DNA of 64,000 bases, taken from a bacterium. GTDB taxonomy: Bacteria; Electryoneota; Electryoneia; Electryoneales; Electryoneaceae. The stretch is taken from positions 2,688,001-2,752,000 of the forward strand of contig OY769902.1 of the NCBI GenBank assembly GCA_963669175.1. The letters are read 5' to 3'. Below the pieces are notes generated by a model. It was given only the letters and a program-made list of their open reading frames with translations, was not told where the DNA came from and did not search any database. Shown here in pieces: positions 1 to 64,000 of the stretch. The translations under genes were made by a program, and so were the position numbers. Numbering within the stretch: position 1 is the stretch's first letter; every line of letters starts with the position of its first letter.

Positions 1-1735
1 AGTGCTCGATCACCATTTCCGTAGCTTCCGGCACATCCACGCCGACTTCTACTACCGTGGTCGATACCAGTGCCGCCGCCTGTCCTGAGGCAAACTTCTG
101 CATGGCAGCTTCTTTCTCGTCCATCTTCATCCGGCCATGCAGCAATTCAACAGGCAGGCCTTTCAATGGTCCATTTATCAGTTCTTCACGTCCCTCGACA
201 GCCGCTTGCAGATCCAACTTCTCCGATTCCTCAACGAGGGGGAAGATGATGTAGGCGCGTCCACCTTTTTCCAGGCGTTTGCGGATACGGCGATACAAGT
301 CATCACGTTGATTGTCGCCGTTGATGGCCTGCGTGGTGATCTTCCCGCGTCCCGGGGGCATCTCATCAAGCCTGCTGACCTCAAGATCACCGTACATGGT
401 CAACGCCAGCGAGCGTGGGATCGGGGTAGCGGTCATAACCAGGACATCCGGCTTCTGCTTCAGGCCGGGGTCCATCAGTTTCTGACGTTGTGCTACTCCG
501 AAACGGTGCTGTTCATCTATGACTGTCAGCCCGAGGTTGGGCAGGATGACCGAATCCTGGATAATGGCGTGAGTGCCGATCACGATACATGGTTCCCCGG
601 AATCGAGACGGGGCAGGATTTCTTTCCGTTCAGCCGCCTTGGTTGATCCGGTCAGAAGATAGACCTGAACGCCAAGCCCCTCAAGGAATTTTCGACTGGT
701 CAGGTAATGCTGTTCCGCCAGGATTTCTGTGGGCGCCATAAGCGCTGCCTGATAACCGTTTTCCACGGCTATACTCATGGCTATCAGCGCTACAACCGTC
801 TTCCCCGAACCAACATCGCCCTGTAACAGGCGGCTCATCGGATGGGGGGAGGTCATGTCATTCCAGATCTCACGCAATACCCGTTTCTGGGCATTGGTCA
901 AGTCAAAAGGCAGCTTTTTGTTGATCAGGTCACGTGTCTGGTCGCCAACCTGCGGATAAGCGATGCCGGATTCTTTCTGCTTCCGTTTATACCGGGTATA
1001 TCCCCACATGAGTTGCAGAAATACGAGTTCGTCAAACTTGAACCGTTCCAGTCCTTTTTCCAGCTCCTGCTGGTTGTGAGGACGATGGACTGCGTTCAGC
1101 GCTTCACGTATTGGCATCAGGTTAAAACGGTTCAGCAATTCTGTAGACCACATCTCTGTAATGGAATTGCCGAACTCACCGATAATACGTTCCATCAGTT
1201 TTCGCAGGCCGCGCGCATCCAGCCCGGCATTTTCGAACTCCTTGCCGCCTGGATAGAGCGCTACCCATCGTCCACTTCCGGATTTCAGATCTTCCGCTTC
1301 TCCTTTGGACAGGTATGTAACTTCCGGATGCGCCATTTGCAGCTCGAAACCGAACTGCTTGACCACTCCGGAAAATGCAGCGGTATAGCCGAATTTGATC
1401 CATTTTTTTATCTGGTTGGTACGTCGGAACCAGACCAGCTTGATAGCGCCGCCGCTGCCGTCTTCCAGGATGGCTTCGTACCGGGTTTTGCCTTTGGCTT
1501 TAACTTCTCGCGTGTCGGCAATGGTGCCGATAACCGTGATCTCGCCATTGGATGGCCCCTGCAGGGAGTTGAGCTGGGTTGTATGAGTACGATCCAGGTA
1601 ACGACGCGGGAAGAAGAGGAGAAGATCCCGAAGAGTGCGTACCCCGGCCTTTTCGAACGGCACCGCTTTTTTTACCCCGATGCTCCGTACGAATCGTACC
1701 GATAAATTCAATGGCGCTGCTTTTTGACTACTCAA
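1..1735 (-). CDS. recG: ATP-dependent DNA helicase RecG (3' end runs off the window)
   Basis: Not in the ORF track because it has no stop in the window. Manual translation from TTG at 1735 (RBS GAGAGGA) gives MSSQKAAPLNLSVRFVRSIGVKKA...LRDLLLFFPRRYLDR, then RLLQGDVGSGKTVVA, IDEQHRFG and MTATPIPR helicase motifs. Confidence 0.93.
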   Translation of the reverse strand, partial: MSSQKAAPLNLSVRFVRSIGVKKAVPFEKAGVRTLRDLLLFFPRRYLDRTHTTQLNSLQGPSNGEITVIGTIADTREVKAKGKTRYEAILEDGSGGAIKLVWFRRTNQIKKWIKFGYTAAFSGVVKQFGFELQMAHPEVTYLSKGEAEDLKSGSGRWVALYPGGKEFENAGLDARGLRKLMERIIGEFGNSITEMWSTELLNRFNLMPIREALNAVHRPHNQQELEKGLERFKFDELVFLQLMWGYTRYKRKQKESGIAYPQVGDQTRDLINKKLPFDLTNAQKRVLREIWNDMTSPHPMSRLLQGDVGSGKTVVALIAMSIAVENGYQAALMAPTEILAEQHYLTSRKFLEGLGVQVYLLTGSTKAAERKEILPRLDSGEPCIVIGTHAIIQDSVILPNLGLTVIDEQHRFGVAQRQKLMDPGLKQKPDVLVMTATPIPRSLALTMYGDLEVSRLDEMPPGRGKITTQAINGDNQRDDLYRRIRKRLEKGGRAYIIFPLVEESEKLDLQAAVEGREELINGPLKGLPVELLHGRMKMDEKEAAMQKFASGQAAALVSTTVVEVGVDVPEATEMVIEH

Positions 1736-1802
1736 CGGCTTTCTGTCCTCTCACTCATGCTACTAACCAAGTATTTTGCCCGTCTGCCAGCCAGCCGGGT
1801 AT

Positions 1803-1828
1803 CGTCATTCCCGCGAAGGCGGGAATCT
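1803..1828 (+). repeat. CGTC-tagged REP-like palindrome CGTCATTCCCGCGAAGGCGGGAATCT
   Basis: Stem ATTCCCGC/GCGGGAAT preceded by a CGTC tag; intergenic. Confidence 0.75.
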
Positions 1829-1900
1829 ACTCCCTTTGAATTACAGAGTAATACTTGTTGCAACGTACAGTTCGTCTTCACTGGAAAAAGTGTTAGTCTC

Positions 1901-3253
1901 TTACCAGGCCTTTACCCGGTATTTCAACATGATTTCGCCATCTGCAGGAACCGGGACATTCCATTTGTAGGTACGGGAATCGGTTTTCCGGCCCTTGATG
2001 GATTCATTTTCTATGGACCAATTGGCATAATTGTGTTCAACCACGACAATAGTCACGGCTTCCTTCTTATGGTTGCGCAACGACAATTCCACTTCGTACT
2101 CGTAAACATTGCCGCGACGCACTTCATTGGTGACAACACGTTCGGCAACGAGGTCAAACGCTTTCCCGGTGACAAGTTGGATATCCTCATCACGTGGAGT
2201 ATGGTCGATATTGTCCTCACCGATGAATTCAAGGTTACCGTCGGAATCACGCTTCATCAAACGAACCAGTCCCTTGGGCAGAGGCAGGCCAAGCCCGTTT
2301 TCTTCCGAGTTCGTGAATTCCATGCTTACTGTGATCTTGGTCTGATCAACGCGGTTGTCGTAAGTGAAAACCTTTTTCGCTGGCGTACTTGCCGGCTCGA
2401 ACAGGCTGATCTGCTTCTGTTGATTGTGTTTGATCGTAACAGGGCGTGGCAGGGTATAGAGGTGGTATTCGAAGAATTCCTTCTCTGCGAACCCCTCATC
2501 CAGGGCAAAAAAGTCTACCGTATTGGCCTCCATGTAGCCACCTGCTTTACGCCCACGCACTTGTTGCAATACCTGCACATCACCAGCCATCAGTTTCAGC
2601 CTGGCGTTTTCATATGTAGCGCCGGAACGGTTGTCCATCTGAACCCAACCGGCCAGATCAATCGCGTCATCGTTGGCGGAGATCACGGCCACATAGCTTG
2701 CATTCCAGGAAATACCACGAGTAATGTAGGACAGATCGGCTTCCATCTTACCGGCCTTGTTCGCCACCAGTAACCAGCGCAAGGTCGGTTTGAGCATGAG
2801 ACCATCCGGCAAGGCGGGAAAATCAATACTGGTGATGGAAGCGTGGGTGATGGAACGGATGCGTCCGTCTTTCTCTTCCACGATTACCGGAGGACCGGCG
2901 CTGAGCAAACGTCCACGCACCAGGCCGCCCTGTTCAACCAGTTGAATCTCAATCTGTTCACCGATGTACTTGCTCATCAGGGCCGTATTGTCGACCAGGT
3001 CGTACTCGTAGTTCTGCTCGAGAATCTTCAGCCCTTTACCTTTTAGCAGAACCGAGGTTGGATCAATCTGGCTGGCTACACCGTCGTATGAGAATTCCTG
3101 CACGCCCTTTTCCAGGTCCAGGGTGCGTTTCTGACGTACCAGCGCCATGCCCTGGTTGTATACGGTAATAGCCGTGGTCGGCTCTTCGGCCAGTGCAACA
3201 ACGGCAAGACAAAGCAGGATAGCAGAAGTCACCAAAGTTTTTGGATGTTTCAT
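1901..3253 (-). CDS. Secreted DUF4139-domain protein
   Basis: Signal peptide from MKHPKT; TVYNQGMALVRQ, EQNYEYDL, LSYITRGISWNASY, FFEYHLYTL and GEDNIDHTP motifs typical of this family. Confidence 0.8.
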   Translation of the reverse strand: MKHPKTLVTSAILLCLAVVALAEEPTTAITVYNQGMALVRQKRTLDLEKGVQEFSYDGVASQIDPTSVLLKGKGLKILEQNYEYDLVDNTALMSKYIGEQIEIQLVEQGGLVRGRLLSAGPPVIVEEKDGRIRSITHASITSIDFPALPDGLMLKPTLRWLLVANKAGKMEADLSYITRGISWNASYVAVISANDDAIDLAGWVQMDNRSGATYENARLKLMAGDVQVLQQVRGRKAGGYMEANTVDFFALDEGFAEKEFFEYHLYTLPRPVTIKHNQQKQISLFEPASTPAKKVFTYDNRVDQTKITVSMEFTNSEENGLGLPLPKGLVRLMKRDSDGNLEFIGEDNIDHTPRDEDIQLVTGKAFDLVAERVVTNEVRRGNVYEYEVELSLRNHKKEAVTIVVVEHNYANWSIENESIKGRKTDSRTYKWNVPVPADGEIMLKYRVKAW

Positions 3254-3332
3254 CAGTTCCTCCCGAGTAGTTGGCAAATCACTGCAAACAGTACCGGCTC
3301 GATTTGTAAACATCAATCTGCACAAGACAAAG

Positions 3333-3390
3333 CAGGATGGTATTAAAATAACCATCCTGAGTATCCTTTACATCCTTTGCATCCTGTAAA
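3333..3390. repeat. 9-bp-period ATCCT tract with a short hairpin
   Basis: ATCCT at 3354, 3363, 3372 and 3381, preceded by an inverted CAGGATGGT. Confidence 0.7.
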
Positions 3391-3497
3391 TTCAAATTTT
3401 ACAAGTCGGGACTCAGACCCGATTGAATAGACCGAGAACTTGCTTCCGGTTCTTACAATGCGAGAAAAAACAACTTCTCTTGACAAGCATTTTGCTG

Positions 3498-3570
3498 AAA
3501 CCCGACAGCAAGCAGTCGGGCCAAGCGAATTTCATTGTATTGAAACCCGACAGCAAGCAGTCGGGCCACA
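3498..3570. repeat. Two direct copies of the REP-like palindrome CCCGACAGCAAGCAGTCGGGCCA
   Basis: Identical palindromes at about 3501 and 3546; the same unit recurs at 8697-8762. Confidence 0.8.
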
Positions 3571-3577
3571 CAATGTC

Positions 3578-3620
3578 TTATCCTGTAAATTCTGAATCAA
3601 TCCTGTTCATCTTGTGAATC
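3578..3620. repeat. ATCCT tract, 42-bp block type
   Basis: TTATCCTGTAAATTCTGAATCAATCCTGTTCATCTTGTGAATC closely matches 27087-27129. Confidence 0.7.
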
Positions 3621-3623
3621 GAT

Positions 3624-6287
3624 TTACCCCAGGTCGGCCAGGTGCGCTTCCAGTTTCTTGACCTTGGCTTCGAAGTCAGCCAGTTTGTCACGTTCGTGCT
3701 GAACCACATCAGCCGGGGCGTTGTTCACGAATTTCTCGTTCTTCAGTTTCCCGGTGATGCCTTTCAGCAGGCCCTTCAATTTGCCGATTTCCTTTTCGAC
3801 ACGAGCTTTTTCCGCGTCAAGGTCGATCAGGCCCGCGAGGGGGACATACAGCTCACGTCCCTCGACAACCGTGGTCGCGGACTGAGAAGGTTTCGAATCG
3901 GTAACTTCCGGCCCTTCGCCCTGGAGTTTTGCCAACCTGCTGATCATCTGCCATTCACGTTCGATCAGGGCCAGTCTCGGCTCACCATTATTCACGGCAA
4001 TACGAGCGTCCTTGGAAGGCGGCACCTGCAATTCACCGCGTACGTTCCGTACCGCGCTGATCAGCTCCTGCACATAGCCGAATTCTTCCACAGCGACTCG
4101 GTCGGTTCCGGACTCATCAAATACCGGATAAGCAGCTACTGCCACCGATTCGCTGCGATCTTCCGGCCAGTTCACACCTTCCACCTGTACCAGCAGGCTA
4201 TAGATCTCTTCCGTGATATAGGGCATGAAAGGATGAAGCAGACGGACAATTTTATCCATCATGCCATAGGCGAAACGCAGCGTAGCGTCGCCCTGTTCGG
4301 CATCGGGGGAATCCTGGGCAATACGTGGCTTGATTGCTTCTATGTACCAGTCACAGAAATCGTTCCAGGTGAACCGGTAGATCGCCAGCAGCGCTTCATT
4401 CAGTTTGTATTTCTTCAAATATTTCCGAACATCATCAGCAGTCTGATTAAAGCGTCCTTCGATCCATTTATCCACGAGCTGCGGCTGGAACTCAGCGAAT
4501 TTCTCCGGATTCCGGAAATTGTAGGTCGCCAGGAAACGGAACGAATTCCACAGCTTGTTGGCGAAGTTACGGCCCATCTCAAAGCGGGTCGGGTCGAGGT
4601 TAATGTCCTGACCTTCTGTGGTCAGCACGACCAGGCTGTAACGGACAGCATCGGCGCCGTACTGGTCAATCATTTCCAGAGGATCAATGCCGTTACCCAG
4701 GGATTTGGACATCCAGCGGCCCTGCTTATCCTTGATCATACCGGTGATGTACACGGTGTCGTATGGGATCTGGCCGGTGAAATGCAGGTCAGCCATGATC
4801 ATCCGCGCGATCCAGAAGAAGATGATGTCGTAGCCGCTGACCAGTACGTTGGTCGGGTGATAGAAGTCCAGCTCCTTGGTCTTGTCCGGCCAGCCCAGGG
4901 TAGAGAAGGGCCACAACCAGCTCGAGAACCAGGTATCCAGCACGTCCTCATCCTGACGGATACGTTCGCTGCCGCACTTTTCGCATTTGGTTGGATCTTC
5001 ACGGTTGACCGTTACATGGTCACAATCCGCGCAATACCATGCCGGGATACGGTGACCCCACCAGAGCTGACGGCTGATGCACCAGTCCCGGATATTTTCC
5101 AACCACTGGTAGTAGACCTTCTCCCAGCGTGGTGGAACAAACTTGATCTCGCCGTTACGGACCACATCCAGGGCCGGATCGGCGAGTGGTTTCATCTTCA
5201 GGAACCACTGGGTTGACAGATAAGGCTCAATCGGCACCTTGCTACGGTTGCAATAGCCGACCGCGTGCATATGCTTCTCGATTTTGACCAGCAAGCCCGC
5301 TTCCTCGAGGTCTTTAACGATAGCGTCACGCGCTTCGAAACGGTCCATCCCGATGTATTTATCCGGCGCTGGCGCACAGATCTTTGCCGATGTATCCAGG
5401 ATGATCGGCATGGGCAGGTTGTGGCGTTTGCCCACTTCGAAGTCATTGGGATCATGCGCCGGGGTAACCTTCACACATCCGGTCCCGAATTCACGGTCCA
5501 CATAATCATCTTCAATTACGGGAATGGTGCGTCCGGTCAGGGGTAATTGCACTTCCTTACCCTTGAGATGAGTGTAGCGTTCATCTTCCGGATGAATCAT
5601 TACCGCGGTGTCGCCCAGCATCGTTTCCGGACGTGTGGTAGCGACAACAACCCCTTCGCTGCCGTCAACACCGGGATAACGGATGTGCCAGAGATGGCCT
5701 TCTTCGTCCTTGTGATCCACCTCTTCATCGCTGATCGCCGATTGCAAGGCAGGGGACCAGTTCACGATATACGGACCACGATAAACAAGGCCTTCTTCGT
5801 AGAGCTTAACGAACACTTCACGAACCGCCTTGGACAGGCCGTCATCGAGGGTGAAGCGTTCACGGCTCCAGTCCGCGGAGTCCCCAAGCGCCGCCTTCTG
5901 GCGGGTGATGGTGTCACGGTTACGCGCGACAACTTTCCAGACTTCTTCGACAAACTTTTCCCGTCCCAGTTCGGCGCGAGTCGGCATGCCGTTCTTCTTC
6001 AGCTCTTTCTCGGTCACGGTCTGGGTGGCGATGCCGGCGTGATCCTTGCCTGCCTGCCAGTGAGATTCGAAGCCCATCATGCGATGATAGCGAATCAAAG
6101 CGTCCTGGATAGAGTCCTGAAGGGCGTGCCCCATGTGCAATACGCCCGTCACATTTGGCGGCGGCATCATGATGCAATAGGATTTTTTGTCCGGATTCGG
6201 CTGTGTATCAAACAGGTGGTTTTCCTGCCACCATTCGGTCCACTTGGGCTCGACCTGCTTGGGGTCGTATAACTTCGGGATGTCCAC
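3624..6287 (-). CDS. valS: Valine--tRNA ligase
   Basis: PPPNVTGVLHMGHA (HIGH), ATTRPETMLGD, DWCISRQLWWGHRIP, WMSKS (KMSKS-like) and a C-terminal coiled coil. GTG start at 6287 inferred from a GGAG RBS. Confidence 0.97.
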   Translation of the reverse strand: MDIPKLYDPKQVEPKWTEWWQENHLFDTQPNPDKKSYCIMMPPPNVTGVLHMGHALQDSIQDALIRYHRMMGFESHWQAGKDHAGIATQTVTEKELKKNGMPTRAELGREKFVEEVWKVVARNRDTITRQKAALGDSADWSRERFTLDDGLSKAVREVFVKLYEEGLVYRGPYIVNWSPALQSAISDEEVDHKDEEGHLWHIRYPGVDGSEGVVVATTRPETMLGDTAVMIHPEDERYTHLKGKEVQLPLTGRTIPVIEDDYVDREFGTGCVKVTPAHDPNDFEVGKRHNLPMPIILDTSAKICAPAPDKYIGMDRFEARDAIVKDLEEAGLLVKIEKHMHAVGYCNRSKVPIEPYLSTQWFLKMKPLADPALDVVRNGEIKFVPPRWEKVYYQWLENIRDWCISRQLWWGHRIPAWYCADCDHVTVNREDPTKCEKCGSERIRQDEDVLDTWFSSWLWPFSTLGWPDKTKELDFYHPTNVLVSGYDIIFFWIARMIMADLHFTGQIPYDTVYITGMIKDKQGRWMSKSLGNGIDPLEMIDQYGADAVRYSLVVLTTEGQDINLDPTRFEMGRNFANKLWNSFRFLATYNFRNPEKFAEFQPQLVDKWIEGRFNQTADDVRKYLKKYKLNEALLAIYRFTWNDFCDWYIEAIKPRIAQDSPDAEQGDATLRFAYGMMDKIVRLLHPFMPYITEEIYSLLVQVEGVNWPEDRSESVAVAAYPVFDESGTDRVAVEEFGYVQELISAVRNVRGELQVPPSKDARIAVNNGEPRLALIEREWQMISRLAKLQGEGPEVTDSKPSQSATTVVEGRELYVPLAGLIDLDAEKARVEKEIGKLKGLLKGITGKLKNEKFVNNAPADVVQHERDKLADFEAKVKKLEAHLADLG

Positions 6288-6422
6288 GGTTGTCTGCTCC
6301 AAATACTTCGGATTTACGGATTTCAGGTTTAAAAACAAGTTGTCACCACTTCAGCTCAAAGAGTTACACTGAACCGAAATACTCTTATCCCAGCGAAGCA
6401 AGGTGCCTCAGAATCACTGATA

Positions 6423-6570
6423 CTCTCATCCCAGCGAAGGCTGGGATCCAGGCAAGTATCTATGTGTGAAAGAGAAGAACCTTTCTACATCACACAATGC
6501 GACGTGCAGAAATTCCCGCTTGTACGAATGTCGCAAGATGACTGGATTCCTGCCTGCGCAGGAATGAGAG
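6423..6570. repeat. Inverted pair of REP-like palindromes (REPIN-like)
   Basis: CTCTCATCCCAGCGAAGGCTGGGATCCAG ... CTGGATTCCTGCCTGCGCAGGAATGAGAG; a degenerate third copy at about 6381. Confidence 0.75.
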
Positions 6571-6920
6571 TGTTATTGAGTCTGAGTAATCTTGAGAATC
6601 GTACATCACTTTCCATAAAGCTGCAATCCTCTGGTCACTCGTAACGTAAAACTCTCAAGACTTGGAAGATACAAAAGAAGTAAGGGAGGGAACAGACCTG
6701 ATTTCAGAGGGAGACGAGGAGGTAGATGCTGTATTTCCAAAACAGTAGGGTGAATTCACAAGATGAACAGGCCAGGTAATGATAAACAACCGGTCAGCGC
6801 ATGAGTAGGTCTACCTGCACAGGATGCCAGTTACAGGAAAGGTATCAGGAGAACGATTGTGAAAAGGAGCCAACTAATTCTACGAGCCCAATGCACTGGG
6901 ATTTACCCGTTAGCGGGCGA

Positions 6921-7730
6921 CTAAAACGATACCACACTGCCAAAACTGATTGCCGGATAAATCTTTTCATTCATGAGCACCAGCATGAGTTCTGGATGAA
7001 TGTTTCCCCATCGGTAGCCGAAACTCAACGAGGGAATAATCGTGAATCTCTGGTCCGTGGCTTTCACTTCTATGCCATTGATTATTCGTGGAGTCGCTGA
7101 TTGCGCCGTGACGTTGTAGTCAAGGAAATACACGGATGGTGTAAATGTAAACCACTGGTTTTCCCTTGTTTTGGAACTGATTGGGATGACCAGCTCATAG
7201 CCAAGAATGGAGGATGTGGATTCCAGATCCGGATCATTTATCATTGAGGATCTGAAAGTTTCAGTTTGATCGCTGAAGGAATACCCTACTCCCGGCATGA
7301 CGCTCATCTGGGTGGGATTCTCCTTTTCGCTTACGCAGTATTTCAGATGGACAGACCCGCCATAACTGCGCCCGAGCACGGCCCGTCCGGCAAAACCATG
7401 CAGACGGATGTCCATCCTGTCTAACACGCCCAGGCTGAAACCGCCGCCAAAACTGGTCCCGTAAAAAGAAAACGACTTGCATTCAATACCGGTAAGAGTA
7501 TCGTCTTCAAGGCTGTAAAAGGATGTAATGTTGTTCATTGTGTAACTCAGGCCGGCATTGCCATGAAAAGCGACGTGCCATTGCCCCTCCGTCGAACCCA
7601 GTTCATGGTGAGCCATTTCGTAGGTGGCGGCGGAAGTGATACGTGGGGTCTCAAGAATACTGCTACAGGAAGTAAAAAGCGCCATTACAAGTAGCAAGAC
7701 AAGGATTCTATACAGGCATTTTATCCGCAT
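6921..7730 (-). CDS. Hypothetical lipoprotein, possibly an outer-membrane beta-barrel
   Basis: Lipobox-like FTSC; alternating beta-strand pattern; C-terminal Phe. Confidence 0.6.
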   Translation of the reverse strand: MRIKCLYRILVLLLVMALFTSCSSILETPRITSAATYEMAHHELGSTEGQWHVAFHGNAGLSYTMNNITSFYSLEDDTLTGIECKSFSFYGTSFGGGFSLGVLDRMDIRLHGFAGRAVLGRSYGGSVHLKYCVSEKENPTQMSVMPGVGYSFSDQTETFRSSMINDPDLESTSSILGYELVIPISSKTRENQWFTFTPSVYFLDYNVTAQSATPRIINGIEVKATDQRFTIIPSLSFGYRWGNIHPELMLVLMNEKIYPAISFGSVVSF

Positions 7731-7891
7731 CGGTGATCTCAGTGGGTAAGGTTGACGAAAGAACCTGAGTATCGTGCCAGCGCTAACAATAAACTGTTAC
7801 GGAAAGTGGGGGAAAGTCAAGTCATGCTATCGAAGCTTATCAAAATATCAGCGTAGATTAGCATCCGATAGTATCTCATTTTTGAGTTTTA

Positions 7892-8497
7892 TTATGACTT
7901 TCCCATATTCTCGATGACTTTACGAAGTCCCACAAAGTCGGTCTTGCATGGTTTCAGCGAAAGCAGGCTACTTAGAGTAATGGTTTTCTGGTCAGGAATT
8001 TTATCGTTGAGCACACTTGTCGGAAGAATATAAAAATCCCACTGGTCAAGGTCCAACGGATTGATTTTGTCTTGATCCCTGGTTTTCAAGACACAGAAGA
8101 TATACACGTCTGCATATCGTTTCAGTTCACCCGGATATTCGTTGGTTTCTGCGATCCATCCCCATGTCCTTGGAATACCGAATTTAATAATCGAATAGTC
8201 TTTCTGTGACCAGGATTGGATGTAAGACGCTGATTTGACTTCGATTTTGATCCCCGATTCTGTTCTCAGGTCATAAGCGTCCCATTCCTGCCTTGTCCCG
8301 CCGGTTTGTCCAATTGCCATTGCAACGATGTATTCAGCCAAGACACCACGTAAGGCATTACCAACCAGGTCCGATGATGACCATTGCCAGAAAGACACCA
8401 GGTTCTGGTCCAAGGAATTTCCATCAACCACAAAGGATTCAGAACCAGATTTCTGGGTGATATTCAATGCCCCCAGATGGTTTTTGAGATTGGTCAT
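7892..8497 (-). CDS. Hypothetical protein, putative PD-(D/E)xK nuclease fold
   Basis: RGVLAEY...YDL...IEVKS pattern; RBS AGGA; lower GC than neighbours. Confidence 0.6.
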   Translation of the reverse strand: MTNLKNHLGALNITQKSGSESFVVDGNSLDQNLVSFWQWSSSDLVGNALRGVLAEYIVAMAIGQTGGTRQEWDAYDLRTESGIKIEVKSASYIQSWSQKDYSIIKFGIPRTWGWIAETNEYPGELKRYADVYIFCVLKTRDQDKINPLDLDQWDFYILPTSVLNDKIPDQKTITLSSLLSLKPCKTDFVGLRKVIENMGKS

Positions 8498-8696
8498 CTG
8501 TATTTCCTATGTATATAACTCAGACTTTTTGAGGATTGCGTCCCGAAGTACAGGGAAAATAGTGTCTCGCCGTTTGTTTGAAAGTTCGGATTTTTCCAGA
8601 TTGGAATCAACATGTTTGAATACAAAATTCCTTTTTTATAGAAGGATGTCTCAAGAATTAATAACTTAAAGCCAGGTAAACTAATAAAAGGGCGCG

Positions 8697-8857
8697 TGGC
8701 CCGACTGCTTGCTGTCGGGTTTCTGAGCCTTCCCTGAGTCCCGACAGCAAGCAGTCGGGCCATACGCATAAAAGACAAAGAATTAAACTAAAAGACAAAG
8801 GACTAACTCTTTGATCTAATTATAATAGACCACCGCCAGCAAGCTGGCGGGGCCAAA
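8697..8857. repeat. Inverted REP pair plus a related palindrome
   Basis: TGGCCCGACTGCTTGCTGTCGGG ... CCCGACAGCAAGCAGTCGGGCCA; variant CCGCCAGCAAGCTGGCGGGGCCA at about 8833. Confidence 0.8.
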
Positions 8858-9157
8858 GGGCATTGCAATAGACTCCTGACAGTGAGCAGTTGGACAAAAG
8901 CTGTTTTAGCGTTCGGGAGTAGAGAATGGGGGCTTTTGATCCGAAAACAGAACCGCAATCATATGTCTCCTGCCCGAAAGTATCTACTGAATGAAAAGTC
9001 TTGATTTACCCGGCATACTGGCATTACTACCGTATCTTCAGTAACTTCCGTTGGTGCAGTACGCTTCCAACTTCGCAGTTCAGGTTTTTCTTCCCGCATG
9101 CTTTCACCGCTCCGGCTCCCTTCGTATATTATTTGGTTAAAGCAAACCGGCGGAGAC

Positions 9158-9925
9158 ATGGGCAGGATCATAGCAATCGCAAACCAGAAGGGTGGTGTAG
9201 GCAAGACTACCACCGCGATCAACCTCGCTGCGGGGCTGGCAGTAGCGGAGAAACGTACGCTGCTCGTGGATTTCGATCCCCAGGCCAATGCAACCAGCGG
9301 GATGGGATTCGCTACGGATGGCAAGCTGTCTACGATTTACGATGTTTTGACCGGTGACGTGAAGCCGGAAGACGCGATACTGGAAACCTCAATCCCGTCG
9401 TTGTACCTGCTCCCGGCGCATATCAAGCTGGTTGGCGCTGAAATTGAGCTGGTGAACCTGGAGAATCGGGAGCGTCTGCTCCGTATGCGCGCCCGTCAAT
9501 ATCTGAAAGACAATTTCGACTTTGTGCTGATTGACAATATGCCCAGCCTGGGACTACTTACAGTGAATTCTCTGGTCTGCGCCGATTCCGTCATTATCCC
9601 GGTCCAGACCGAGTATTATGCGTTGGAAGGGTTGAGCCAGTTATTGCAGACGATCAAGCTGGTGCAGCAGCACCTGAACCCGCAGCTCAAGATCGAAGGT
9701 GCGGTGATGACCATGTTCGACAGCCGGTTGAACCTGGCGCGTCAGGTGGTGGAAGAGGTCTACAAGCATTTTAAGGGTAAAGTTTTTCATACACCGATAT
9801 TCCGCAATGTCCGTTTGAGTGAAGCGCCCAGTTATGGCTTGCCGATCATGATGTATGATCTGTCCAGTCGTGGCGCTGAGAACTACATGGCGTTGACCGA
9901 GGAGGTGATCAAGCATGGCGCGTAA
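9158..9925 (+). CDS. parA: Chromosome partitioning ATPase ParA/Soj
   Basis: NQKGGVGKTTT, DFDPQANAT, PVQTEYYALEGL, RNVRLSEAPSYG; ATG at 9158 after GGAG. Confidence 0.97.
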   Translation: MGRIIAIANQKGGVGKTTTAINLAAGLAVAEKRTLLVDFDPQANATSGMGFATDGKLSTIYDVLTGDVKPEDAILETSIPSLYLLPAHIKLVGAEIELVNLENRERLLRMRARQYLKDNFDFVLIDNMPSLGLLTVNSLVCADSVIIPVQTEYYALEGLSQLLQTIKLVQQHLNPQLKIEGAVMTMFDSRLNLARQVVEEVYKHFKGKVFHTPIFRNVRLSEAPSYGLPIMMYDLSSRGAENYMALTEEVIKHGA

Positions 9926-10802
9926 GGGGGGGCTGGGCAAAGGGTTGTCCGCATTGATTCCGAACGCGGATGAAAGTGATCTGAGCATCAATTCATCGCT
10001 GGAAATCGAACTGGCCTTGATCGAGCCGAGGCGTGATCAGCCGCGAATCCGGTTTGATCCGGAAGCGCAGGCGGACCTGGTGCAATCCATCCGTACACAG
10101 GGCGTATTGCAGCCGCTGCTGGTCACACCACGTGGCGACAAATACATCCTCGTTGCCGGGGAACGGCGCTATCGTGCGTCACGAGCGGCCGGATTGTACA
10201 CCGTGCCCTGCCGTGTGCTGGATGAGTTGGATGATCAGCAGCTCCTGGAAATCAGCCTTGTCGAAAATGTTCAGCGTGAAGACCTGAACCCTATCGAACT
10301 GGCAATGGGCTATCGTCGGATGATCGAAGACCTGGGCATGACGCAGCAGCAGGTGGCGGATCGTGTGGGGAAGGATCGTGTCACAATCGCCAACATGCTG
10401 CGCCTGCTGAAACTGCCGGAACCGATCCTGAACATGGTGCTGGACGGTGAACTGACCGGCGGGCATGCACGTGCGCTATTGATGCTGAAAAGCGATGCGG
10501 ACCGGGTGGCATGGGCGAAGAAAAGCGTTGAACAATCACTTTCCGTGCGCGATGTGGAGCATGCCGCGCAGGTTGCCGAGAAGAAAGTCAAACCCGCTCC
10601 GAACCCGAAAAAGACTCCGCAACAGGCCTCGCAGGATGTCCATGCCAGTGATGTCGCACGTCAGCTCGAAGAGAAGTTGGGCATGTCTGTCGATGTGAAG
10701 CACAAGGGACCGGGCGGGAAAGTGATTCTGCATTACAATGACCTGGACGATCTGGATGAACTGATAGCCAATCTTACCATGGGGAGTCCTCCTGTCGAGT
10801 AA
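9915..10802 (+). CDS. parB: Chromosome partitioning protein ParB/Spo0J
   Basis: GLGKGLSALI, AGERRYRA, ENVQREDLNPIE, HTH, GHARAL; overlaps the parA stop. Confidence 0.97.
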   Translation: MARKGGLGKGLSALIPNADESDLSINSSLEIELALIEPRRDQPRIRFDPEAQADLVQSIRTQGVLQPLLVTPRGDKYILVAGERRYRASRAAGLYTVPCRVLDELDDQQLLEISLVENVQREDLNPIELAMGYRRMIEDLGMTQQQVADRVGKDRVTIANMLRLLKLPEPILNMVLDGELTGGHARALLMLKSDADRVAWAKKSVEQSLSVRDVEHAAQVAEKKVKPAPNPKKTPQQASQDVHASDVARQLEEKLGMSVDVKHKGPGGKVILHYNDLDDLDELIANLTMGSPPVE

Positions 10803-10805
10803 GCT

Positions 10806-13355
10806 ATGAATGTACGCCGGACGGCCGAACAGGGATTTCACGCGGCGCTTCGCCGGACGGCGGATGCGGACGCGGCCGTACGCGCTATCATGAGACCCTA
10901 CCAATCTCATTGTGAAGGACTGATCATACTCGCGACCGGCGGGTATGGTCGCGGTGACAATTCTCTCCGAAGCGACCTCGACCTCATCTTTCTAACCGAC
11001 GATGATTCTGACCGTTACGCTGAATCCTTGCGGAAACTGGTGCAGTCCTTATGGGATCATGGCTGGACGCCGGGGCAGACGCTTTTCTCCCTGAACGAAC
11101 TGGATAAAGAGCTGCTGACTGTCCCGGATCGGGCGTCCGCGTTGCTGGAATCACGCAAGGTATGGGGTGATCCCAAGGTCGCGGATAAAATGGACCTGAA
11201 GCTGAACTCGACCATGAGCCGGAAGGTCTGGACCCGTTTTGTCGAAGAAAAACACATCGAGTATGTCTTCCGACGCAGGAAGTTCGGCGAATCCGTGCGG
11301 GTGATCGAGCCGGACTTGAAAGCACAGGCAGGCGGCCTGCGAGATCTGCACCATGTCTTCTGGATCGAACGGGCTCGCATGGCTCGTGAGAATGGCTGGC
11401 GGGTGCAACGCAGGCGATACGCATCAATCCCACCATTTCTGAACCGTCTGGCCAACGAGAAGCACCTGACACAACCTGAAGCGGAAGACCTGACCAATGC
11501 TTATGGTGTACTGCTGTATGTTCGTGAGAACCTGCGTGAAGTAGCGATTCGATCCGACAACCAGTTAACCGTGGAACTTCAGCCAAAGGTCGGGCTCAGG
11601 CTTGGCATCAGCGGTGACGACCAGCAGGTGATGCGAACCCTGATGCGCCAGGTTTACTGGGCAATGGAGAAGCTGGCGCGGTTTTCCGAAGAGTTCGGAA
11701 CTGTACTGAGCGATGTAACCGGGCATGGGATTCCGCAACGCAAACCCCTGATTGAGATCCAAAGCGCTTCAGAAGTATCCGGTCTGATTTACATGGAGGA
11801 AGACGGGCCGGAAAAGGCTGCGTCGTCACCGGAGAACCTGTTGGGGCTTGTCGATGCCTGCATGGAGATGGAAGCTTCCCTGTCCGGAAGCGTACGTCAC
11901 AGGCTGCGTCGTGAAGTGAATCGTAATTATTCACATGAACACAATCCGAAAAAGTGGGCTGGAGCGTTGGCCGACTGGTTCAAACTGTCTGATGGTGTCG
12001 GAAGACGCCTGCGCAGGTTGTCCGAACTTGATGCGATTGAGCCCTGGCTGCAGGAATGGCGTGAAGTAAACGGTCTTTCAACGGGCAGCTTTTATCATAC
12101 CTATACGGTGGATGAACACACCCTGCGTGCTTTGGAAGAGCTGGACCGTCTGCCGAACAAAAGCCTGGAAGGGCTGGCCGGGACACTCTGGCAGGGATTC
12201 GCAAAGAAGGAATGGGTTTACCTGGCGATATTGCTGCATGATATCGCCAAGGGGCGTCCCGGGGATCATGGCTTGCTTGGCGCTGAAGTGGCAGAAGAGG
12301 CCATGCAGCGCTTGGGGTGGGATCACCTTGCTGAACCTGTCGCCCACCTCGTTCGTATCCACTTGAAAATGGAACAGACCGCGTTTCGTCGAGATCCGAC
12401 TGATTCGACCGTATTACAGGATTTTGCCGAGCTGGTCGGTGATGAGAACATGCTGGTTGCGCTTTATCTCCTGACAGTATGCGATCTTCGTGCGGTTCGA
12501 AACGGAGTCTGGACAGCCTGGAAGGGACGTTTGCTGGCAGAGCTTTACCTCGCCACACGTCAGTGGATGTTGATCGGGCGGGAACGTGTCATCTCGGTAA
12601 AAGACGAAGCGCAAATCCTGGTTCCGGATTCGCAGGAGAATGAAGCGGCGCGTCGTCATGCGGAAGAGTTTCTCGAAGACATGCGTAGCGAGTACCGCCA
12701 GGTTGTCCCGGCAGATGAAATTGCGAACCATCTTGAAGCGCGCGATGAAATACGTTCGGGACGAGAGAAATTCCGTTGGCTGATCGATCCGGAGAAGGAT
12801 TTTATCGTTCTGGCGCTGGTTACCAAAGACCGATTGAGGTTGGTTGCGGATGTGGCAGGCCTGCTGGTCTCACAGGGGATCGGCATTCGTGAGGCGCGCC
12901 TGTTCACCGGGAAAGACGGGATCGTTATTGACCGTTTCCGCGCAGAGGATATTGAACCGGATGGCATTCCGCTCGAAGAACGCTTGCGTCGTATCCCGGA
13001 GTATTGGGGTAAAATGGAACGCAAGGAAACCTCCATCAAACGCCTGATGGAGAGCTATACCCGGCGCAGCAGAAGAAGACGTCCCCCGGCGGCTGTGGTG
13101 GAAAGCGAGATCAACCTGGCATCAGCTCAAAAGGGCTGGTTTATTGATGTGTCGGCCTCCAACAGTATCGGCCTCCTGTATCGTCTATGTACGGCTATCA
13201 GCGAGTTCGGACTGGATATTCACGCTGCTCGTGTTACCACCCGTCTGGATGGTATTCATGATGCGTTCCTGGTTCGTGATCCTGCGAAAAAGCTGGAGGC
13301 GGAAGAAGGGCGCGACTTGTTGATGCGTAACCTGAAAAAGGCAGTTCATGAATAG
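10806..13355 (+). CDS. glnD: GlnD-like PII uridylyltransferase/uridylyl-removing enzyme (NTase + HD + 2 ACT)
   Basis: GGYGRG...SDLDL, EPDLK..GGLRDLH, YHTYTVDEHTL, LLHDIAKG and two C-terminal ACT-like domains. Confidence 0.82.
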   Translation: MNVRRTAEQGFHAALRRTADADAAVRAIMRPYQSHCEGLIILATGGYGRGDNSLRSDLDLIFLTDDDSDRYAESLRKLVQSLWDHGWTPGQTLFSLNELDKELLTVPDRASALLESRKVWGDPKVADKMDLKLNSTMSRKVWTRFVEEKHIEYVFRRRKFGESVRVIEPDLKAQAGGLRDLHHVFWIERARMARENGWRVQRRRYASIPPFLNRLANEKHLTQPEAEDLTNAYGVLLYVRENLREVAIRSDNQLTVELQPKVGLRLGISGDDQQVMRTLMRQVYWAMEKLARFSEEFGTVLSDVTGHGIPQRKPLIEIQSASEVSGLIYMEEDGPEKAASSPENLLGLVDACMEMEASLSGSVRHRLRREVNRNYSHEHNPKKWAGALADWFKLSDGVGRRLRRLSELDAIEPWLQEWREVNGLSTGSFYHTYTVDEHTLRALEELDRLPNKSLEGLAGTLWQGFAKKEWVYLAILLHDIAKGRPGDHGLLGAEVAEEAMQRLGWDHLAEPVAHLVRIHLKMEQTAFRRDPTDSTVLQDFAELVGDENMLVALYLLTVCDLRAVRNGVWTAWKGRLLAELYLATRQWMLIGRERVISVKDEAQILVPDSQENEAARRHAEEFLEDMRSEYRQVVPADEIANHLEARDEIRSGREKFRWLIDPEKDFIVLALVTKDRLRLVADVAGLLVSQGIGIREARLFTGKDGIVIDRFRAEDIEPDGIPLEERLRRIPEYWGKMERKETSIKRLMESYTRRSRRRRPPAAVVESEINLASAQKGWFIDVSASNSIGLLYRLCTAISEFGLDIHAARVTTRLDGIHDAFLVRDPAKKLEAEEGRDLLMRNLKKAVHE

Positions 13356-13965
13356 GGCGGCGTACATATCGGTTCGCCGTTTGGCCCTGTTGTTGCTGCT
13401 CACGGCTTTCCTGGCCGGGTGCGCAGGACTGAAACCTGATCCGGCTTACAATCGTACTCGCCCCAATGGAAAAAAATCGACTCCTTCCCAGGACAGAAGC
13501 GGTTCAGCAAGCGACAGAAAAACCACACCGGCGACACCCGGAGGGAGCGGGCATCAGGGATCGTCTGCAACTGCCAACAAAACATCAGGGCCATACGCGC
13601 AGGACAAACTGACCCGCGAAATTGATACCTGGTGGGGCTCACCTTATCGCTGGGGCGGCAACACTCGTGGTGGAGTGGATTGCAGCGGGTATACGGTCGC
13701 GTTGATGAAGAATGTGTACGGGGTCACCATCCCACGCACCTCCTCGCTTCAGTACAAGTCCGGCGTAGCTGTTTCCAAGGGGAACCTGCGGCGGGGCGAC
13801 CTTGTCTTTTTTAATACGAACGGACGTGGTGTATCGCATGTCGGGGTGTACCTGGGCGCTGGGAAGTTTACCCATGTGTCCAACTCGGACGGCGTCACTA
13901 TTGATGATCTGGACAGTCCTTATTACAAGAAACGGTATGTCGGGGCGAGGAGGGTATTAAAGTAA
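13348..13965 (+). CDS. NlpC/P60 (C40) lipoprotein peptidoglycan endopeptidase
   Basis: Lipobox LAGC; PYRWGG, GVDCSG, GDLVFF, SHVGVYLG. Confidence 0.93.
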   Translation: MNRAAYISVRRLALLLLLTAFLAGCAGLKPDPAYNRTRPNGKKSTPSQDRSGSASDRKTTPATPGGSGHQGSSATANKTSGPYAQDKLTREIDTWWGSPYRWGGNTRGGVDCSGYTVALMKNVYGVTIPRTSSLQYKSGVAVSKGNLRRGDLVFFNTNGRGVSHVGVYLGAGKFTHVSNSDGVTIDDLDSPYYKKRYVGARRVLK

Positions 13966-14025
13966 AGAAGGTAAAGAAGGTAAAAAAGGTAAAAAAAAGT
14001 AAAGAAAGTAAAGAAGGTAATGAAA
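13962..14025. repeat. Degenerate 9-bp tandem repeat (GTAAAGAAG), about 7 copies
   Basis: Read directly from the sequence. Confidence 0.85.
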
Positions 14026-14049
14026 GTAGCCTGGCCATGCCTGGCCGGG
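14026..14049 (+). repeat. GTAG-tagged REP-like palindrome
   Basis: GTAG-CCTGGCCA-TGCC-TGGCCGGG. Confidence 0.55.
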
Positions 14050-14054
14050 AGTTA

Positions 14055-14118
14055 TAAAGTTGTAAAGTTGTAAAGTTGTAAAGTTGTAAAGTTGTAAAGT
14101 TGTAAAGTTGTAAAGTTG
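14055..14118. repeat. Perfect 8-bp tandem repeat (TAAAGTTG) x8
   Basis: Counted directly. Confidence 0.95.
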
Positions 14119-14214
14119 TTTTGAGCTAAACTATAAAGATAAGTGTTTATCTGTTTGATATACTAAGATTAACAAGAAAAATTTTGTATTTTTGAATTAT
14201 CATTAAAGAAAGGT

Positions 14215-16500
<2,286 letters not shown>

Positions 16501-16530
16501 AGACACCAGGTACTTTCCTTTATATGGCTG

Positions 16531-16700
16531 GTGTCAGGTCACACGCCGCTTCGCGTCGCAAGACCTGACACAACGTGTCGGCAAGACCTGACACAACTTG
16601 CAGGTAGATCTGACACAACATGACGGCAAGAGCTGATATTGCTGGATTTAAATGTTCCGTCAGATCTTGCGCACACGTTTTTCGTGCGTGTGACCTGACG
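16531..16700. repeat. AGACCTGAC motif cluster (22-23 bp period plus inverted copies)
   Basis: Direct copies at 16561, 16584, 16606 and 16629; inverted copies at about 16532 and 16658. Confidence 0.65.
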
Positions 16701-16791
16701 GCTGCGATGCAAGTGGGAGTATCAGCACAGCGATTGCGAGTTTCAGCAAAAAGTTCTACTACAACCATAAACGAAGTGAAGAGGTAGAGTT

Positions 16792-17358
16792 ATGGCCAAT
16801 ACGGCCGATTTCCGCAACGGCATGGTCATCCGTTTCAGTGGTGATCCGTTTATTATCGTAGAGTTTCAGCATGTGAAGCCCGGTAAGGGCGGCGCGTTTG
16901 TACGCACCAAGCTGAAGAACATCGTAACCGGTCGCGTTATTGACAATACCTTCCGCGCTGGTGAAAAGGTGGAAGAAGTGCGTGTAGTCGCACGTCAAAT
17001 GCAGTACCTGTACCAGGAAGGCGACAATTATGTCTTCATGGAAGGGGAAACCTACGAACAGTTTTACCTGGACCGCGAGATGCTGGGTGATGATGTCATC
17101 AAGTATCTGAAAGATGGTGAAGAGTACAAGGTTCTTTTCGAAGGCGATACTCCGCTGATCGTAGAAGTGCCATTCTTCATGGTCCTGGAAGTAACTGAGA
17201 CCGAGCCGGGCGTAAAGGGAGATACCGTCTCCAACACCACCAAGCCGGCCACCCTGGAAACAGGAGCGGTTGTGCAGGTGCCGTTGTTTGTGGATGTGGG
17301 TGAGTTCATCAAGGTTGATACCCGCACTGATGAGTATCTCGAACGGGTGAAGAAGTAA
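16792..17358 (+). CDS. efp: Elongation factor P
   Basis: [35 protein letters not shown]. Confidence 0.97.
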
Positions 17359-17395
17359 ACCCGTATTTAACACAGCACATCACAGGGAGTACTTC

Positions 17396-17872
17396 ATGGA
17401 TTGGTCAGAAGTACGGAAACTGGTAAAGCTGGTGGAAGCCAGCGAGATCCAGGAACTGGAGCTTGAGAAGGAAGGGACCAGGCTCCGTATCCTGAAGCCG
17501 CAGCCGAAAATTGTTGAAATTCAGCAGGTAGCTGCTCCGGCCACGGTCACCATTCCTGCCCAGCCCGCAGCGCCCGTACAGGCTGCACTGGCAGCGGAAA
17601 CGGTAGTGGAGAAGAAGGAAACAGCTCAATATCACGAAGTAAAATCGCCGATGGTCGGGACATTTTACCGTGCCCCGTCCCCCGATGCCGATCCTTATGT
17701 ACAGGTTGGTGACAAGGTGAAACAGGGGCAAACCCTGTGCATCGTGGAAGCGATGAAGCTGATGAACGAGATCGAGGCGGATGCGACCGGTACCGTTGTT
17801 GACATTCTCTGCGAGAATGAGGAACCGGTAGAGTTCGGCCAGGTAATGTTCCTAATCGACCCAAAGGCATAA
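17396..17872 (+). CDS. accB: Biotin carboxyl carrier protein
   Basis: SPMVGTFY and EAMKLMNEI biotinylation motif. Confidence 0.96.
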
Positions 17873-17873
17873 C

Positions 17874-19241
17874 GTGTTTTCCAAAATCCTGATAGCCAAT
17901 CGTGGGGAAATCGCGCTTCGTGTCATCCGGGCCTGCCAGGAGATGGGCATTAAATCCGTAGCTGTTTACAGTGAAGCGGATGCCGATGCCCTGCATGTCA
18001 AGTTCGCGGACCAGGCGGTCTGTATCGGACGTGCGCCTTCCAACCAGAGTTACCTGGATTACCGGAGAATCATATCCGCCGCCGAGATTACCGGTGCGGA
18101 TGCTATTCATCCCGGGTATGGTTTCCTGGCGGAAAACGCTGAATTCGCAGAAATCTGCGATGAAAGCAATTTTGTCTTCATTGGCCCATCTCCGGATGCG
18201 ATCAGCCGCATGGGCGATAAATCCCTGGCGCGCACGACCATGACCAATGCCGGGGTGCCGATTACGCCTGGAAGTGATGGTGCGATCACGTCGCTGGAGC
18301 ATGCACGCAAGCTGGCCGAGGAAATTGGTTACCCGGTGATCCTGAAGGCCAGCGCCGGTGGCGGCGGACGTGGGATGAGAATCGCACGCAGCGAAGACGC
18401 CCTGGAATCCAGCTACGAAATGGCCCGTGCCGAAGCGGAAGCCGCCTTCTCCAATCCCGAAGTGTACATGGAGAAGTACATCCTTCAGCCTCGCCATGTG
18501 GAAATCCAGATCATGGCGGACCAGCATGGCAACGTGGTCCATTTCGGGGAACGTGATTGCTCGATTCAGCGTCGGCACCAGAAGTTGATCGAAGAGAGTC
18601 CTTCACCGGCTGTGACGCCTGAGATCCGCAAAGCGATGGGTGATGCTGCTGCGAAAGCGGCGCTTGGTGTCAACTATGTCGGCGCCGGAACAGTAGAATT
18701 CCTGCTGGACAAGAGTGGCGAATTCTACTTCATGGAGATGAATACACGAATTCAGGTAGAGCACCCGGTCACTGAAATGGTTACCGGAACTGACCTGATC
18801 CGTGAGCAGATCCGAGTTGCGGCAGGCGAAAAGCTTTCCTACAAGCAGAAAGATATCAAAGTTCGCGGGCATGCGATTGAGTGCCGTATCAATGCGGAAA
18901 ATCCGGATAAAAACTTCCTGCCGGCTCCTGGACAGATTGAGAGCTACCATGTTCCCGGCGGGTTTGGAGTCCGAGTTGACAGCCATGCTTACCAGGGATA
19001 TCGCATACCGCCGCATTATGACTCCCTGATCGCAAAACTGGTGGTTCACGATGAGGATCGTGAAAAAGCGATCAGAAAAATGCGCTGGGCATTGCAAGAG
19101 TTTATTATTGAAGGTGTTCCGACAACGATTCCACTGCATTTGGCCTTGATGGACAGCGAGGAATTTAATTCCGGGGATGTCTCTACCATGTGGTTAGAGG
19201 GCTGGATGCCGAAGTATCTTGCAGGGAGAAGTAACAAGTAA
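17874..19241 (+). CDS. accC: Biotin carboxylase
   Basis: [47 protein letters not shown]. Confidence 0.97.
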
Positions 19242-19294
19242 AACTGGAGTCTCGGACAAAGGGACCATTTTTCTTTGTGTGAAGGGAGACGATC

Positions 19295-19675
19295 ATGGCC
19301 GATGTACCAAACAACCTGAAGTATACCGAAGATCATGAATGGGTGAAGCTCGATGGCGATATCGCCACGATTGGGATTACGGATTACGCACAGGGTGAAC
19401 TGGGTGACGTGGTATTCCTCGAACTGCCGGAAGTAGACGAAGAATTCGGCCAGGGCGATACCATGGGCTCAATTGAAGCGGTAAAGACTGTGGCGGACGT
19501 ATACGCGCCGATCTCCGGCAAGGTTATCGAGATCAACGAGAAGCTCGATGACGCTCCGGAAACAGTCAACCAGGATCCTTACGGTGAAGGCTGGTTTGTC
19601 AAGGTCCAGGTTTCGGACAAGACCGAACTTGACGGCCTGATGGACGCCGAAGCTTACGGGCAGCACATCGCATAA
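19295..19675 (+). CDS. gcvH: Glycine cleavage system H protein
   Basis: HEWV, GITDYAQ..LGDVVF, lipoyl Lys in EAVKT, DPYGEGW. Confidence 0.97.
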
Positions 19676-19680
19676 GTTTT

Positions 19681-19705
19681 AACCCGGAGGAAACTCCTCC
19701 GGGTT
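19681..19705. terminator. Hairpin between gcvH and gcvPA
   Basis: AACCCGGAGGA-AAC-TCCTCCGGGTT perfect stem with a weak U-tract. Confidence 0.55.
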
Positions 19706-19807
19706 GAATTTGGATCATCCGCAACGGGTTTAGAGTCGGCAAGGACTCTATAACCCGTTTTGGATACCAGAACAAACCCGGTACAAACGGGTCAGGAGCA
19801 CAGACCT

Positions 19808-21151
19808 ATGGCCTATGTGCCGCACACGGATGCCCAGATCGCCGAGATGCTGAAGGCGATCGGAGTTGAAAAGTTCGAAGATCTGATTCGGGCAATTCCG
19901 GAAGACATACGGTTGACCGAAGGATTGGATATGGCGGAAGGGTTGTCCGAGCTGGAAACCCGTACAGCCATGGATGTCCTGGCGAGCGCAAACCGTAGTG
20001 CAACAGACAGCATCAGTTTTCTCGGTGGTGGCAGTTACGACCACTTTATCCCGGCCGGTGTCAGCGCGTTGACATCACGCAGCGAATGGTACACCGCGTA
20101 TACGCCGTATCAGCCGGAAGTTTCGCAGGGAACCCTGCAGGCCATCTACGAATACCAGTCTGTCATCTGTGACATCACCGGTATGGATGTGGCCAACGCC
20201 AGTATTTATGATGGCGCTACAGCTTTGAACGAAGCGATGTTGCTGGGCCTTCGTTCGCAGCGCAAACGCACCCGTATTGTCGCTTCATTGGGGATTCACC
20301 CGCATTACCTGCAGGTGTTACGTACTTATGCGACGACGTCAGACATCAATCTCGAGTTCCTGCCCGTCGTGAAGGGACGTACGGAACCTGAAATGCTGAA
20401 GGACGCGTTGGGTGATGATGCGGCCGTGTTCCTGTTCGCGCAACCGAATTTCTTCGGCGTGCTTGAGGATGCAGAAACACTGACGCAGATCGCACACGAT
20501 GCCGGCGCAGTTGTGGGTGTCAGCATGTACCCGGTCAGCCTGGGCATGTTGAAAACTCCGCGCGAGTTCGGCGCTGATATCGTAACGGGTGAAGGGCAGT
20601 GCCTGGGTAACCCGATGGGCTTCGGTGGGCCGTACCTGGGTGTTTTCGCTACGACTACCAAGCTGATGCGTCAGATGCCGGGCCGTATCGCTGGCCAGAC
20701 CACGGATGTGGAAGGCAAACGCGGATTTGTGCTGACCCTGCAAACGCGTGAACAGCATATCCGTCGAGGCAAAGCAACGTCCAACATCTGCACCAACGAA
20801 GGTCTTAACGCCCTGACCGCCGTGATTCACATGGCGCTGATAGGCAAAGAGGGCTTCAAGCAGGTCGCGGAGCTGTGTTACCATAAGGCGCATTACCTGC
20901 ATGATCAGATCAAGGCGCTGGATGGGTATGCAATGGCGTACGATCATCCGTTCTTCAATGAATTTGTCGTGAAGACTCCAATTCCGGCCAGGGATGTGGT
21001 CAGCAAACTGGAAGCGAAGGGAATCTTCCCGGGCATCCGTTTGGACCGTTTCTTCCCGGAGATGGAGAATGACCTGTTGGTGGCAGTAACCGAGAAGCGT
21101 ACCAAACAGGATATGGACCGGCTGGTCGAGGAGCTTGCGGCCATCCGGTAA
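19808..21151 (+). CDS. gcvPA: Glycine dehydrogenase subunit 1
   Basis: YTAYTPYQPEVSQG, NASIYDGA, GFGGPYLG, LQTREQHIRR, TSNICTN; ATG at 19808 after AGGAG. Confidence 0.95.
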   Translation: MAYVPHTDAQIAEMLKAIGVEKFEDLIRAIPEDIRLTEGLDMAEGLSELETRTAMDVLASANRSATDSISFLGGGSYDHFIPAGVSALTSRSEWYTAYTPYQPEVSQGTLQAIYEYQSVICDITGMDVANASIYDGATALNEAMLLGLRSQRKRTRIVASLGIHPHYLQVLRTYATTSDINLEFLPVVKGRTEPEMLKDALGDDAAVFLFAQPNFFGVLEDAETLTQIAHDAGAVVGVSMYPVSLGMLKTPREFGADIVTGEGQCLGNPMGFGGPYLGVFATTTKLMRQMPGRIAGQTTDVEGKRGFVLTLQTREQHIRRGKATSNICTNEGLNALTAVIHMALIGKEGFKQVAELCYHKAHYLHDQIKALDGYAMAYDHPFFNEFVVKTPIPARDVVSKLEAKGIFPGIRLDRFFPEMENDLLVAVTEKRTKQDMDRLVEELAAIR

Positions 21152-21173
21152 ATTGCCGGATAAGGAGGCACGC

Positions 21174-21998
21174 ATGGAATTCCTGCTAGGCTTGGGTATC
21201 GTCCCGGTTATCATCGTGATCGGCATTCTTATGTCAGCGATCAGGGTGGTAAAGGAGTACGAACGTCTGGTTATCTTCAGACTGGGTCGTATCATCGGGG
21301 CAAAAGGACCGGGATTGGTATTTATCATACCGGTTATCGATCAGGTACGGCGTGTCTCGACCCGGATTCAGGTGATTGATGTTCAACCGCAGGACCTGCT
21401 GACCAAGGACAATGTGTCCGTGCAGGTCAATGCGGTTATTTATTTCCGGGTACTCGATCCGAACCGTGCCATTCTATCGGCGGAGAACTATTACCAGGCC
21501 ACGGTTCAGATTGCGCAGACCACGCTTCGTGCCGTGATCGGTGAGACTCAGTTGCAAACATTGCTGGACGACCTGACGCAGGTCAACAGCCGTTTGCAGG
21601 AGATCATTGATAAACACACCGATGCCTGGGGAGTGAAGGTTTCCACAGTTGAAATCAAGCATGTGGACCTGACCCATGAATTGAAGCGGGTGATGGCGGC
21701 GGAAGCAGAAGCGGAACGTGTCCGGAAAGCCAAGATTGTTGCGGCTGAAGGTGAGTTCCAGGCATCGCAGAAACTGTCGGAAGCTGCGGCGGTGATGTCA
21801 ACCAACCCAATGGCATTAACGCTTCGATACTTGCAGACGCTTGTCGAAGTGGCCGCTGAGAACAACTCGACTACCATTTTCCCGGTGCCGATTGACCTGT
21901 TCGAGGTGTTCATGAAAGCGAAGCAACAGGGCGGAGAAATGCCTGCTTCTGCGCCGGCAAATGCTCCTGCGGCAACACCTGAACCGAAAGAAGAGTAA
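21174..21998 (+). CDS. SPFH/band-7 (slipin/stomatin-like) membrane protein
   Basis: N-terminal TM; EYER.VIFRLG, TKDNV, AQTTLR, AEAER, LRYLQTL; RBS AGGAGG. Confidence 0.92.
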   Translation: MEFLLGLGIVPVIIVIGILMSAIRVVKEYERLVIFRLGRIIGAKGPGLVFIIPVIDQVRRVSTRIQVIDVQPQDLLTKDNVSVQVNAVIYFRVLDPNRAILSAENYYQATVQIAQTTLRAVIGETQLQTLLDDLTQVNSRLQEIIDKHTDAWGVKVSTVEIKHVDLTHELKRVMAAEAEAERVRKAKIVAAEGEFQASQKLSEAAAVMSTNPMALTLRYLQTLVEVAAENNSTTIFPVPIDLFEVFMKAKQQGGEMPASAPANAPAATPEPKEE

Positions 21999-22030
21999 GT
22001 CTCGGGGTACGATAGTATTGTGATTCTTCG

Positions 22031-22060
22031 ATCCTGTCTGGTATTTCCAGGCGGGATTTT
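22031..22060 (+). terminator. Rho-independent terminator
   Basis: ATCCTGTCTGG...CCAGGCGGGAT followed by a T run. Confidence 0.6.
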
Positions 22061-22073
22061 TCTCTCTTGTCTC

Positions 22074-22140
22074 ACGCAAAGACGCAAAGACGCAAAGACG
22101 CAAAGAAAGAAAAACATAAGAAAAGAAAAGAAAAGAAAAG
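22074..22140. repeat. (ACGCAAAG) x4 followed by an (AAAAG)n tract
   Basis: Counted directly. Confidence 0.85.
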
Positions 22141-22154
22141 AATAAGAAAGATAA

Positions 22155-22488
22155 AGGCTGCTCACAAGAATTTGTGCATATTATCGACGAGCACGTTTCG
22201 TCAGGTCTTGACGTGATGCCTTTTTCTTGTTCTTCTCCGCAATTTCAGACACCTGTCCGACTTCACAGCTGCTATTTCGCATGATAGATCGTCATCAGGC
22301 ATCACGTTGTGACCTGACGACAGCGAGAGTGCTGATACCGGTGGCAGGTCACAACGCGACAATAACAGGACGAGAGGTGGTTTCAGTATCATGTGCACTT
22401 AGAAATACATTGCGAAAGCCGAAAACGGAATGTCGCGTCAAGACCTGCCACAACTTTGCCCGGATGCACAAATTCTTGCGAGGAACCT
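22155..22488. mobile_element. MITE-like element with about 25-bp terminal inverted repeats
   Basis: Left AGGCTGCTCACAAGAATTTGTGCAT versus right reverse complement AGGTTCCTCGCAAGAATTTGTGCAT; no credible ORF inside. Confidence 0.7.
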
Positions 22489-22489
22489 A

Positions 22490-22526
22490 TTATCCTTAAC
22501 CATCCTGTTCATCCTGTGAATCCCTG
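22490..22526. repeat. ATCCT tract
   Basis: ATCC at 22492, 22502, 22511 and 22520. Confidence 0.65.
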
Positions 22527-22609
22527 TTGTTATTCTTGCAATTCCGTGAGGCAAAGAAAAAACCCGGACCTGACGACCCGGGTTGAATGTTCACAATTGC
22601 GAAATAGGA

Positions 22610-22969
22610 TCACAAGGGATTATGCACCATGATTTCTTCTTTTTGCGTTCTAAGGATGTTGATTTCTTCTTCCGGAATCTTGCCGTAGGCGCGTTCCATC
22701 GCATCATTGAACATAGCTTCCAGGCTGTCAATTTCAAAAGCGATCTGATCCAGCTTGGCATTTGCGGGGCCGGATTCCATCATGCCATCGTCCAGCAGGC
22801 GCAATGTGTTGTTGGCTGAAGAGATTTTTTCACTCAGTTTGTTCGAGATTTTTTCCATCTCACGTTTTGGGCCGCCACAACCGACAGTAGCGAAAAGCAA
22901 TGCACTTGCAAGCAACGTAAATACTACCAGGCGATGGATGGCAGCAAATCTGGACAGCTTCGTCTTCAT
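22610..22969 (-). CDS. Small helical lipoprotein
   Basis: Signal peptide with TVGCGG lipobox; paralogous to the next gene; hairpin plus A-run terminator at about 22557-22585. Confidence 0.7.
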   Translation of the reverse strand: MKTKLSRFAAIHRLVVFTLLASALLFATVGCGGPKREMEKISNKLSEKISSANNTLRLLDDGMMESGPANAKLDQIAFEIDSLEAMFNDAMERAYGKIPEEEINILRTQKEEIMVHNPL

Positions 22970-23097
22970 CGTTCACTCTCTTTTCTTTGTTCTTTATCGC
23001 GTTACCGCGCGAAAACTACAAAATCACTTGTCAACATGCAATCGTAATTCGATGCTTCAGTATAATTTGTGAGATCGTGCTTTACTAATCAAACGAC

Positions 23098-23454
23098 TCA
23101 GACTCCGTTTAGTTTAGCCAGCGCCACTACAACTCGAAGCCCGTACTGCGCTTTTTTCTCGTCAGTCAGTTCACCTTCCAGCTCATCTGCCAGCGCGTTA
23201 AATCTCTTTTCCAGTTCAACAATTTCGTTGCTGATGGTTTCAATGTACCGATTGGCGTCTTCTTCGCCCAATTCTCCGGCTTCCGCCTGGCTTGCTATTT
23301 CGAGAATCTTGTCAACTTTCGCCTCGATCTGGCTAACGACTTCTTCCATTTCACTTTCTGCGCCGCCACAGCCGTTTACCAGCAGGGCAGCCAGGAAAAG
23401 GAAGCCGACCAGAGATGTAATGCATAAAAGATGTTTTTTGCTACTGCCACTCAT
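23098..23454 (-). CDS. Small helical lipoprotein (paralog)
   Basis: VNGCGG lipobox; RBS GGAGG before ATG at 23454. Confidence 0.7.
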   Translation of the reverse strand: MSGSSKKHLLCITSLVGFLFLAALLVNGCGGAESEMEEVVSQIEAKVDKILEIASQAEAGELGEEDANRYIETISNEIVELEKRFNALADELEGELTDEKKAQYGLRVVVALAKLNGV

Positions 23455-23712
23455 GCTTGCCTCCGTGCCATCTGATGCCAACGGGGATACGGCATCCTCT
23501 ATCAGGCGTAAGCTAAACCGAAGTCATAAAGCATGCAAGAGGAATAAGGGAGGTAAGACATATTGTACTGAAAAATAATAAATTCAATAGCATCAACAGG
23601 TAAGAGAAAATATGGAAATGTTATTTGCCCTGCTCGTTTTCCCTCCCGTTCGCCGGATTTGTTGCCTATTTTATTCAATTGATCCAGATTCTCGAAATTC
23701 ATGGAGGTCAGC

Positions 23713-26661
23713 ATGCTTCGTTCTCGCATCTTATTGCTTTGTATCCTGGTCGCTTTGTCCGCCAGTACTGTCTTGTTTGCGCAACCCGTTTCCGAAACGG
23801 GCGATCTGCCTGAAGAAGGCTGGCAGTTGGTAGAGCAGGGGACCACCTGGCTGGATCTTTTCCCGGGGGTTGCGAATCGTGCCAACCTTGATGAAACCGT
23901 AACTGAATTTGATCCGGGAACAGACCCCGAGGGTGATTTCATGGGGCAGGTGGCCTTTTCCACTGACGGCGCTCGTGTGCTCCTGACCAACAGGGTGACC
24001 AACAATATCAGCGTCTACAATGTCGAGAACATGGAATTGCTGGAAAACATCAGTGTAGGCAACTATCCCTGTTACATCGCCTGCACGGATGAGTATGCCA
24101 TTGTGCCGTGCGCTTTTGCTGATAGTGTCTGGATTATTGATCTGGATGATTATTCCACGGCTGCCATTATTCCTACGGGCGAACAACCCTGGATTGTCCA
24201 TGTCACGGATGACGGCGCCCGTGCGTTAGTCGCAACGGATATTGATAACACCCTGGAAGTGATTGACCTGGAAAACCTCACCTTGTTGAATACTATCGAG
24301 AATGTCCCGTTTTCGTTGATTTCCTATTCCTGGAATTCAGAGAGCGGCCGGAACATGATCAAATTCCTGGATTTCCTGTATGTCCCGGGCACAGAGCATG
24401 TGATGTTCTCCAACCGTGAGGAGGCGATCTGGATTTACGATTTTGAAGGTGGTGAGCTGGCGGACAGCATTACGGGACTGGCAAATATCCTGGCGATGGC
24501 TGTTTCCGGTGATGGCTCCACATTGATCGCTGCCAATAGCGAAAACAGCACGGCAACTGCGTATCAGATTGATCTTGAAACATATGCCATTACCGATTCC
24601 GCGGTTTGTACAGGGCATTCACTGTCCACCTACCAGATTGGTGTCAATGATGATGGCAGCAAGTGCTATCTCGGTGTCGGCGGCAATGTAAGCGCCATGA
24701 TTGACTTCACGGATAACGATATTACCTACTTCGATCAGACCTACACTGCGTTCTGGATCGGTGTAAATGCCGACCATAGCCATGTGGTCAGCGGTCAGTA
24801 CCGTTTTTCCATTCTTGACTTTGACACGGAAAGCATTCTGGGTTCCTACTGGGGCTATTCGCAGTGGACCGGAACTGTATCGCCTGTAGACGAGATTTGT
24901 GTAGGGCTTTCACCGTTGACCGATGAAGTCATGTATGTCTACGACTTCACCAACCCGGCGTCCATCACCTTCGATAACAGCCTGGTTGCCGGGGAGAACC
25001 CGGAAGCTGATGGTCCGCGTCGTGTGGCGATCACATCAGATGGTTCCCTCGCAGTGGCAACTCATGTGATCAGCGATAACGCTACCATCATTGACCTGGA
25101 AACGATGGAGACACTTGTTACACTCTATATCGGCGACCGTGTGCAGGATGTCGCGATTACGCCCGATGACGCCTACGCGGTGATCTGCGGATTCAACAGC
25201 AACAACGCGCATATCATTGATCTGGATTTGTTGATGCAGGTGACCACAGTTCCCTGCGGCCAACGCCCCATGTGTATCGCCATGGACCCGGACGGTGAAT
25301 ACGCTTACATCTCCAACGTATCAGACAACACGATCACATTCATCGCGCTGGATGGCGCGAACAGTTCGGCAGTTGGAACAGTTGCCTGTGGTACGATCGG
25401 CGTGAACTGGTCCAGCTATGGCGTAGGTAGCCAGATAGCCGTAACCCCTGATGGCGAATACCTGCTGGTTTGTGCATCATTTGATGACGTGCTTAAAGTG
25501 ATCGATACAGATACTCGTACAGTAGTGGCGACGGTTCCGACTGGTGATTTTCCACTGCAGGTGGCGATTAATGATGCCAGTACACGTGCGGTTGTAACCA
25601 ACAACAACGACTACACCTATTCCTATATCGAGCTGGATGGTGCGAGCAGCAACACGATTGGAACATATGGTGTGGGGGCGCATCCGCTTCGGGTAGCGTA
25701 TGACGGTTTCAATGAGCGTTTCCTGATTGGCGACATTTCCAACGCCAACCTGTACTATGTGGATGAAGAATCGGGCGCTGTTTCCGGTTCGGACAGTTAC
25801 GCGGCCTATGGCGCTATCACCGGGGTTGCGGTAGATGATTTCGGTGATGCGGTTGTGATGACGGCTGCCAATGGCGACATCCCCGGCATGGTACACAAAG
25901 GTGATGTCCATAGTGAGTACCCGGGATCGGCCGCTATGCTGGCTTATCAACCGGATGCGGATATTGCAGCGGTTCCTGTGCCCGGTCCGGACTGGATCAC
26001 CTTTGTCCAGTATGACGCGGTCAACCACCCGCCGTCCCATTTCGCATTGCTGGAACCGGAAGATTTTGATACGGTTACTGTGGATATGGAAACGCTGAAC
26101 TTCTACTGGGAGGAATCAGTCGATCTCGATCCCGGTGATGAGGTTCATTATACCTTTGAAGTTGACCCTGTAAATGCCGGCAGCACTCTTGTCGTTGAAG
26201 ACTTGACCGATACGACTTACATGATGGACCCCTACGTGCTGGAGGGCCTGGTTGATAATCCGAATATCTTCCAGCCTTTCTGGTGGCGAGTCCTGGCGAT
26301 TAGTGGGGAGGATACTGTTGAATGTGATGAGCGCTTCGGCTTGTTGCTGGAGCCGCCAATATGGGTTGATGACGATGCAGAAGCGGCGTTACCGACAGTC
26401 GCATCCATCACCGATGCCTATCCGAACCCGTTCAACTCCACGGTCACCATTCGTTTCGGACTCCCGTCAGCGGGTACAGTAAAGATGACGGTGTTCGATG
26501 TGTTGGGACGTGAAGTAACTTCACTGCTGAACCAGAGTGTCAGTGCGGGACATCATATCCTTAGCTGGGAAGCGGGTGCGACGCTGCCGAGCGGGATGTA
26601 CTGGATCAGGCTTGAAGCGGGCACCGAAACCAGCTTACGGCGAGTTACTCTGATAAAGTAG
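23713..26661 (+). CDS. Secreted YVTN-type beta-propeller repeat protein with C-terminal sorting (T9SS-A/FlgD-like) domain
   Basis: Signal peptide; repeated 'V..I.VG..P..IA.T.DG' units; C-terminal YPNPFNSTVTIRF...FDVLGREV...LPSGMYWIRL. Confidence 0.85.
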   Translation: MLRSRILLLCILVALSASTVLFAQPVSETGDLPEEGWQLVEQGTTWLDLFPGVANRANLDETVTEFDPGTDPEGDFMGQVAFSTDGARVLLTNRVTNNISVYNVENMELLENISVGNYPCYIACTDEYAIVPCAFADSVWIIDLDDYSTAAIIPTGEQPWIVHVTDDGARALVATDIDNTLEVIDLENLTLLNTIENVPFSLISYSWNSESGRNMIKFLDFLYVPGTEHVMFSNREEAIWIYDFEGGELADSITGLANILAMAVSGDGSTLIAANSENSTATAYQIDLETYAITDSAVCTGHSLSTYQIGVNDDGSKCYLGVGGNVSAMIDFTDNDITYFDQTYTAFWIGVNADHSHVVSGQYRFSILDFDTESILGSYWGYSQWTGTVSPVDEICVGLSPLTDEVMYVYDFTNPASITFDNSLVAGENPEADGPRRVAITSDGSLAVATHVISDNATIIDLETMETLVTLYIGDRVQDVAITPDDAYAVICGFNSNNAHIIDLDLLMQVTTVPCGQRPMCIAMDPDGEYAYISNVSDNTITFIALDGANSSAVGTVACGTIGVNWSSYGVGSQIAVTPDGEYLLVCASFDDVLKVIDTDTRTVVATVPTGDFPLQVAINDASTRAVVTNNNDYTYSYIELDGASSNTIGTYGVGAHPLRVAYDGFNERFLIGDISNANLYYVDEESGAVSGSDSYAAYGAITGVAVDDFGDAVVMTAANGDIPGMVHKGDVHSEYPGSAAMLAYQPDADIAAVPVPGPDWITFVQYDAVNHPPSHFALLEPEDFDTVTVDMETLNFYWEESVDLDPGDEVHYTFEVDPVNAGSTLVVEDLTDTTYMMDPYVLEGLVDNPNIFQPFWWRVLAISGEDTVECDERFGLLLEPPIWVDDDAEAALPTVASITDAYPNPFNSTVTIRFGLPSAGTVKMTVFDVLGREVTSLLNQSVSAGHHILSWEAGATLPSGMYWIRLEAGTETSLRRVTLIK

Positions 26662-26677
26662 CAAGATACTCAAGAAG

Positions 26678-26722
26678 ATTTACAGGATGAACAGGATGTG
26701 AAGGATTAACAGGATAAAGATA
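26678..26722. repeat. AGGAT tract (inverted ATCCT family), 9-bp period
   Basis: AGGAT at 26684, 26693, 26702 and 26711. Confidence 0.75.
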
Positions 26723-26760
26723 TTTTAAGTTGTTTAAGAGATTGACTATGGGAGATTAAC

Positions 26761-27033
26761 ATGCCAAGTATAGCTATTGAGTTCTCGAGATTTTTGGAAG
26801 AAGCGAGGAATATGAGTTTGCGTGAAGTAATTTATAATGCACAAAGGATTGGTATGCGTATGGAACAAGAAAGATATGATGATGCTTTAAATATGCAAAG
26901 ATTGAAAGAATTTACATTTTCATTGAGAAATAATTTAGAAGGATCAAAAATCTGTTCCTTATATAAACCTATTGTTGATTCGTTAATTGGTCGAGGTGAG
27001 CTTCAAGATACTGGTTTTACATATTACTCATAA
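26761..27033 (+). CDS. AT-rich orphan protein (90 aa)
   Basis: GGGAG RBS, ATG start, clean ORF in a low-GC patch; no motif recognised. Confidence 0.6.
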   Translation: MPSIAIEFSRFLEEARNMSLREVIYNAQRIGMRMEQERYDDALNMQRLKEFTFSLRNNLEGSKICSLYKPIVDSLIGRGELQDTGFTYYS

Positions 27034-27037
27034 TACC

Positions 27038-27130
27038 TTTTATCCTTATCATACTTAATATCCTTGGCATCCTGTATATTGAGTCATTATCCTGTGAATC
27101 CTGGAGAAATCCTGTATATCTTGTGAATCC
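27038..27130. repeat. ATCCT tract (two blocks)
   Basis: Units at 27042, 27051, 27060, 27069 and at 27089, 27098, 27109, 27118, 27127. Confidence 0.75.
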
Positions 27131-27149
27131 AACAAGTGAGGAGAGTGTA

Positions 27150-29774
27150 GTGGCGACCCCCATGATGCAGCAGTACCGTCAAATCAAGAAGCAGTACCCG
27201 GAAGATGTGATTTTCTTCCGCATGGGGGATTTCTTCGAGATGTTCCACGAGGACGCCAAAACCGCCCACAAAGTCCTCGGCATCACTCTGACTCGTCGCA
27301 ATCACGGCAAGGGTGAAGATGCCGGCACTCCTCTCGCTGGCTTCCCCCATCATCAGCTCGAGACGTACCTCGCCAAGATGACCCGCGCGGGCTATCGTGT
27401 CGTGGTCGTGGAGCAGGTGGAAGACCCGAAGAAGGCCAAGGGACTGGTCAAACGTGATATTGTCCAGATCGTCACTGCAGGCACAAACTTTTGCGAACAG
27501 GCCCTGGATTCAGGAAAAAACCAGTTCCTCGCTGGAGTGGTGAAGCTGGAAAAGAAGGCCGGGATCGCATTCTGTGACGCTACGACCGGCGAGTTCACCG
27601 CGGCTTCGGTGCCGTTTGACCAGGTGCGTGACCTGCTGGACCTGGTGTATCCGGCGGAAGTGATCATGCCCGATGATCAACGCGATGACTTCAAAGAGCT
27701 GTTGCCCACCGGGGTGATGCGGACCCTGCTGCCGCCGTGGATTTTCGAGACTCAATTCGCACGCGACACCCTGATCGAACATTTCAAGGTGAGAAGTCTG
27801 AAAGGATTCGGGGTGGAGGACGACCTGGCGGCTATCGGCGCGGCGGGTTCGGTGATGCATTATGTGCGTGAGAACCTGCGTGTCGACCCAGAACATATCA
27901 AGGGGCTGTCACGTCTGCCGCTCGACGATGTCATGCTGTTGGATGCTTCCACACGCCGCAATCTGGAGCTGGTAGAGCCATTGTGGGGATCGGACCGCAC
28001 CAGCACACTGCTTTTCCATATCGACCGCACTGTTACCCCGTTCGGACGCCGTCAGTTTATCCTGAACCTGTTGCGTCCTTTACTGGACAAAGCATCCATT
28101 GAAAGACGTCATGACGCGGTTGAAGACCTGGTCGAGAATACCGAATTCCGGCGTGGACTGCGGGAACGATTCCGTGAGTTGGCGGATTTGGAACGTCTTG
28201 TCGGTCGTATTGCTGCCATGCGCGCCAATCCACGTGACTTGGCGGCGTTGCGAGAAACTCTGCTGGCCATTCCGGGTATTCGTGACCACGTTCAACGAAA
28301 CGCCCAGGCTGACGCGCTATCCCAGGCGGCTACGGCGCTCGATACGCTGGATGAGTTGGTTGACCTGTTGAGCAGGGCGGTTGCGGATGAACCTCCGGCC
28401 ATGCTGGCCAAGGGCGGAGCGATTCGACAAGGCTACCATGAAGAACTGGATGAGCTTCGTCGGGTGGCGCGTGGCGGGAAAGAGTATATCCTGTCACGGC
28501 AGCAGGAGGAACGCGAAGCTACCGGTATCAACAGCCTGAGTATCAAGTACAACAAGGTGTTCGGATACTATATCGAGGTATCGAAGGCAAACCTGGACAA
28601 GGTGCCGGAACACTATATCCGAAAGCAGACGCTTGTCAATGCCGAACGCTTTATCACGCCTGACCTGAAGGAATGGGAAGACAAGATTCTGACCGCCGAA
28701 GAACGTATGCTGGTGCTGGAGAAGGAGCTGTTCGACCAGCTATGCATGGACATCACCCACTATGCGGGCAAGATCCAGTTCAACGCTCGTGTGCTGGCCC
28801 TTCTGGATTTCCTGGCAGCGGCGGCAGAGATCGCGGTTGAGAAACGGTACACTCGTCCGGTGATCCGTGAGGACAGCCGTCTCCTGCTGGTGAAGAGCCG
28901 TCATCCGGTGGTCGAGAACCTGCTCCCGGTCGGGGATTCGTTTGTCGCCAATGATCTGGATATCGACAGTGACAAACGCTCTATCGCACTGGTGACCGGG
29001 CCGAACATGGGCGGGAAATCGACATACCTGCGTCAAGTTGGCTTGATTATCCTGATGGCGCAGGCCGGGCTGTTTGTCCCGGCGGAACGTGCCGAGATCC
29101 CGATCACCGACCGGATTTTCACCCGTGTGGGCGCGTCGGATAACCTCGCCGCGGGGGAGAGTACCTTCCTGGTCGAGATGCACGAAGCAGCCAATATCCT
29201 GCACAACGCGACCGGCAAAAGCCTGATTCTGCTGGACGAGATTGGACGTGGAACCAGCACCTTCGATGGCCTGTCACTGGCCTGGTCGATTGTGGAATAC
29301 CTGCATGATTACCCCGGCGGCGCCAAGCCGAAAACCCTGTTTGCGACCCATTACCACGAACTGACCGAGCTGGAACACAAACTGGACCGTGTCTTTAACC
29401 TGCATGTGCAGGTGAAGGAATGGGGCGACCGTGTCATCTTCCTGCGCAAAATCGCAGCCGGGGTGAGCGGAGCCAGCTACGGTATCCAGGTAGCTCGCCT
29501 CGCCGGACTGCCGCAGAAGGTGATTGACCGTGCCAAGGAAGTCCTCGCCGCACTGGAAGCGAGTGACATCACACCGAACAACCTGCCACACAAGGGACGC
29601 CGTCCGCAAACCGACGCTGTCCCTTCCAACGATGATCCCCTGCAACTGACCCTGTTCACGAAAGAAGAACGCGCCCTGCGTGACGAGATCGCCAAGGCCG
29701 ACCTGGATAACATGACGCCCCTCGAAGCGCTGAGGTTCCTCGCAGATTTGAAAGGGAAGTATGGGGGAGGGTGA
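27150..29774 (+). CDS. mutS: DNA mismatch repair protein MutS
   Basis: TPMMQQY, FRMGDFFEMF, TGPNMGGKSTYLRQ, DEIGRGTST, FATHYHEL, clamp motif QLTLF; GTG at 27150 after GAGGAG. Confidence 0.98.
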   Translation: MATPMMQQYRQIKKQYPEDVIFFRMGDFFEMFHEDAKTAHKVLGITLTRRNHGKGEDAGTPLAGFPHHQLETYLAKMTRAGYRVVVVEQVEDPKKAKGLVKRDIVQIVTAGTNFCEQALDSGKNQFLAGVVKLEKKAGIAFCDATTGEFTAASVPFDQVRDLLDLVYPAEVIMPDDQRDDFKELLPTGVMRTLLPPWIFETQFARDTLIEHFKVRSLKGFGVEDDLAAIGAAGSVMHYVRENLRVDPEHIKGLSRLPLDDVMLLDASTRRNLELVEPLWGSDRTSTLLFHIDRTVTPFGRRQFILNLLRPLLDKASIERRHDAVEDLVENTEFRRGLRERFRELADLERLVGRIAAMRANPRDLAALRETLLAIPGIRDHVQRNAQADALSQAATALDTLDELVDLLSRAVADEPPAMLAKGGAIRQGYHEELDELRRVARGGKEYILSRQQEEREATGINSLSIKYNKVFGYYIEVSKANLDKVPEHYIRKQTLVNAERFITPDLKEWEDKILTAEERMLVLEKELFDQLCMDITHYAGKIQFNARVLALLDFLAAAAEIAVEKRYTRPVIREDSRLLLVKSRHPVVENLLPVGDSFVANDLDIDSDKRSIALVTGPNMGGKSTYLRQVGLIILMAQAGLFVPAERAEIPITDRIFTRVGASDNLAAGESTFLVEMHEAANILHNATGKSLILLDEIGRGTSTFDGLSLAWSIVEYLHDYPGGAKPKTLFATHYHELTELEHKLDRVFNLHVQVKEWGDRVIFLRKIAAGVSGASYGIQVARLAGLPQKVIDRAKEVLAALEASDITPNNLPHKGRRPQTDAVPSNDDPLQLTLFTKEERALRDEIAKADLDNMTPLEALRFLADLKGKYGGG

Positions 29775-29824
29775 AGCGTTTCATGATATTGGCATTGTCT
29801 TCCACGCCATGCTTGTCTCTACAA

Positions 29825-29952
29825 GTCATTCCCGACCTATATGTCATCCTCGACCACCCTGTCATCCCCGGCCCTCCACTATGTCATCCTCGACCACCCT
29901 GTCATCCCCGGCCCTCCACTATGTCATCCCCGGCTTGAACGGGGATCTCGAG
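29825..29952 (+). repeat. Left TGTCATCC repeat arm flanking the GIY-YIG gene
   Basis: Exact 40-bp duplication (29841-29880 = 29881-29920), then the full palindrome TGTCATCCCCGGCTTGAACGGGGATCTCGAG. Confidence 0.9.
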
Positions 29953-29994
29953 CGATGTCGAGCAAAGACCTAATCAACAGAAAGGGAATTTGTT

Positions 29995-30276
29995 ATGTAT
30001 TACGTTTACATCCTGACCAATGACCGGCATACGGTTTTCTATACAGGGATCACTAATGATATTGTCAGACGTGTGCATGAGCACAAAGAGAAAATGATTG
30101 AGGGGTTTACGAAGCAGTACAATGTATCCAAGCTAGTCTATTTCGAAGAACATCACAGAGTTGATGATGCCATCCGCAGGGAAAAGAGACTCAAGAAATG
30201 GGACAGGGCGTGGAAAATAGAATTGATTGAAAAGGATAATCCGGAATGGAGCGATTTGTATGATATGTTCTTTTGA
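29995..30276 (+). CDS. Stand-alone GIY-YIG nuclease family protein
   Basis: YVYIL...YTGIT..RR..EH..GFT.Y....LVYFE....AI.REK.LK.W.R.WKI.LIE..NP.W.DL; the expected catalytic Tyr, Arg and Glu are present. Confidence 0.92.
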   Translation: MYYVYILTNDRHTVFYTGITNDIVRRVHEHKEKMIEGFTKQYNVSKLVYFEEHHRVDDAIRREKRLKKWDRAWKIELIEKDNPEWSDLYDMFF

Positions 30277-30284
30277 CATCCTCA

Positions 30285-30962
30285 CACCGGTCTCGAGATC
30301 CCCGTTCGAGCCGGGGATGACATAGCGGAGGACTGGGGATGACATGTCGTTAGGATTGGCGCACCGGTCTCGAGATCCCCGTTCGAGCCGGGGATGACAT
30401 AGCGGAGGACTGGGGATGACATGTCGTTAGGATTGGCGCACCGGTCTCGAGATCCCCGTTCGAGCCGGGGATGACATAGGGGAGGGCCGGGGATGACATA
30501 GTGTCGGGTATTGGCGCACCGGTCTCGAGATCCCCGTTCGAGCCGGGGATGACATAGTGTCGGGTATTGGCGCACCGGTCTCGAGATCCCCGTTCGAGCC
30601 GGGGATGACATAGCGGAGGACTGGGGATGACATGTCGTTAGGATTGGCGCACCGGTCTCGAGATCCCCGTTCGAGCCGGGGATGACATAGGGGAGGGCCG
30701 GGGATGACATAGTGTCGGGTATTGGCGCACCGGTCTCGAGATCCCCGTTCGAGCCGGGGATGACATAGTGTCGGGTATTGGCGCACCGGTCTCGAGATCC
30801 CCGTTCGAGCCGGGGATGACAATCTATATGAGGATGACAAGCTATATGGGGATGACTGGTTATATGAGGATGACATGCTATATGGGGATGACATGTGTAA
30901 AAAGGATGACATGTAGACCGGGGATGACAGTGGGGTTGAGGGTGACATGGAGTGCGGGAATG
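30285..30962 (-). repeat. Right repeat arm: 8 x 38-bp palindromic core plus 18-bp GGATGAC stubs
   Basis: CACCGGTCTCGAGATCCCCGTTCGAGCCGGGGATGACA at 30285, 30362, 30439, 30517, 30573, 30650, 30728 and 30784, then about 8 decaying 18-bp units. Confidence 0.95.
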
Positions 30963-31178
30963 GAAAGAAGCCTCTTAGCGTTAAAAGCAATTCCTTTTCA
31001 TTCCTGCAATTAGTACTCATTGTGCGTACAATAATAAAGGTGTTCCGGGAGGGGTGACTGGGATAATTATCACAAGGATCCTTACCGGGAATTTCCCACC
31101 AGCACCTGGAGCCGGGTGAGTAAGTGGTTCGATCCATCATGCCTGATGCAATGGATCATTAGCAAGGGAGGAGTGGCT

Positions 31179-31655
31179 ATGCAGGTACATCGTCAACACA
31201 AGAACGTGCTCCTGGGACTGCTGCTATTCTGTTTGTTGCCCATCGTGTCTTTCGCGAATGTCCTGACCGTGGATGAGGTCATGGCGGGTGATTTCCTCCG
31301 TTTCGGTGACTGGAAAACTCATATCACCGGAATAACAGCGCCGGCCCCTGATACGGAATGGGGCAAGGTTGCGCTTGATTTTGCCATCGAGACGCTTCAA
31401 GGCAAGGCAGTGAAAGTCTTTACCCTGACCACCAACAACACCGCTGCCGGGATCGTATACGGGGAAGATGGGAATGCCTTCGCTACGATCCTCTGTGGTG
31501 AGAACCGTGACCAGGATTTCGCCGTTCTGTTACTGGAACGTGGGCTGGCCAAAGTGAACACCGAAACCCTGCAGGAGGACCAGCAGAATTACCTCGAGGT
31601 CGAGAAAAAAGCCCGAGATAAGAAACTCGGGTTATGGTCCGACGAAACAGAATAA
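31179..31655 (+). CDS. Secreted thermonuclease (SNase)-fold protein, catalytic residues degenerate
   Basis: Signal peptide; GITAP, LLERGLA and E.KAR.KKLGLWS match the SNase pattern; RBS GGGAGGAG. Confidence 0.75.
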   Translation: MQVHRQHKNVLLGLLLFCLLPIVSFANVLTVDEVMAGDFLRFGDWKTHITGITAPAPDTEWGKVALDFAIETLQGKAVKVFTLTTNNTAAGIVYGEDGNAFATILCGENRDQDFAVLLLERGLAKVNTETLQEDQQNYLEVEKKARDKKLGLWSDETE

Positions 31656-31670
31656 AATTCCGATCCAATT

Positions 31671-33152
31671 TTATCCCTGCTTATCGATCACCTTTTTGAA
31701 ATGGAAGCCATAGATCATAAAGGTGATCGCCAAGGGGAACATACGTGGCGAATGAGCCAGCGTACCGAACAGCATTTTCCAGAAATACTGGCGTCCCCTG
31801 TCGATAATTCCCAGGAAGAATATCGATTTAAAAAACGCCCCGATATAAGAGAAACGGAATGATGCTTTCTTCTTCAAGGCTGGTTTATAGTCCTTGAAAA
31901 AGGTGATTACACGGTGGTAAAAGGACTCACTGCTGTAGATCGATTGCAGGACTTCACGGTAACCGTTGACCAGATCCTTCTGTTCCATTTTAGGCACGAA
32001 ATTAATCGTCATGTCCATGTTGTCGCCGGTATGATCGCCCAACAGACGTCCCTCATCTTTCATACGGTGATACAGGCGTGTGCCTTTGGGAGCGTTCAAC
32101 AGGCCGACCATGGCGGTTACGATTCCGCTTTCCTGGATAAAGGCGCTGAGCCGTTTGAAGATGGTCTCCTGGTCACTGTCAAAGCCGAGGATAAAACCGC
32201 CCTTGACCATGAGCCCCGCTTGGTGAATCCTGCGTACCGCTGCGACCAGATCACGGTTCTGATTCTGGACCTTGTTGCACTCGGCAAGGCTGCTCTCCTC
32301 AACAGTTTCGATGCCCACGAATACAGACCCGAATCCCGCATCCACCATGGCTTTCATCAACTCAGGATCGTCCGCAAGATTGATACTGGATTCTGTGGAG
32401 AAGGTGAAGGGAAAATCACGCTTCCGGTTCCAGGCATGGATAGCGGGAAGGATACTGCGTTTCAGCTTGTTTTTGTTGCCGATAAAGTTGTCATCTACAA
32501 AGAAAACACTTCCATGCCAACCGAGCTTGTACAATGTATCCAGTTCATCCAGTAGCTGGTACTCGGATTTCGTTCGCACCTTTCGGCCATACAGGTTGGA
32601 AATATCACAGAAATCACAGTCGTAGGGGCAACCACGCGAATACTGAATATCCATCACGGCATACTTGTTCAAGCGTAACAATTCCCAGGATGGAATCGGT
32701 GAATCTGCCAGGACAACAGGAGCATCCGCTTTGTAAATATGGTTCGGTGTACCATTCTTAAGATCACGCAGGAATGCAGGGAAAACCGTTTCCGCTTCAC
32801 TCAGGAAAAGATAGTCTACATCATCAAACTCATCATAATCACTCATGAACAGGGGACCGCCTGCAACAATTTTCCTGTCAAGGCTGTGAATTCGTTCAAT
32901 GACCTGCCGTACCGAGTCTTTCTGAATGGACATGGCGCTGATAAACACCAGGTCCGCCCATTCGATATCCTTGTTGCGCAAAGGGCTGACCTTCATGTCA
33001 ACCAGCTTCTTCTCCCAGTGTTTCGGGAGCATGGCGGCAACAGTCAGCAGCCCGAGAGGAGGTTCATTTGCTTTCTTGGCAATGAAACGCAGGGCATGCT
33101 TGAAACTCCAGAAAGTGTCCGGGTGCTCAGGGTAGACAAGCAGAATATTCAT
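31671..33152 (-). CDS. B12-binding radical SAM protein (DUF4070 type)
   Basis: PPLGLLTVAA, SRGCPYDCDFC (CxxxCxxC), FVDDNFIG, GFILGFDSD. Confidence 0.9.
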   Translation of the reverse strand: MNILLVYPEHPDTFWSFKHALRFIAKKANEPPLGLLTVAAMLPKHWEKKLVDMKVSPLRNKDIEWADLVFISAMSIQKDSVRQVIERIHSLDRKIVAGGPLFMSDYDEFDDVDYLFLSEAETVFPAFLRDLKNGTPNHIYKADAPVVLADSPIPSWELLRLNKYAVMDIQYSRGCPYDCDFCDISNLYGRKVRTKSEYQLLDELDTLYKLGWHGSVFFVDDNFIGNKNKLKRSILPAIHAWNRKRDFPFTFSTESSINLADDPELMKAMVDAGFGSVFVGIETVEESSLAECNKVQNQNRDLVAAVRRIHQAGLMVKGGFILGFDSDQETIFKRLSAFIQESGIVTAMVGLLNAPKGTRLYHRMKDEGRLLGDHTGDNMDMTINFVPKMEQKDLVNGYREVLQSIYSSESFYHRVITFFKDYKPALKKKASFRFSYIGAFFKSIFFLGIIDRGRQYFWKMLFGTLAHSPRMFPLAITFMIYGFHFKKVIDKQG

Positions 33153-33162
33153 AGCGCAATCC

Positions 33163-33777
33163 TCACAGCGATGTATTCCCGTTCAGGTTGTAAACACCCT
33201 TGGTGAAAGTATCTACCATCAGGCCAACAATTTCTTCAGTAGCAATGGTGAAGTCTTCCAGCGCCCAGGAAAACTCGACCGGTTTCAGGGAAATCATCAG
33301 CACATGCGCCAGTAATGCCGTATTCTCGATGCTGGTTTCACCTGTTTTATTCCCATGTTTCAGGATTTTTTCGATGATGGCGCGCTCCTCCAGCATCATA
33401 CGGTCACGCGCTTCCTTGATGAAAGGCCAGTGATAATCCCAGCTATCACGTGTTACTTTATAAAAATTGGTCAAATGCTGAATATTATTTATTTTGGTTA
33501 GTAGGAAAGCATAGAACATGTCCCGAACTGTTGAAGCGGCGGCGATGGATTCATTGATTCGCGCTATCATGGTATCGGTTTCCAGATCGACAATCGAAAT
33601 GAAGATGGCCTCCTTGTTTCTATATGATTTATAGATCGTTGTTTTCGATACCTGCGCTTCCCGGGCGATGTCATCAACCGTAACCCGCTTTAATCCGAAC
33701 TGACTGAACAGCTTCTGCGATATTGCCAGTATTTTTTTTTCTGCTGAAGGGGTATCCATCCTGATTCTCCTGAACAT
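33163..33777 (-). CDS. TetR/AcrR family regulator
   Basis: LFSQFG...TVDDIAREAQVSKTTIY...NKEAI HTH. Confidence 0.88.
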   Translation of the reverse strand: MFRRIRMDTPSAEKKILAISQKLFSQFGLKRVTVDDIAREAQVSKTTIYKSYRNKEAIFISIVDLETDTMIARINESIAAASTVRDMFYAFLLTKINNIQHLTNFYKVTRDSWDYHWPFIKEARDRMMLEERAIIEKILKHGNKTGETSIENTALLAHVLMISLKPVEFSWALEDFTIATEEIVGLMVDTFTKGVYNLNGNTSL

Positions 33778-33896
33778 AGTACGATATGGTTAAATTACGT
33801 ACTGCCGTATCGAAACGCAACAGGTAGACTCGTTTGACTCTCAGAAAGAATACCGCAATATGTAATCCCTGCCTGCATTGGCGAATTGCGAGGAAC

Positions 33897-33931
33897 AAAA
33901 AAAGCGGTCCGAATCATTTGATCCGAACCGC
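33897..33931 (-). terminator. Terminator downstream of the FKBP genes
   Basis: GCGGT.CG.ATCA stem next to an A7 run on the + strand. Confidence 0.6.
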
Positions 33932-33954
33932 TGAATATGACTTTGCTAAGGAAA

Positions 33955-34470
33955 CTATTTAAAATCCACCAGCTCCACGTAGAAAATCAGGGTAGCGTTC
34001 TGGGGGATTACGGGCGGATAGCCGCGCTGGCCGTAACCGAGTTCCGGTGGGATACGGAGGACGCGTTTTTCGCCGCGTTTCATGCCTTCGATGCCCATGT
34101 CCCAGCCACGGATGACCTGGCCTGCGCCAAGCTTGAAGACCAGGGCTTCACCACGGGGGATGGAGCTGTCGAAACGGTTGCCGTCAACCAGCCAGCCGGT
34201 ATAGTGCATGCTGGTCATGGCGCCTGCGGCTACGGGATCGCCTGTTCCTTCTTTCAATACTGTGTATTCTGGTCCATTCTGGATTTGTTGCCAGGTAAAT
34301 GAATCGAGATCCGGCATCACCAGGGGATCGTTCTGCGTCATGGTTGTTTCCTCGTTTTGTGTCTTGGCCTGCGCTTCAACTTCCTTAGTGCCTGCGTCGG
34401 TTTTTGCCTTGCAACCGACCAGCAACAGACCGACCAGCAACAAGGGGATGACCACAAATGTGGTACGCAT
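33955..34470 (-). CDS. FKBP-type peptidyl-prolyl isomerase (lipoprotein)
   Basis: LVGC lipobox; HYTGWL.DG..FDSS, VIRGWD.G, PPELGYG, IP.NATLIF.VEL. Confidence 0.93.
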   Translation of the reverse strand: MRTTFVVIPLLLVGLLLVGCKAKTDAGTKEVEAQAKTQNEETTMTQNDPLVMPDLDSFTWQQIQNGPEYTVLKEGTGDPVAAGAMTSMHYTGWLVDGNRFDSSIPRGEALVFKLGAGQVIRGWDMGIEGMKRGEKRVLRIPPELGYGQRGYPPVIPQNATLIFYVELVDFK

Positions 34471-34480
34471 AGTATACTCC

Positions 34481-34972
34481 TTACTTGATCTGTTTCACTT
34501 CAATGAAGAAATAAAGAGAGGCATTTGGTGGCACTTTTCCTCTTCCGCCTGAGCCATAGCCGAGTTCTGCCGGAATCATCATGAAGCGTTTGTCGCCGAC
34601 ACGCATGCCCGTAATTCCTTCATGCCAGCCCTGGATAACCGAAGATTTTCCAATGGTGAACTCGAAAGGTTCATTGCGTTCATAACTGTTGTCAATGCGT
34701 CTCGAATTGGAAAGCCAGAGGACGTAGTTTACGACAACCGCATCTCCTTCACGGGCGGCTGGGCCATCCCCTTCATCCAGATCAACATACTGGATTCCGT
34801 TCAACATCGTATGTTCGAAATAGAGGGAATCCAGGCTGGGCATCCGTTGAATTTCAAAGATGCGTTTCAGAAACATCTCTTTGTTTTCTTCAGTGTTGAC
34901 TTTTTTCCCGCCACCACAACCAATCGCAAGCAGCAGTATAATACCTGTCAGCAGTACAAGACTCTTACGCAT
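34481..34972 (-). CDS. FKBP-type peptidyl-prolyl isomerase (lipoprotein), paralog
   Basis: AIGC lipobox; VIQGWHEG, PAELGYG, VPPNASLYF. Confidence 0.9.
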   Translation of the reverse strand: MRKSLVLLTGIILLLAIGCGGGKKVNTEENKEMFLKRIFEIQRMPSLDSLYFEHTMLNGIQYVDLDEGDGPAAREGDAVVVNYVLWLSNSRRIDNSYERNEPFEFTIGKSSVIQGWHEGITGMRVGDKRFMMIPAELGYGSGGRGKVPPNASLYFFIEVKQIK

Positions 34973-34995
34973 GGCAACTCCTCCCCAATGCTATC

Positions 34996-36216
34996 TTATG
35001 GATTATCGCGCCAGTTTGTCGGCAGCAATCCTTCTTCTTCAGCCAATCGGATAATGCGCACAGCACGCTTTACTACAGGCGGATCAATCATTTTACTGCC
35101 AAGACTGACCACGCCAAGTCCTTCCGCTTCCGCCTTTTCAAAGGCAATAGTGATTTTCTTCGCTTTTTCAATCTCATCGGCTGAAGGGGCAAAGCCTTCA
35201 TGCACGACCTGGATCTGGCGTGGATGAATACAGCCTTTGCCTTCGAAACCGAGCGATTTCGCTTCGAGTACAGATTCGCGCAGGGCGTCCATATCGGATA
35301 CATCTGAAAATACCGTATCAATCGGTTGGACACCGGCTGCACGAGCGCCGTTTAATACCTGGGCGCGTGCCCAGAAGCTTTCTGTTCCTGCATTGGTACG
35401 TTGTGCCCCGATATCGGCGGTATAGTCTTCAAGTCCGATTGCCAGGGATACGACAGTCTCATGCGCCGAAGCGATTTCATAGGCGAACCAGGCGCCTTTC
35501 GCAGATTCAATAATCGGCATCAGCCAGATCTGATAGTCCTTCTCTTCACGTTTCAGGATATCAGCAATGGCATCGGCAACTACCTGAACCTGCTGTGGTG
35601 ATTCCACTTTTGGTAACAGGACAAGCTGCACACCGTGTGTTACGATCCAGTTAAGATCTTCGAGGCCACGTTCCCCCTGGTTGATCCGCACCATACGTTC
35701 GCAATTCATGAAATCCAGGGCACGCAAGCCGTTACGCACCATCACCCGTGCGGCATCTTTTTCCGAAGGCGCTACCGAATCCTCGAGATCCAGGATCACA
35801 CCATCTGGATTGTGCAAAGGAGCATTGAGCATGAACTTCGGGCTGTTACCCGGCAGGTAGAGACGGGATCTACGGTTCTGTTTCGGCAGGGAAGGGGCGG
35901 GTGTTGTAAACAGAACCGGCAGCCACGGGGTCATATTCTGATCCGGTAGCGCCCTGCGTATTGCCGTTTCAATACGTGCCATGAGGACAAAGGGCACTGC
36001 GCCCTGATCTTCAACCACGACATGGGCGTGTTCAATACCGAAATGTTTCAGGCCTGCTTCAACCAGTTCACGGTTCTGTTTGCCATATTGCACATCTACT
36101 TTGCTTGTCAGATCCAAGGTAATGCCGCCCTGATCCTTTATCGTAATCTCAACCCAGGCGTCGGACCGGACACTGCTGCCACGCTGTCCTGCCTGGCCAA
36201 TTCCTGCGCTCATCAT
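34996..36216 (-). CDS. Citrate lyase ACP (CitD-like) fused to beta subunit (CitE-like)
   Basis: N-terminal RSD...SKV..QYG...EDQGA...ARIETA; C-terminal RRSRLYLPGN, LDLEDSV, IIESA.G, GKGCIHPRQI, MIDPPV. Confidence 0.85.
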   Translation of the reverse strand: MMSAGIGQAGQRGSSVRSDAWVEITIKDQGGITLDLTSKVDVQYGKQNRELVEAGLKHFGIEHAHVVVEDQGAVPFVLMARIETAIRRALPDQNMTPWLPVLFTTPAPSLPKQNRRSRLYLPGNSPKFMLNAPLHNPDGVILDLEDSVAPSEKDAARVMVRNGLRALDFMNCERMVRINQGERGLEDLNWIVTHGVQLVLLPKVESPQQVQVVADAIADILKREEKDYQIWLMPIIESAKGAWFAYEIASAHETVVSLAIGLEDYTADIGAQRTNAGTESFWARAQVLNGARAAGVQPIDTVFSDVSDMDALRESVLEAKSLGFEGKGCIHPRQIQVVHEGFAPSADEIEKAKKITIAFEKAEAEGLGVVSLGSKMIDPPVVKRAVRIIRLAEEEGLLPTNWRDNP

Positions 36217-36399
36217 CTATCCTGTAGGTTTTTTCTCGTGAATCATTCCACAGTGGAAGATACAACGAGCAATGCAGGGGATAAAGGGAGAGGCATGGGT
36301 TCAATCAGGATTGGTTGGGAATGACTCTTGTCCCCGGAGTCAGAAGCAGCTAGATTCATTTCGTAATGTTATCCAGCTTTGTGAAAGGAAAACCTCGTC

Positions 36400-36609
36400 A
36401 TGAGATGGCCGTGGTCGAAAAAGCCTGAGAGGATGGGTATTATAGCACTGATCTTTGCCTCGCTGGCCGTGCTGGTGGGGGTATATCGTGCGGAACGAAC
36501 AGTCCCCATGATGACCTCGGGCATTACGGTAAAAAACCTGACTCGTTTCGGGAAATGGGCCAAAGCGACTGCGGAACGTCTGCAGCGTGATGGTATCAAG
36601 GTGAATTGA
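36400..36609 (+). CDS. Small hypothetical membrane protein
   Basis: One hydrophobic segment; AAGGA RBS; ends 6 bp before the next gene. Confidence 0.4.
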   Translation: MRWPWSKKPERMGIIALIFASLAVLVGVYRAERTVPMMTSGITVKNLTRFGKWAKATAERLQRDGIKVN

Positions 36610-36615
36610 TCCCCA

Positions 36616-37413
36616 ATGTCTGTTCTCGCCTGGATTTTACTGGTTGATACTCTCCTGGTTGTTATCCTCATGTTGTCTGACCGGATTCTTCAAGCGGTCA
36701 ATCGTCCACCCGGACTTCTGTTTGATGCGGTTCAACTTTGGGCGGCGTTGCTGGGTGTGATACTTCACGCCGGCTGGCAATGGGGATGGTTGTGGTTGCT
36801 GAAATTTTCTGTTATAAGCATTGTATTACCCTATGTTTGTGAATTTCTCGGTCAGAAGACAGGTTTTCCATTCGGGAGATATCAGTATACGGAGAAAGCT
36901 GGTCCAAAGCTTCCGGGCAGTATTCCTGTTGCCGTGGTATTGATGTGGTGGGGCTTGTTGTATGTGACATTTTCTTCCGGTCTGCTCTGCTCGAGCCTGA
37001 TACCGGTTTTTAATGTGGATGTTGTGACAATATTTTTCGCGTCCATTCTGCTTGTGGGATGGGATTTAACCGGTGATCCGGTTGCGGTTCATGCCGGGAT
37101 GTGGGTGTGGGAGAAACCGCGAGGCTGGTACGGGATTCCATGGAGCAACTTTGCCGGCTGGTTCGGTGTCAGTGTGTTTACCATGATGATATTCCGACTG
37201 GTAAATGGTCCCTTTGCGCTTTCTATTGAAAATACAAGGCATAACGCGGATTTCTATCTGTCGCTGGTGCCGTTGATTTTGCTGGGCGTATTGTATTTCA
37301 ACTACATGGGCGCTGCTTGCAGACGTAGGCTGAGAGGTCCGGGAGTCACGGCCCTGATTTTCGGTTTCGGAATAGTTACAGCATGTGTTGCACTGAAGCT
37401 GAACTTATTGTAG
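36616..37413 (+). CDS. CruF-like carotenoid biosynthesis membrane protein
   Basis: E..G..TGFPFG.Y.Y, WDL..DP.AV...W.W and YGIP.SNF.GW motifs. Confidence 0.75.
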   Translation: MSVLAWILLVDTLLVVILMLSDRILQAVNRPPGLLFDAVQLWAALLGVILHAGWQWGWLWLLKFSVISIVLPYVCEFLGQKTGFPFGRYQYTEKAGPKLPGSIPVAVVLMWWGLLYVTFSSGLLCSSLIPVFNVDVVTIFFASILLVGWDLTGDPVAVHAGMWVWEKPRGWYGIPWSNFAGWFGVSVFTMMIFRLVNGPFALSIENTRHNADFYLSLVPLILLGVLYFNYMGAACRRRLRGPGVTALIFGFGIVTACVALKLNLL

Positions 37414-37637
37414 AAATGCAATAACTGATACTAAAAGACCTACAGATTAAGCGTTATTGACATTTCAGCGAACTTCGCAGTTTCAGGATTCCAAGCTCCT
37501 TTTCTTTCAACGGGATAAGTTCATTCTATAATACAATGAAAAAGAGCATCACAAGCATTTGGAATTTGTGAAAAAAAGTGATAAATTGGCCTATCTCAAG
37601 AAGACCGTACAAGGAACATAGGAACCCTGATCCACCC

Positions 37638-40223
37638 ATGAACTTGAACTCCATTGGTGAACGGATAAAAGAAGTCCCCCTCGAGGAGGAAATGAAGCAT
37701 TCCTACCTCGATTACTCGATGTCAGTAATCGTGTCTCGAGCGCTCCCGGATGTACGCGACGGAATGAAACCGGTCCATCGCCGTATTCTGTTCGGGATGC
37801 ATGAAATGGGCATGCTTCACAACCGGGCTTATAAGAAATCCGCACGTATTGTCGGTGATGTCATGGGTAAGTATCACCCCCATGGCGACTCGGCGATTTA
37901 TGATGCCGTTGTGCGTATGGCGCAGGATTTCAGCCTGCGCTACCCGTTGGTTGACGGCCAGGGGAACTTCGGCAGCATTGACGGTGACGGCGCAGCGGCC
38001 ATGCGTTATACAGAAGCCCGTCTTGCCAAGATCGCTGAAGAAGCGCTTGAAGATATTGGCAAAGAGACTGTCGATTTCGTAAGCAATTACGATGATAGTA
38101 TGCAGGAACCTTCCGTACTGCCTTCCAAGCTGCCGAACCTGCTGATCAATGGTGTTGGCGGTATTGCTGTCGGCATGGCGACAAACATTCCCCCGCATAA
38201 CCTGGGGGAAGTGATTGACGCCTGTTGTCACCTGATTGACAATCCGGAATGTGAGATTGACGACCTGATGAGGTTTGTGGTCGCCCCGGATTTCCCGACA
38301 GGCGGTATCATTTACGGTATCACAGGTGTACGGGAAGGGTATCGCACCGGTCGCGGACGTGTCATCATCCGTGCAAAAGCGCATATCGAAGAAGACAAGC
38401 GCGGCAAAGAGAAAATTGTTGTCACGGAGATTCCATACCAGGTCAACAAAGCTGTCCTGGCCGAGAAAATTGCCGCCCTGGTCAATGAAAAGAAGATCGA
38501 AGGCATCAGCGATATTCGTGACGAGTCGGACCGTGATGGTATCCGCCTGGTTATCGAGCTGAAGAAGGATGCTTACGGCGCGGTCATACTGAACCAGTTG
38601 TACAAGATGACCAGCCTGCAATCCAGTTTCGGTATCAACATGATCGCGTTGGATCATGGTGCTCCGAAGCTGATGAACCTGAAGACCATTCTTCAGAAGT
38701 TTGTCGAGCATCGTCATGAAGTGGTGCTGCGCCGGACGAATTTCGACCTGCGTAAAGCCAAAGAGCGTGAACATATTCTCGAAGGTTTGAAAATTGCGGT
38801 CGACAATATTGACCGTGTCATTCAGATTATTCGACAATCCAGTGGTCCAGAGACAGCGCGCATTGCGTTAATGGAAGAATTTGCTCTTTCAGATCTCCAG
38901 GCCAAGGCGATTCTGGACATGCGTCTGGCCAAACTGACCGGACTGGAAATTCAGAAACTGGAAGAAGAGCTGAAAGCCATTCGTGAATTGATCTCAGAGT
39001 TGGAACGGATTCTGGCATCACGTGATTTGCGGATGGAAATCATCAAAGATGAGCTGAAGGATCTGGAAGAACGCTACGGCGATGAGCGTCGCACGGAAGT
39101 CGTGAAGCATTACGAAGAATTCACCGTGGAAGACATGATCGCCGAAGAAGATATGGTCGTAACCATCAGCCATGCCGGTTACATCAAACGTCAGCCTGTG
39201 ACCAGCTATCGTAAGCAGGGACGGGGAGGACGTGGCAAGACAGGCGCTACGATCAAAGATGAAGATTTCATCGAGCACCTGCTGGTGGCCAGTACTCACG
39301 AGTACATGCTGTTCTTCACGGACAAGGGCCAGATACACTGGTTGAAGGTGTACGACATTCCGCAGTTGGGACGATTGAGCAAGGGCAAAGCGTTGGTAAA
39401 CCTGCTCGAGCTTGGTCCTGACCAGAAACTTGCGGCGTTCGTGTCGGTGAAAGAGTTTGTTGAGGGGCAGTATATCCTGTTGTGTTCACGGCAGGGCATT
39501 GTCAAGAAGACAGAGCTGACCGCTTACTCCAACCCGCGTCGTGGTGGCATTATCGCCATGAATATTCGTGACGACGACGAGTTGCTGGGCGCTTCCATCA
39601 CGGACGGTGATTGCGAGGTTATCCTCGGTACCAGTGGTGGCAAGGCGGTTCGTTTCCGTGAAACCGATGTGCGTGCCATGGGGCGTACAGCGGCTGGTGT
39701 TATCGGTGTGAACCTGCCAAAGGGCCAGGAAGTGGTAGGCATGGTCGTCGTCAGGCGCGCCGGTACACTCCTGGTAGTCACGGATAGAGGCTTCGGCAAG
39801 CGTTCCGATATCGCGGATTATCGCTTGACCAAACGTGGCGCTGGCGGTGTGCTGACATTGAAGACTTCTCCGAAGGTTGGCAACATGATGTCAATTATGG
39901 AGGTGGTCGATGATGATGACCTGATGATTATCACCCAGAAGGGCGTGATGATCAGGTTGTCGATGAAGGATGTCCGAGTCATTGGTCGTGCGACGCAGGG
40001 TGTAAGGTTGATCCGCTTGGATGAAAACGACCAGATATCCTCGATTGCGCGTGTCATGAAGCAGGATGATTCGAACAAGAAACTGGATGAAAACGATAAC
40101 GACGATATCCTCGACACCATCGAAGAGCCGTTGGAAGAAGATGGCGAGAATCAGGATGAGGGCGAGGATTCAGGGCCGGAAGAGGAAGAAGATGCCGGTC
40201 CGGAGGAGGACGAGAACTCCTAA
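37638..40223 (+). CDS. gyrA: DNA gyrase subunit A
   Basis: [33 protein letters not shown], GyrA-box QGRGGRG, acidic tail. Confidence 0.97.
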
Positions 40224-40239
40224 GCATTGAGGTGAAGCT

Positions 40240-40917
40240 ATGGCCAAGTCGCAGAAAAAAGAGGTTGCTGAAAGCAAGATCAGCGACGCCACTGTCCGGC
40301 GACTCAGCTTGTATTACAGATCGTTAAAGTACGCCTATGACCGTGGGATGCGTACCATCAGCAGCCAGGAACTTGCAGACATGAACAACCTGACGGCTGC
40401 ACAGGTTCGCAAAGATTTATCCTTCTTCGGCGCTTTTGGACGACGGGGATTGGGATACTACGTTGCCGATTTGCAGCGAAACATCGCACGGATTCTCGGT
40501 GTCAACAAAACCTGGAATGTGGCCCTGATCGGCGCCGGCAATATCGGTCGTGCACTCGTCGATTATGACCAGTTCCGGCAGCAGGGATTCCTGATCAAGC
40601 TGATCTGTGATAATGACCCGCAAAAGATCGGTAAGATCGTTCACGGTCTGGAAGTAAAAGACTTTGCCAATATTGACGAAGAGGTGAAGTCGAACAAGAT
40701 TAAAGTCGCGATTGTTGCTGTTCCGGCGGGAGTGGCGCAACCGGTTGTTGATCGCCTGGTAGAATGCAAGGTGCGTGCGATTATGAACTTTGCGCCGATT
40801 ACCTTGCAGGTTCCGGATACGGTCTTTATCCGAAATGAGAACATGGCGATTGAAATTGAGTCGCTTAGTTTCGCCCTGACCAACCGGAAAGAGCCGCTGC
40901 GGACAATGGGTGGTTGA
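40240..40917 (+). CDS. rex: Redox-sensing repressor Rex
   Basis: RRLSLYYR, SSQELA, QVRKDLSFFG.FG..G.GY, GAGNIG, NFAP. Confidence 0.96.
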   Translation: MAKSQKKEVAESKISDATVRRLSLYYRSLKYAYDRGMRTISSQELADMNNLTAAQVRKDLSFFGAFGRRGLGYYVADLQRNIARILGVNKTWNVALIGAGNIGRALVDYDQFRQQGFLIKLICDNDPQKIGKIVHGLEVKDFANIDEEVKSNKIKVAIVAVPAGVAQPVVDRLVECKVRAIMNFAPITLQVPDTVFIRNENMAIEIESLSFALTNRKEPLRTMGG

Positions 40918-41138
40918 GCTGAGTTACGATTCCGAGAGTATTCGATTCCCCTGTGTCAAAGCAGGGGAATTGTTGTTCTGGGGGAAATGATTGGAACATG
41001 TCAGTAGTAAATGGGAGTGTCAAGAGGGGTTTAATTGCACGTATGTCGAGCAGCATCCAGATTAAAATCGAGGGAAAAAAGACATCATACAAGACTTTGG
41101 GATTGAACAGTAAACCGGTTTCGAGCGCAAGTGTCGTC

Positions 41139-42866
41139 ATGAACCTTCAACGGTCTATACTTCTCCCCATTCTGTTTTTGATCCTTTCCGGCTGCCTGCA
41201 TGCCCGGCCGGCGCGTGAGCTACGCCTGAAACGTATCGATGTCAATGCCGATGTAGCAGTATCACAAAGCGAAGTTGAAGACTATTGCGGACTTAAAGCA
41301 GGGAACATGTATACACCGGATGAACTTGAGCTTGCTAAAGATTCTCTATTTACCGGTTTGAATGCCGCTGGCTGGTTCCTCGCTGAAATAACTGATTATG
41401 AAATACAAATAGCGGAAGATGTATCCGAGGCAACCCTGCACATCCTGCTTGACCCCGGTCCACCTGCGATTGTTGATACAGTCATTCTTTCCGGCCCACT
41501 GGGAGGACGTGGCAGTGAAATTCAGTCACGGTTCCGCACGAAGCAGGGAAGAAGGTTTAATCCTGTGGTTTGGGCAGCGGATATGGAAAGAGCGGTTACC
41601 TGGCTGGAGAACCGTGGCTTTCCCTTTGCCAAGGCAGAGACGGCAAGATTAACGCCTGAATTCTCTGGTGATTCCATCCTGGTCACTGCAGAAATGAGAA
41701 TAACTCCCGGCCTTGCAGTCACCATTGATGAGCTGGAGGTTGCAGGATTAACGCGCACCAAACAAAAGGTAGCGCGGAGGATTCTTTCGATCAGACCGGG
41801 GCGCCTGTACAATCCTTCCCGGGCAGAACGCGCTAAACGAAGATTGCTCCGTACCGGGTGGTTTTCAGAAGTGCAGACGGCGGAGATATTTCGTAACCAG
41901 GAAGGCCGGTTCGGCCTGGTCTACAAAGCCCAGGAACAGCCTACCAGCAGCGTTTCAGGTGCGTTGGGCTATGCGCCCCAGGGGGAGGATACAAAGGGTG
42001 TGACGGGGCAGATTGACGCATCCTTTGGAAACCTTTTCGGAACAGGAAGGCGATTGGATTTCAACTGGCAACGTGTCAGCGATGACGAACGCTCGTTTGC
42101 TGTATTGTATCGTGAACCTTATCTCTTCGGAGCGCCGCTGAACCTGGATATTCAGCTTTCGCAGGAGAATATCGATTCAGTATACCTCGCACGGGTTTAC
42201 GGACTGGAAGCGACCTACATGGCTGGAATGACCTGGGAGGTGTTGGGCGGTATCAAACGTCGTGAGATTCATGCAGACAGTACGATTGCCGACAATGACA
42301 GTCTGTCCTACAATTTGATCGGCTTTACCGCCGGCATTCGTATTGATACACGGGATCGCGCCACAAACCCGAGTATCGGCGGGTACTACGAAGTTCGTAC
42401 AGAGCGCTATCTCCCGACAGGCGAATCAAGCGACCAGTATCAGGATCAGTTTGTTAACAGCATTTCAGTACGACACAATTTGCCTGTTGGACGAGGTTTT
42501 ATCATTCATGGTGGTGTATCCTACAAAGAGATCACTGTTGATAGCGGACAGCCTCCGTACGCCGAATGGGTGCGCATCGGGGGAGGGAGTACGGTTCGGG
42601 GATACCTGGAAAACTCGCTTACGGCTCCCCGTGCCGGATGGAGCACGATAGAACTTAGAAGGTTGCTTGGGCCGGAATCACGAGTGTTCCTGTTTGCCGA
42701 TGCTGCTGTGTTGTCGCGGGTAGATGATACAAGCTGGAAAAGCTCATTGGGAGCCGGGTTGCAGCTTGATGCCGGGGGCGGAATCATGAACATTGCCATC
42801 GCATTGCCTTCAGGACAGGGGCTAAACCAGTCAGTGGTCCATGCGTCAGTGTCAACGAGATTCTGA
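41139..42866 (+). CDS. Omp85 family (BamA/TamA-like) protein with POTRA domains
   Basis: Three POTRA-like repeats; NLFGTG, GG.STVRGY and a terminal Phe. Confidence 0.85.
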   Translation: MNLQRSILLPILFLILSGCLHARPARELRLKRIDVNADVAVSQSEVEDYCGLKAGNMYTPDELELAKDSLFTGLNAAGWFLAEITDYEIQIAEDVSEATLHILLDPGPPAIVDTVILSGPLGGRGSEIQSRFRTKQGRRFNPVVWAADMERAVTWLENRGFPFAKAETARLTPEFSGDSILVTAEMRITPGLAVTIDELEVAGLTRTKQKVARRILSIRPGRLYNPSRAERAKRRLLRTGWFSEVQTAEIFRNQEGRFGLVYKAQEQPTSSVSGALGYAPQGEDTKGVTGQIDASFGNLFGTGRRLDFNWQRVSDDERSFAVLYREPYLFGAPLNLDIQLSQENIDSVYLARVYGLEATYMAGMTWEVLGGIKRREIHADSTIADNDSLSYNLIGFTAGIRIDTRDRATNPSIGGYYEVRTERYLPTGESSDQYQDQFVNSISVRHNLPVGRGFIIHGGVSYKEITVDSGQPPYAEWVRIGGGSTVRGYLENSLTAPRAGWSTIELRRLLGPESRVFLFADAAVLSRVDDTSWKSSLGAGLQLDAGGGIMNIAIALPSGQGLNQSVVHASVSTRF

Positions 42867-43046
42867 AATTGCAAACGTCTCTCTTCTGCCAGTCGTGAGT
42901 GATATTACAAACATCCTTATTGCATGCCTTTCTCGTATATTGCACTTTGTCTTTACGCTCTGCTCTCCCAGGGGAGCAAATAAACAGCGGGATCAATACA
43001 GTTCTTTTGCGGGTATAACCTGACAGGTTAAACCTACGAGTACAGC

Positions 43047-46000
43047 ATGATGATGCTACAGTTGCGGCAACACTTTTCGATTCGTTCAACCAGCACAAGA
43101 CCACTCCCTCTATTTGTTTTTCTTGTACTTGCCATGTTGTTTGTACTGCCTTTGGGAGCATTCGGCCAATATTTCGGTCAGAACAAAGTCAACTATAATA
43201 TGCACGAATGGTACTATCTAAGGACTGAACATTTCGATATTTACCACCCGAAAGACGAGTATGAACTGGCCAAGTTCACTGCATGGACGGCTGAACGCTC
43301 GCTTCAGGATATTCAGGAATCCTTTAACTGGCAACTGACATCACGGGTAATATTCATTGTTTACCCGAATCATAACGAGTTTCAGCAGACAAACGTAGGC
43401 GGCTTTATCGGTGAATCCACAGGTGGTTTTACCGAGTTTATGAAGAATCGCGTCGTTATTCCATTTGAAGGGAATTACGAGAAGTTCCGGCATGTGATCC
43501 ACCATGAGTTGACTCATGCTGTCATGCTGCGAATGTTGTATGGAGAAGGTTTGCAGAGCATCATCACCGGCATCAGCCGGATGCCGATCCCGTTATGGTT
43601 CATTGAAGGTCTGGCTGAATATGAATCAAACTATGGCTGGGATACAGAATCAGACATGTATATACGTGATGCCATCATCAATGATTACCTGATGCCGATT
43701 GAACATTTGCAAGGGTATTTCATTTATAAGGGCGGACAATCTGTATTGTGGTATATCGCACAACGATATGGCGACGAGAAAATTGGAGAGCTTCTGCATA
43801 AAATTCGTTCAAGCCGTGATCCACTCCGAGCATTCAAGAATACACTCGGGGTTGATTTGGAGGAATTGAGCAAACGCTGGCAACGTCATCTGAAACGCGA
43901 AATCTGGCCGACATCTGCCGAATATGAAAATCCGGATGATTTTGCCGAACGTATAACAGATCACGAAGAATGGTACAATTTTGTGAATACGTCACCGGCT
44001 TTATCACCCAAGGGTGACAAACTGGTATTTCTCTCCGACAAGGATGATTATTACAGTATTTACCTGATGTCAACGGTGACAGGTAACATTGAGCGCAGGC
44101 TGGTTCGTGGTTCAAAGTTTGACCTGTTTGAAAAGCTGTTATGGATACGTCCCTGGATTGACTGGTCGCCGGATGGACGTCAAATCGTATTTGTTGCGGA
44201 ATCCGGCGCAGAAGATGCACTCTATACAATAAACGTAAAATCCGGGAAGGTGACTGAAGAAATCAAACTGGGCATGGATGGAGTGTATAGTCCGAAATGG
44301 TCACCGGATGGAAAGAAGATTCTCTTTGCCGGGTTTACCGGTGGTCAGAGTGATATCTATACCTACGATCTGACCGACGGCACCACGACGCAATTAACCG
44401 ATGATATTTTCAGTGATTTTGATCCGGCCTGGTCGATGGATGGACAAAAAGTGTTGTTCATTTCAGATCGTCTTGAATTTGTGACTCAGCCTGAAGACGG
44501 TTTTGAGATGTATAACCATGCCTATCATTACAGCAATGTGTACATGCTTGATGCTAAAAGCGGTGTAGTTGAACGTATCACTGAAGGCTTTTTCAATGAC
44601 CGTACACCGTCGTTCACCCCTGCGCAGGATACCATCAGTTTCGTATCGGACCGGAACGGTATTCAGAATCTGTATTTGATGGACCTGAACACACGCGAAT
44701 ACTGGGCTGTGAGTGATATTCTTACCGGCATCACGCAACCAAGCTGGTCACGGGAGGGGACAGTTGCGTTTTCCTGTTTCTTCAATGCCGGCTATGATGT
44801 ATACCTGTACAAGAATCCGTTTGCTCCTGAAAGACGCAAAGATCTGAAGCCGACGGCCTACATGCACATGATGGCAGATCGTTATCAGGAACGTACTGGT
44901 GATTCCCTGCGAGCAGATGTGTCCATGTCATTCCCGCTAGAATGGCTGCAAGTCGATCCTGCATTTCAGGGTGGTGATCCCAGTGTTGCCGATTCCATTG
45001 AAAACATCACGACTTTAAAAGTTCCGGTAGAATATTTCGATATTCTGGGACAAGTAGCAGGTGACAGTATAACCGTAGAAAACGATGACGATTCTACCAC
45101 CATCATCATCAAACGTCCAGAAAGAGTTGATCTGGAGAATGGCGTATTGGCCCTGAAGGATACGCTGGATGCTGATGTTATTCAGCGATTGGAAACCACG
45201 ACCAGATACATAGTGACTGAAATTGATACTGCCACAGTATCTTTGAACGATCATGATTCCACGGACACCGGTGAAGAAATTACGGAGAATCGTGGCGCTG
45301 GCGGGGTGAGACTGGTGCCGGATAATCGTCCTGGTGAAGTGAAAGCCATGGAAAGTTCACCGTTTACACATTATGTCTTCCGTCCCTACTACGATGATAA
45401 TAATGATGAGCCCGTTGACAGCCTGCAAGAGAAGGAAGAAGAAACCGGGCCCATGATGACGGAAGATGGAGAATTTGTTCAGAATAAATATAAACTCAAA
45501 TTCTCCCCCGATGTTGTCAATGCGACTGCCGGTTATGATACATACTTCGGTTTGCAGGGGATGGGGCAGATCATGTTCAGTGACGTGCTGGGCAACCACA
45601 TCATGTACCTTGTAACTGACATGTATTACAGCTTCGAGAATTCCAACTTTGCTTTCTACTACTATTACCTGCCAAACCGTTGGGATATCGGCGGCGGTGT
45701 TTTCCACAATGTCTATTTCTTCAACTATGGGGATATTCGCGACCGGAACTATGGTTTCTCCCTTGATGCGATCTATCCTTTTGATAAATATAGACGTGTC
45801 GATTTCTCCATGTCGTATGTCAACATTGAACGCGATTTGTGGAACTGGGATCTTTACGACTACGAGCATACACAATCCCAGCATTTTATCCTTCCATCGA
45901 TTGCCTATGTTTCAGATAATACCCTGTGGGGGTGGACCGGTCCGATGAACGGGCATCGTTATCGAGTCGGTTTCTCCTATAGTCCGAAACTGGCTGAGGA

Positions 46001-46616
46001 TACCAAGTGGGGACTGGATTTTAAAACGATTTCCTTTGATGCACGAAAATACTGGCACCTTGGCCTGGATTACGTTCTCACGACACGCATAGCCGGCGCT
46101 GCAAGCTACGGCCAGAATCCGCAACGGTTCTTCCTTGGTGGTGTGCCGAACTGGATCAACCGTCGGTTTGAGGGGGGGGATATCCGGGTAGACCTGAATG
46201 ATGTCTATTTCTCGTCATTCGCAACCCCACTCAGAGGCGCTGATTATTATGAAAAGGATGGGAACCGTTACCTGTTGCTTAACCAGGAATTCCGCTTCCC
46301 GCTTATTCGGCAAATGCTGTTTGGTTGGCCACTTCCATTATTCTTCTACAACATTCGAGGCGCGGTTTTCTTTGACGCCGGAGCGGCATGGTATGGCCCC
46401 GGCTCGGCGCCCGATGGACAACCGGAAGGGTTCAAGATGTTCCACAAACCTTATCCCTATCAAGGTGATTATTTCCGGGATGTTGCCGTAGGGTATGGTT
46501 GGGGGGCACGTGTCGATCTTGGGATATTCCTGCTAAAGTGGGATATGGCTTGGGAAAATACCTGGCATTCAGTATCGAAACCCAAGTTCTACGTTTCCCT
46601 GGGAACAGACCTGTAA
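43047..46616 (+). CDS. Peptidase MA-like + PD40/TolB propeller + Omp85 barrel protein
   Basis: FGQNKV, HELTH...WFIEGLAEY, repeated WSPDG and LRGADY; C-terminal beta strands. Confidence 0.85.
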   Translation: MMMLQLRQHFSIRSTSTRPLPLFVFLVLAMLFVLPLGAFGQYFGQNKVNYNMHEWYYLRTEHFDIYHPKDEYELAKFTAWTAERSLQDIQESFNWQLTSRVIFIVYPNHNEFQQTNVGGFIGESTGGFTEFMKNRVVIPFEGNYEKFRHVIHHELTHAVMLRMLYGEGLQSIITGISRMPIPLWFIEGLAEYESNYGWDTESDMYIRDAIINDYLMPIEHLQGYFIYKGGQSVLWYIAQRYGDEKIGELLHKIRSSRDPLRAFKNTLGVDLEELSKRWQRHLKREIWPTSAEYENPDDFAERITDHEEWYNFVNTSPALSPKGDKLVFLSDKDDYYSIYLMSTVTGNIERRLVRGSKFDLFEKLLWIRPWIDWSPDGRQIVFVAESGAEDALYTINVKSGKVTEEIKLGMDGVYSPKWSPDGKKILFAGFTGGQSDIYTYDLTDGTTTQLTDDIFSDFDPAWSMDGQKVLFISDRLEFVTQPEDGFEMYNHAYHYSNVYMLDAKSGVVERITEGFFNDRTPSFTPAQDTISFVSDRNGIQNLYLMDLNTREYWAVSDILTGITQPSWSREGTVAFSCFFNAGYDVYLYKNPFAPERRKDLKPTAYMHMMADRYQERTGDSLRADVSMSFPLEWLQVDPAFQGGDPSVADSIENITTLKVPVEYFDILGQVAGDSITVENDDDSTTIIIKRPERVDLENGVLALKDTLDADVIQRLETTTRYIVTEIDTATVSLNDHDSTDTGEEITENRGAGGVRLVPDNRPGEVKAMESSPFTHYVFRPYYDDNNDEPVDSLQEKEEETGPMMTEDGEFVQNKYKLKFSPDVVNATAGYDTYFGLQGMGQIMFSDVLGNHIMYLVTDMYYSFENSNFAFYYYYLPNRWDIGGGVFHNVYFFNYGDIRDRNYGFSLDAIYPFDKYRRVDFSMSYVNIERDLWNWDLYDYEHTQSQHFILPSIAYVSDNTLWGWTGPMNGHRYRVGFSYSPKLAEDTKWGLDFKTISFDARKYWHLGLDYVLTTRIAGAASYGQNPQRFFLGGVPNWINRRFEGGDIRVDLNDVYFSSFATPLRGADYYEKDGNRYLLLNQEFRFPLIRQMLFGWPLPLFFYNIRGAVFFDAGAAWYGPGSAPDGQPEGFKMFHKPYPYQGDYFRDVAVGYGWGARVDLGIFLLKWDMAWENTWHSVSKPKFYVSLGTDL

Positions 46617-46640
46617 AAACTGAATTCGAGCATGCAATGC

Positions 46641-46670
46641 GGCCGATTCATGTGAGAATCGGCCTTTTTT
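46641..46670 (+). terminator. Rho-independent terminator
   Basis: GGCCGATTC-ATGTGA-GAATCGGCC followed by T6. Confidence 0.8.
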
Positions 46671-46827
46671 ATCTCTTCGTCTACAATTGTACAATGAATG
46701 TCTTCCATATCTCCTGTCATACTTGTATTTTTAATGTAAAATCTTTCACAAGCTTGCACCAAATAAAATTTAAGTGTACACTAATGGATCAGGGAAGTGG
46801 ACAACCTATTCAACAAGGAGATAGACC

Positions 46828-48573
46828 ATGAAGATGGGAAAGTGGTTAACACTTTTGTTGGCATTTTTGATGCTTTTTACACTGGGCACATTCGTCGGGT
46901 GTGAGGATTCGGAAGATGACGATGATGACGATGGCAGCAATTCAGTCCTGGTTGGCTCCTGGTATCGTTATTCGTTTATGGCAGGATCCACAAATGTCTT
47001 TTTTCAAGCCAAGACAGTAATTAATTCCAATGGCTCAGGAACTACATATACTTATGATCTTGTAGATGGTGACGTCATACCATCTACTGATTATTTCACA
47101 TGGACGGACAATGATAATGTAATGACCATCTATAATGAGGACGGGGATGTTGAATTCTCCGGCAGCTTTACTTCCACTTCAGGCGGCACGGTCATTACGA
47201 CTACGTATCAGGAAGATGGCATTTCCATGGCTGAAACGTCTGTTCGGGAATGTACTGGTCATGAAGCGGGAATGGTCGGAACCTGGCAGGGAGTGACGTA
47301 CACCCTCAACGGACAGGCAGAGTCGATTGCCAACTGGGAATTCACGTTTAACGAGGATGGCACCTACACATTTACAGGATGGGGCGAAACGGATGCTGGC
47401 GAGTGGGCAACCGATGGCGCCTATTTCCTGGGTGTAAGCGATGATGATCCGATGGGACGTGGCTATGGGCTTTACCAGTACACCCTTTCCAATAATGATA
47501 GCACAGTAACCCTGACAGGATATGAGGGTGAGATAGATGAAGATTCCGGCTATCCCGAATCCTATGCTGTTCAACTTGTTTTTACAAAGGGAACCGGCGG
47601 TGGTGTTGTCGTGGATACGGATCTGGTCGGAACCTGGCATACATACTCATATGATCTGTATGATGGAAGCACGAACACGCGCCTTAACATACCCACAAAG
47701 GAAGTCCTTAGTGATGATGGCACGGGTGTTCGCGTGACTATTGATGACGGGAATCTGGAAACTGAGAATTTCACCTGGACCGCGAATAATAATTCCATTA
47801 CGGTTTATGATTCAGATGGGAATGTAGAATTCTCCGGCACTTACCAGATCAGTAACAACGTCGTTACAACTTCCTTTGAAGATGAGTGGACAGACGGTGA
47901 AACGTACACGATTACCGTTACGAGTGTTAAGGAAACTGGTGATATCGACGTAAATGTACCGGGTGATTATGTACCGAGCACCTACAAAATCGATGATGTG
48001 CTATACTACTATGAAGAATACGTTGTGTTTAATGATGACGGGACCGGTTCTTCGACCTATATCGATGGTGATACCGGCGTTAGTCAGGATGTGACCTGGT
48101 CCACCAACGGTTTGTACATGATTCTGTATACGGAAGACCTGCAAGGTTTGGCGTATGTGCTTCAATACGACTGGTATACGGATGGCTTGCTGGACATTAA
48201 CTACTATTATGAGGATGCACGGGTAACGTCGCAGTACGTTGAGAACACTGGCGAACTCGATACTAGACTGGTAGGATCATGGTATCTTACAGCTCGCACG
48301 ATCAATAATGAGGATGATCCGGATATGCCGGATGATGCAACTTTTATACTGGATGCAGATGGAAATGCAACCGGTGAATGGGATGGCGAAACCTACGCCT
48401 TCACCATGACGACCAACGAAGGCTGGATGCTGCAGTTCCCAACCGAGTATGATGTGACTGTTGGTACAGCATACAGCTATACCGTCAGTGGGGACGCCTT
48501 GGTCGTGCACTACAGAGAAGAAGACGGCGCTGATGGATCGTATATTGTCGAAAGTTGGGCCAGGCTGCAATAG
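46828..48573 (+). CDS. Acidic lipoprotein with about five lipocalin-like (LVGxW) modules
   Basis: FVGC lipobox; LVGSW, MVGTW, LVGTW, VPGDY and LVGSW at roughly 110-aa spacing. Confidence 0.8.
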   Translation: MKMGKWLTLLLAFLMLFTLGTFVGCEDSEDDDDDDGSNSVLVGSWYRYSFMAGSTNVFFQAKTVINSNGSGTTYTYDLVDGDVIPSTDYFTWTDNDNVMTIYNEDGDVEFSGSFTSTSGGTVITTTYQEDGISMAETSVRECTGHEAGMVGTWQGVTYTLNGQAESIANWEFTFNEDGTYTFTGWGETDAGEWATDGAYFLGVSDDDPMGRGYGLYQYTLSNNDSTVTLTGYEGEIDEDSGYPESYAVQLVFTKGTGGGVVVDTDLVGTWHTYSYDLYDGSTNTRLNIPTKEVLSDDGTGVRVTIDDGNLETENFTWTANNNSITVYDSDGNVEFSGTYQISNNVVTTSFEDEWTDGETYTITVTSVKETGDIDVNVPGDYVPSTYKIDDVLYYYEEYVVFNDDGTGSSTYIDGDTGVSQDVTWSTNGLYMILYTEDLQGLAYVLQYDWYTDGLLDINYYYEDARVTSQYVENTGELDTRLVGSWYLTARTINNEDDPDMPDDATFILDADGNATGEWDGETYAFTMTTNEGWMLQFPTEYDVTVGTAYSYTVSGDALVVHYREEDGADGSYIVESWARLQ

Positions 48574-48594
48574 CAGGAATATCGTCAACATTTC

Positions 48595-48626
48595 AACCGG
48601 ATCTCGGCAACGGGATCCGGTTTTTT
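48595..48626 (+). terminator. Rho-independent terminator
   Basis: AACCGGATCTCG...CGGGATCCGG followed by T6. Confidence 0.8.
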
Positions 48627-48895
48627 CATGAGTCCGGACCTGTTCATTTTTATACAGTTGTAAGAAATGGACCGATAGAAGAATTGAGCCGGATTAGAAT
48701 GGGCATCAGCACAACGACGTATCGAGTAGATAAACTCGATATGCTTTTTACTGGCTGCTTCCGATATTGTGCAGCACGGTCTCCATTTACGGAATGATGA
48801 TTATACAGTATTGTTTCTGTAGCAATTGTGTTGCAATCGGGGTAAGATAGCGGTAAAATATACTACATTACGTGAGACTAGTCAGGGAAATAGAC

Positions 48896-50626
48896 ATGAA
48901 GACGACGTGTTTCGCAGGACTGCTGGCGCTGTTAATGATATTCGCAATGTGTGCATTCATCGGATGCGATAATTCAGAGCAAAAGGAAGAAAACGCTTCC
49001 ATTTTGATTGGCACCTGGTATCGTTATTCGCTGAAGGCAGGACCGACCGACCTTTTTGTACCTTCCAAAGTTGTGATGCATGTAGATGGAACCGGCATCA
49101 ATTACACAACAGAAGTACAGGACGGGTTGCCTGTTGACGCTACCAACGAATTTACCTGGGCAGATGATAATGGTACCATGAGTATCTATGGGACCAATGG
49201 AGAACTGCAATATTCTGGCCCCTATTCTTTAAACGAGGATAGTACTTTAATTACAACAATTTATGAGGTAGACAGTTTGGATGTAACGGAAGTGTCCGTA
49301 AAATACTATATCGAGCATGATGAGGCATTGGTGGGGGACTGGTACGGTCTTTCCATTTCACGTGATGGGCAGGAAAATCCAATTCATGGTTGGGAATTTT
49401 CTTTTTCCATCGGCGGTAGCTACTCCTTTGCCGGATGGGGAACTGAGGATACCGGTATATGGGGAACCAATGGTACCCATTTCATGACGATAAGCAACTC
49501 AGATATCAAGGGACGGGATTACTGTCTGTATCGCTATTATCTATCCAACCATGACAGCCTTCTGACGTTTTACGGGTTTGAAGCGGATTGGGATACCGAT
49601 AGCGAAGATCCGACTGTTTACCAGGTGGCGATGGTTTTAACCAAGGGAGCGGGCACGGAGATTGAAATTGATCCGAACCTGGTAGGCGTCTGGTATACGT
49701 TGCATTATGACCTGTTTGACGGTAACACTACAAAGAGATTAAATATCCCAACCAGGCAGATGATGTACAATGATGGCACCGGGATTCGGGAATATTATGA
49801 AGGAGGGACTCTGATTTCGGAAATGTTTGCCTGGGAAGCAGCCAACAACGCCTTGACAGAATATGATACCGATGGACAGATCAGTTATTCTGCGCCGTAT
49901 TACATTGTCGATAATTCGTTTTCCCTGACTTATAATCGGGAGTGGATGGATGGTGAAGACTACACCATGACAATTCTGAGTATTCGAGAATCTGAAGAGA
50001 CTGATGCTTCGCTTGCCGGAGAGTATCTACCGCTTGCTAAAACAGTCAATGGAGTTATTATAGACAGCCAGGAAATAACCCTTATTCATGAGGATGGATC
50101 CGGTTCTTCCGCAAGATTGGAAGGTGGCGCAGTAACAACCGAAGAGTTTACCTGGACCACTGGTGGGGACTATCTGTTCCTGTACAGGGAAGAGATGAAC
50201 GGTCTTGCATGCGTTATGGGATATAATTTTGACGATACTGATGTACTCGACTTCTTCTATTATGATGATATTGATCATATAAACCTGCGCTATATCAGGA
50301 ATACAGGATCATTTGATTCCAGCCTTATCGGTGAATGGAGCCTGACTAACCGGTTGTTGAATGGCGATGAAGATCCTGACGTGCCTGATAGTGCAACACT
50401 TTCTATTTATGGAGACGCAACCGGTTCAAAACTTTGGGGCAGTGCAGAAACTGCATTTTCCCTGAATACGAATTTGCACTGGTTGCTTCAATACGTTGAA
50501 ATCGATGGTGTTCTTGTGGGCAGAGTTTGCGATTACACGGTGAATGAGAACATCCTGGTTCTGGATTATCTGCAGGAAGATGGTACGGCCGGTACAGAAG
50601 TGAGTGAGACTTGGACCAGGCAGTGA
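48896..50626 (+). CDS. Paralogous LVGxW-repeat lipoprotein
   Basis: FIGC lipobox; colinear similarity with 46828-48573 (WYRYS, RLNIPT, LTKG.G). Confidence 0.8.
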   Translation: MKTTCFAGLLALLMIFAMCAFIGCDNSEQKEENASILIGTWYRYSLKAGPTDLFVPSKVVMHVDGTGINYTTEVQDGLPVDATNEFTWADDNGTMSIYGTNGELQYSGPYSLNEDSTLITTIYEVDSLDVTEVSVKYYIEHDEALVGDWYGLSISRDGQENPIHGWEFSFSIGGSYSFAGWGTEDTGIWGTNGTHFMTISNSDIKGRDYCLYRYYLSNHDSLLTFYGFEADWDTDSEDPTVYQVAMVLTKGAGTEIEIDPNLVGVWYTLHYDLFDGNTTKRLNIPTRQMMYNDGTGIREYYEGGTLISEMFAWEAANNALTEYDTDGQISYSAPYYIVDNSFSLTYNREWMDGEDYTMTILSIRESEETDASLAGEYLPLAKTVNGVIIDSQEITLIHEDGSGSSARLEGGAVTTEEFTWTTGGDYLFLYREEMNGLACVMGYNFDDTDVLDFFYYDDIDHINLRYIRNTGSFDSSLIGEWSLTNRLLNGDEDPDVPDSATLSIYGDATGSKLWGSAETAFSLNTNLHWLLQYVEIDGVLVGRVCDYTVNENILVLDYLQEDGTAGTEVSETWTRQ

Positions 50627-50655
50627 CAGATTTTTAAGTCAGGTGTCTGCATTTT

Positions 50656-50903
50656 AATCCCGACAGGGATTTTCGAACACAGCACTGGGTCGTGCCGTCT
50701 TTTTGGCGACTACCTTGGGGGATGAGTCACGCCACATATTTACTCCGGTAGGAGTAACCTGACTATTATTAAGGGTATAAAGCACGAGTGTTTAGGCAAC
50801 CCGCTGCCGGGGTTGTGTAACGGGAGGGCGTTCAATTCCCACCGTGAGCGCCAAACAGACGGCGCTGGACGGTGGGCTAAAACAGGGAACCACTACCGTG
50901 GTT
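50656..50903. repeat. Multi-hairpin REP-like element
   Basis: Several short hairpins; GCCAAACAGACGGC loop and GCTAAAA.AGGGAA are shared with 59554-59855. Confidence 0.65.
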
Positions 50904-51020
50904 CTCCGATTTCGGCAATTTCTGCCCTTGTGATGATGTTGCTGATACTCCCTCGCCAAACGATTCTGGCACTTTTCAGCTCACTTCAGATCGAAACATC
51001 CTTTCCAACCATCGAAGACG

Positions 51021-51049
51021 AAAAAAGGGGACAACCGAAGTTGTCCCCC
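51021..51049 (-). terminator. Terminator of the citrate synthase gene
   Basis: A6 followed by GGGGACAAC-CGAA-GTTGTCCCC. Confidence 0.8.
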
Positions 51050-51073
51050 TGGAAGAAGCTGTTACTTTGTGTC

Positions 51074-52378
51074 TTACTTGCCGAAGGTATCCTTGATATA
51101 CTTGGAGCCAATGGATTTCGGACGGGTAATGGCTGTGCCGACGGCACGGTTCCAGATGAGCTGGGACAACATACCCATGGAACGGGACACGCTGAACAGC
51201 ACCGTGTAATACTGGAACTCACGCAAGCCGTAGTGATACAGCAGCGCGCCGGAACCGGCATCCACGTTCGGCCAGAAGTTCGCGATCGGGTTCTTGCCCT
51301 CGGCGACGCGTTCTGCGCTGAAGGCCTCGAGGACTTTCGGGACCACGGTGAAGACACGGTCGACAGTCATGAAGACCGGATCGTCAGCCATCATCTTCTT
51401 ACCGAAGATGTTGAAGCCGGTGAAGCGCGGGTCAGTGACACGCAGTACGGCGTGACCGTAACCCGGGACTACCTTGCCGCCACGCAGGGTGTCGAACGCG
51501 AACTTTTCGATGTCTTCTTCTGTCGGGGTGCCGCCGAAGATGTCCATCAGTTCGAGAATCCAGTTCAGGCATTCCTGGTTGGCGAGGCCGTGCAACGGAC
51601 CGGCAAGACCGTTCAGACCGGCAGATACGGAATAATAGGGATCGGACAGGGCCGAGCCTACGGTATGGCAAGTGTTGGCGCTTACATTGCCACCTTCATG
51701 GTCGCAGTGGAAGTGCAGGTACAGACGCATCAGTTCCGCAAAGCCACCATCGGGATCCTTGAGGCCCAGCATGTTGGCGTAGTTGGCGCCCCAGTCGAGA
51801 CCCGGGGTCCAGGGAATGATGTCACCCTTCTTGTAGCGGATACGATAGACACCGGCTGCAATGGACGGCAACTTGGCCAGAATCTGGAGTGAATCTTCAA
51901 GGGTCGGCTTCCAATACTCGGTCTTGGCAGCGCCCTTGTTGTACCATTCCACAAATGCAGATTCTTTCTGCATGACGAGAATGGCGGTGTCAAGCATGGC
52001 CATCGGGTGGCTGTCTTCCGGCATGGCATACAGCACATCCCAGACATAACCCGGCACTTCGGCACGCTTGTCGTATTCCCGCATCAGGTCGAGCTTCGCT
52101 GCTTCATCCGGCTTTTCACCGGTCAGCAACAGGTAAAATGTTTCTTCAGGCCATAAATCCATAATGTCCAGCAGGGGATAGCCCTGAATAATCAATCCCT
52201 TGTCAGGTTCCACCAGGCTGGTTTCACAAATCATGCCTTTTACACCACGCATGCCGCCATAAGCTTGTGCTACGGTGCAATCAGACAATTTTTCCGATCC
52301 ATAGTTCTTGATCATGTCGGCACGATTCTGACGCCACTGGGGGATGAGCTCTTCTAACTTACTGTACAGCTTGGACAT
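51074..52378 (-). CDS. gltA: Citrate (Si)-synthase, eukaryote-like type
   Basis: YGGMRG, DHEGGNVSA, GLNGLAGPLHGLANQE, VPGYGHAVLR.TDPRF, WPNVDA.SG. Confidence 0.93.
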   Translation of the reverse strand: MSKLYSKLEELIPQWRQNRADMIKNYGSEKLSDCTVAQAYGGMRGVKGMICETSLVEPDKGLIIQGYPLLDIMDLWPEETFYLLLTGEKPDEAAKLDLMREYDKRAEVPGYVWDVLYAMPEDSHPMAMLDTAILVMQKESAFVEWYNKGAAKTEYWKPTLEDSLQILAKLPSIAAGVYRIRYKKGDIIPWTPGLDWGANYANMLGLKDPDGGFAELMRLYLHFHCDHEGGNVSANTCHTVGSALSDPYYSVSAGLNGLAGPLHGLANQECLNWILELMDIFGGTPTEEDIEKFAFDTLRGGKVVPGYGHAVLRVTDPRFTGFNIFGKKMMADDPVFMTVDRVFTVVPKVLEAFSAERVAEGKNPIANFWPNVDAGSGALLYHYGLREFQYYTVLFSVSRSMGMLSQLIWNRAVGTAITRPKSIGSKYIKDTFGK

Positions 52379-52933
52379 GTTGTCCTCCCATGTTGTAAGG
52401 GATCCCGTTTTGGTATAAGACTACAACTACCCGTTTGCATCATATCGATAACCGCCAAAAAGACGGAGTATCGTGTATATCAAGTATTACCGATTATGTT
52501 CAACCTGTGTGTGGAACAGCGGTCCTCCTGAAGTTATGCCGGTAGCCAGTGCACGGGACCGTACCGCCCGCGCGGAAAGCTGCTGTGTGGGATTACACAA
52601 GCGACTCGTAAAATATTTCACATACCAGTCAGAGTCAAGTTCACCCTCCTCGCTGAGAAAATCAAGGAAAAGTGTGCTACTGATTGATATTTTTGATGAT
52701 AGGAATTTTACCAAATCGTGAATCTCATTTTTTTATTGAGAAAACAATCCCCGGGAGAAACGAGCCAGTTAGTGGATGTGAAAAAAAACATGCCTTTTCT
52801 ATTCCTGTCGCAGCCTGTTTCATGGGAAAGAATAGCACGGCTATTTTGCTACAGCCCGCTTTACTGTGTACCTTATATTTTCTGGTTGTTCGAACGTATC
52901 CCTGATGAGCACACGTCTACAAGGAAGCATACC

Positions 52934-53542
52934 ATGTCCGCAGGATTACCCCCAGCAGTAGTTGAATTGCAGAATGAACTGTCACGGTTGCCGTCAATCG
53001 GGAAAAAGTCGGCGCTGAGAATGGCTTTGCACCTGTTGAAGTCAGACAGAGAAGCAGCGGAACGTCTGGCACGCGCAATCATCGACGTCAAAGATAAAGT
53101 GCAGGTCTGCTCAATCTGCGGGTTCCTGTCTGATCGTGATCCCTGCCCGATTTGCACCGATGTTAAACGGGACAGTTCCCTTGTCTGTGTTGTGGAAGCG
53201 CCGGGGGATATCATCGCGCTTGAGAAAGGGTCCATTTTCCATGGCAAATACCATGTCCTGGGGGGAGCGCTGGCCCCGCTGGATGGGGTCGGCCCGGATG
53301 ACCTGCGTATCGAAGAATTGAAAGAACGTGTGGAGCAGGAAGGAATCACCGAAGCGATCATCGCCACCAATCCCACCCCGGAAGGTGAACAGACCGCGAT
53401 GTACCTGGCACGTGAGCTTCGTCCGATGGGAGTGAAGGTGTCACGTATCGCGCGTGGTATCCCGGTTGGCAGTGATCTGGAAAACGCTGATGACCTGACG
53501 CTGACTCGAGCCCTGGAGGGACGAATTCAATTTGATGATTGA
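52934..53542 (+). CDS. recR: Recombination mediator RecR
   Basis: LPSIGKKSALR, C4 Zn finger, YHVLGG, ATNPTPEGEQTA, RIARGIPVG; ATG at 52934. Confidence 0.96.
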   Translation: MSAGLPPAVVELQNELSRLPSIGKKSALRMALHLLKSDREAAERLARAIIDVKDKVQVCSICGFLSDRDPCPICTDVKRDSSLVCVVEAPGDIIALEKGSIFHGKYHVLGGALAPLDGVGPDDLRIEELKERVEQEGITEAIIATNPTPEGEQTAMYLARELRPMGVKVSRIARGIPVGSDLENADDLTLTRALEGRIQFDD

Positions 53543-53834
53543 TGTGTGGTTCAAAGAGGGGAAAGAGTGGAGGCCTGTACGCTTTTAGCAAAGTGCATGG
53601 CCCGATTTGCCGGAAGTGTGACAAAATACTCTTGAAATGATGACAACCTTTATGAGTCGTCGTCCTGTGATGCGAATAATGAGCAAGTCGGGTTTTGGCG
53701 AGCTGGGGTGGCCCGATGCCCAAGTGAGTCATTTTTCGCTCTTGTTGCAGCAGAAATACTCTCACTGTGGCTTTCATTCCATCCGGTACGTATGAGAATA
53801 TCGGGATAACGAATACAACTATAGATGGGATTCA

Positions 53835-54743
53835 ATGTTGATCATCTTGACACACGTGCTTCAGCCTGTTATCAGGTTACTCCTGCTGATCGGAACCATG
53901 CTTCTGACGCCAACCGGGGAGGGAATGCCAGGGAGCGCGGACGGAGGCGGCATTCGTCAACCGCCTGATTTTTGGTATGTCTGGCCGCGAGAAACGACTC
54001 CGTATACTGCCTTGCAACAACGCTTCCCGCCGCCAGCAGGTTTTGAACGTGTCGATGTGGACAGCGGCTCGTTCGGTGCGTGGTTGCGTGGGCTTCCCTT
54101 GAAGGAGCGCGGCGCACGTGTGAAATACTATAACGGTATCTGGAAGCCGTTTCAGCAGCATCATGCGGCGGTAATCGACATTGATTGCGGCAACCGTGAC
54201 CTTCAGCAATGTGCCGATGCCGCCATCCGTCTGCACGCCGAGTATCTCCACGACACCGGGCACGACACAGCCATCCAGTACAACTTCACCAGCGGCGACC
54301 GTTGCGCCTGGAAAGACTGGAAACAGGGCATCCGTCCCCGGGTAAAAGGCAATACGGTTACCTTCGAGAAAACCAGCGCCTCCGATTCCAGCTACGCCGC
54401 TTTCCGTGCCTACCTCAACATGGTCTTCCGTTATGCCGGCACTTTATCGCTGAGCCGTGATCTGGAAACCGTGGATGCCGATGAAGTGCGTCCGGGTGAT
54501 GTTTTCGTCCAGGGCGGATCGCCAGGACACGCTGTGCTGGTGGTGGACGTCGCGGTAAATCTGTCAACAGGCCAAAAAGCAATGCTGCTGGCCCAGGGAT
54601 ACACGCCCGCCCAGGATATCCACGTCCTGAAGAATCATGGCAATCGTTCCCTTAGCCCGTGGTACATCGTCGGGGACGGCCCCGAACTGACTACCCCGGA
54701 ATGGACCTTCTCCTGGCAGGATGCAAAGCGGTTTCCAGGTTGA
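53835..54743 (+). CDS. DUF4846-like protein
   Basis: PPAGFER...SFGAWLR.LPLK, DLQQCADA.IRL.AEY, YAGTLSL, GSPGHAV.VVD, LAQGY.PAQ. Confidence 0.75.
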   Translation: MLIILTHVLQPVIRLLLLIGTMLLTPTGEGMPGSADGGGIRQPPDFWYVWPRETTPYTALQQRFPPPAGFERVDVDSGSFGAWLRGLPLKERGARVKYYNGIWKPFQQHHAAVIDIDCGNRDLQQCADAAIRLHAEYLHDTGHDTAIQYNFTSGDRCAWKDWKQGIRPRVKGNTVTFEKTSASDSSYAAFRAYLNMVFRYAGTLSLSRDLETVDADEVRPGDVFVQGGSPGHAVLVVDVAVNLSTGQKAMLLAQGYTPAQDIHVLKNHGNRSLSPWYIVGDGPELTTPEWTFSWQDAKRFPG

Positions 54744-54819
54744 AATACTTTGTAATAGAGCGAAGTCGACGACTGTTATGTTGGATCAAAGATATTTCTG
54801 GGAAAACGCAATTTGCATA

Positions 54820-55425
54820 TTAGGATTCTTTTCTGTCTCGCTTGGCAATTGCTTCTTTTTTCGATTCTGGTAACTTTGCGTAAAGTGCATCAATTTCTTT
54901 TGGTACAGTAATCATCTGGTGGGCAATTTGGTTGACAAGGCTAAATAGCCCGAGAGCTGTTTCACGATCATCATCCAAGTCTATTACACCAGGATGAACA
55001 GCGTCATTACCTACAACCCGAACAACATCCAATGCTTTCTGGATATTATGGTGAAGACCATCTTGCACTAGGTTGGCAATCATGTCATTCAAGTTCCCTC
55101 GCTGGCCTAAGTAAATACAGAGATGTTGAATTGCTAAGCGTAGCAACGCAGCAGCACCTTTTGGGGACAAACGAACAATATCACGAGCTTCAGAATAGCA
55201 TTGAAGCACTTGATTTGGGAGATCCTTATTCGGCAAGGGTGCAGAACTTTCAGTTGGATATACCATCGTCTTATTTACCCAAAGTGCAAAATCACCACAC
55301 CGTTGACAGCTTGATACCCAATATCTTCCATAATTATTCCAACTTTGATGTGCAAAGGCATTGCAATGTGGACAATTGAAGGCATCAATTCTAAATGCAG
55401 GAAAAACGAATTCTGCCGCTACCAT
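54820..55425 (-). CDS. DUF4145 (HEPN-like) protein with N-terminal Zn ribbon
   Basis: CPHC..CQRC; Y.EA, SP..AAALLR, R.VGN.AVH. Confidence 0.78.
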   Translation of the reverse strand: MVAAEFVFPAFRIDAFNCPHCNAFAHQSWNNYGRYWVSSCQRCGDFALWVNKTMVYPTESSAPLPNKDLPNQVLQCYSEARDIVRLSPKGAAALLRLAIQHLCIYLGQRGNLNDMIANLVQDGLHHNIQKALDVVRVVGNDAVHPGVIDLDDDRETALGLFSLVNQIAHQMITVPKEIDALYAKLPESKKEAIAKRDRKES

Positions 55426-55671
55426 AAATTATCCTTTCTGAGTTTCCTAGTTCATCCCTCCATACCGTATGTCCATCCAACCAGTCCAACCTAGATCGGG
55501 GACGTGGGTAGTCAAGAGCGGTAGAAGGTTTTCTGTATGGGCACCTTGTCACAGTATCCAAGCAGTGATGAAAGCGTTTGAACTCTCAATGGCAAATAAG
55601 ATCTTCATTCCTTAGGATTATTTAAGCTTACCTTCGTTTGTCTACCTCAAGATCATAGTTTTTTTATATAA

Positions 55672-56688
55672 TTACATTGAATCGACGCCTGATGAGGAAC
55701 CTGATCTTGTCAACATCTCTATCACCGATTTTGCCACTGGTGATCCCTGCTCACCTGCCCCCGAAGTGAAGCCAGTAGGCTGAGGTGCATAGATGCAGGA
55801 TGCAGCGTGACTCAATACAATATCCCGATCTGATTGTTTGCCTGCAGCCTCTACCATTGCACGGTGGGTTAGTAATGCATTCTGGCGGTGGCGATTAATA
55901 ACGGCATTGTGGTTATTCGCGAGAAAATTGCGGCCTGCCATGTATAAAAGGTAAAATAGGGTACTAAAAGCAATCAGTTTGCCTGCTGCAAGCTGTATGG
56001 CATCATATAGATTATCTGGACCAGGAATCCAACCGGAAATGAACACAATACTCAATGCGAGCAAAGCCAGAGCAATCCCGATGGTTATGTTTCTCCATCG
56101 TCCTGCTGACTTATCATATTCTTCAGCTGCACCCTTAAAATGCTCTGAAAGTTGAGTCACACCTTGTTCGTGAAGCGCTTTTTTCAGTTCGCTCAGAAGA
56201 TTATTTGCTTCGTCTGATTTTTCAATTAACTGACCAATTATATCATCAGATTTCTTATCTATATTTCCGAGCACAACATCCGCTTTTCTTTCCAATTCTT
56301 GAAAATCTGTTGTAGATGCAGCACTATAAGAAATTAGATCATGTGTAAAATCATAAATATTAATGGCAAAATTAGTTATAGGAGTCATAATATTGGATTT
56401 ATTCTGCGATGGATTGCCTGTTGTAGGATCAAATTTTAATGCAGAATCAATATGAGATACAAGTTCTGTTAAATGTGAATGTAAATTATTAAGTTTCTGG
56501 TTTGATAGATTTTCTACAATACTGATAGGTATTTTCTTAAAACTATTAACTATTATTTGCATAGATGGAAGTGCATCCTCAAATGATAGCACTCCTAATT
56601 CATCTTTACGAACAATAGTGTTTGGATCAAAATTATGAATTCTCTCCAAATTGCTTGTAATACTGTTTATTAGCTGCTTTCTATTCAT
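55672..56688 (-). CDS. AT-rich hypothetical membrane protein (coiled coil + 2 TM)
   Basis: RBS AAGGAGG; helical N-terminus; two hydrophobic segments. Confidence 0.7.
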   Translation of the reverse strand: MNRKQLINSITSNLERIHNFDPNTIVRKDELGVLSFEDALPSMQIIVNSFKKIPISIVENLSNQKLNNLHSHLTELVSHIDSALKFDPTTGNPSQNKSNIMTPITNFAINIYDFTHDLISYSAASTTDFQELERKADVVLGNIDKKSDDIIGQLIEKSDEANNLLSELKKALHEQGVTQLSEHFKGAAEEYDKSAGRWRNITIGIALALLALSIVFISGWIPGPDNLYDAIQLAAGKLIAFSTLFYLLYMAGRNFLANNHNAVINRHRQNALLTHRAMVEAAGKQSDRDIVLSHAASCIYAPQPTGFTSGAGEQGSPVAKSVIEMLTRSGSSSGVDSM

Positions 56689-57137
56689 GCTAGCCTCCTT
56701 TCAAACTGAGATATACTCCTCGCCTGATTCGAATCCTCTTCAGCTCGTTCGCAATTGCTCTGACTTGATCTAAGGCATCTTTAAAGTCATCGAATACTCA
56801 GTCGTACGAACAGGCTATAAATGCTTGATTGAATAGATCAGGCAAAGAGTCGATAGTTGCGCTTCAAACTTCAGTGGCAATGGTATTCCACAGTTCAATT
56901 GGTTAGAAGTTAGGCTGCCGCCAGATTGGTGTCAACAGCTTTAATCACAAATACGTATTTCATTTTGTTGTATGATACCTCTTTCATGTCTACACGTAAC
57001 TACTTTTACATCTGTCTCCGCACCATTCCATGTGTTCATTTTTAAGAGTTGCGGTAGTTATTATGAGAAACTATGACAGACTGTAGTAATTGAGACTTTA
57101 TTCTGATTTGCTTTAAAACAGTAGTCACTCAAATACT

Positions 57138-57212
57138 CGGGACAGACTAGAGGAAAACTAGAGAGGAAAACTGGGGACAGACGGTAGTGGAAAACTGGGG
57201 ACAGACGGTAGT
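57138..57212. repeat. GGAAAACTGGGGACAGACGGTAGT direct repeats
   Basis: Two exact copies (about 57165 and 57189) plus partial copies; related GGGACTG/CTGTCCC at 59178-59210. Confidence 0.75.
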
Positions 57213-57731
57213 TATTGGGTGATTGGGCCAGACTGCTGGACAGTCTGGTTCACACACAGGACAGCACAACCACCCTAGTGCGAGTACGCCGGGCCACGCG
57301 ATCCGGTTTCATCAACAGGCTGATGAAGTGTGCTGCAAGAACAGGTTTCCCAGGACTCGTATTCTTGCCAACAAAGCCCCTGCCCCTAAGAGCCAGTTTC
57401 TCTTGCAATTCGCTGCTAAAGCGTCTAAGTTTGAAAATCCATTGCGAGAGAGGCGAGAGAGGCGTTTGATGTTTACTTACGTTACCCACATTCCCACAAC
57501 CCTGACCTGCTGACCCACGGCAGACGGCCGCACGCCTGTCACCGTGGCGGCCGAACACTCGCAAGGGATTCCCAAGAAGTTTTCGATTTCATTTCTACCT
57601 TTTACCCCGTGTTCATGTCCGCCGGAACAGACGTCGGTATTCTCCGTCGGTCAGAATGGTGCGAGTGAGTTTTTTTTGAAAGGAGTTGGTACCACGTGAC
57701 GTAAACCAGCGTCACAACGAGTGAGAGAACA

Positions 57732-59090
57732 ATGAGTACGAACACGGTGAGATTGCTACCTAAACGAGAATTGTCACGAGAAGTCTGGAAACTTTCCGGA
57801 CCGGTTGTGATCGGAATGATCAGCCAGACGCTGATGAATACGGTTGATACGGCCATGGTGGGCCGTCTCGGCGCTGCCCAGCTTGCAGCGACCGGGATGG
57901 GCGGGATCATGTGCTGGACCTTCATCGCCGGATTGGGCGCCCTGCACGTCGGCGTTCAGGCGATTGCGGCACGGCGTTTTGGCGAAAAGAAAATGCACGA
58001 AGCAGGCAAAGTGCTGGATAATGCGATCCTGCTGGCTGTCCTGCTTGGTTTCGGAGGAGCTGCGATTGTCATCCCGCTCCTGCATTTCCTGATGCCGTTC
58101 CTGGTAAACGATCAGGTCGTCGCAGGCTACACATCCGATTACATCGATTACCGTCTGATGGGACTGGTTTCCGTACTGCTGATCCGTGCCTTCATGGGCT
58201 TTTTCGATGGAGTCGGTCAGACCAATATGCACATGCGGGTAGCTATCCTGGCTAATGCGCTGAACCTGTTCTTCAACTGGATATTCATCTACGGCAACCT
58301 TGGGATGCCACGGATGGAAACCGGCGGTGCGGGAATCGCGTCCACGCTTGGGTCTACGTTTGGGGCGCTGTATTTCTTCCTGATGGCGTTGAAGAAGGAG
58401 CGGCGTGAACCCTTGCAGTATTTCCAGCCCGGAAACCTGAGCGGGTATGTCCGCAAACGGATCCTCCGGCTTGCTATCCCCTCAAGCATTCACGCGTTTC
58501 TCGTGATGCTCGGGTTCAGTGTATTCGTCACGCTGATGGCGCAACTGGGCACGATTGAAATGGCGGCGACAAACGTGGCGCATACCATTTCCTCATTGTC
58601 ATGGTTGCCCGGCGCGGGGATTGGGATTGGTGTCGCCACGCTCATCGGCCAGAAACTGGGCGAGAAGAATGCGCGGATGGCTGAAGAATATGGCTGGGAA
58701 GCGGTTCGCCTGGGCGTACTGATCATGGGAACCATGGGCGCGATTTATGTGATCTTCGCGCGGCCGGTCCTGGGATTGTTCTCCGATGACAGCATGGTTA
58801 TTGAGGCTGCTATTGTACCGTTACGGATTATCGGGATGTTGCAGATGTTCGATGCTGTCGGGATGGTGTTGAGCTTCGCGTTGGACGGCGCCGGCATGAA
58901 CAAATGGATCATGTGGACAGAAATTTCCATAAACTGGCTCCTGTTCCTGCCCTTGACCTGGGTACTCTCGTTCGTCTTTCCCTTCGGGGTCAATGGCGGA
59001 TTCGTGGCGATGGGATTGTATATCCTCGCCTTCGCCTTTATGTGCTTCCTGAAGTTCAAAGGGGGGAGCTGGAAACTGGCTGAAGTGTAA
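57732..59090 (+). CDS. MATE family efflux transporter
   Basis: P......VDT.MVG.LG...LA repeat pattern, about 12 TM, G.G.T, LAIP. Confidence 0.92.
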   Translation: MSTNTVRLLPKRELSREVWKLSGPVVIGMISQTLMNTVDTAMVGRLGAAQLAATGMGGIMCWTFIAGLGALHVGVQAIAARRFGEKKMHEAGKVLDNAILLAVLLGFGGAAIVIPLLHFLMPFLVNDQVVAGYTSDYIDYRLMGLVSVLLIRAFMGFFDGVGQTNMHMRVAILANALNLFFNWIFIYGNLGMPRMETGGAGIASTLGSTFGALYFFLMALKKERREPLQYFQPGNLSGYVRKRILRLAIPSSIHAFLVMLGFSVFVTLMAQLGTIEMAATNVAHTISSLSWLPGAGIGIGVATLIGQKLGEKNARMAEEYGWEAVRLGVLIMGTMGAIYVIFARPVLGLFSDDSMVIEAAIVPLRIIGMLQMFDAVGMVLSFALDGAGMNKWIMWTEISINWLLFLPLTWVLSFVFPFGVNGGFVAMGLYILAFAFMCFLKFKGGSWKLAEV

Positions 59091-59220
59091 ACGCTTGTGG
59101 ATTGCAGAATACTGGTTGAACAATTGATGAGGGATTGGCTGAAAGGTCAATCCCTTGCTTATGTTATGGAAAAACAAGGGACTGCCCCGTAGTGGTCTGT
59201 CCCTGTTTTTCAGGCTTGAC

Positions 59221-59350
59221 AGAGGATGACAGGATAGTAAGATGTCAAGGATAAAGACTCGATTGAATGTACAGGATGGTTAAGGATGGGAAGCTCACTT
59301 GAATGTACAGGATAGCAAGGATGGTAAAGATAGTAAGGATATAAAGATGA
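59221..59350. repeat. AGGAT tracts (ATCCT family, inverted)
   Basis: Three blocks; TTGAATGTACAGGAT is repeated. Confidence 0.7.
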
Positions 59351-59480
59351 AAATTATTGTACAGTCCGAAAGTCTTTACCGTTTCAGGTTAGCGGCAGCT
59401 TCTTTCTGGCACTGAACATCTTTCTTGTATAAGGGCCGGTTCTCCCCGATTGCACTCTTTTGAAAATATATTTACTTGTG

Positions 59481-60091
59481 TTAGCAGGCTTTAGCCTGCT
59501 CCTCTTAGCCCCCGGCTTTAGCCCTGTCTCTTGCTCACATCTTCGTGTTTCTGCCACCCCAGAGGGGGTGGTATATTTTAGCGTAGGGTTGACGCTGTCT
59601 GTTTAGCGTCTACCCTACGAAAAAGATCAAACCTTATCTCAACCCTGGAAGGGTTGCATAACGTATAATTTACACCCAATTGGTTTGTATAGAATATAAA
59701 ATGCGTTATTTCCTGTATTTATTGAACGTACTAATATGAATCGCGTATTATGCAACCCTTCCAGGGTTGATTATTCGTTAGAATACCTGACATAGTGTAC
59801 AGGCCAAACAGACGGCCTGTACACTATGCTAAAATAGGGAATCCCGCCGGGATTCTAAAAATGCTATGTCCACAACTCTTTTACTGATACAGCTTTCAGA
59901 AGATGTGGGTAAGAGACAGGGCTTTAGCCGGGGGAACAAGGACAACAACGGTTCGAGCGCCCTTCAGGGTGCTTTCTTGATTCGTATTGATTCTATAACG
60001 CAAAAGCACGCTAAAGCGCGCTCATAGCTTTTGTTATATCCATCCACCCGGCTAAAGCCGGGTGCTAAGAGGAGCCTGCTGAAGCAGGCTA
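59481..60091. repeat. REPIN-like inverted pair of GGCTTTAGCC palindromes (left arm interrupted by a MITE)
   Basis: Left ...GCTCCTCTTAGCCCCCGGCTTTAGCC|GGGGG; right reverse complement ...GCTCCTCTTAGCACCCGGCTTTAGCCGGGTG. Confidence 0.75.
59524..59919. mobile_element. MITE with IS50/Tn5-like ends (IS4 family), 10-bp target site duplication
   Basis: TIRs CTGTCTCTTGCTCACATCTTC / CTGTCTCTTACCCACATCTTC (19/21); GGCTTTAGCC at 59514-59523 and 59920-59929. Confidence 0.85.
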
Positions 60092-60261
60092 GATACTGTC
60101 GAATCAGCAACAACTTTTGGGAATCCCTATAGTTCCCGAAAATCTTTACCGTTTCAGGTTGGCAGCAGTCTCTTTCAGCCTGCCTATGCGTCTTTTCTTT
60201 GCGCCTTTGTTGCCTGCTCACGAATTGTGTTGTCGGGGGGCTTTGCGTGAAATAATCAGGT

Positions 60262-60510
60262 TCAGATATACTGCATGAGTTGAATGGTCGTCTGCGCCTG
60301 GTTGTTCTGGGCGAAATGGGACGCAACCTGGTTAAAGAACTGGCCGACATGGACCAGAACATCCAGTAGGGTCAGATCATAATAGATGAACACGAATACC
60401 ATCAACCAGAATGAAATCGCCAGTGTCATCCCGGTCACGCCAAGCAGGGACACACGTCTTCCGGATCCTTGTTCGTCTTCCTGTGGTCTTCTGTTTGTTT
60501 TCAGATTCAT
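60262..60510 (-). CDS. Small single-TM hypothetical protein
   Basis: RBS GGGAGG before the ATG; one long hydrophobic segment. Confidence 0.55.
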   Translation of the reverse strand: MNLKTNRRPQEDEQGSGRRVSLLGVTGMTLAISFWLMVFVFIYYDLTLLDVLVHVGQFFNQVASHFAQNNQAQTTIQLMQYI

Positions 60511-60749
60511 GGTTGCCTCCCAACACCTAATAAAAGAGAAAGCACATAGTGTGCCAGAGTGAGAAATTTGTGTAAATGCAGTAAGAGAAGCAAGAAAGGG
60601 GTGGTGGTGTGCGGTGCGGCTGTTCGCCTTCGAACGTCAGGTGTACGAAATCGGACATGAGAATCATCGTACTCAAGCATCTCTGGCAAAGAAGAACCAA
60701 TTCTGCTATATCAAGTTTTAATCTCAAAGAGGGGAAGCCTAAACTAGCC

Positions 60750-60806
60750 TTGACTTTCAGTGTTAGAAAACCCTAACTTTACTCCTGAAATTTTGATCAA
60801 TTCAGT
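60750..60806 (+). promoter_or_regulatory. Candidate sigma70 promoter and operator-like imperfect palindrome for the metal ABC operon
   Basis: TTGACT-18bp-TAACTT, then CTGAAATTTTGATCAATTCAG near the predicted +1. Confidence 0.4.
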
Positions 60807-60892
60807 CTTTTTCATGTTTCAGAATTCTGTATCGCCTACATTCAGGCACATGACGAGGCTGACAAATTCAGGCAGAAATCGGAGATTTACTC

Positions 60893-61840
60893 ATGTCTAA
60901 AAAGATACTGCTGTTCATATCCCTCGTTGCCAGCATCATTTTCGCGATATCATGCACCGGGGCAGGCAAAGGTGATATTGCATTGAGAAAAGTGCAGGTG
61001 GTGGCGACTACCGGCATGATCGGGGACGCCGCAATCAACATAGGTGGGGAACGTGCAGATGTTACCGTTCTCATGGGGCCGGGAGTTGATCCTCATTTGT
61101 ACAAGGCCACGGCTGGTGATGTCAGTCGCCTGTCTTCTGCTGATTTAATCCTGTATAACGGGCTTCATCTGGAAGGCAAAATGACCGAAGTCTTCGAAAA
61201 GATGGAGGAGCAGGTCACCACTGTCCCGGTGGGCGAGAACATCCCGGATGACAGGTTATTAACCCCGGCAGCGTTTGAAGGTTTTCACGATCCTCATGTC
61301 TGGTTTGATGTGGAGATGTGGAAATTTGCCGCTGAAGCGGTCCGTGACGGGTACAAGCAGGTAGACCCGACCCATGCGGAAATCTACGACCGTAACGCGG
61401 AAGAATACCTCGCCGGTTTAGATGCGTTGAATACCTATGTCCGTGAACAAGCTGAAAGTATTCCGCAGGATAAACGTGTTCTGATCACCGCGCATGATGC
61501 TTTCAACTACTTCGGTCGTGCATACGGTTTTGAAGTACGCGGATTGCAGGGTATCAGCACTGCCACCGAAGCGGGAACCGGGGATGTGCAGCAGTTATCA
61601 CAGTTCATTGCAGACCGTAAAATCCCTGCAATTTTTGTGGAATCATCTATTCCTGTCCGTAATGTGGAAGCGGTGCGGGAGGCAGTGAAAGCCAGGGGAT
61701 TCGGTGTTCAAATCGGTGGGGAATTATTCAGTGATGCCATGGGAGATGCGGGCACGGAAGAAGGAACCTATATCGGCATGGTGCATCATAACATCGATAC
61801 CATCGTACACGCCTTTAACAACAAAACGATTGTGGAATAG
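60893..61840 (+). CDS. Mn/Zn/Fe ABC transporter substrate-binding lipoprotein (TroA/MntA-like)
   Basis: [40 protein letters not shown]. Confidence 0.93.
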
Positions 61841-61842
61841 AT

Positions 61843-62676
61843 ATGGAATCGCATGCTAACACAAGTATCTCGGGGAATGTGCCGGCAGTCGAGGTCAACG
61901 ACCTGACAGTTGCTTATCACGAAAAGCCGGTATTGTGGGATATTGATTTGGTTGTGCCGCAGGGTGTCTTGATGGCGGTAGTCGGACCAAACGGAGCCGG
62001 TAAGACGACCATGATGAAGTCAATTCTCGGCCTCATCAAAGCTGCTGCGGGTGATGTACGTATTCTTGGCGAACCTTACGACCAGGTGCGTCGCCGGGTT
62101 GGTTATGTACCGCAACGTGGTAGCGTGGACTGGGATTTCCCCACGACTGTGCTAGATGTGGTCATGATGGGATCGTATGGCAGCCTGGGTTGGTTCAAAC
62201 GTCCGGGACGTCAGCAGCGTGAAAAGGCGTCGGCGGCGTTGGAACGTGTCGGTATGGAGAAATTCGCCCATCGTCAGATCAGCCAGTTGTCCGGCGGACA
62301 GCAGCAGCGAGTGTTCCTTGCACGTGCTTTGCTGCAGGAAGCGGAAGTTTATTTCATGGATGAGCCATTCCAGGGAGTCGATGCCACTACGGAACGCGCA
62401 ATTATCGCCATCTTGAAAGATCTCAGGAAGGCGAATAAAACCGTTATCGTAGTTCATCATGATCTTCAAACAGTGCCGGAGTATTTTGACTGGGTGACGC
62501 TTTTGAATGTTCGCCGGATTGCAAGCGGTCCGGTTGAAGAAGTGTTTACCGATGAGAATCTGCGGGCTGCATTCGGCGGCAAGGTCGGGTTCCTGACCAA
62601 GCACGGGCACGATGAGCACCATGATGCGTCACATCCGGTGTCCCCGGAAGCCAATGTCCCGGAGGCAGGATCATGA
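61843..62676 (+). CDS. Metal ABC transporter ATPase (TroB-like)
   Basis: [38 protein letters not shown]. Confidence 0.94.
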
Positions 62677-63788
62677 ACCCCCTGGATATTTTCACCGATT
62701 ACACGCTGAGGACGGTATCGCTTGGCGCGGCATTGCTGGGGATTGTCAGTGGAGGCCTGGGCAGTTTTGCCCTGCTTCGCAAGCAGAGCCTGATGGGGGA
62801 TGCCATGAGCCATGCAGCTTTGCCTGGAATCGCACTGGCGTTTCTCTTCACAGGCAGCAAAGCGCCATTGGTGCTGTTGTTGGGAGCAGCGATAGCTGGA
62901 TGGTTGGGCACCTGGTTTGTCATGCAGGTTATTCGCAAGACACGTGTCAGCCAGGACAGCGCCATGGGGATTGTACTGAGTGTCTTTTTCGGGCTTGGGC
63001 TGGTTCTGTTGACCTTTATTCAGAAATTACCTACCGCGTCCCAGGCCGGGCTGGACAAGTTCCTGTTCGGTCAGGCGGCCACGTTAATGGAGAAAGATGT
63101 CATCACAATGGCGGTCCTGGGACTTCCTGCATTGTTGCTTATGGGCGTGTTCTGGAAAGAGCTGAAATTGCTGAGTTTTGACCGTGAATACGGCGACACG
63201 CTTGGTTTCGCCATGCAGAAGATGGACTTGCTGCTGACGGCGATGCTTGTTGTGGCAATTGTTATCGGGCTTCAGACGGTTGGTGTTGTGCTGATGAGCG
63301 CGATGGTGGTTGCACCGGCTGCTGCCGCGCGTCAATGGACAGACCGGATGGGGGGGATGGTTGTACTGGCCAGCCTGTTTGGCGCGATCAGTGGCGTGAG
63401 CGGGGCTGTGTTGTCTGCAACGATGGAGAATCTCCCGACCGGGCCAACGATTGTGGTTGTTCTGAGTGTTGTTGTATTTGGCTCCATGATATTCGCTCCC
63501 CGGCGCGGGCTGCTTTTTAACTACGTGCGATCACGGCGTAACAGTCAGAGGCTTCAAGTGCGAGCTGTGCTGGAAGACTTGTATATGCTGAGTCTACAGC
63601 ATGCGGGGGAAAAACGTCCTCACCCGGTGCAGACTCTGCGGGCGATGAGTTGGGGGCATGGTGGGGTGGAGCGTTCGCTAAGGGAACTGGAAGAACGAAA
63701 ATGGGTGACGCAGCTTCCCGGCGGGTGGGTACTGACTACTGCCGGTGAGCTTCAGGCGCAGCAGCATGCCGGGGAGGAAAAATCATGA
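62673..63788 (+). CDS. Metal ABC transporter permease (TroC-like) with C-terminal wHTH-like extension
   Basis: [34 protein letters not shown]. Confidence 0.92.
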
Positions 63789-64000
63789 CTCCTCAGCAGT
63801 TTGATATTCAGCTGATTGCCTCGTTATCCGCTGTGGCTTGTGCGTTGCCCGGAGTATTCCTGGTGTTGCGTCGCATGGCCATGATGAGTGATGCGATCAG
63901 TCACGCTATCCTTGTAGGTATTGTTCTGGCTTTCTTTGCCGTGAAGGATTTATCCTCGCCGATCCTGCTTATCGCTGCTGCAGCAACGGGCGTTTTAACA
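63785..64000 (+). CDS. Second metal ABC permease (TroD-like), partial
   Basis: ATGA overlap with the previous stop; [12 protein letters not shown]...CALPGVFLVLRRMAMMSDAISHAIL; runs off the window. Confidence 0.88.
   Translation, partial: MTPQQFDIQLIASLSAVACALPGVFLVLRRMAMMSDAISHAILVGIVLAFFAVKDLSSPILLIAAAATGVLT

Follow-up and report, generated by a model that had tools for sequence, protein, structure and literature searches.

The window analysed here, a whole stretch of 64 kb of bacterial DNA, very probably harbors an Ssn/SRM cassette, in which an Ssn-family GIY-YIG endonuclease lies between arrays of the motif that it recognizes. This system was already described in 2025, and the window locus adds a member to a known family. 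Ssn proteins are single-domain GIY-YIG nucleases that bind a hairpin motif, named NTS or SRM, as ssDNA only (Chenal et al., Nat Commun 2025, PMC11893778). Four Ssn homologs were found to cleave ssDNA in vitro a few nucleotides upstream of the hairpin, and the homologs characterised did not act on duplex DNA (PMC11893778). An earlier, sequence-only reading of the same DNA had proposed the GIY-YIG protein as the enzyme that belongs to the tagged hairpins around it, an idea now supported by the linkage of gene and motif across relatives, by modest co-variation and by the published biochemistry of homologs (PMC11893778). Its remark that no established mechanism was known is outdated, since the Ssn system was published in March 2025 (PMC11893778); the idea was right and, for the same reason, is no longer new. 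That the enzyme might also amplify or mobilise the hairpins is a hypothesis.

The ssn gene (29995..30276, + strand) encodes a nuclease of the Ssn (SsnA-like) family, 93 aa long and with GIY-YIG as its only domain, as indicated by its open reading frame, by Pfam, by an alignment of relatives and by a gonococcal match. In CDD, this family corresponds to cd10448 (GIY-YIG_unchar_3). The gene is intergenic and chromosomal, and its ORF starts 220 nt past the stop of mutS (29774). An intact 93-aa GIY-YIG gene had been read at this place after mutS, and the Pfam search agrees, with GIY-YIG (PF01541) matching residues 1-75 of the protein at E = 4.4e-16; besides this domain, the search gave just a sub-threshold match to T5orf172. 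Membership in the Ssn family requires a single-domain protein of ~90-100 aa, and the window protein counts 93 aa with no other domain found by Pfam. An alignment of 25 relatives shows five invariant residues, Y5, Y16, R26, E63 and N82. Allowing for a one-residue difference in length, Y5, Y16 and E63 would correspond to Y6, Y17 and E64 of the 94-aa SsnA of Neisseria meningitidis, whose alanine mutants at these positions lose cleavage (PMC11893778); Y6 and Y17 are the catalytic tyrosines of the GIY and YIG motifs, and E64 is the glutamate that binds the metal. The GC content of ssn is ~0.45, compared to ~0.57-0.61 for mutS.

Identity to Neisseria was measured on an ssnA-like ORF of N. gonorrhoeae, other than the characterised N. 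meningitidis SsnA, and the pairwise alignment with the window protein is gap-free, with 51% identity (44/86 aa) and E = 5e-36. In a 7.3-Gb collection, tblastn reported two N. gonorrhoeae records with 92% of the query covered (E = 2e-25), and eight NTS motifs within 3.3 kb surround the gonococcal ORF. Compared with this ORF, the window protein lies within the published tblastn threshold (E < 1e-10 over >75% of the length) and, at 51%, below the stricter identity threshold of at least 60%, a cut-off that applies to the conservative search alone and does not define the family (PMC11893778). Neisseria names, sought as a route to N. MENINGITIDIS SsnA, were absent among the 120 listed homologs. No NCBIfam model, no PHROGs family and no phage record matched the Ssn protein. 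A PADLOC match to UzuA (18 bits) covered the GIY motif region alone and was discounted. The 64-kb window contains no second copy of ssn, the next best tblastn match having E = 1.9.

On the left of ssn, one full SRM is found on the + strand (29922..29952), made of a TGTCAT tag pointing outward, a 7-bp stem, a 7-nt loop and a tail ATC-TCGAG, and recognized by its exact match to the published SRM pattern and by its DNA fold. Directly 5' of it, five hairpin-less boxes, each formed by the tag, the 5' stem arm and a filler, make up a half-SRM array (29824..29921, + strand; repeat families D4 and D5), with starts at 29824, 29842, 29860, 29882 and 29900 and a spacing of 18/18/22/18/22 nt. On the right, the array at 30292..30821 (- strand; repeat families D1 and D2) comprises eight identical full SRMs, with five half-SRM boxes and repeated spacers of two kinds in between. 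The full copies occupy 30292-30322, 30369-30399, 30446-30476, 30524-30554, 30580-30610, 30657-30687, 30735-30765 and 30791-30821, with start-to-start distances of 77, 77, 78, 56, 77, 78 and 56 nt that reveal a higher-order repeat of 211 nt (77+78+56 nt), and the whole resembles a NIME array. The full unit is 31 nt long, and the right copies differ from the left one by one loop base. The initial description, namely an upstream unit at 29922-29952 followed downstream by eight identical reverse-complement copies with one difference in the loop, proved exact. The same is true of the second subunit that it saw in both arms, a 22-nt unit of tag and 5' arm without hairpin, which has two copies on the left; on the right, two copies are of the C variant and three of yet another one. 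Farther out, seven half-SRM boxes with a strict 18-nt period (5' ends from 30839 to 30947) and then a degenerate end form the outer right array (30822..30962, - strand; repeat family D3, inverted pair I8).

The two arms reach 29824 and about 30962 through these outer 18-nt-periodic boxes. Their outermost 45 nt are 82% complementary (29827-29871 with 30918-30962, inverted pair I8), and another inverted pair at the locus, I3, spans 53 nt with 92% complementarity. In all, we counted 26 tag boxes, i.e., nine full SRMs (1 left, 8 right) and 17 hairpin-less boxes; six lie on the + strand left of ssn and 20 on the - strand right of it, so that 26 out of 26 point outward. The nine full repeats, one upstream and eight downstream of ssn, all fit without mismatch the published search pattern HGTCWYN(0-2)YYVSBRHN(0-5)WNVSBRGN(0-2)RNCYNB (PMC11893778, Methods). 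A pattern search also detected a solo SRM of the canonical Neisseria NTS type in an intergenic region (1803..1830, + strand), which agrees with the published consensus at 27/28 positions and has a stem unlike that of the copies flanking ssn. Across the other 62.8 kb of the window, it is the only solo copy of the canonical type, and no further copy of the local motif variant was detected there. In Neisseria, the targets are spread genome-wide.

Such a concentration is not expected by chance. With up to 3 mismatches allowed, the window contains nine copies of the 21-nt hairpin core, all at the locus, while 0.00 are expected from 100 shuffles. The 11-nt tag and arm (up to 1 mismatch) were found 19 times, including 17 at the locus, against 1.36 expected and a shuffle maximum of 5. 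Similarly, the published SRM pattern gave 10 matches in the window, compared to a mean of 0.40 and a maximum of 3 in 50 first-order resamples. The SRM folds into a 7-bp hairpin of -6.8 kcal/mol, a value that 18 of 200 shuffles equalled or surpassed, making the energy alone unremarkable.

The association of the gene with its motif extends to relatives. Full flanks were available for 72 sources, i.e., 71 loci from many phyla and the window itself. A loose finder that accepted G-U pairs and loops of up to 60 nt returned 813 matches in 81 sources, too many to be trusted, and was therefore replaced by a strict finder restricted to Watson-Crick pairs and checked at shifted control positions. The expectation that homologs would be flanked by such hairpins was borne out, since the strict finder placed a hairpin within 250 nt of the gene in 61/72 sources and on both sides in 36/72, compared to 12/403 and 0/403 of the controls. 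With the published pattern, at least one match lies within 300 nt of the gene in 45/80 loci and matches are present on both sides in 21/80, values close to the published 71% and 42%, which refer to 5-kb flanks (PMC11893778); the other 35/80 loci have zero matches within 300 nt. The density of pattern matches reaches 1.81 per kb near the gene vs. 0.081 per kb further off, and their orientation is biased, with 28 '+' and 11 '-' upstream and 29 '-' and 16 '+' downstream. An inverted repeat of >30 bits connects the 500-nt flanks in 37 of the 75 testable sources, whereas the 99th percentile of the shifted controls (n = 257) is 27.6 bits, with one outlier at 66.

The hairpins also vary together with the gene. 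Over 12 nt, arms differ by 2.37 mismatches within a locus vs. 5.38 between loci (0/5000 permutations as low), and hairpin distance correlates with protein distance in a Mantel test (r = 0.27; 3/2000 permutations as high), both analyses relying on the loose finder combined with a tail filter, with host relatedness as a confounder. Among 46 distinct 28-nt SRMs, 97.8% of cells pair, compared to 19-54% in slid registers, and 4 of the 8 stem pairs changed on both sides (31 cells), with a covariation score that 0/500 shuffles reached. The test proposed in the sequence-only reading, whether flanking hairpins of homologs co-vary with the gene, is modestly positive.

By analogy with the characterised enzymes, the cassette may work as follows. 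Once the region becomes single-stranded, be it as lagging-strand template, as a repair or recombination intermediate or as incoming transforming or conjugative DNA, the hairpin would fold. Ssn would then bind through the stem and the C after it, with the sequence of the motif stem likely to matter, and would leave duplex DNA and RNA alone. In the presence of Mg2+, it would hydrolyse the strand that carries the motif, at a position a few nucleotides 5' to the tag, and the reverse strand would be no substrate. For the NTS, cleavage was also shown with a split motif, whose 3' arm is on a separate oligonucleotide (PMC11893778). Since all tags point outward, the left motifs being top-strand and the right ones bottom-strand, each motif at the window locus would have its predicted cut on the outer flank, within the 18-22-nt half-motif boxes. 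The window protein probably has this activity on its own variant motif. The Neisseria enzyme lost activity when the stem sequence was changed and the hairpin kept (PMC11893778), so that its specificity is not transferable to the variant of the window. The half-motif arrays and the eight-fold array may result from slippage, or from misaligned repair, at the flank that is cut. We infer that the cassette is maintained and spreads as a whole, judging by its low GC, by its IS-like ends and by the fact that its closest relatives belong to other phyla.

The same enzyme and target could serve another biological purpose, and in this respect the explanation overlaps with that of an active selfish element of the IS, MITE or REPIN type. 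Ssn would be the mobilising nuclease, SRM-ssn-SRM the autonomous form and gene-less doublets the non-autonomous one, and the arrays would represent footprints of amplification. We regard this as possible, if rather unlikely. Inverted ends with tags outward are present in the window and in most relatives, and SRM matches far from the nuclease genes form tail-to-tail doublets of the same polarity (9 '+-' vs. 1 '-+'), in addition to 14 unpaired matches. The closest Ssn relatives (65-69% identity) carry the names Omnitrophica, WWE3 and Ignavibacteria, in contrast to the relatives of MutS, named Calditrichaeota, KSB1 or Ca. Electryonea (the MutS of one relative is 87% identical), and the GC of ssn below that of mutS agrees with a mobile history. 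Of the tag boxes without hairpin, 27 are located solely 5' of full SRMs, 1 solely 3' and 3 between two SRMs, and the 5' side is the published cut flank (PMC11893778). An IS-like reading and an analogy with IS200/IS605 and REP were raised in the Discussion of the same paper (PMC11893778, March 2025). Half-motif arrays with an 18-23-nt period 5' of a full hairpin were seen in the window as well as in loci of Betaproteobacteria, Actinomycetota, Cloacimonadota, Saccharibacteria and Planctomycetales and on a cyanobacterial plasmid; together with the gene-less doublets, they fit a REPIN-like selfish element, but do not prove it.

On the other hand, the cassette shows the inverted ends of an insertion sequence without any known transposase domain (Pfam), and no target-site duplication was seen on inspection of its outer ends. 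The 64 kb hold neither a second ssn nor a second locus of the cognate motif, 32 of the 33 matching plasmid records are typed non-mobilizable, phage records are devoid of matches to Ssn, and no transposition event was observed. Moreover, no GIY-YIG enzyme is known to perform strand transfer, so that joining would fall to host repair. It seems doubtful to us that Ssn/SRM is self-amplifying, as a functional equivalent of REPIN/RAYT built on a hydrolytic GIY-YIG enzyme; the half-motif arrays would then be the footprints left when repeated cuts by Ssn are repaired out of register or with a switch of template, and the doublets would be non-autonomous progeny.

Homing enzymes of the I-TevI type possess a separate DNA-binding domain and cut duplex DNA. 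They have the catalytic GIY-YIG domain in common with the window protein, and the low GC and intergenic position of ssn would suit a free-standing, duplex-cutting homing endonuclease that landed in older palindromic repeats, a scenario that is nevertheless very improbable. The 93-aa protein consists of the catalytic domain alone, with no extra DNA-binding domain in Pfam, and this chromosomal gene has no PHROGs or phage match, which largely refutes a homing endonuclease. In addition, homologs from many phyla have this motif in their flanks and the arms track the gene, both unexpected for an accidental landing site, and characterised Ssn members are inactive on duplex DNA (PMC11893778). Least credible of all is that the repeats act independently of the nuclease, as terminators or attenuators, structured RNA or a CRISPR-like array: hairpins do recur at regular spacing downstream of the gene, but a terminator scan gave 0 sites vs. 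1.3 expected, no Rfam family matched up to E = 1, ORFs through the repeats had no Pfam match above the curated cut-off, and the linkage of gene and motif across phyla argues for a functional pair, so that the comparative data refute such a function as the sole explanation. A CRISPR array was rejected because the spacers are not unique and are themselves repeated (two types, three repeat-unit kinds, a 211-nt higher-order repeat). A promoter scan remained at chance level.

Taken as an Ssn/SRM cassette, the locus confirms that a partnership of enzyme and repeats inferred from sequence alone is real and already published, and it does not represent a discovery. The Ssn field gains a further member, of an uncultivated lineage close to Calditrichaeota/KSB1, whose distinct motif variant could provide a new cleavage specificity for ssDNA tools. 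NIME-like arrays occur outside Neisseria, where none had been seen according to a 2007 genome paper (PMC1797815). The polar half-motif architecture recurs across phyla, and the gene-less doublets are strictly tag-outward. Neither the half-motif arrays nor these doublets appear in the main text of PMC11893778, which is also free of the words "tandem," "minisatellite," "MITE," "REPIN" and "doublet." Both features bear on two questions raised in that paper, i.e., whether NTS-ssnA-NTS is a domesticated mobile element and how the repeats multiply (PMC11893778). Our literature search retrieved, by title or abstract, no relevant work joining GIY-YIG with REP, REPIN or a prokaryotic transposase/TIR, and, among the papers listed, no later one on the mechanism or mobility of Ssn; besides PMC11893778 itself, these were three papers citing it and an unrelated SLX4 review.

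Among known systems, the only solved relative is a distant one, the UPF0213 protein BH0048 (PDB 1zg2). Proteins of this group are likewise single-domain, of ~100 aa, with a GIY-YIG catalytic domain, but 1zg2 matches the window protein just at E = 0.004 and its function is unassigned. The REP/RAYT and IS200/IS605 systems are similar in layout. In both cases, a single-copy gene lies within short, inverted tagged hairpins whose active form is ssDNA, inverted doublets without a gene are found elsewhere in the genome, and the enzyme recognizes a hairpin and cuts beside it. The fold is different, i.e., GIY-YIG in the window vs. HUH Y1 in TnpA_REP, and Pfam found no HUH Y1 transposase between the window repeats. 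GIY-YIG enzymes are hydrolytic nucleases and are not known to form a covalent tyrosine intermediate of the HUH kind, so that they would be unable to rejoin DNA alone. The RAYT/REP-like arrangement first proposed for this locus therefore holds for the layout and not for the chemistry. The role demonstrated for Ssn in Neisseria is also different, being the restriction of incoming ssDNA and not transposition (PMC11893778).

The closest counterpart is the Ssn/NTS system of Neisseria itself. In both, the GIY-YIG protein counts ~94 aa, consists of a single domain and has its catalytic Y/Y/E residues at the same positions; the hairpin is directional, carrying a GTCAT tag and, right after the stem, a C; and motifs lie on both sides of the gene. 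The repeated spacers between the hairpins of the window are also shared with the neisserial NIME arrays (PMC1797815). The differences lie in the motif and in its arrangement. The stem is ATCCCCG in the window vs. ATTCCCGCG in Neisseria, and the tail ATCTCG vs. ATCYRG. All tags of the window point outward, whereas the two copies nearest to the N. gonorrhoeae gene point inward. The downstream array of the window is strictly tandem and eight-fold, half-motif arrays with an 18-22-nt period precede its full motifs on the 5' side, and its host is an uncultivated bacterium placed by MutS near Calditrichaeota/KSB1.

The GIY-YIG gene of the window, ssn, is an intact ORF encoding 93 aa (29995-30276, + strand). 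Its neighbors are mutS (27123-29774), with five domains, whose stop codon lies 220 nt upstream, and an ORF for a secreted SNase-like protein (31116-31655) that begins 839 nt past the end of ssn. The GIY-YIG domain (PF01541) covers residues 1-75 of the protein (E = 4.4e-16), and the Pfam search found no second domain. A tblastn comparison of the protein with the whole window found no further copy, the next-best match having an E-value of 1.9. The GC content of ssn is ~0.45, against ~0.57-0.61 for mutS. Of 2012 length-matched candidates that were scored, 2006 are relatives at E ≤ 0.001; the best ones share 65-70% identity and carry names from several phyla, and the sole solved relative, 1zg2, is distant (E = 0.004). 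Residues Y5, Y16, R26, E63, and N82 are invariant in the protein and 25 aligned relatives. Judged by MutS, the best named relatives of the host are Calditrichaeota, candidate division KSB1 and Ca. Electryonea (50-70% identity), and one further MutS relative is 87% identical. Just 5' of mutS lies an AT-rich stretch (26600-27100, GC 0.32-0.37 vs. ~0.55 in its surroundings) that contains a 90-aa ORF (26761-27033) without Pfam match.

Tagged hairpins flank ssn on both sides. On the left, a full unit of 31 nt (29922-29952, + strand) combines the tag TGTCAT with a stem of 7 bp, a loop of 7 nt and a tail, and is preceded on the same strand by five half boxes, i.e., tag, 5' stem arm and filler without hairpin, at 18- or 22-nt spacing. 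On the right, downstream of ssn, eight identical full units on the - strand succeed one another at start-to-start distances of 77, 77, 78, 56, 77, 78, and 56 nt, with a higher-order repeat of 211 nt; five half boxes lie within this array and seven outer ones, with a strict 18-nt period, reach as far as ~30962, all on the - strand. Tags point outward from ssn in all 26 boxes (six left on +, 20 right on -). The 21-nt core occurs nine times against 0.00 expected, each time inside the ssn locus, and the 11-nt tag plus arm 19 times against 1.36 expected. The folding energy of the hairpin (-6.8 kcal/mol) is not significant, 18 of 200 shuffles folding equally well. The sequence-only reading, which had described an intact GIY-YIG gene after mutS amid inverted arrays of tagged hairpins, is confirmed.

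The linkage of gene and hairpin was followed in the best 80 of at least 595 confirmed relatives in genome contigs, with flanks of up to 4 kb. In 75 testable sources (74 loci and the window, six loci with short flanks being left out), blastn was run between the 500 nt upstream and the 500 nt downstream of the gene, and 37 of them exhibited an inverted repeat above 30 bits; among 257 shifted controls, one outlier reached 66 bits and the 99th percentile was 27.6 bits. Nearly all these repeats are one object, composed of a (T/C)GTCAT tag, a 7-9-bp stem, a short loop, the complementary arm and ATCCAG or similar, which adjoins gene start and stop with tags mostly outward. The expectation that homologs would be flanked by such hairpins was borne out by a strict Watson-Crick finder, since 61 of the 72 sources with full flanks harbor one within 250 nt of the gene (36 on both sides), against 12/403 shifted positions (0/403 on both sides). 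In a set of 46 different copies of 28 nt, pairing holds for 97.8% of stem cells, and changes on both sides affect four of eight stem pairs (31 cells); the covariation score was matched by none of 500 shuffles, and slid registers pair at only 19-54%. The predicted co-variation of hairpin and gene also held, albeit modestly: arms of the same locus are more alike than arms of different loci (2.37 vs. 5.38 mismatches per 12 nt; 0/5000 permutations as low), and arms tend to differ more where the proteins do, though the link is weak (Mantel r = 0.27; 3/2000 permutations as high). Both results come from a less strict finder, and relatedness of the hosts confounds them.

Literature searches that joined GIY-YIG to terms for repeats or transposons yielded no relevant paper; exactly such a pairing is described by Chenal et al. 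(Nat Commun 2025; PMC11893778). According to these authors, SsnA of Neisseria meningitidis (94 aa, CDD family cd10448) has a GIY-YIG domain and no other. Its target, the NTS hairpin of 28 nt, is the Neisseria form of the Ssn-related motif (SRM); SsnA binds it as single-stranded DNA only, cuts a few nucleotides upstream, and leaves duplex DNA, RNA, and the reverse strand untouched. Binding depends most on the C after the palindrome and cutting on the three bases preceding it, cutting being abolished by Y6A, Y17A, and E64A. For three other homologs, too, cleavage of their own motifs was shown, at least one SRM is present in the 5-kb flanks of 71% of homologs (both sides, 42%), and SsnA lowers transformation of N. 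meningitidis by NTS-bearing DNA (PMC11893778).

The published SRM search pattern fits all nine full units of the ssn locus without mismatch, and matches the window 10 times, where 50 resamples gave 0.40 matches on average and never more than 3. Across the 80 loci, it occurs within 300 nt of the gene in 45 (both sides in 21), with a density of 1.81 per kb near the gene vs. 0.081 farther off and a biased orientation (28 "+" vs. 11 "-" upstream; 29 "-" vs. 16 "+" downstream). The window protein matches two 2.17-Mb N. gonorrhoeae records of the plasmids collection over 92% of its length (E = 2e-25), and shares 51% identity (44/86, no gaps) with their ssnA-like ORF, which is surrounded by eight NTS motifs in 3.3 kb; it thereby falls within the homology criterion of the paper and below its stricter 60% cut-off. 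No Neisseria-named protein appears among 120 listed relatives of a betaproteobacterial homolog. Linkage in relatives and the published SRM pairing (PMC11893778) thus support the proposal that the GIY-YIG protein is the cognate enzyme of the hairpins and, judged from its sequence, the window locus is a further member of the already described Ssn/SRM system.

Some neighboring observations concern individual loci. One gonococcal record (NZ_CP119142.1, 1360-1877) carries a plasmid label despite its length of 2.17 Mb. Upstream of the GIY motif, its ssnA-like frame runs back to the nearest stop without an in-frame ATG, GTG, or TTG, and may therefore be disrupted or mis-sequenced in its 5' part. Its two nearest NTS copies have tags toward the gene, whereas those of the window point outward. 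On Planktothrix agardhii plasmid p1 (NZ_LR882964.1), an ssn homolog (2492-2776, 59.8% identity to the window protein) is flanked by two annotated defence genes, an MmeI-type restriction-modification gene and DISARM drmA. In the window, a solo motif of canonical NTS type (1803-1830, + strand; 27/28 consensus positions) lies in the intergenic stretch between a recG-like ORF (2-1735, -) and an ORF at 1901-3355 (-); its stem is unlike that of the ssn-flanking copies, so that it may belong to a different Ssn paralog encoded elsewhere in the genome, or be a relic.

By analogy with the characterised homologs, we commit to the same mechanism for the window locus: once the region becomes single-stranded, each hairpin would fold, and Ssn would bind to stem and adjoining C, hydrolysing the hairpin-bearing strand at a point 5' of the tag and a few nucleotides from it. 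From the numbering of the paper (a product of 20 nt, G26 as the mutated tag base, and C49 as the base that follows the palindrome; PMC11893778), we infer that the cut precedes the 28-nt motif by ~4 nt. In the window, this predicts cuts ~4 nt outside each TGTCAT, with 29917/29918 as the approximate position of a top-strand example. As tags point outward on opposite strands, all these cuts would fall on the outer flank of their motif.

The ssn cassette might be a self-amplifying, REPIN-like element, although this is not the likelier reading. Half boxes are almost all 5' of full motifs (27 distinct 5'-only, one 3'-only, three between two motifs; without the window 23 vs. 1, 12 of these from one locus). 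The array architecture of the window is repeated beside ssn genes in six further lineages, where half motifs (tag, 5' arm and filler) with an 18-23-nt period end in a full hairpin (L049:3723-3891 and 4474-4607; L039:1325-1385 and 1930-2005; L006:4290-4353; L011:4354-4406; L031:4298-4349; Planktothrix plasmid L082:2177-2491 and 2777-3090). Away from the ssn genes, SRM matches form tail-to-tail doublets with outward tags (nine "+-", one "-+", 14 unpaired), e.g., L050:2747-2827, L043:1022-1088, L062:3406-3478, and L075:955-1035 with 11-25-nt spacers, which look like non-autonomous versions of the cassette. Half motifs, doublets, and the eight-fold array fit such an element, but do not show it: no target-site duplication was seen at the window cassette, a second copy is missing from the window, 32 of 33 plasmid records matching the protein are typed non-mobilizable and no phage record matches it. 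GIY-YIG chemistry is not known to offer a way of rejoining DNA without host repair. Other readings are rejected: the repeats gave 0 sites in a terminator scan, matched no known RNA family, and differ from a CRISPR array in that the spacers are themselves repeated; repeat-encoded ORFs have no Pfam family above cut-off; and the protein has only an 18-bit partial match to a defence system.

The enzyme-hairpin pairing is thus known and some architectural detail of the locus goes beyond the main text of the Ssn paper. The terms "tandem," "minisatellite," "MITE," "REPIN," and "doublet" are absent from that text, and the Discussion remarks on the IS-like look of NTS-ssnA-NTS and compares it with IS200/IS605-REP/BIME (PMC11893778). 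Neisserial NIME arrays, which a 2007 paper stated were not observed outside Neisseria (PMC1797815), consist of hairpins parted by repeated spacers, and so does the eight-fold array of the window.
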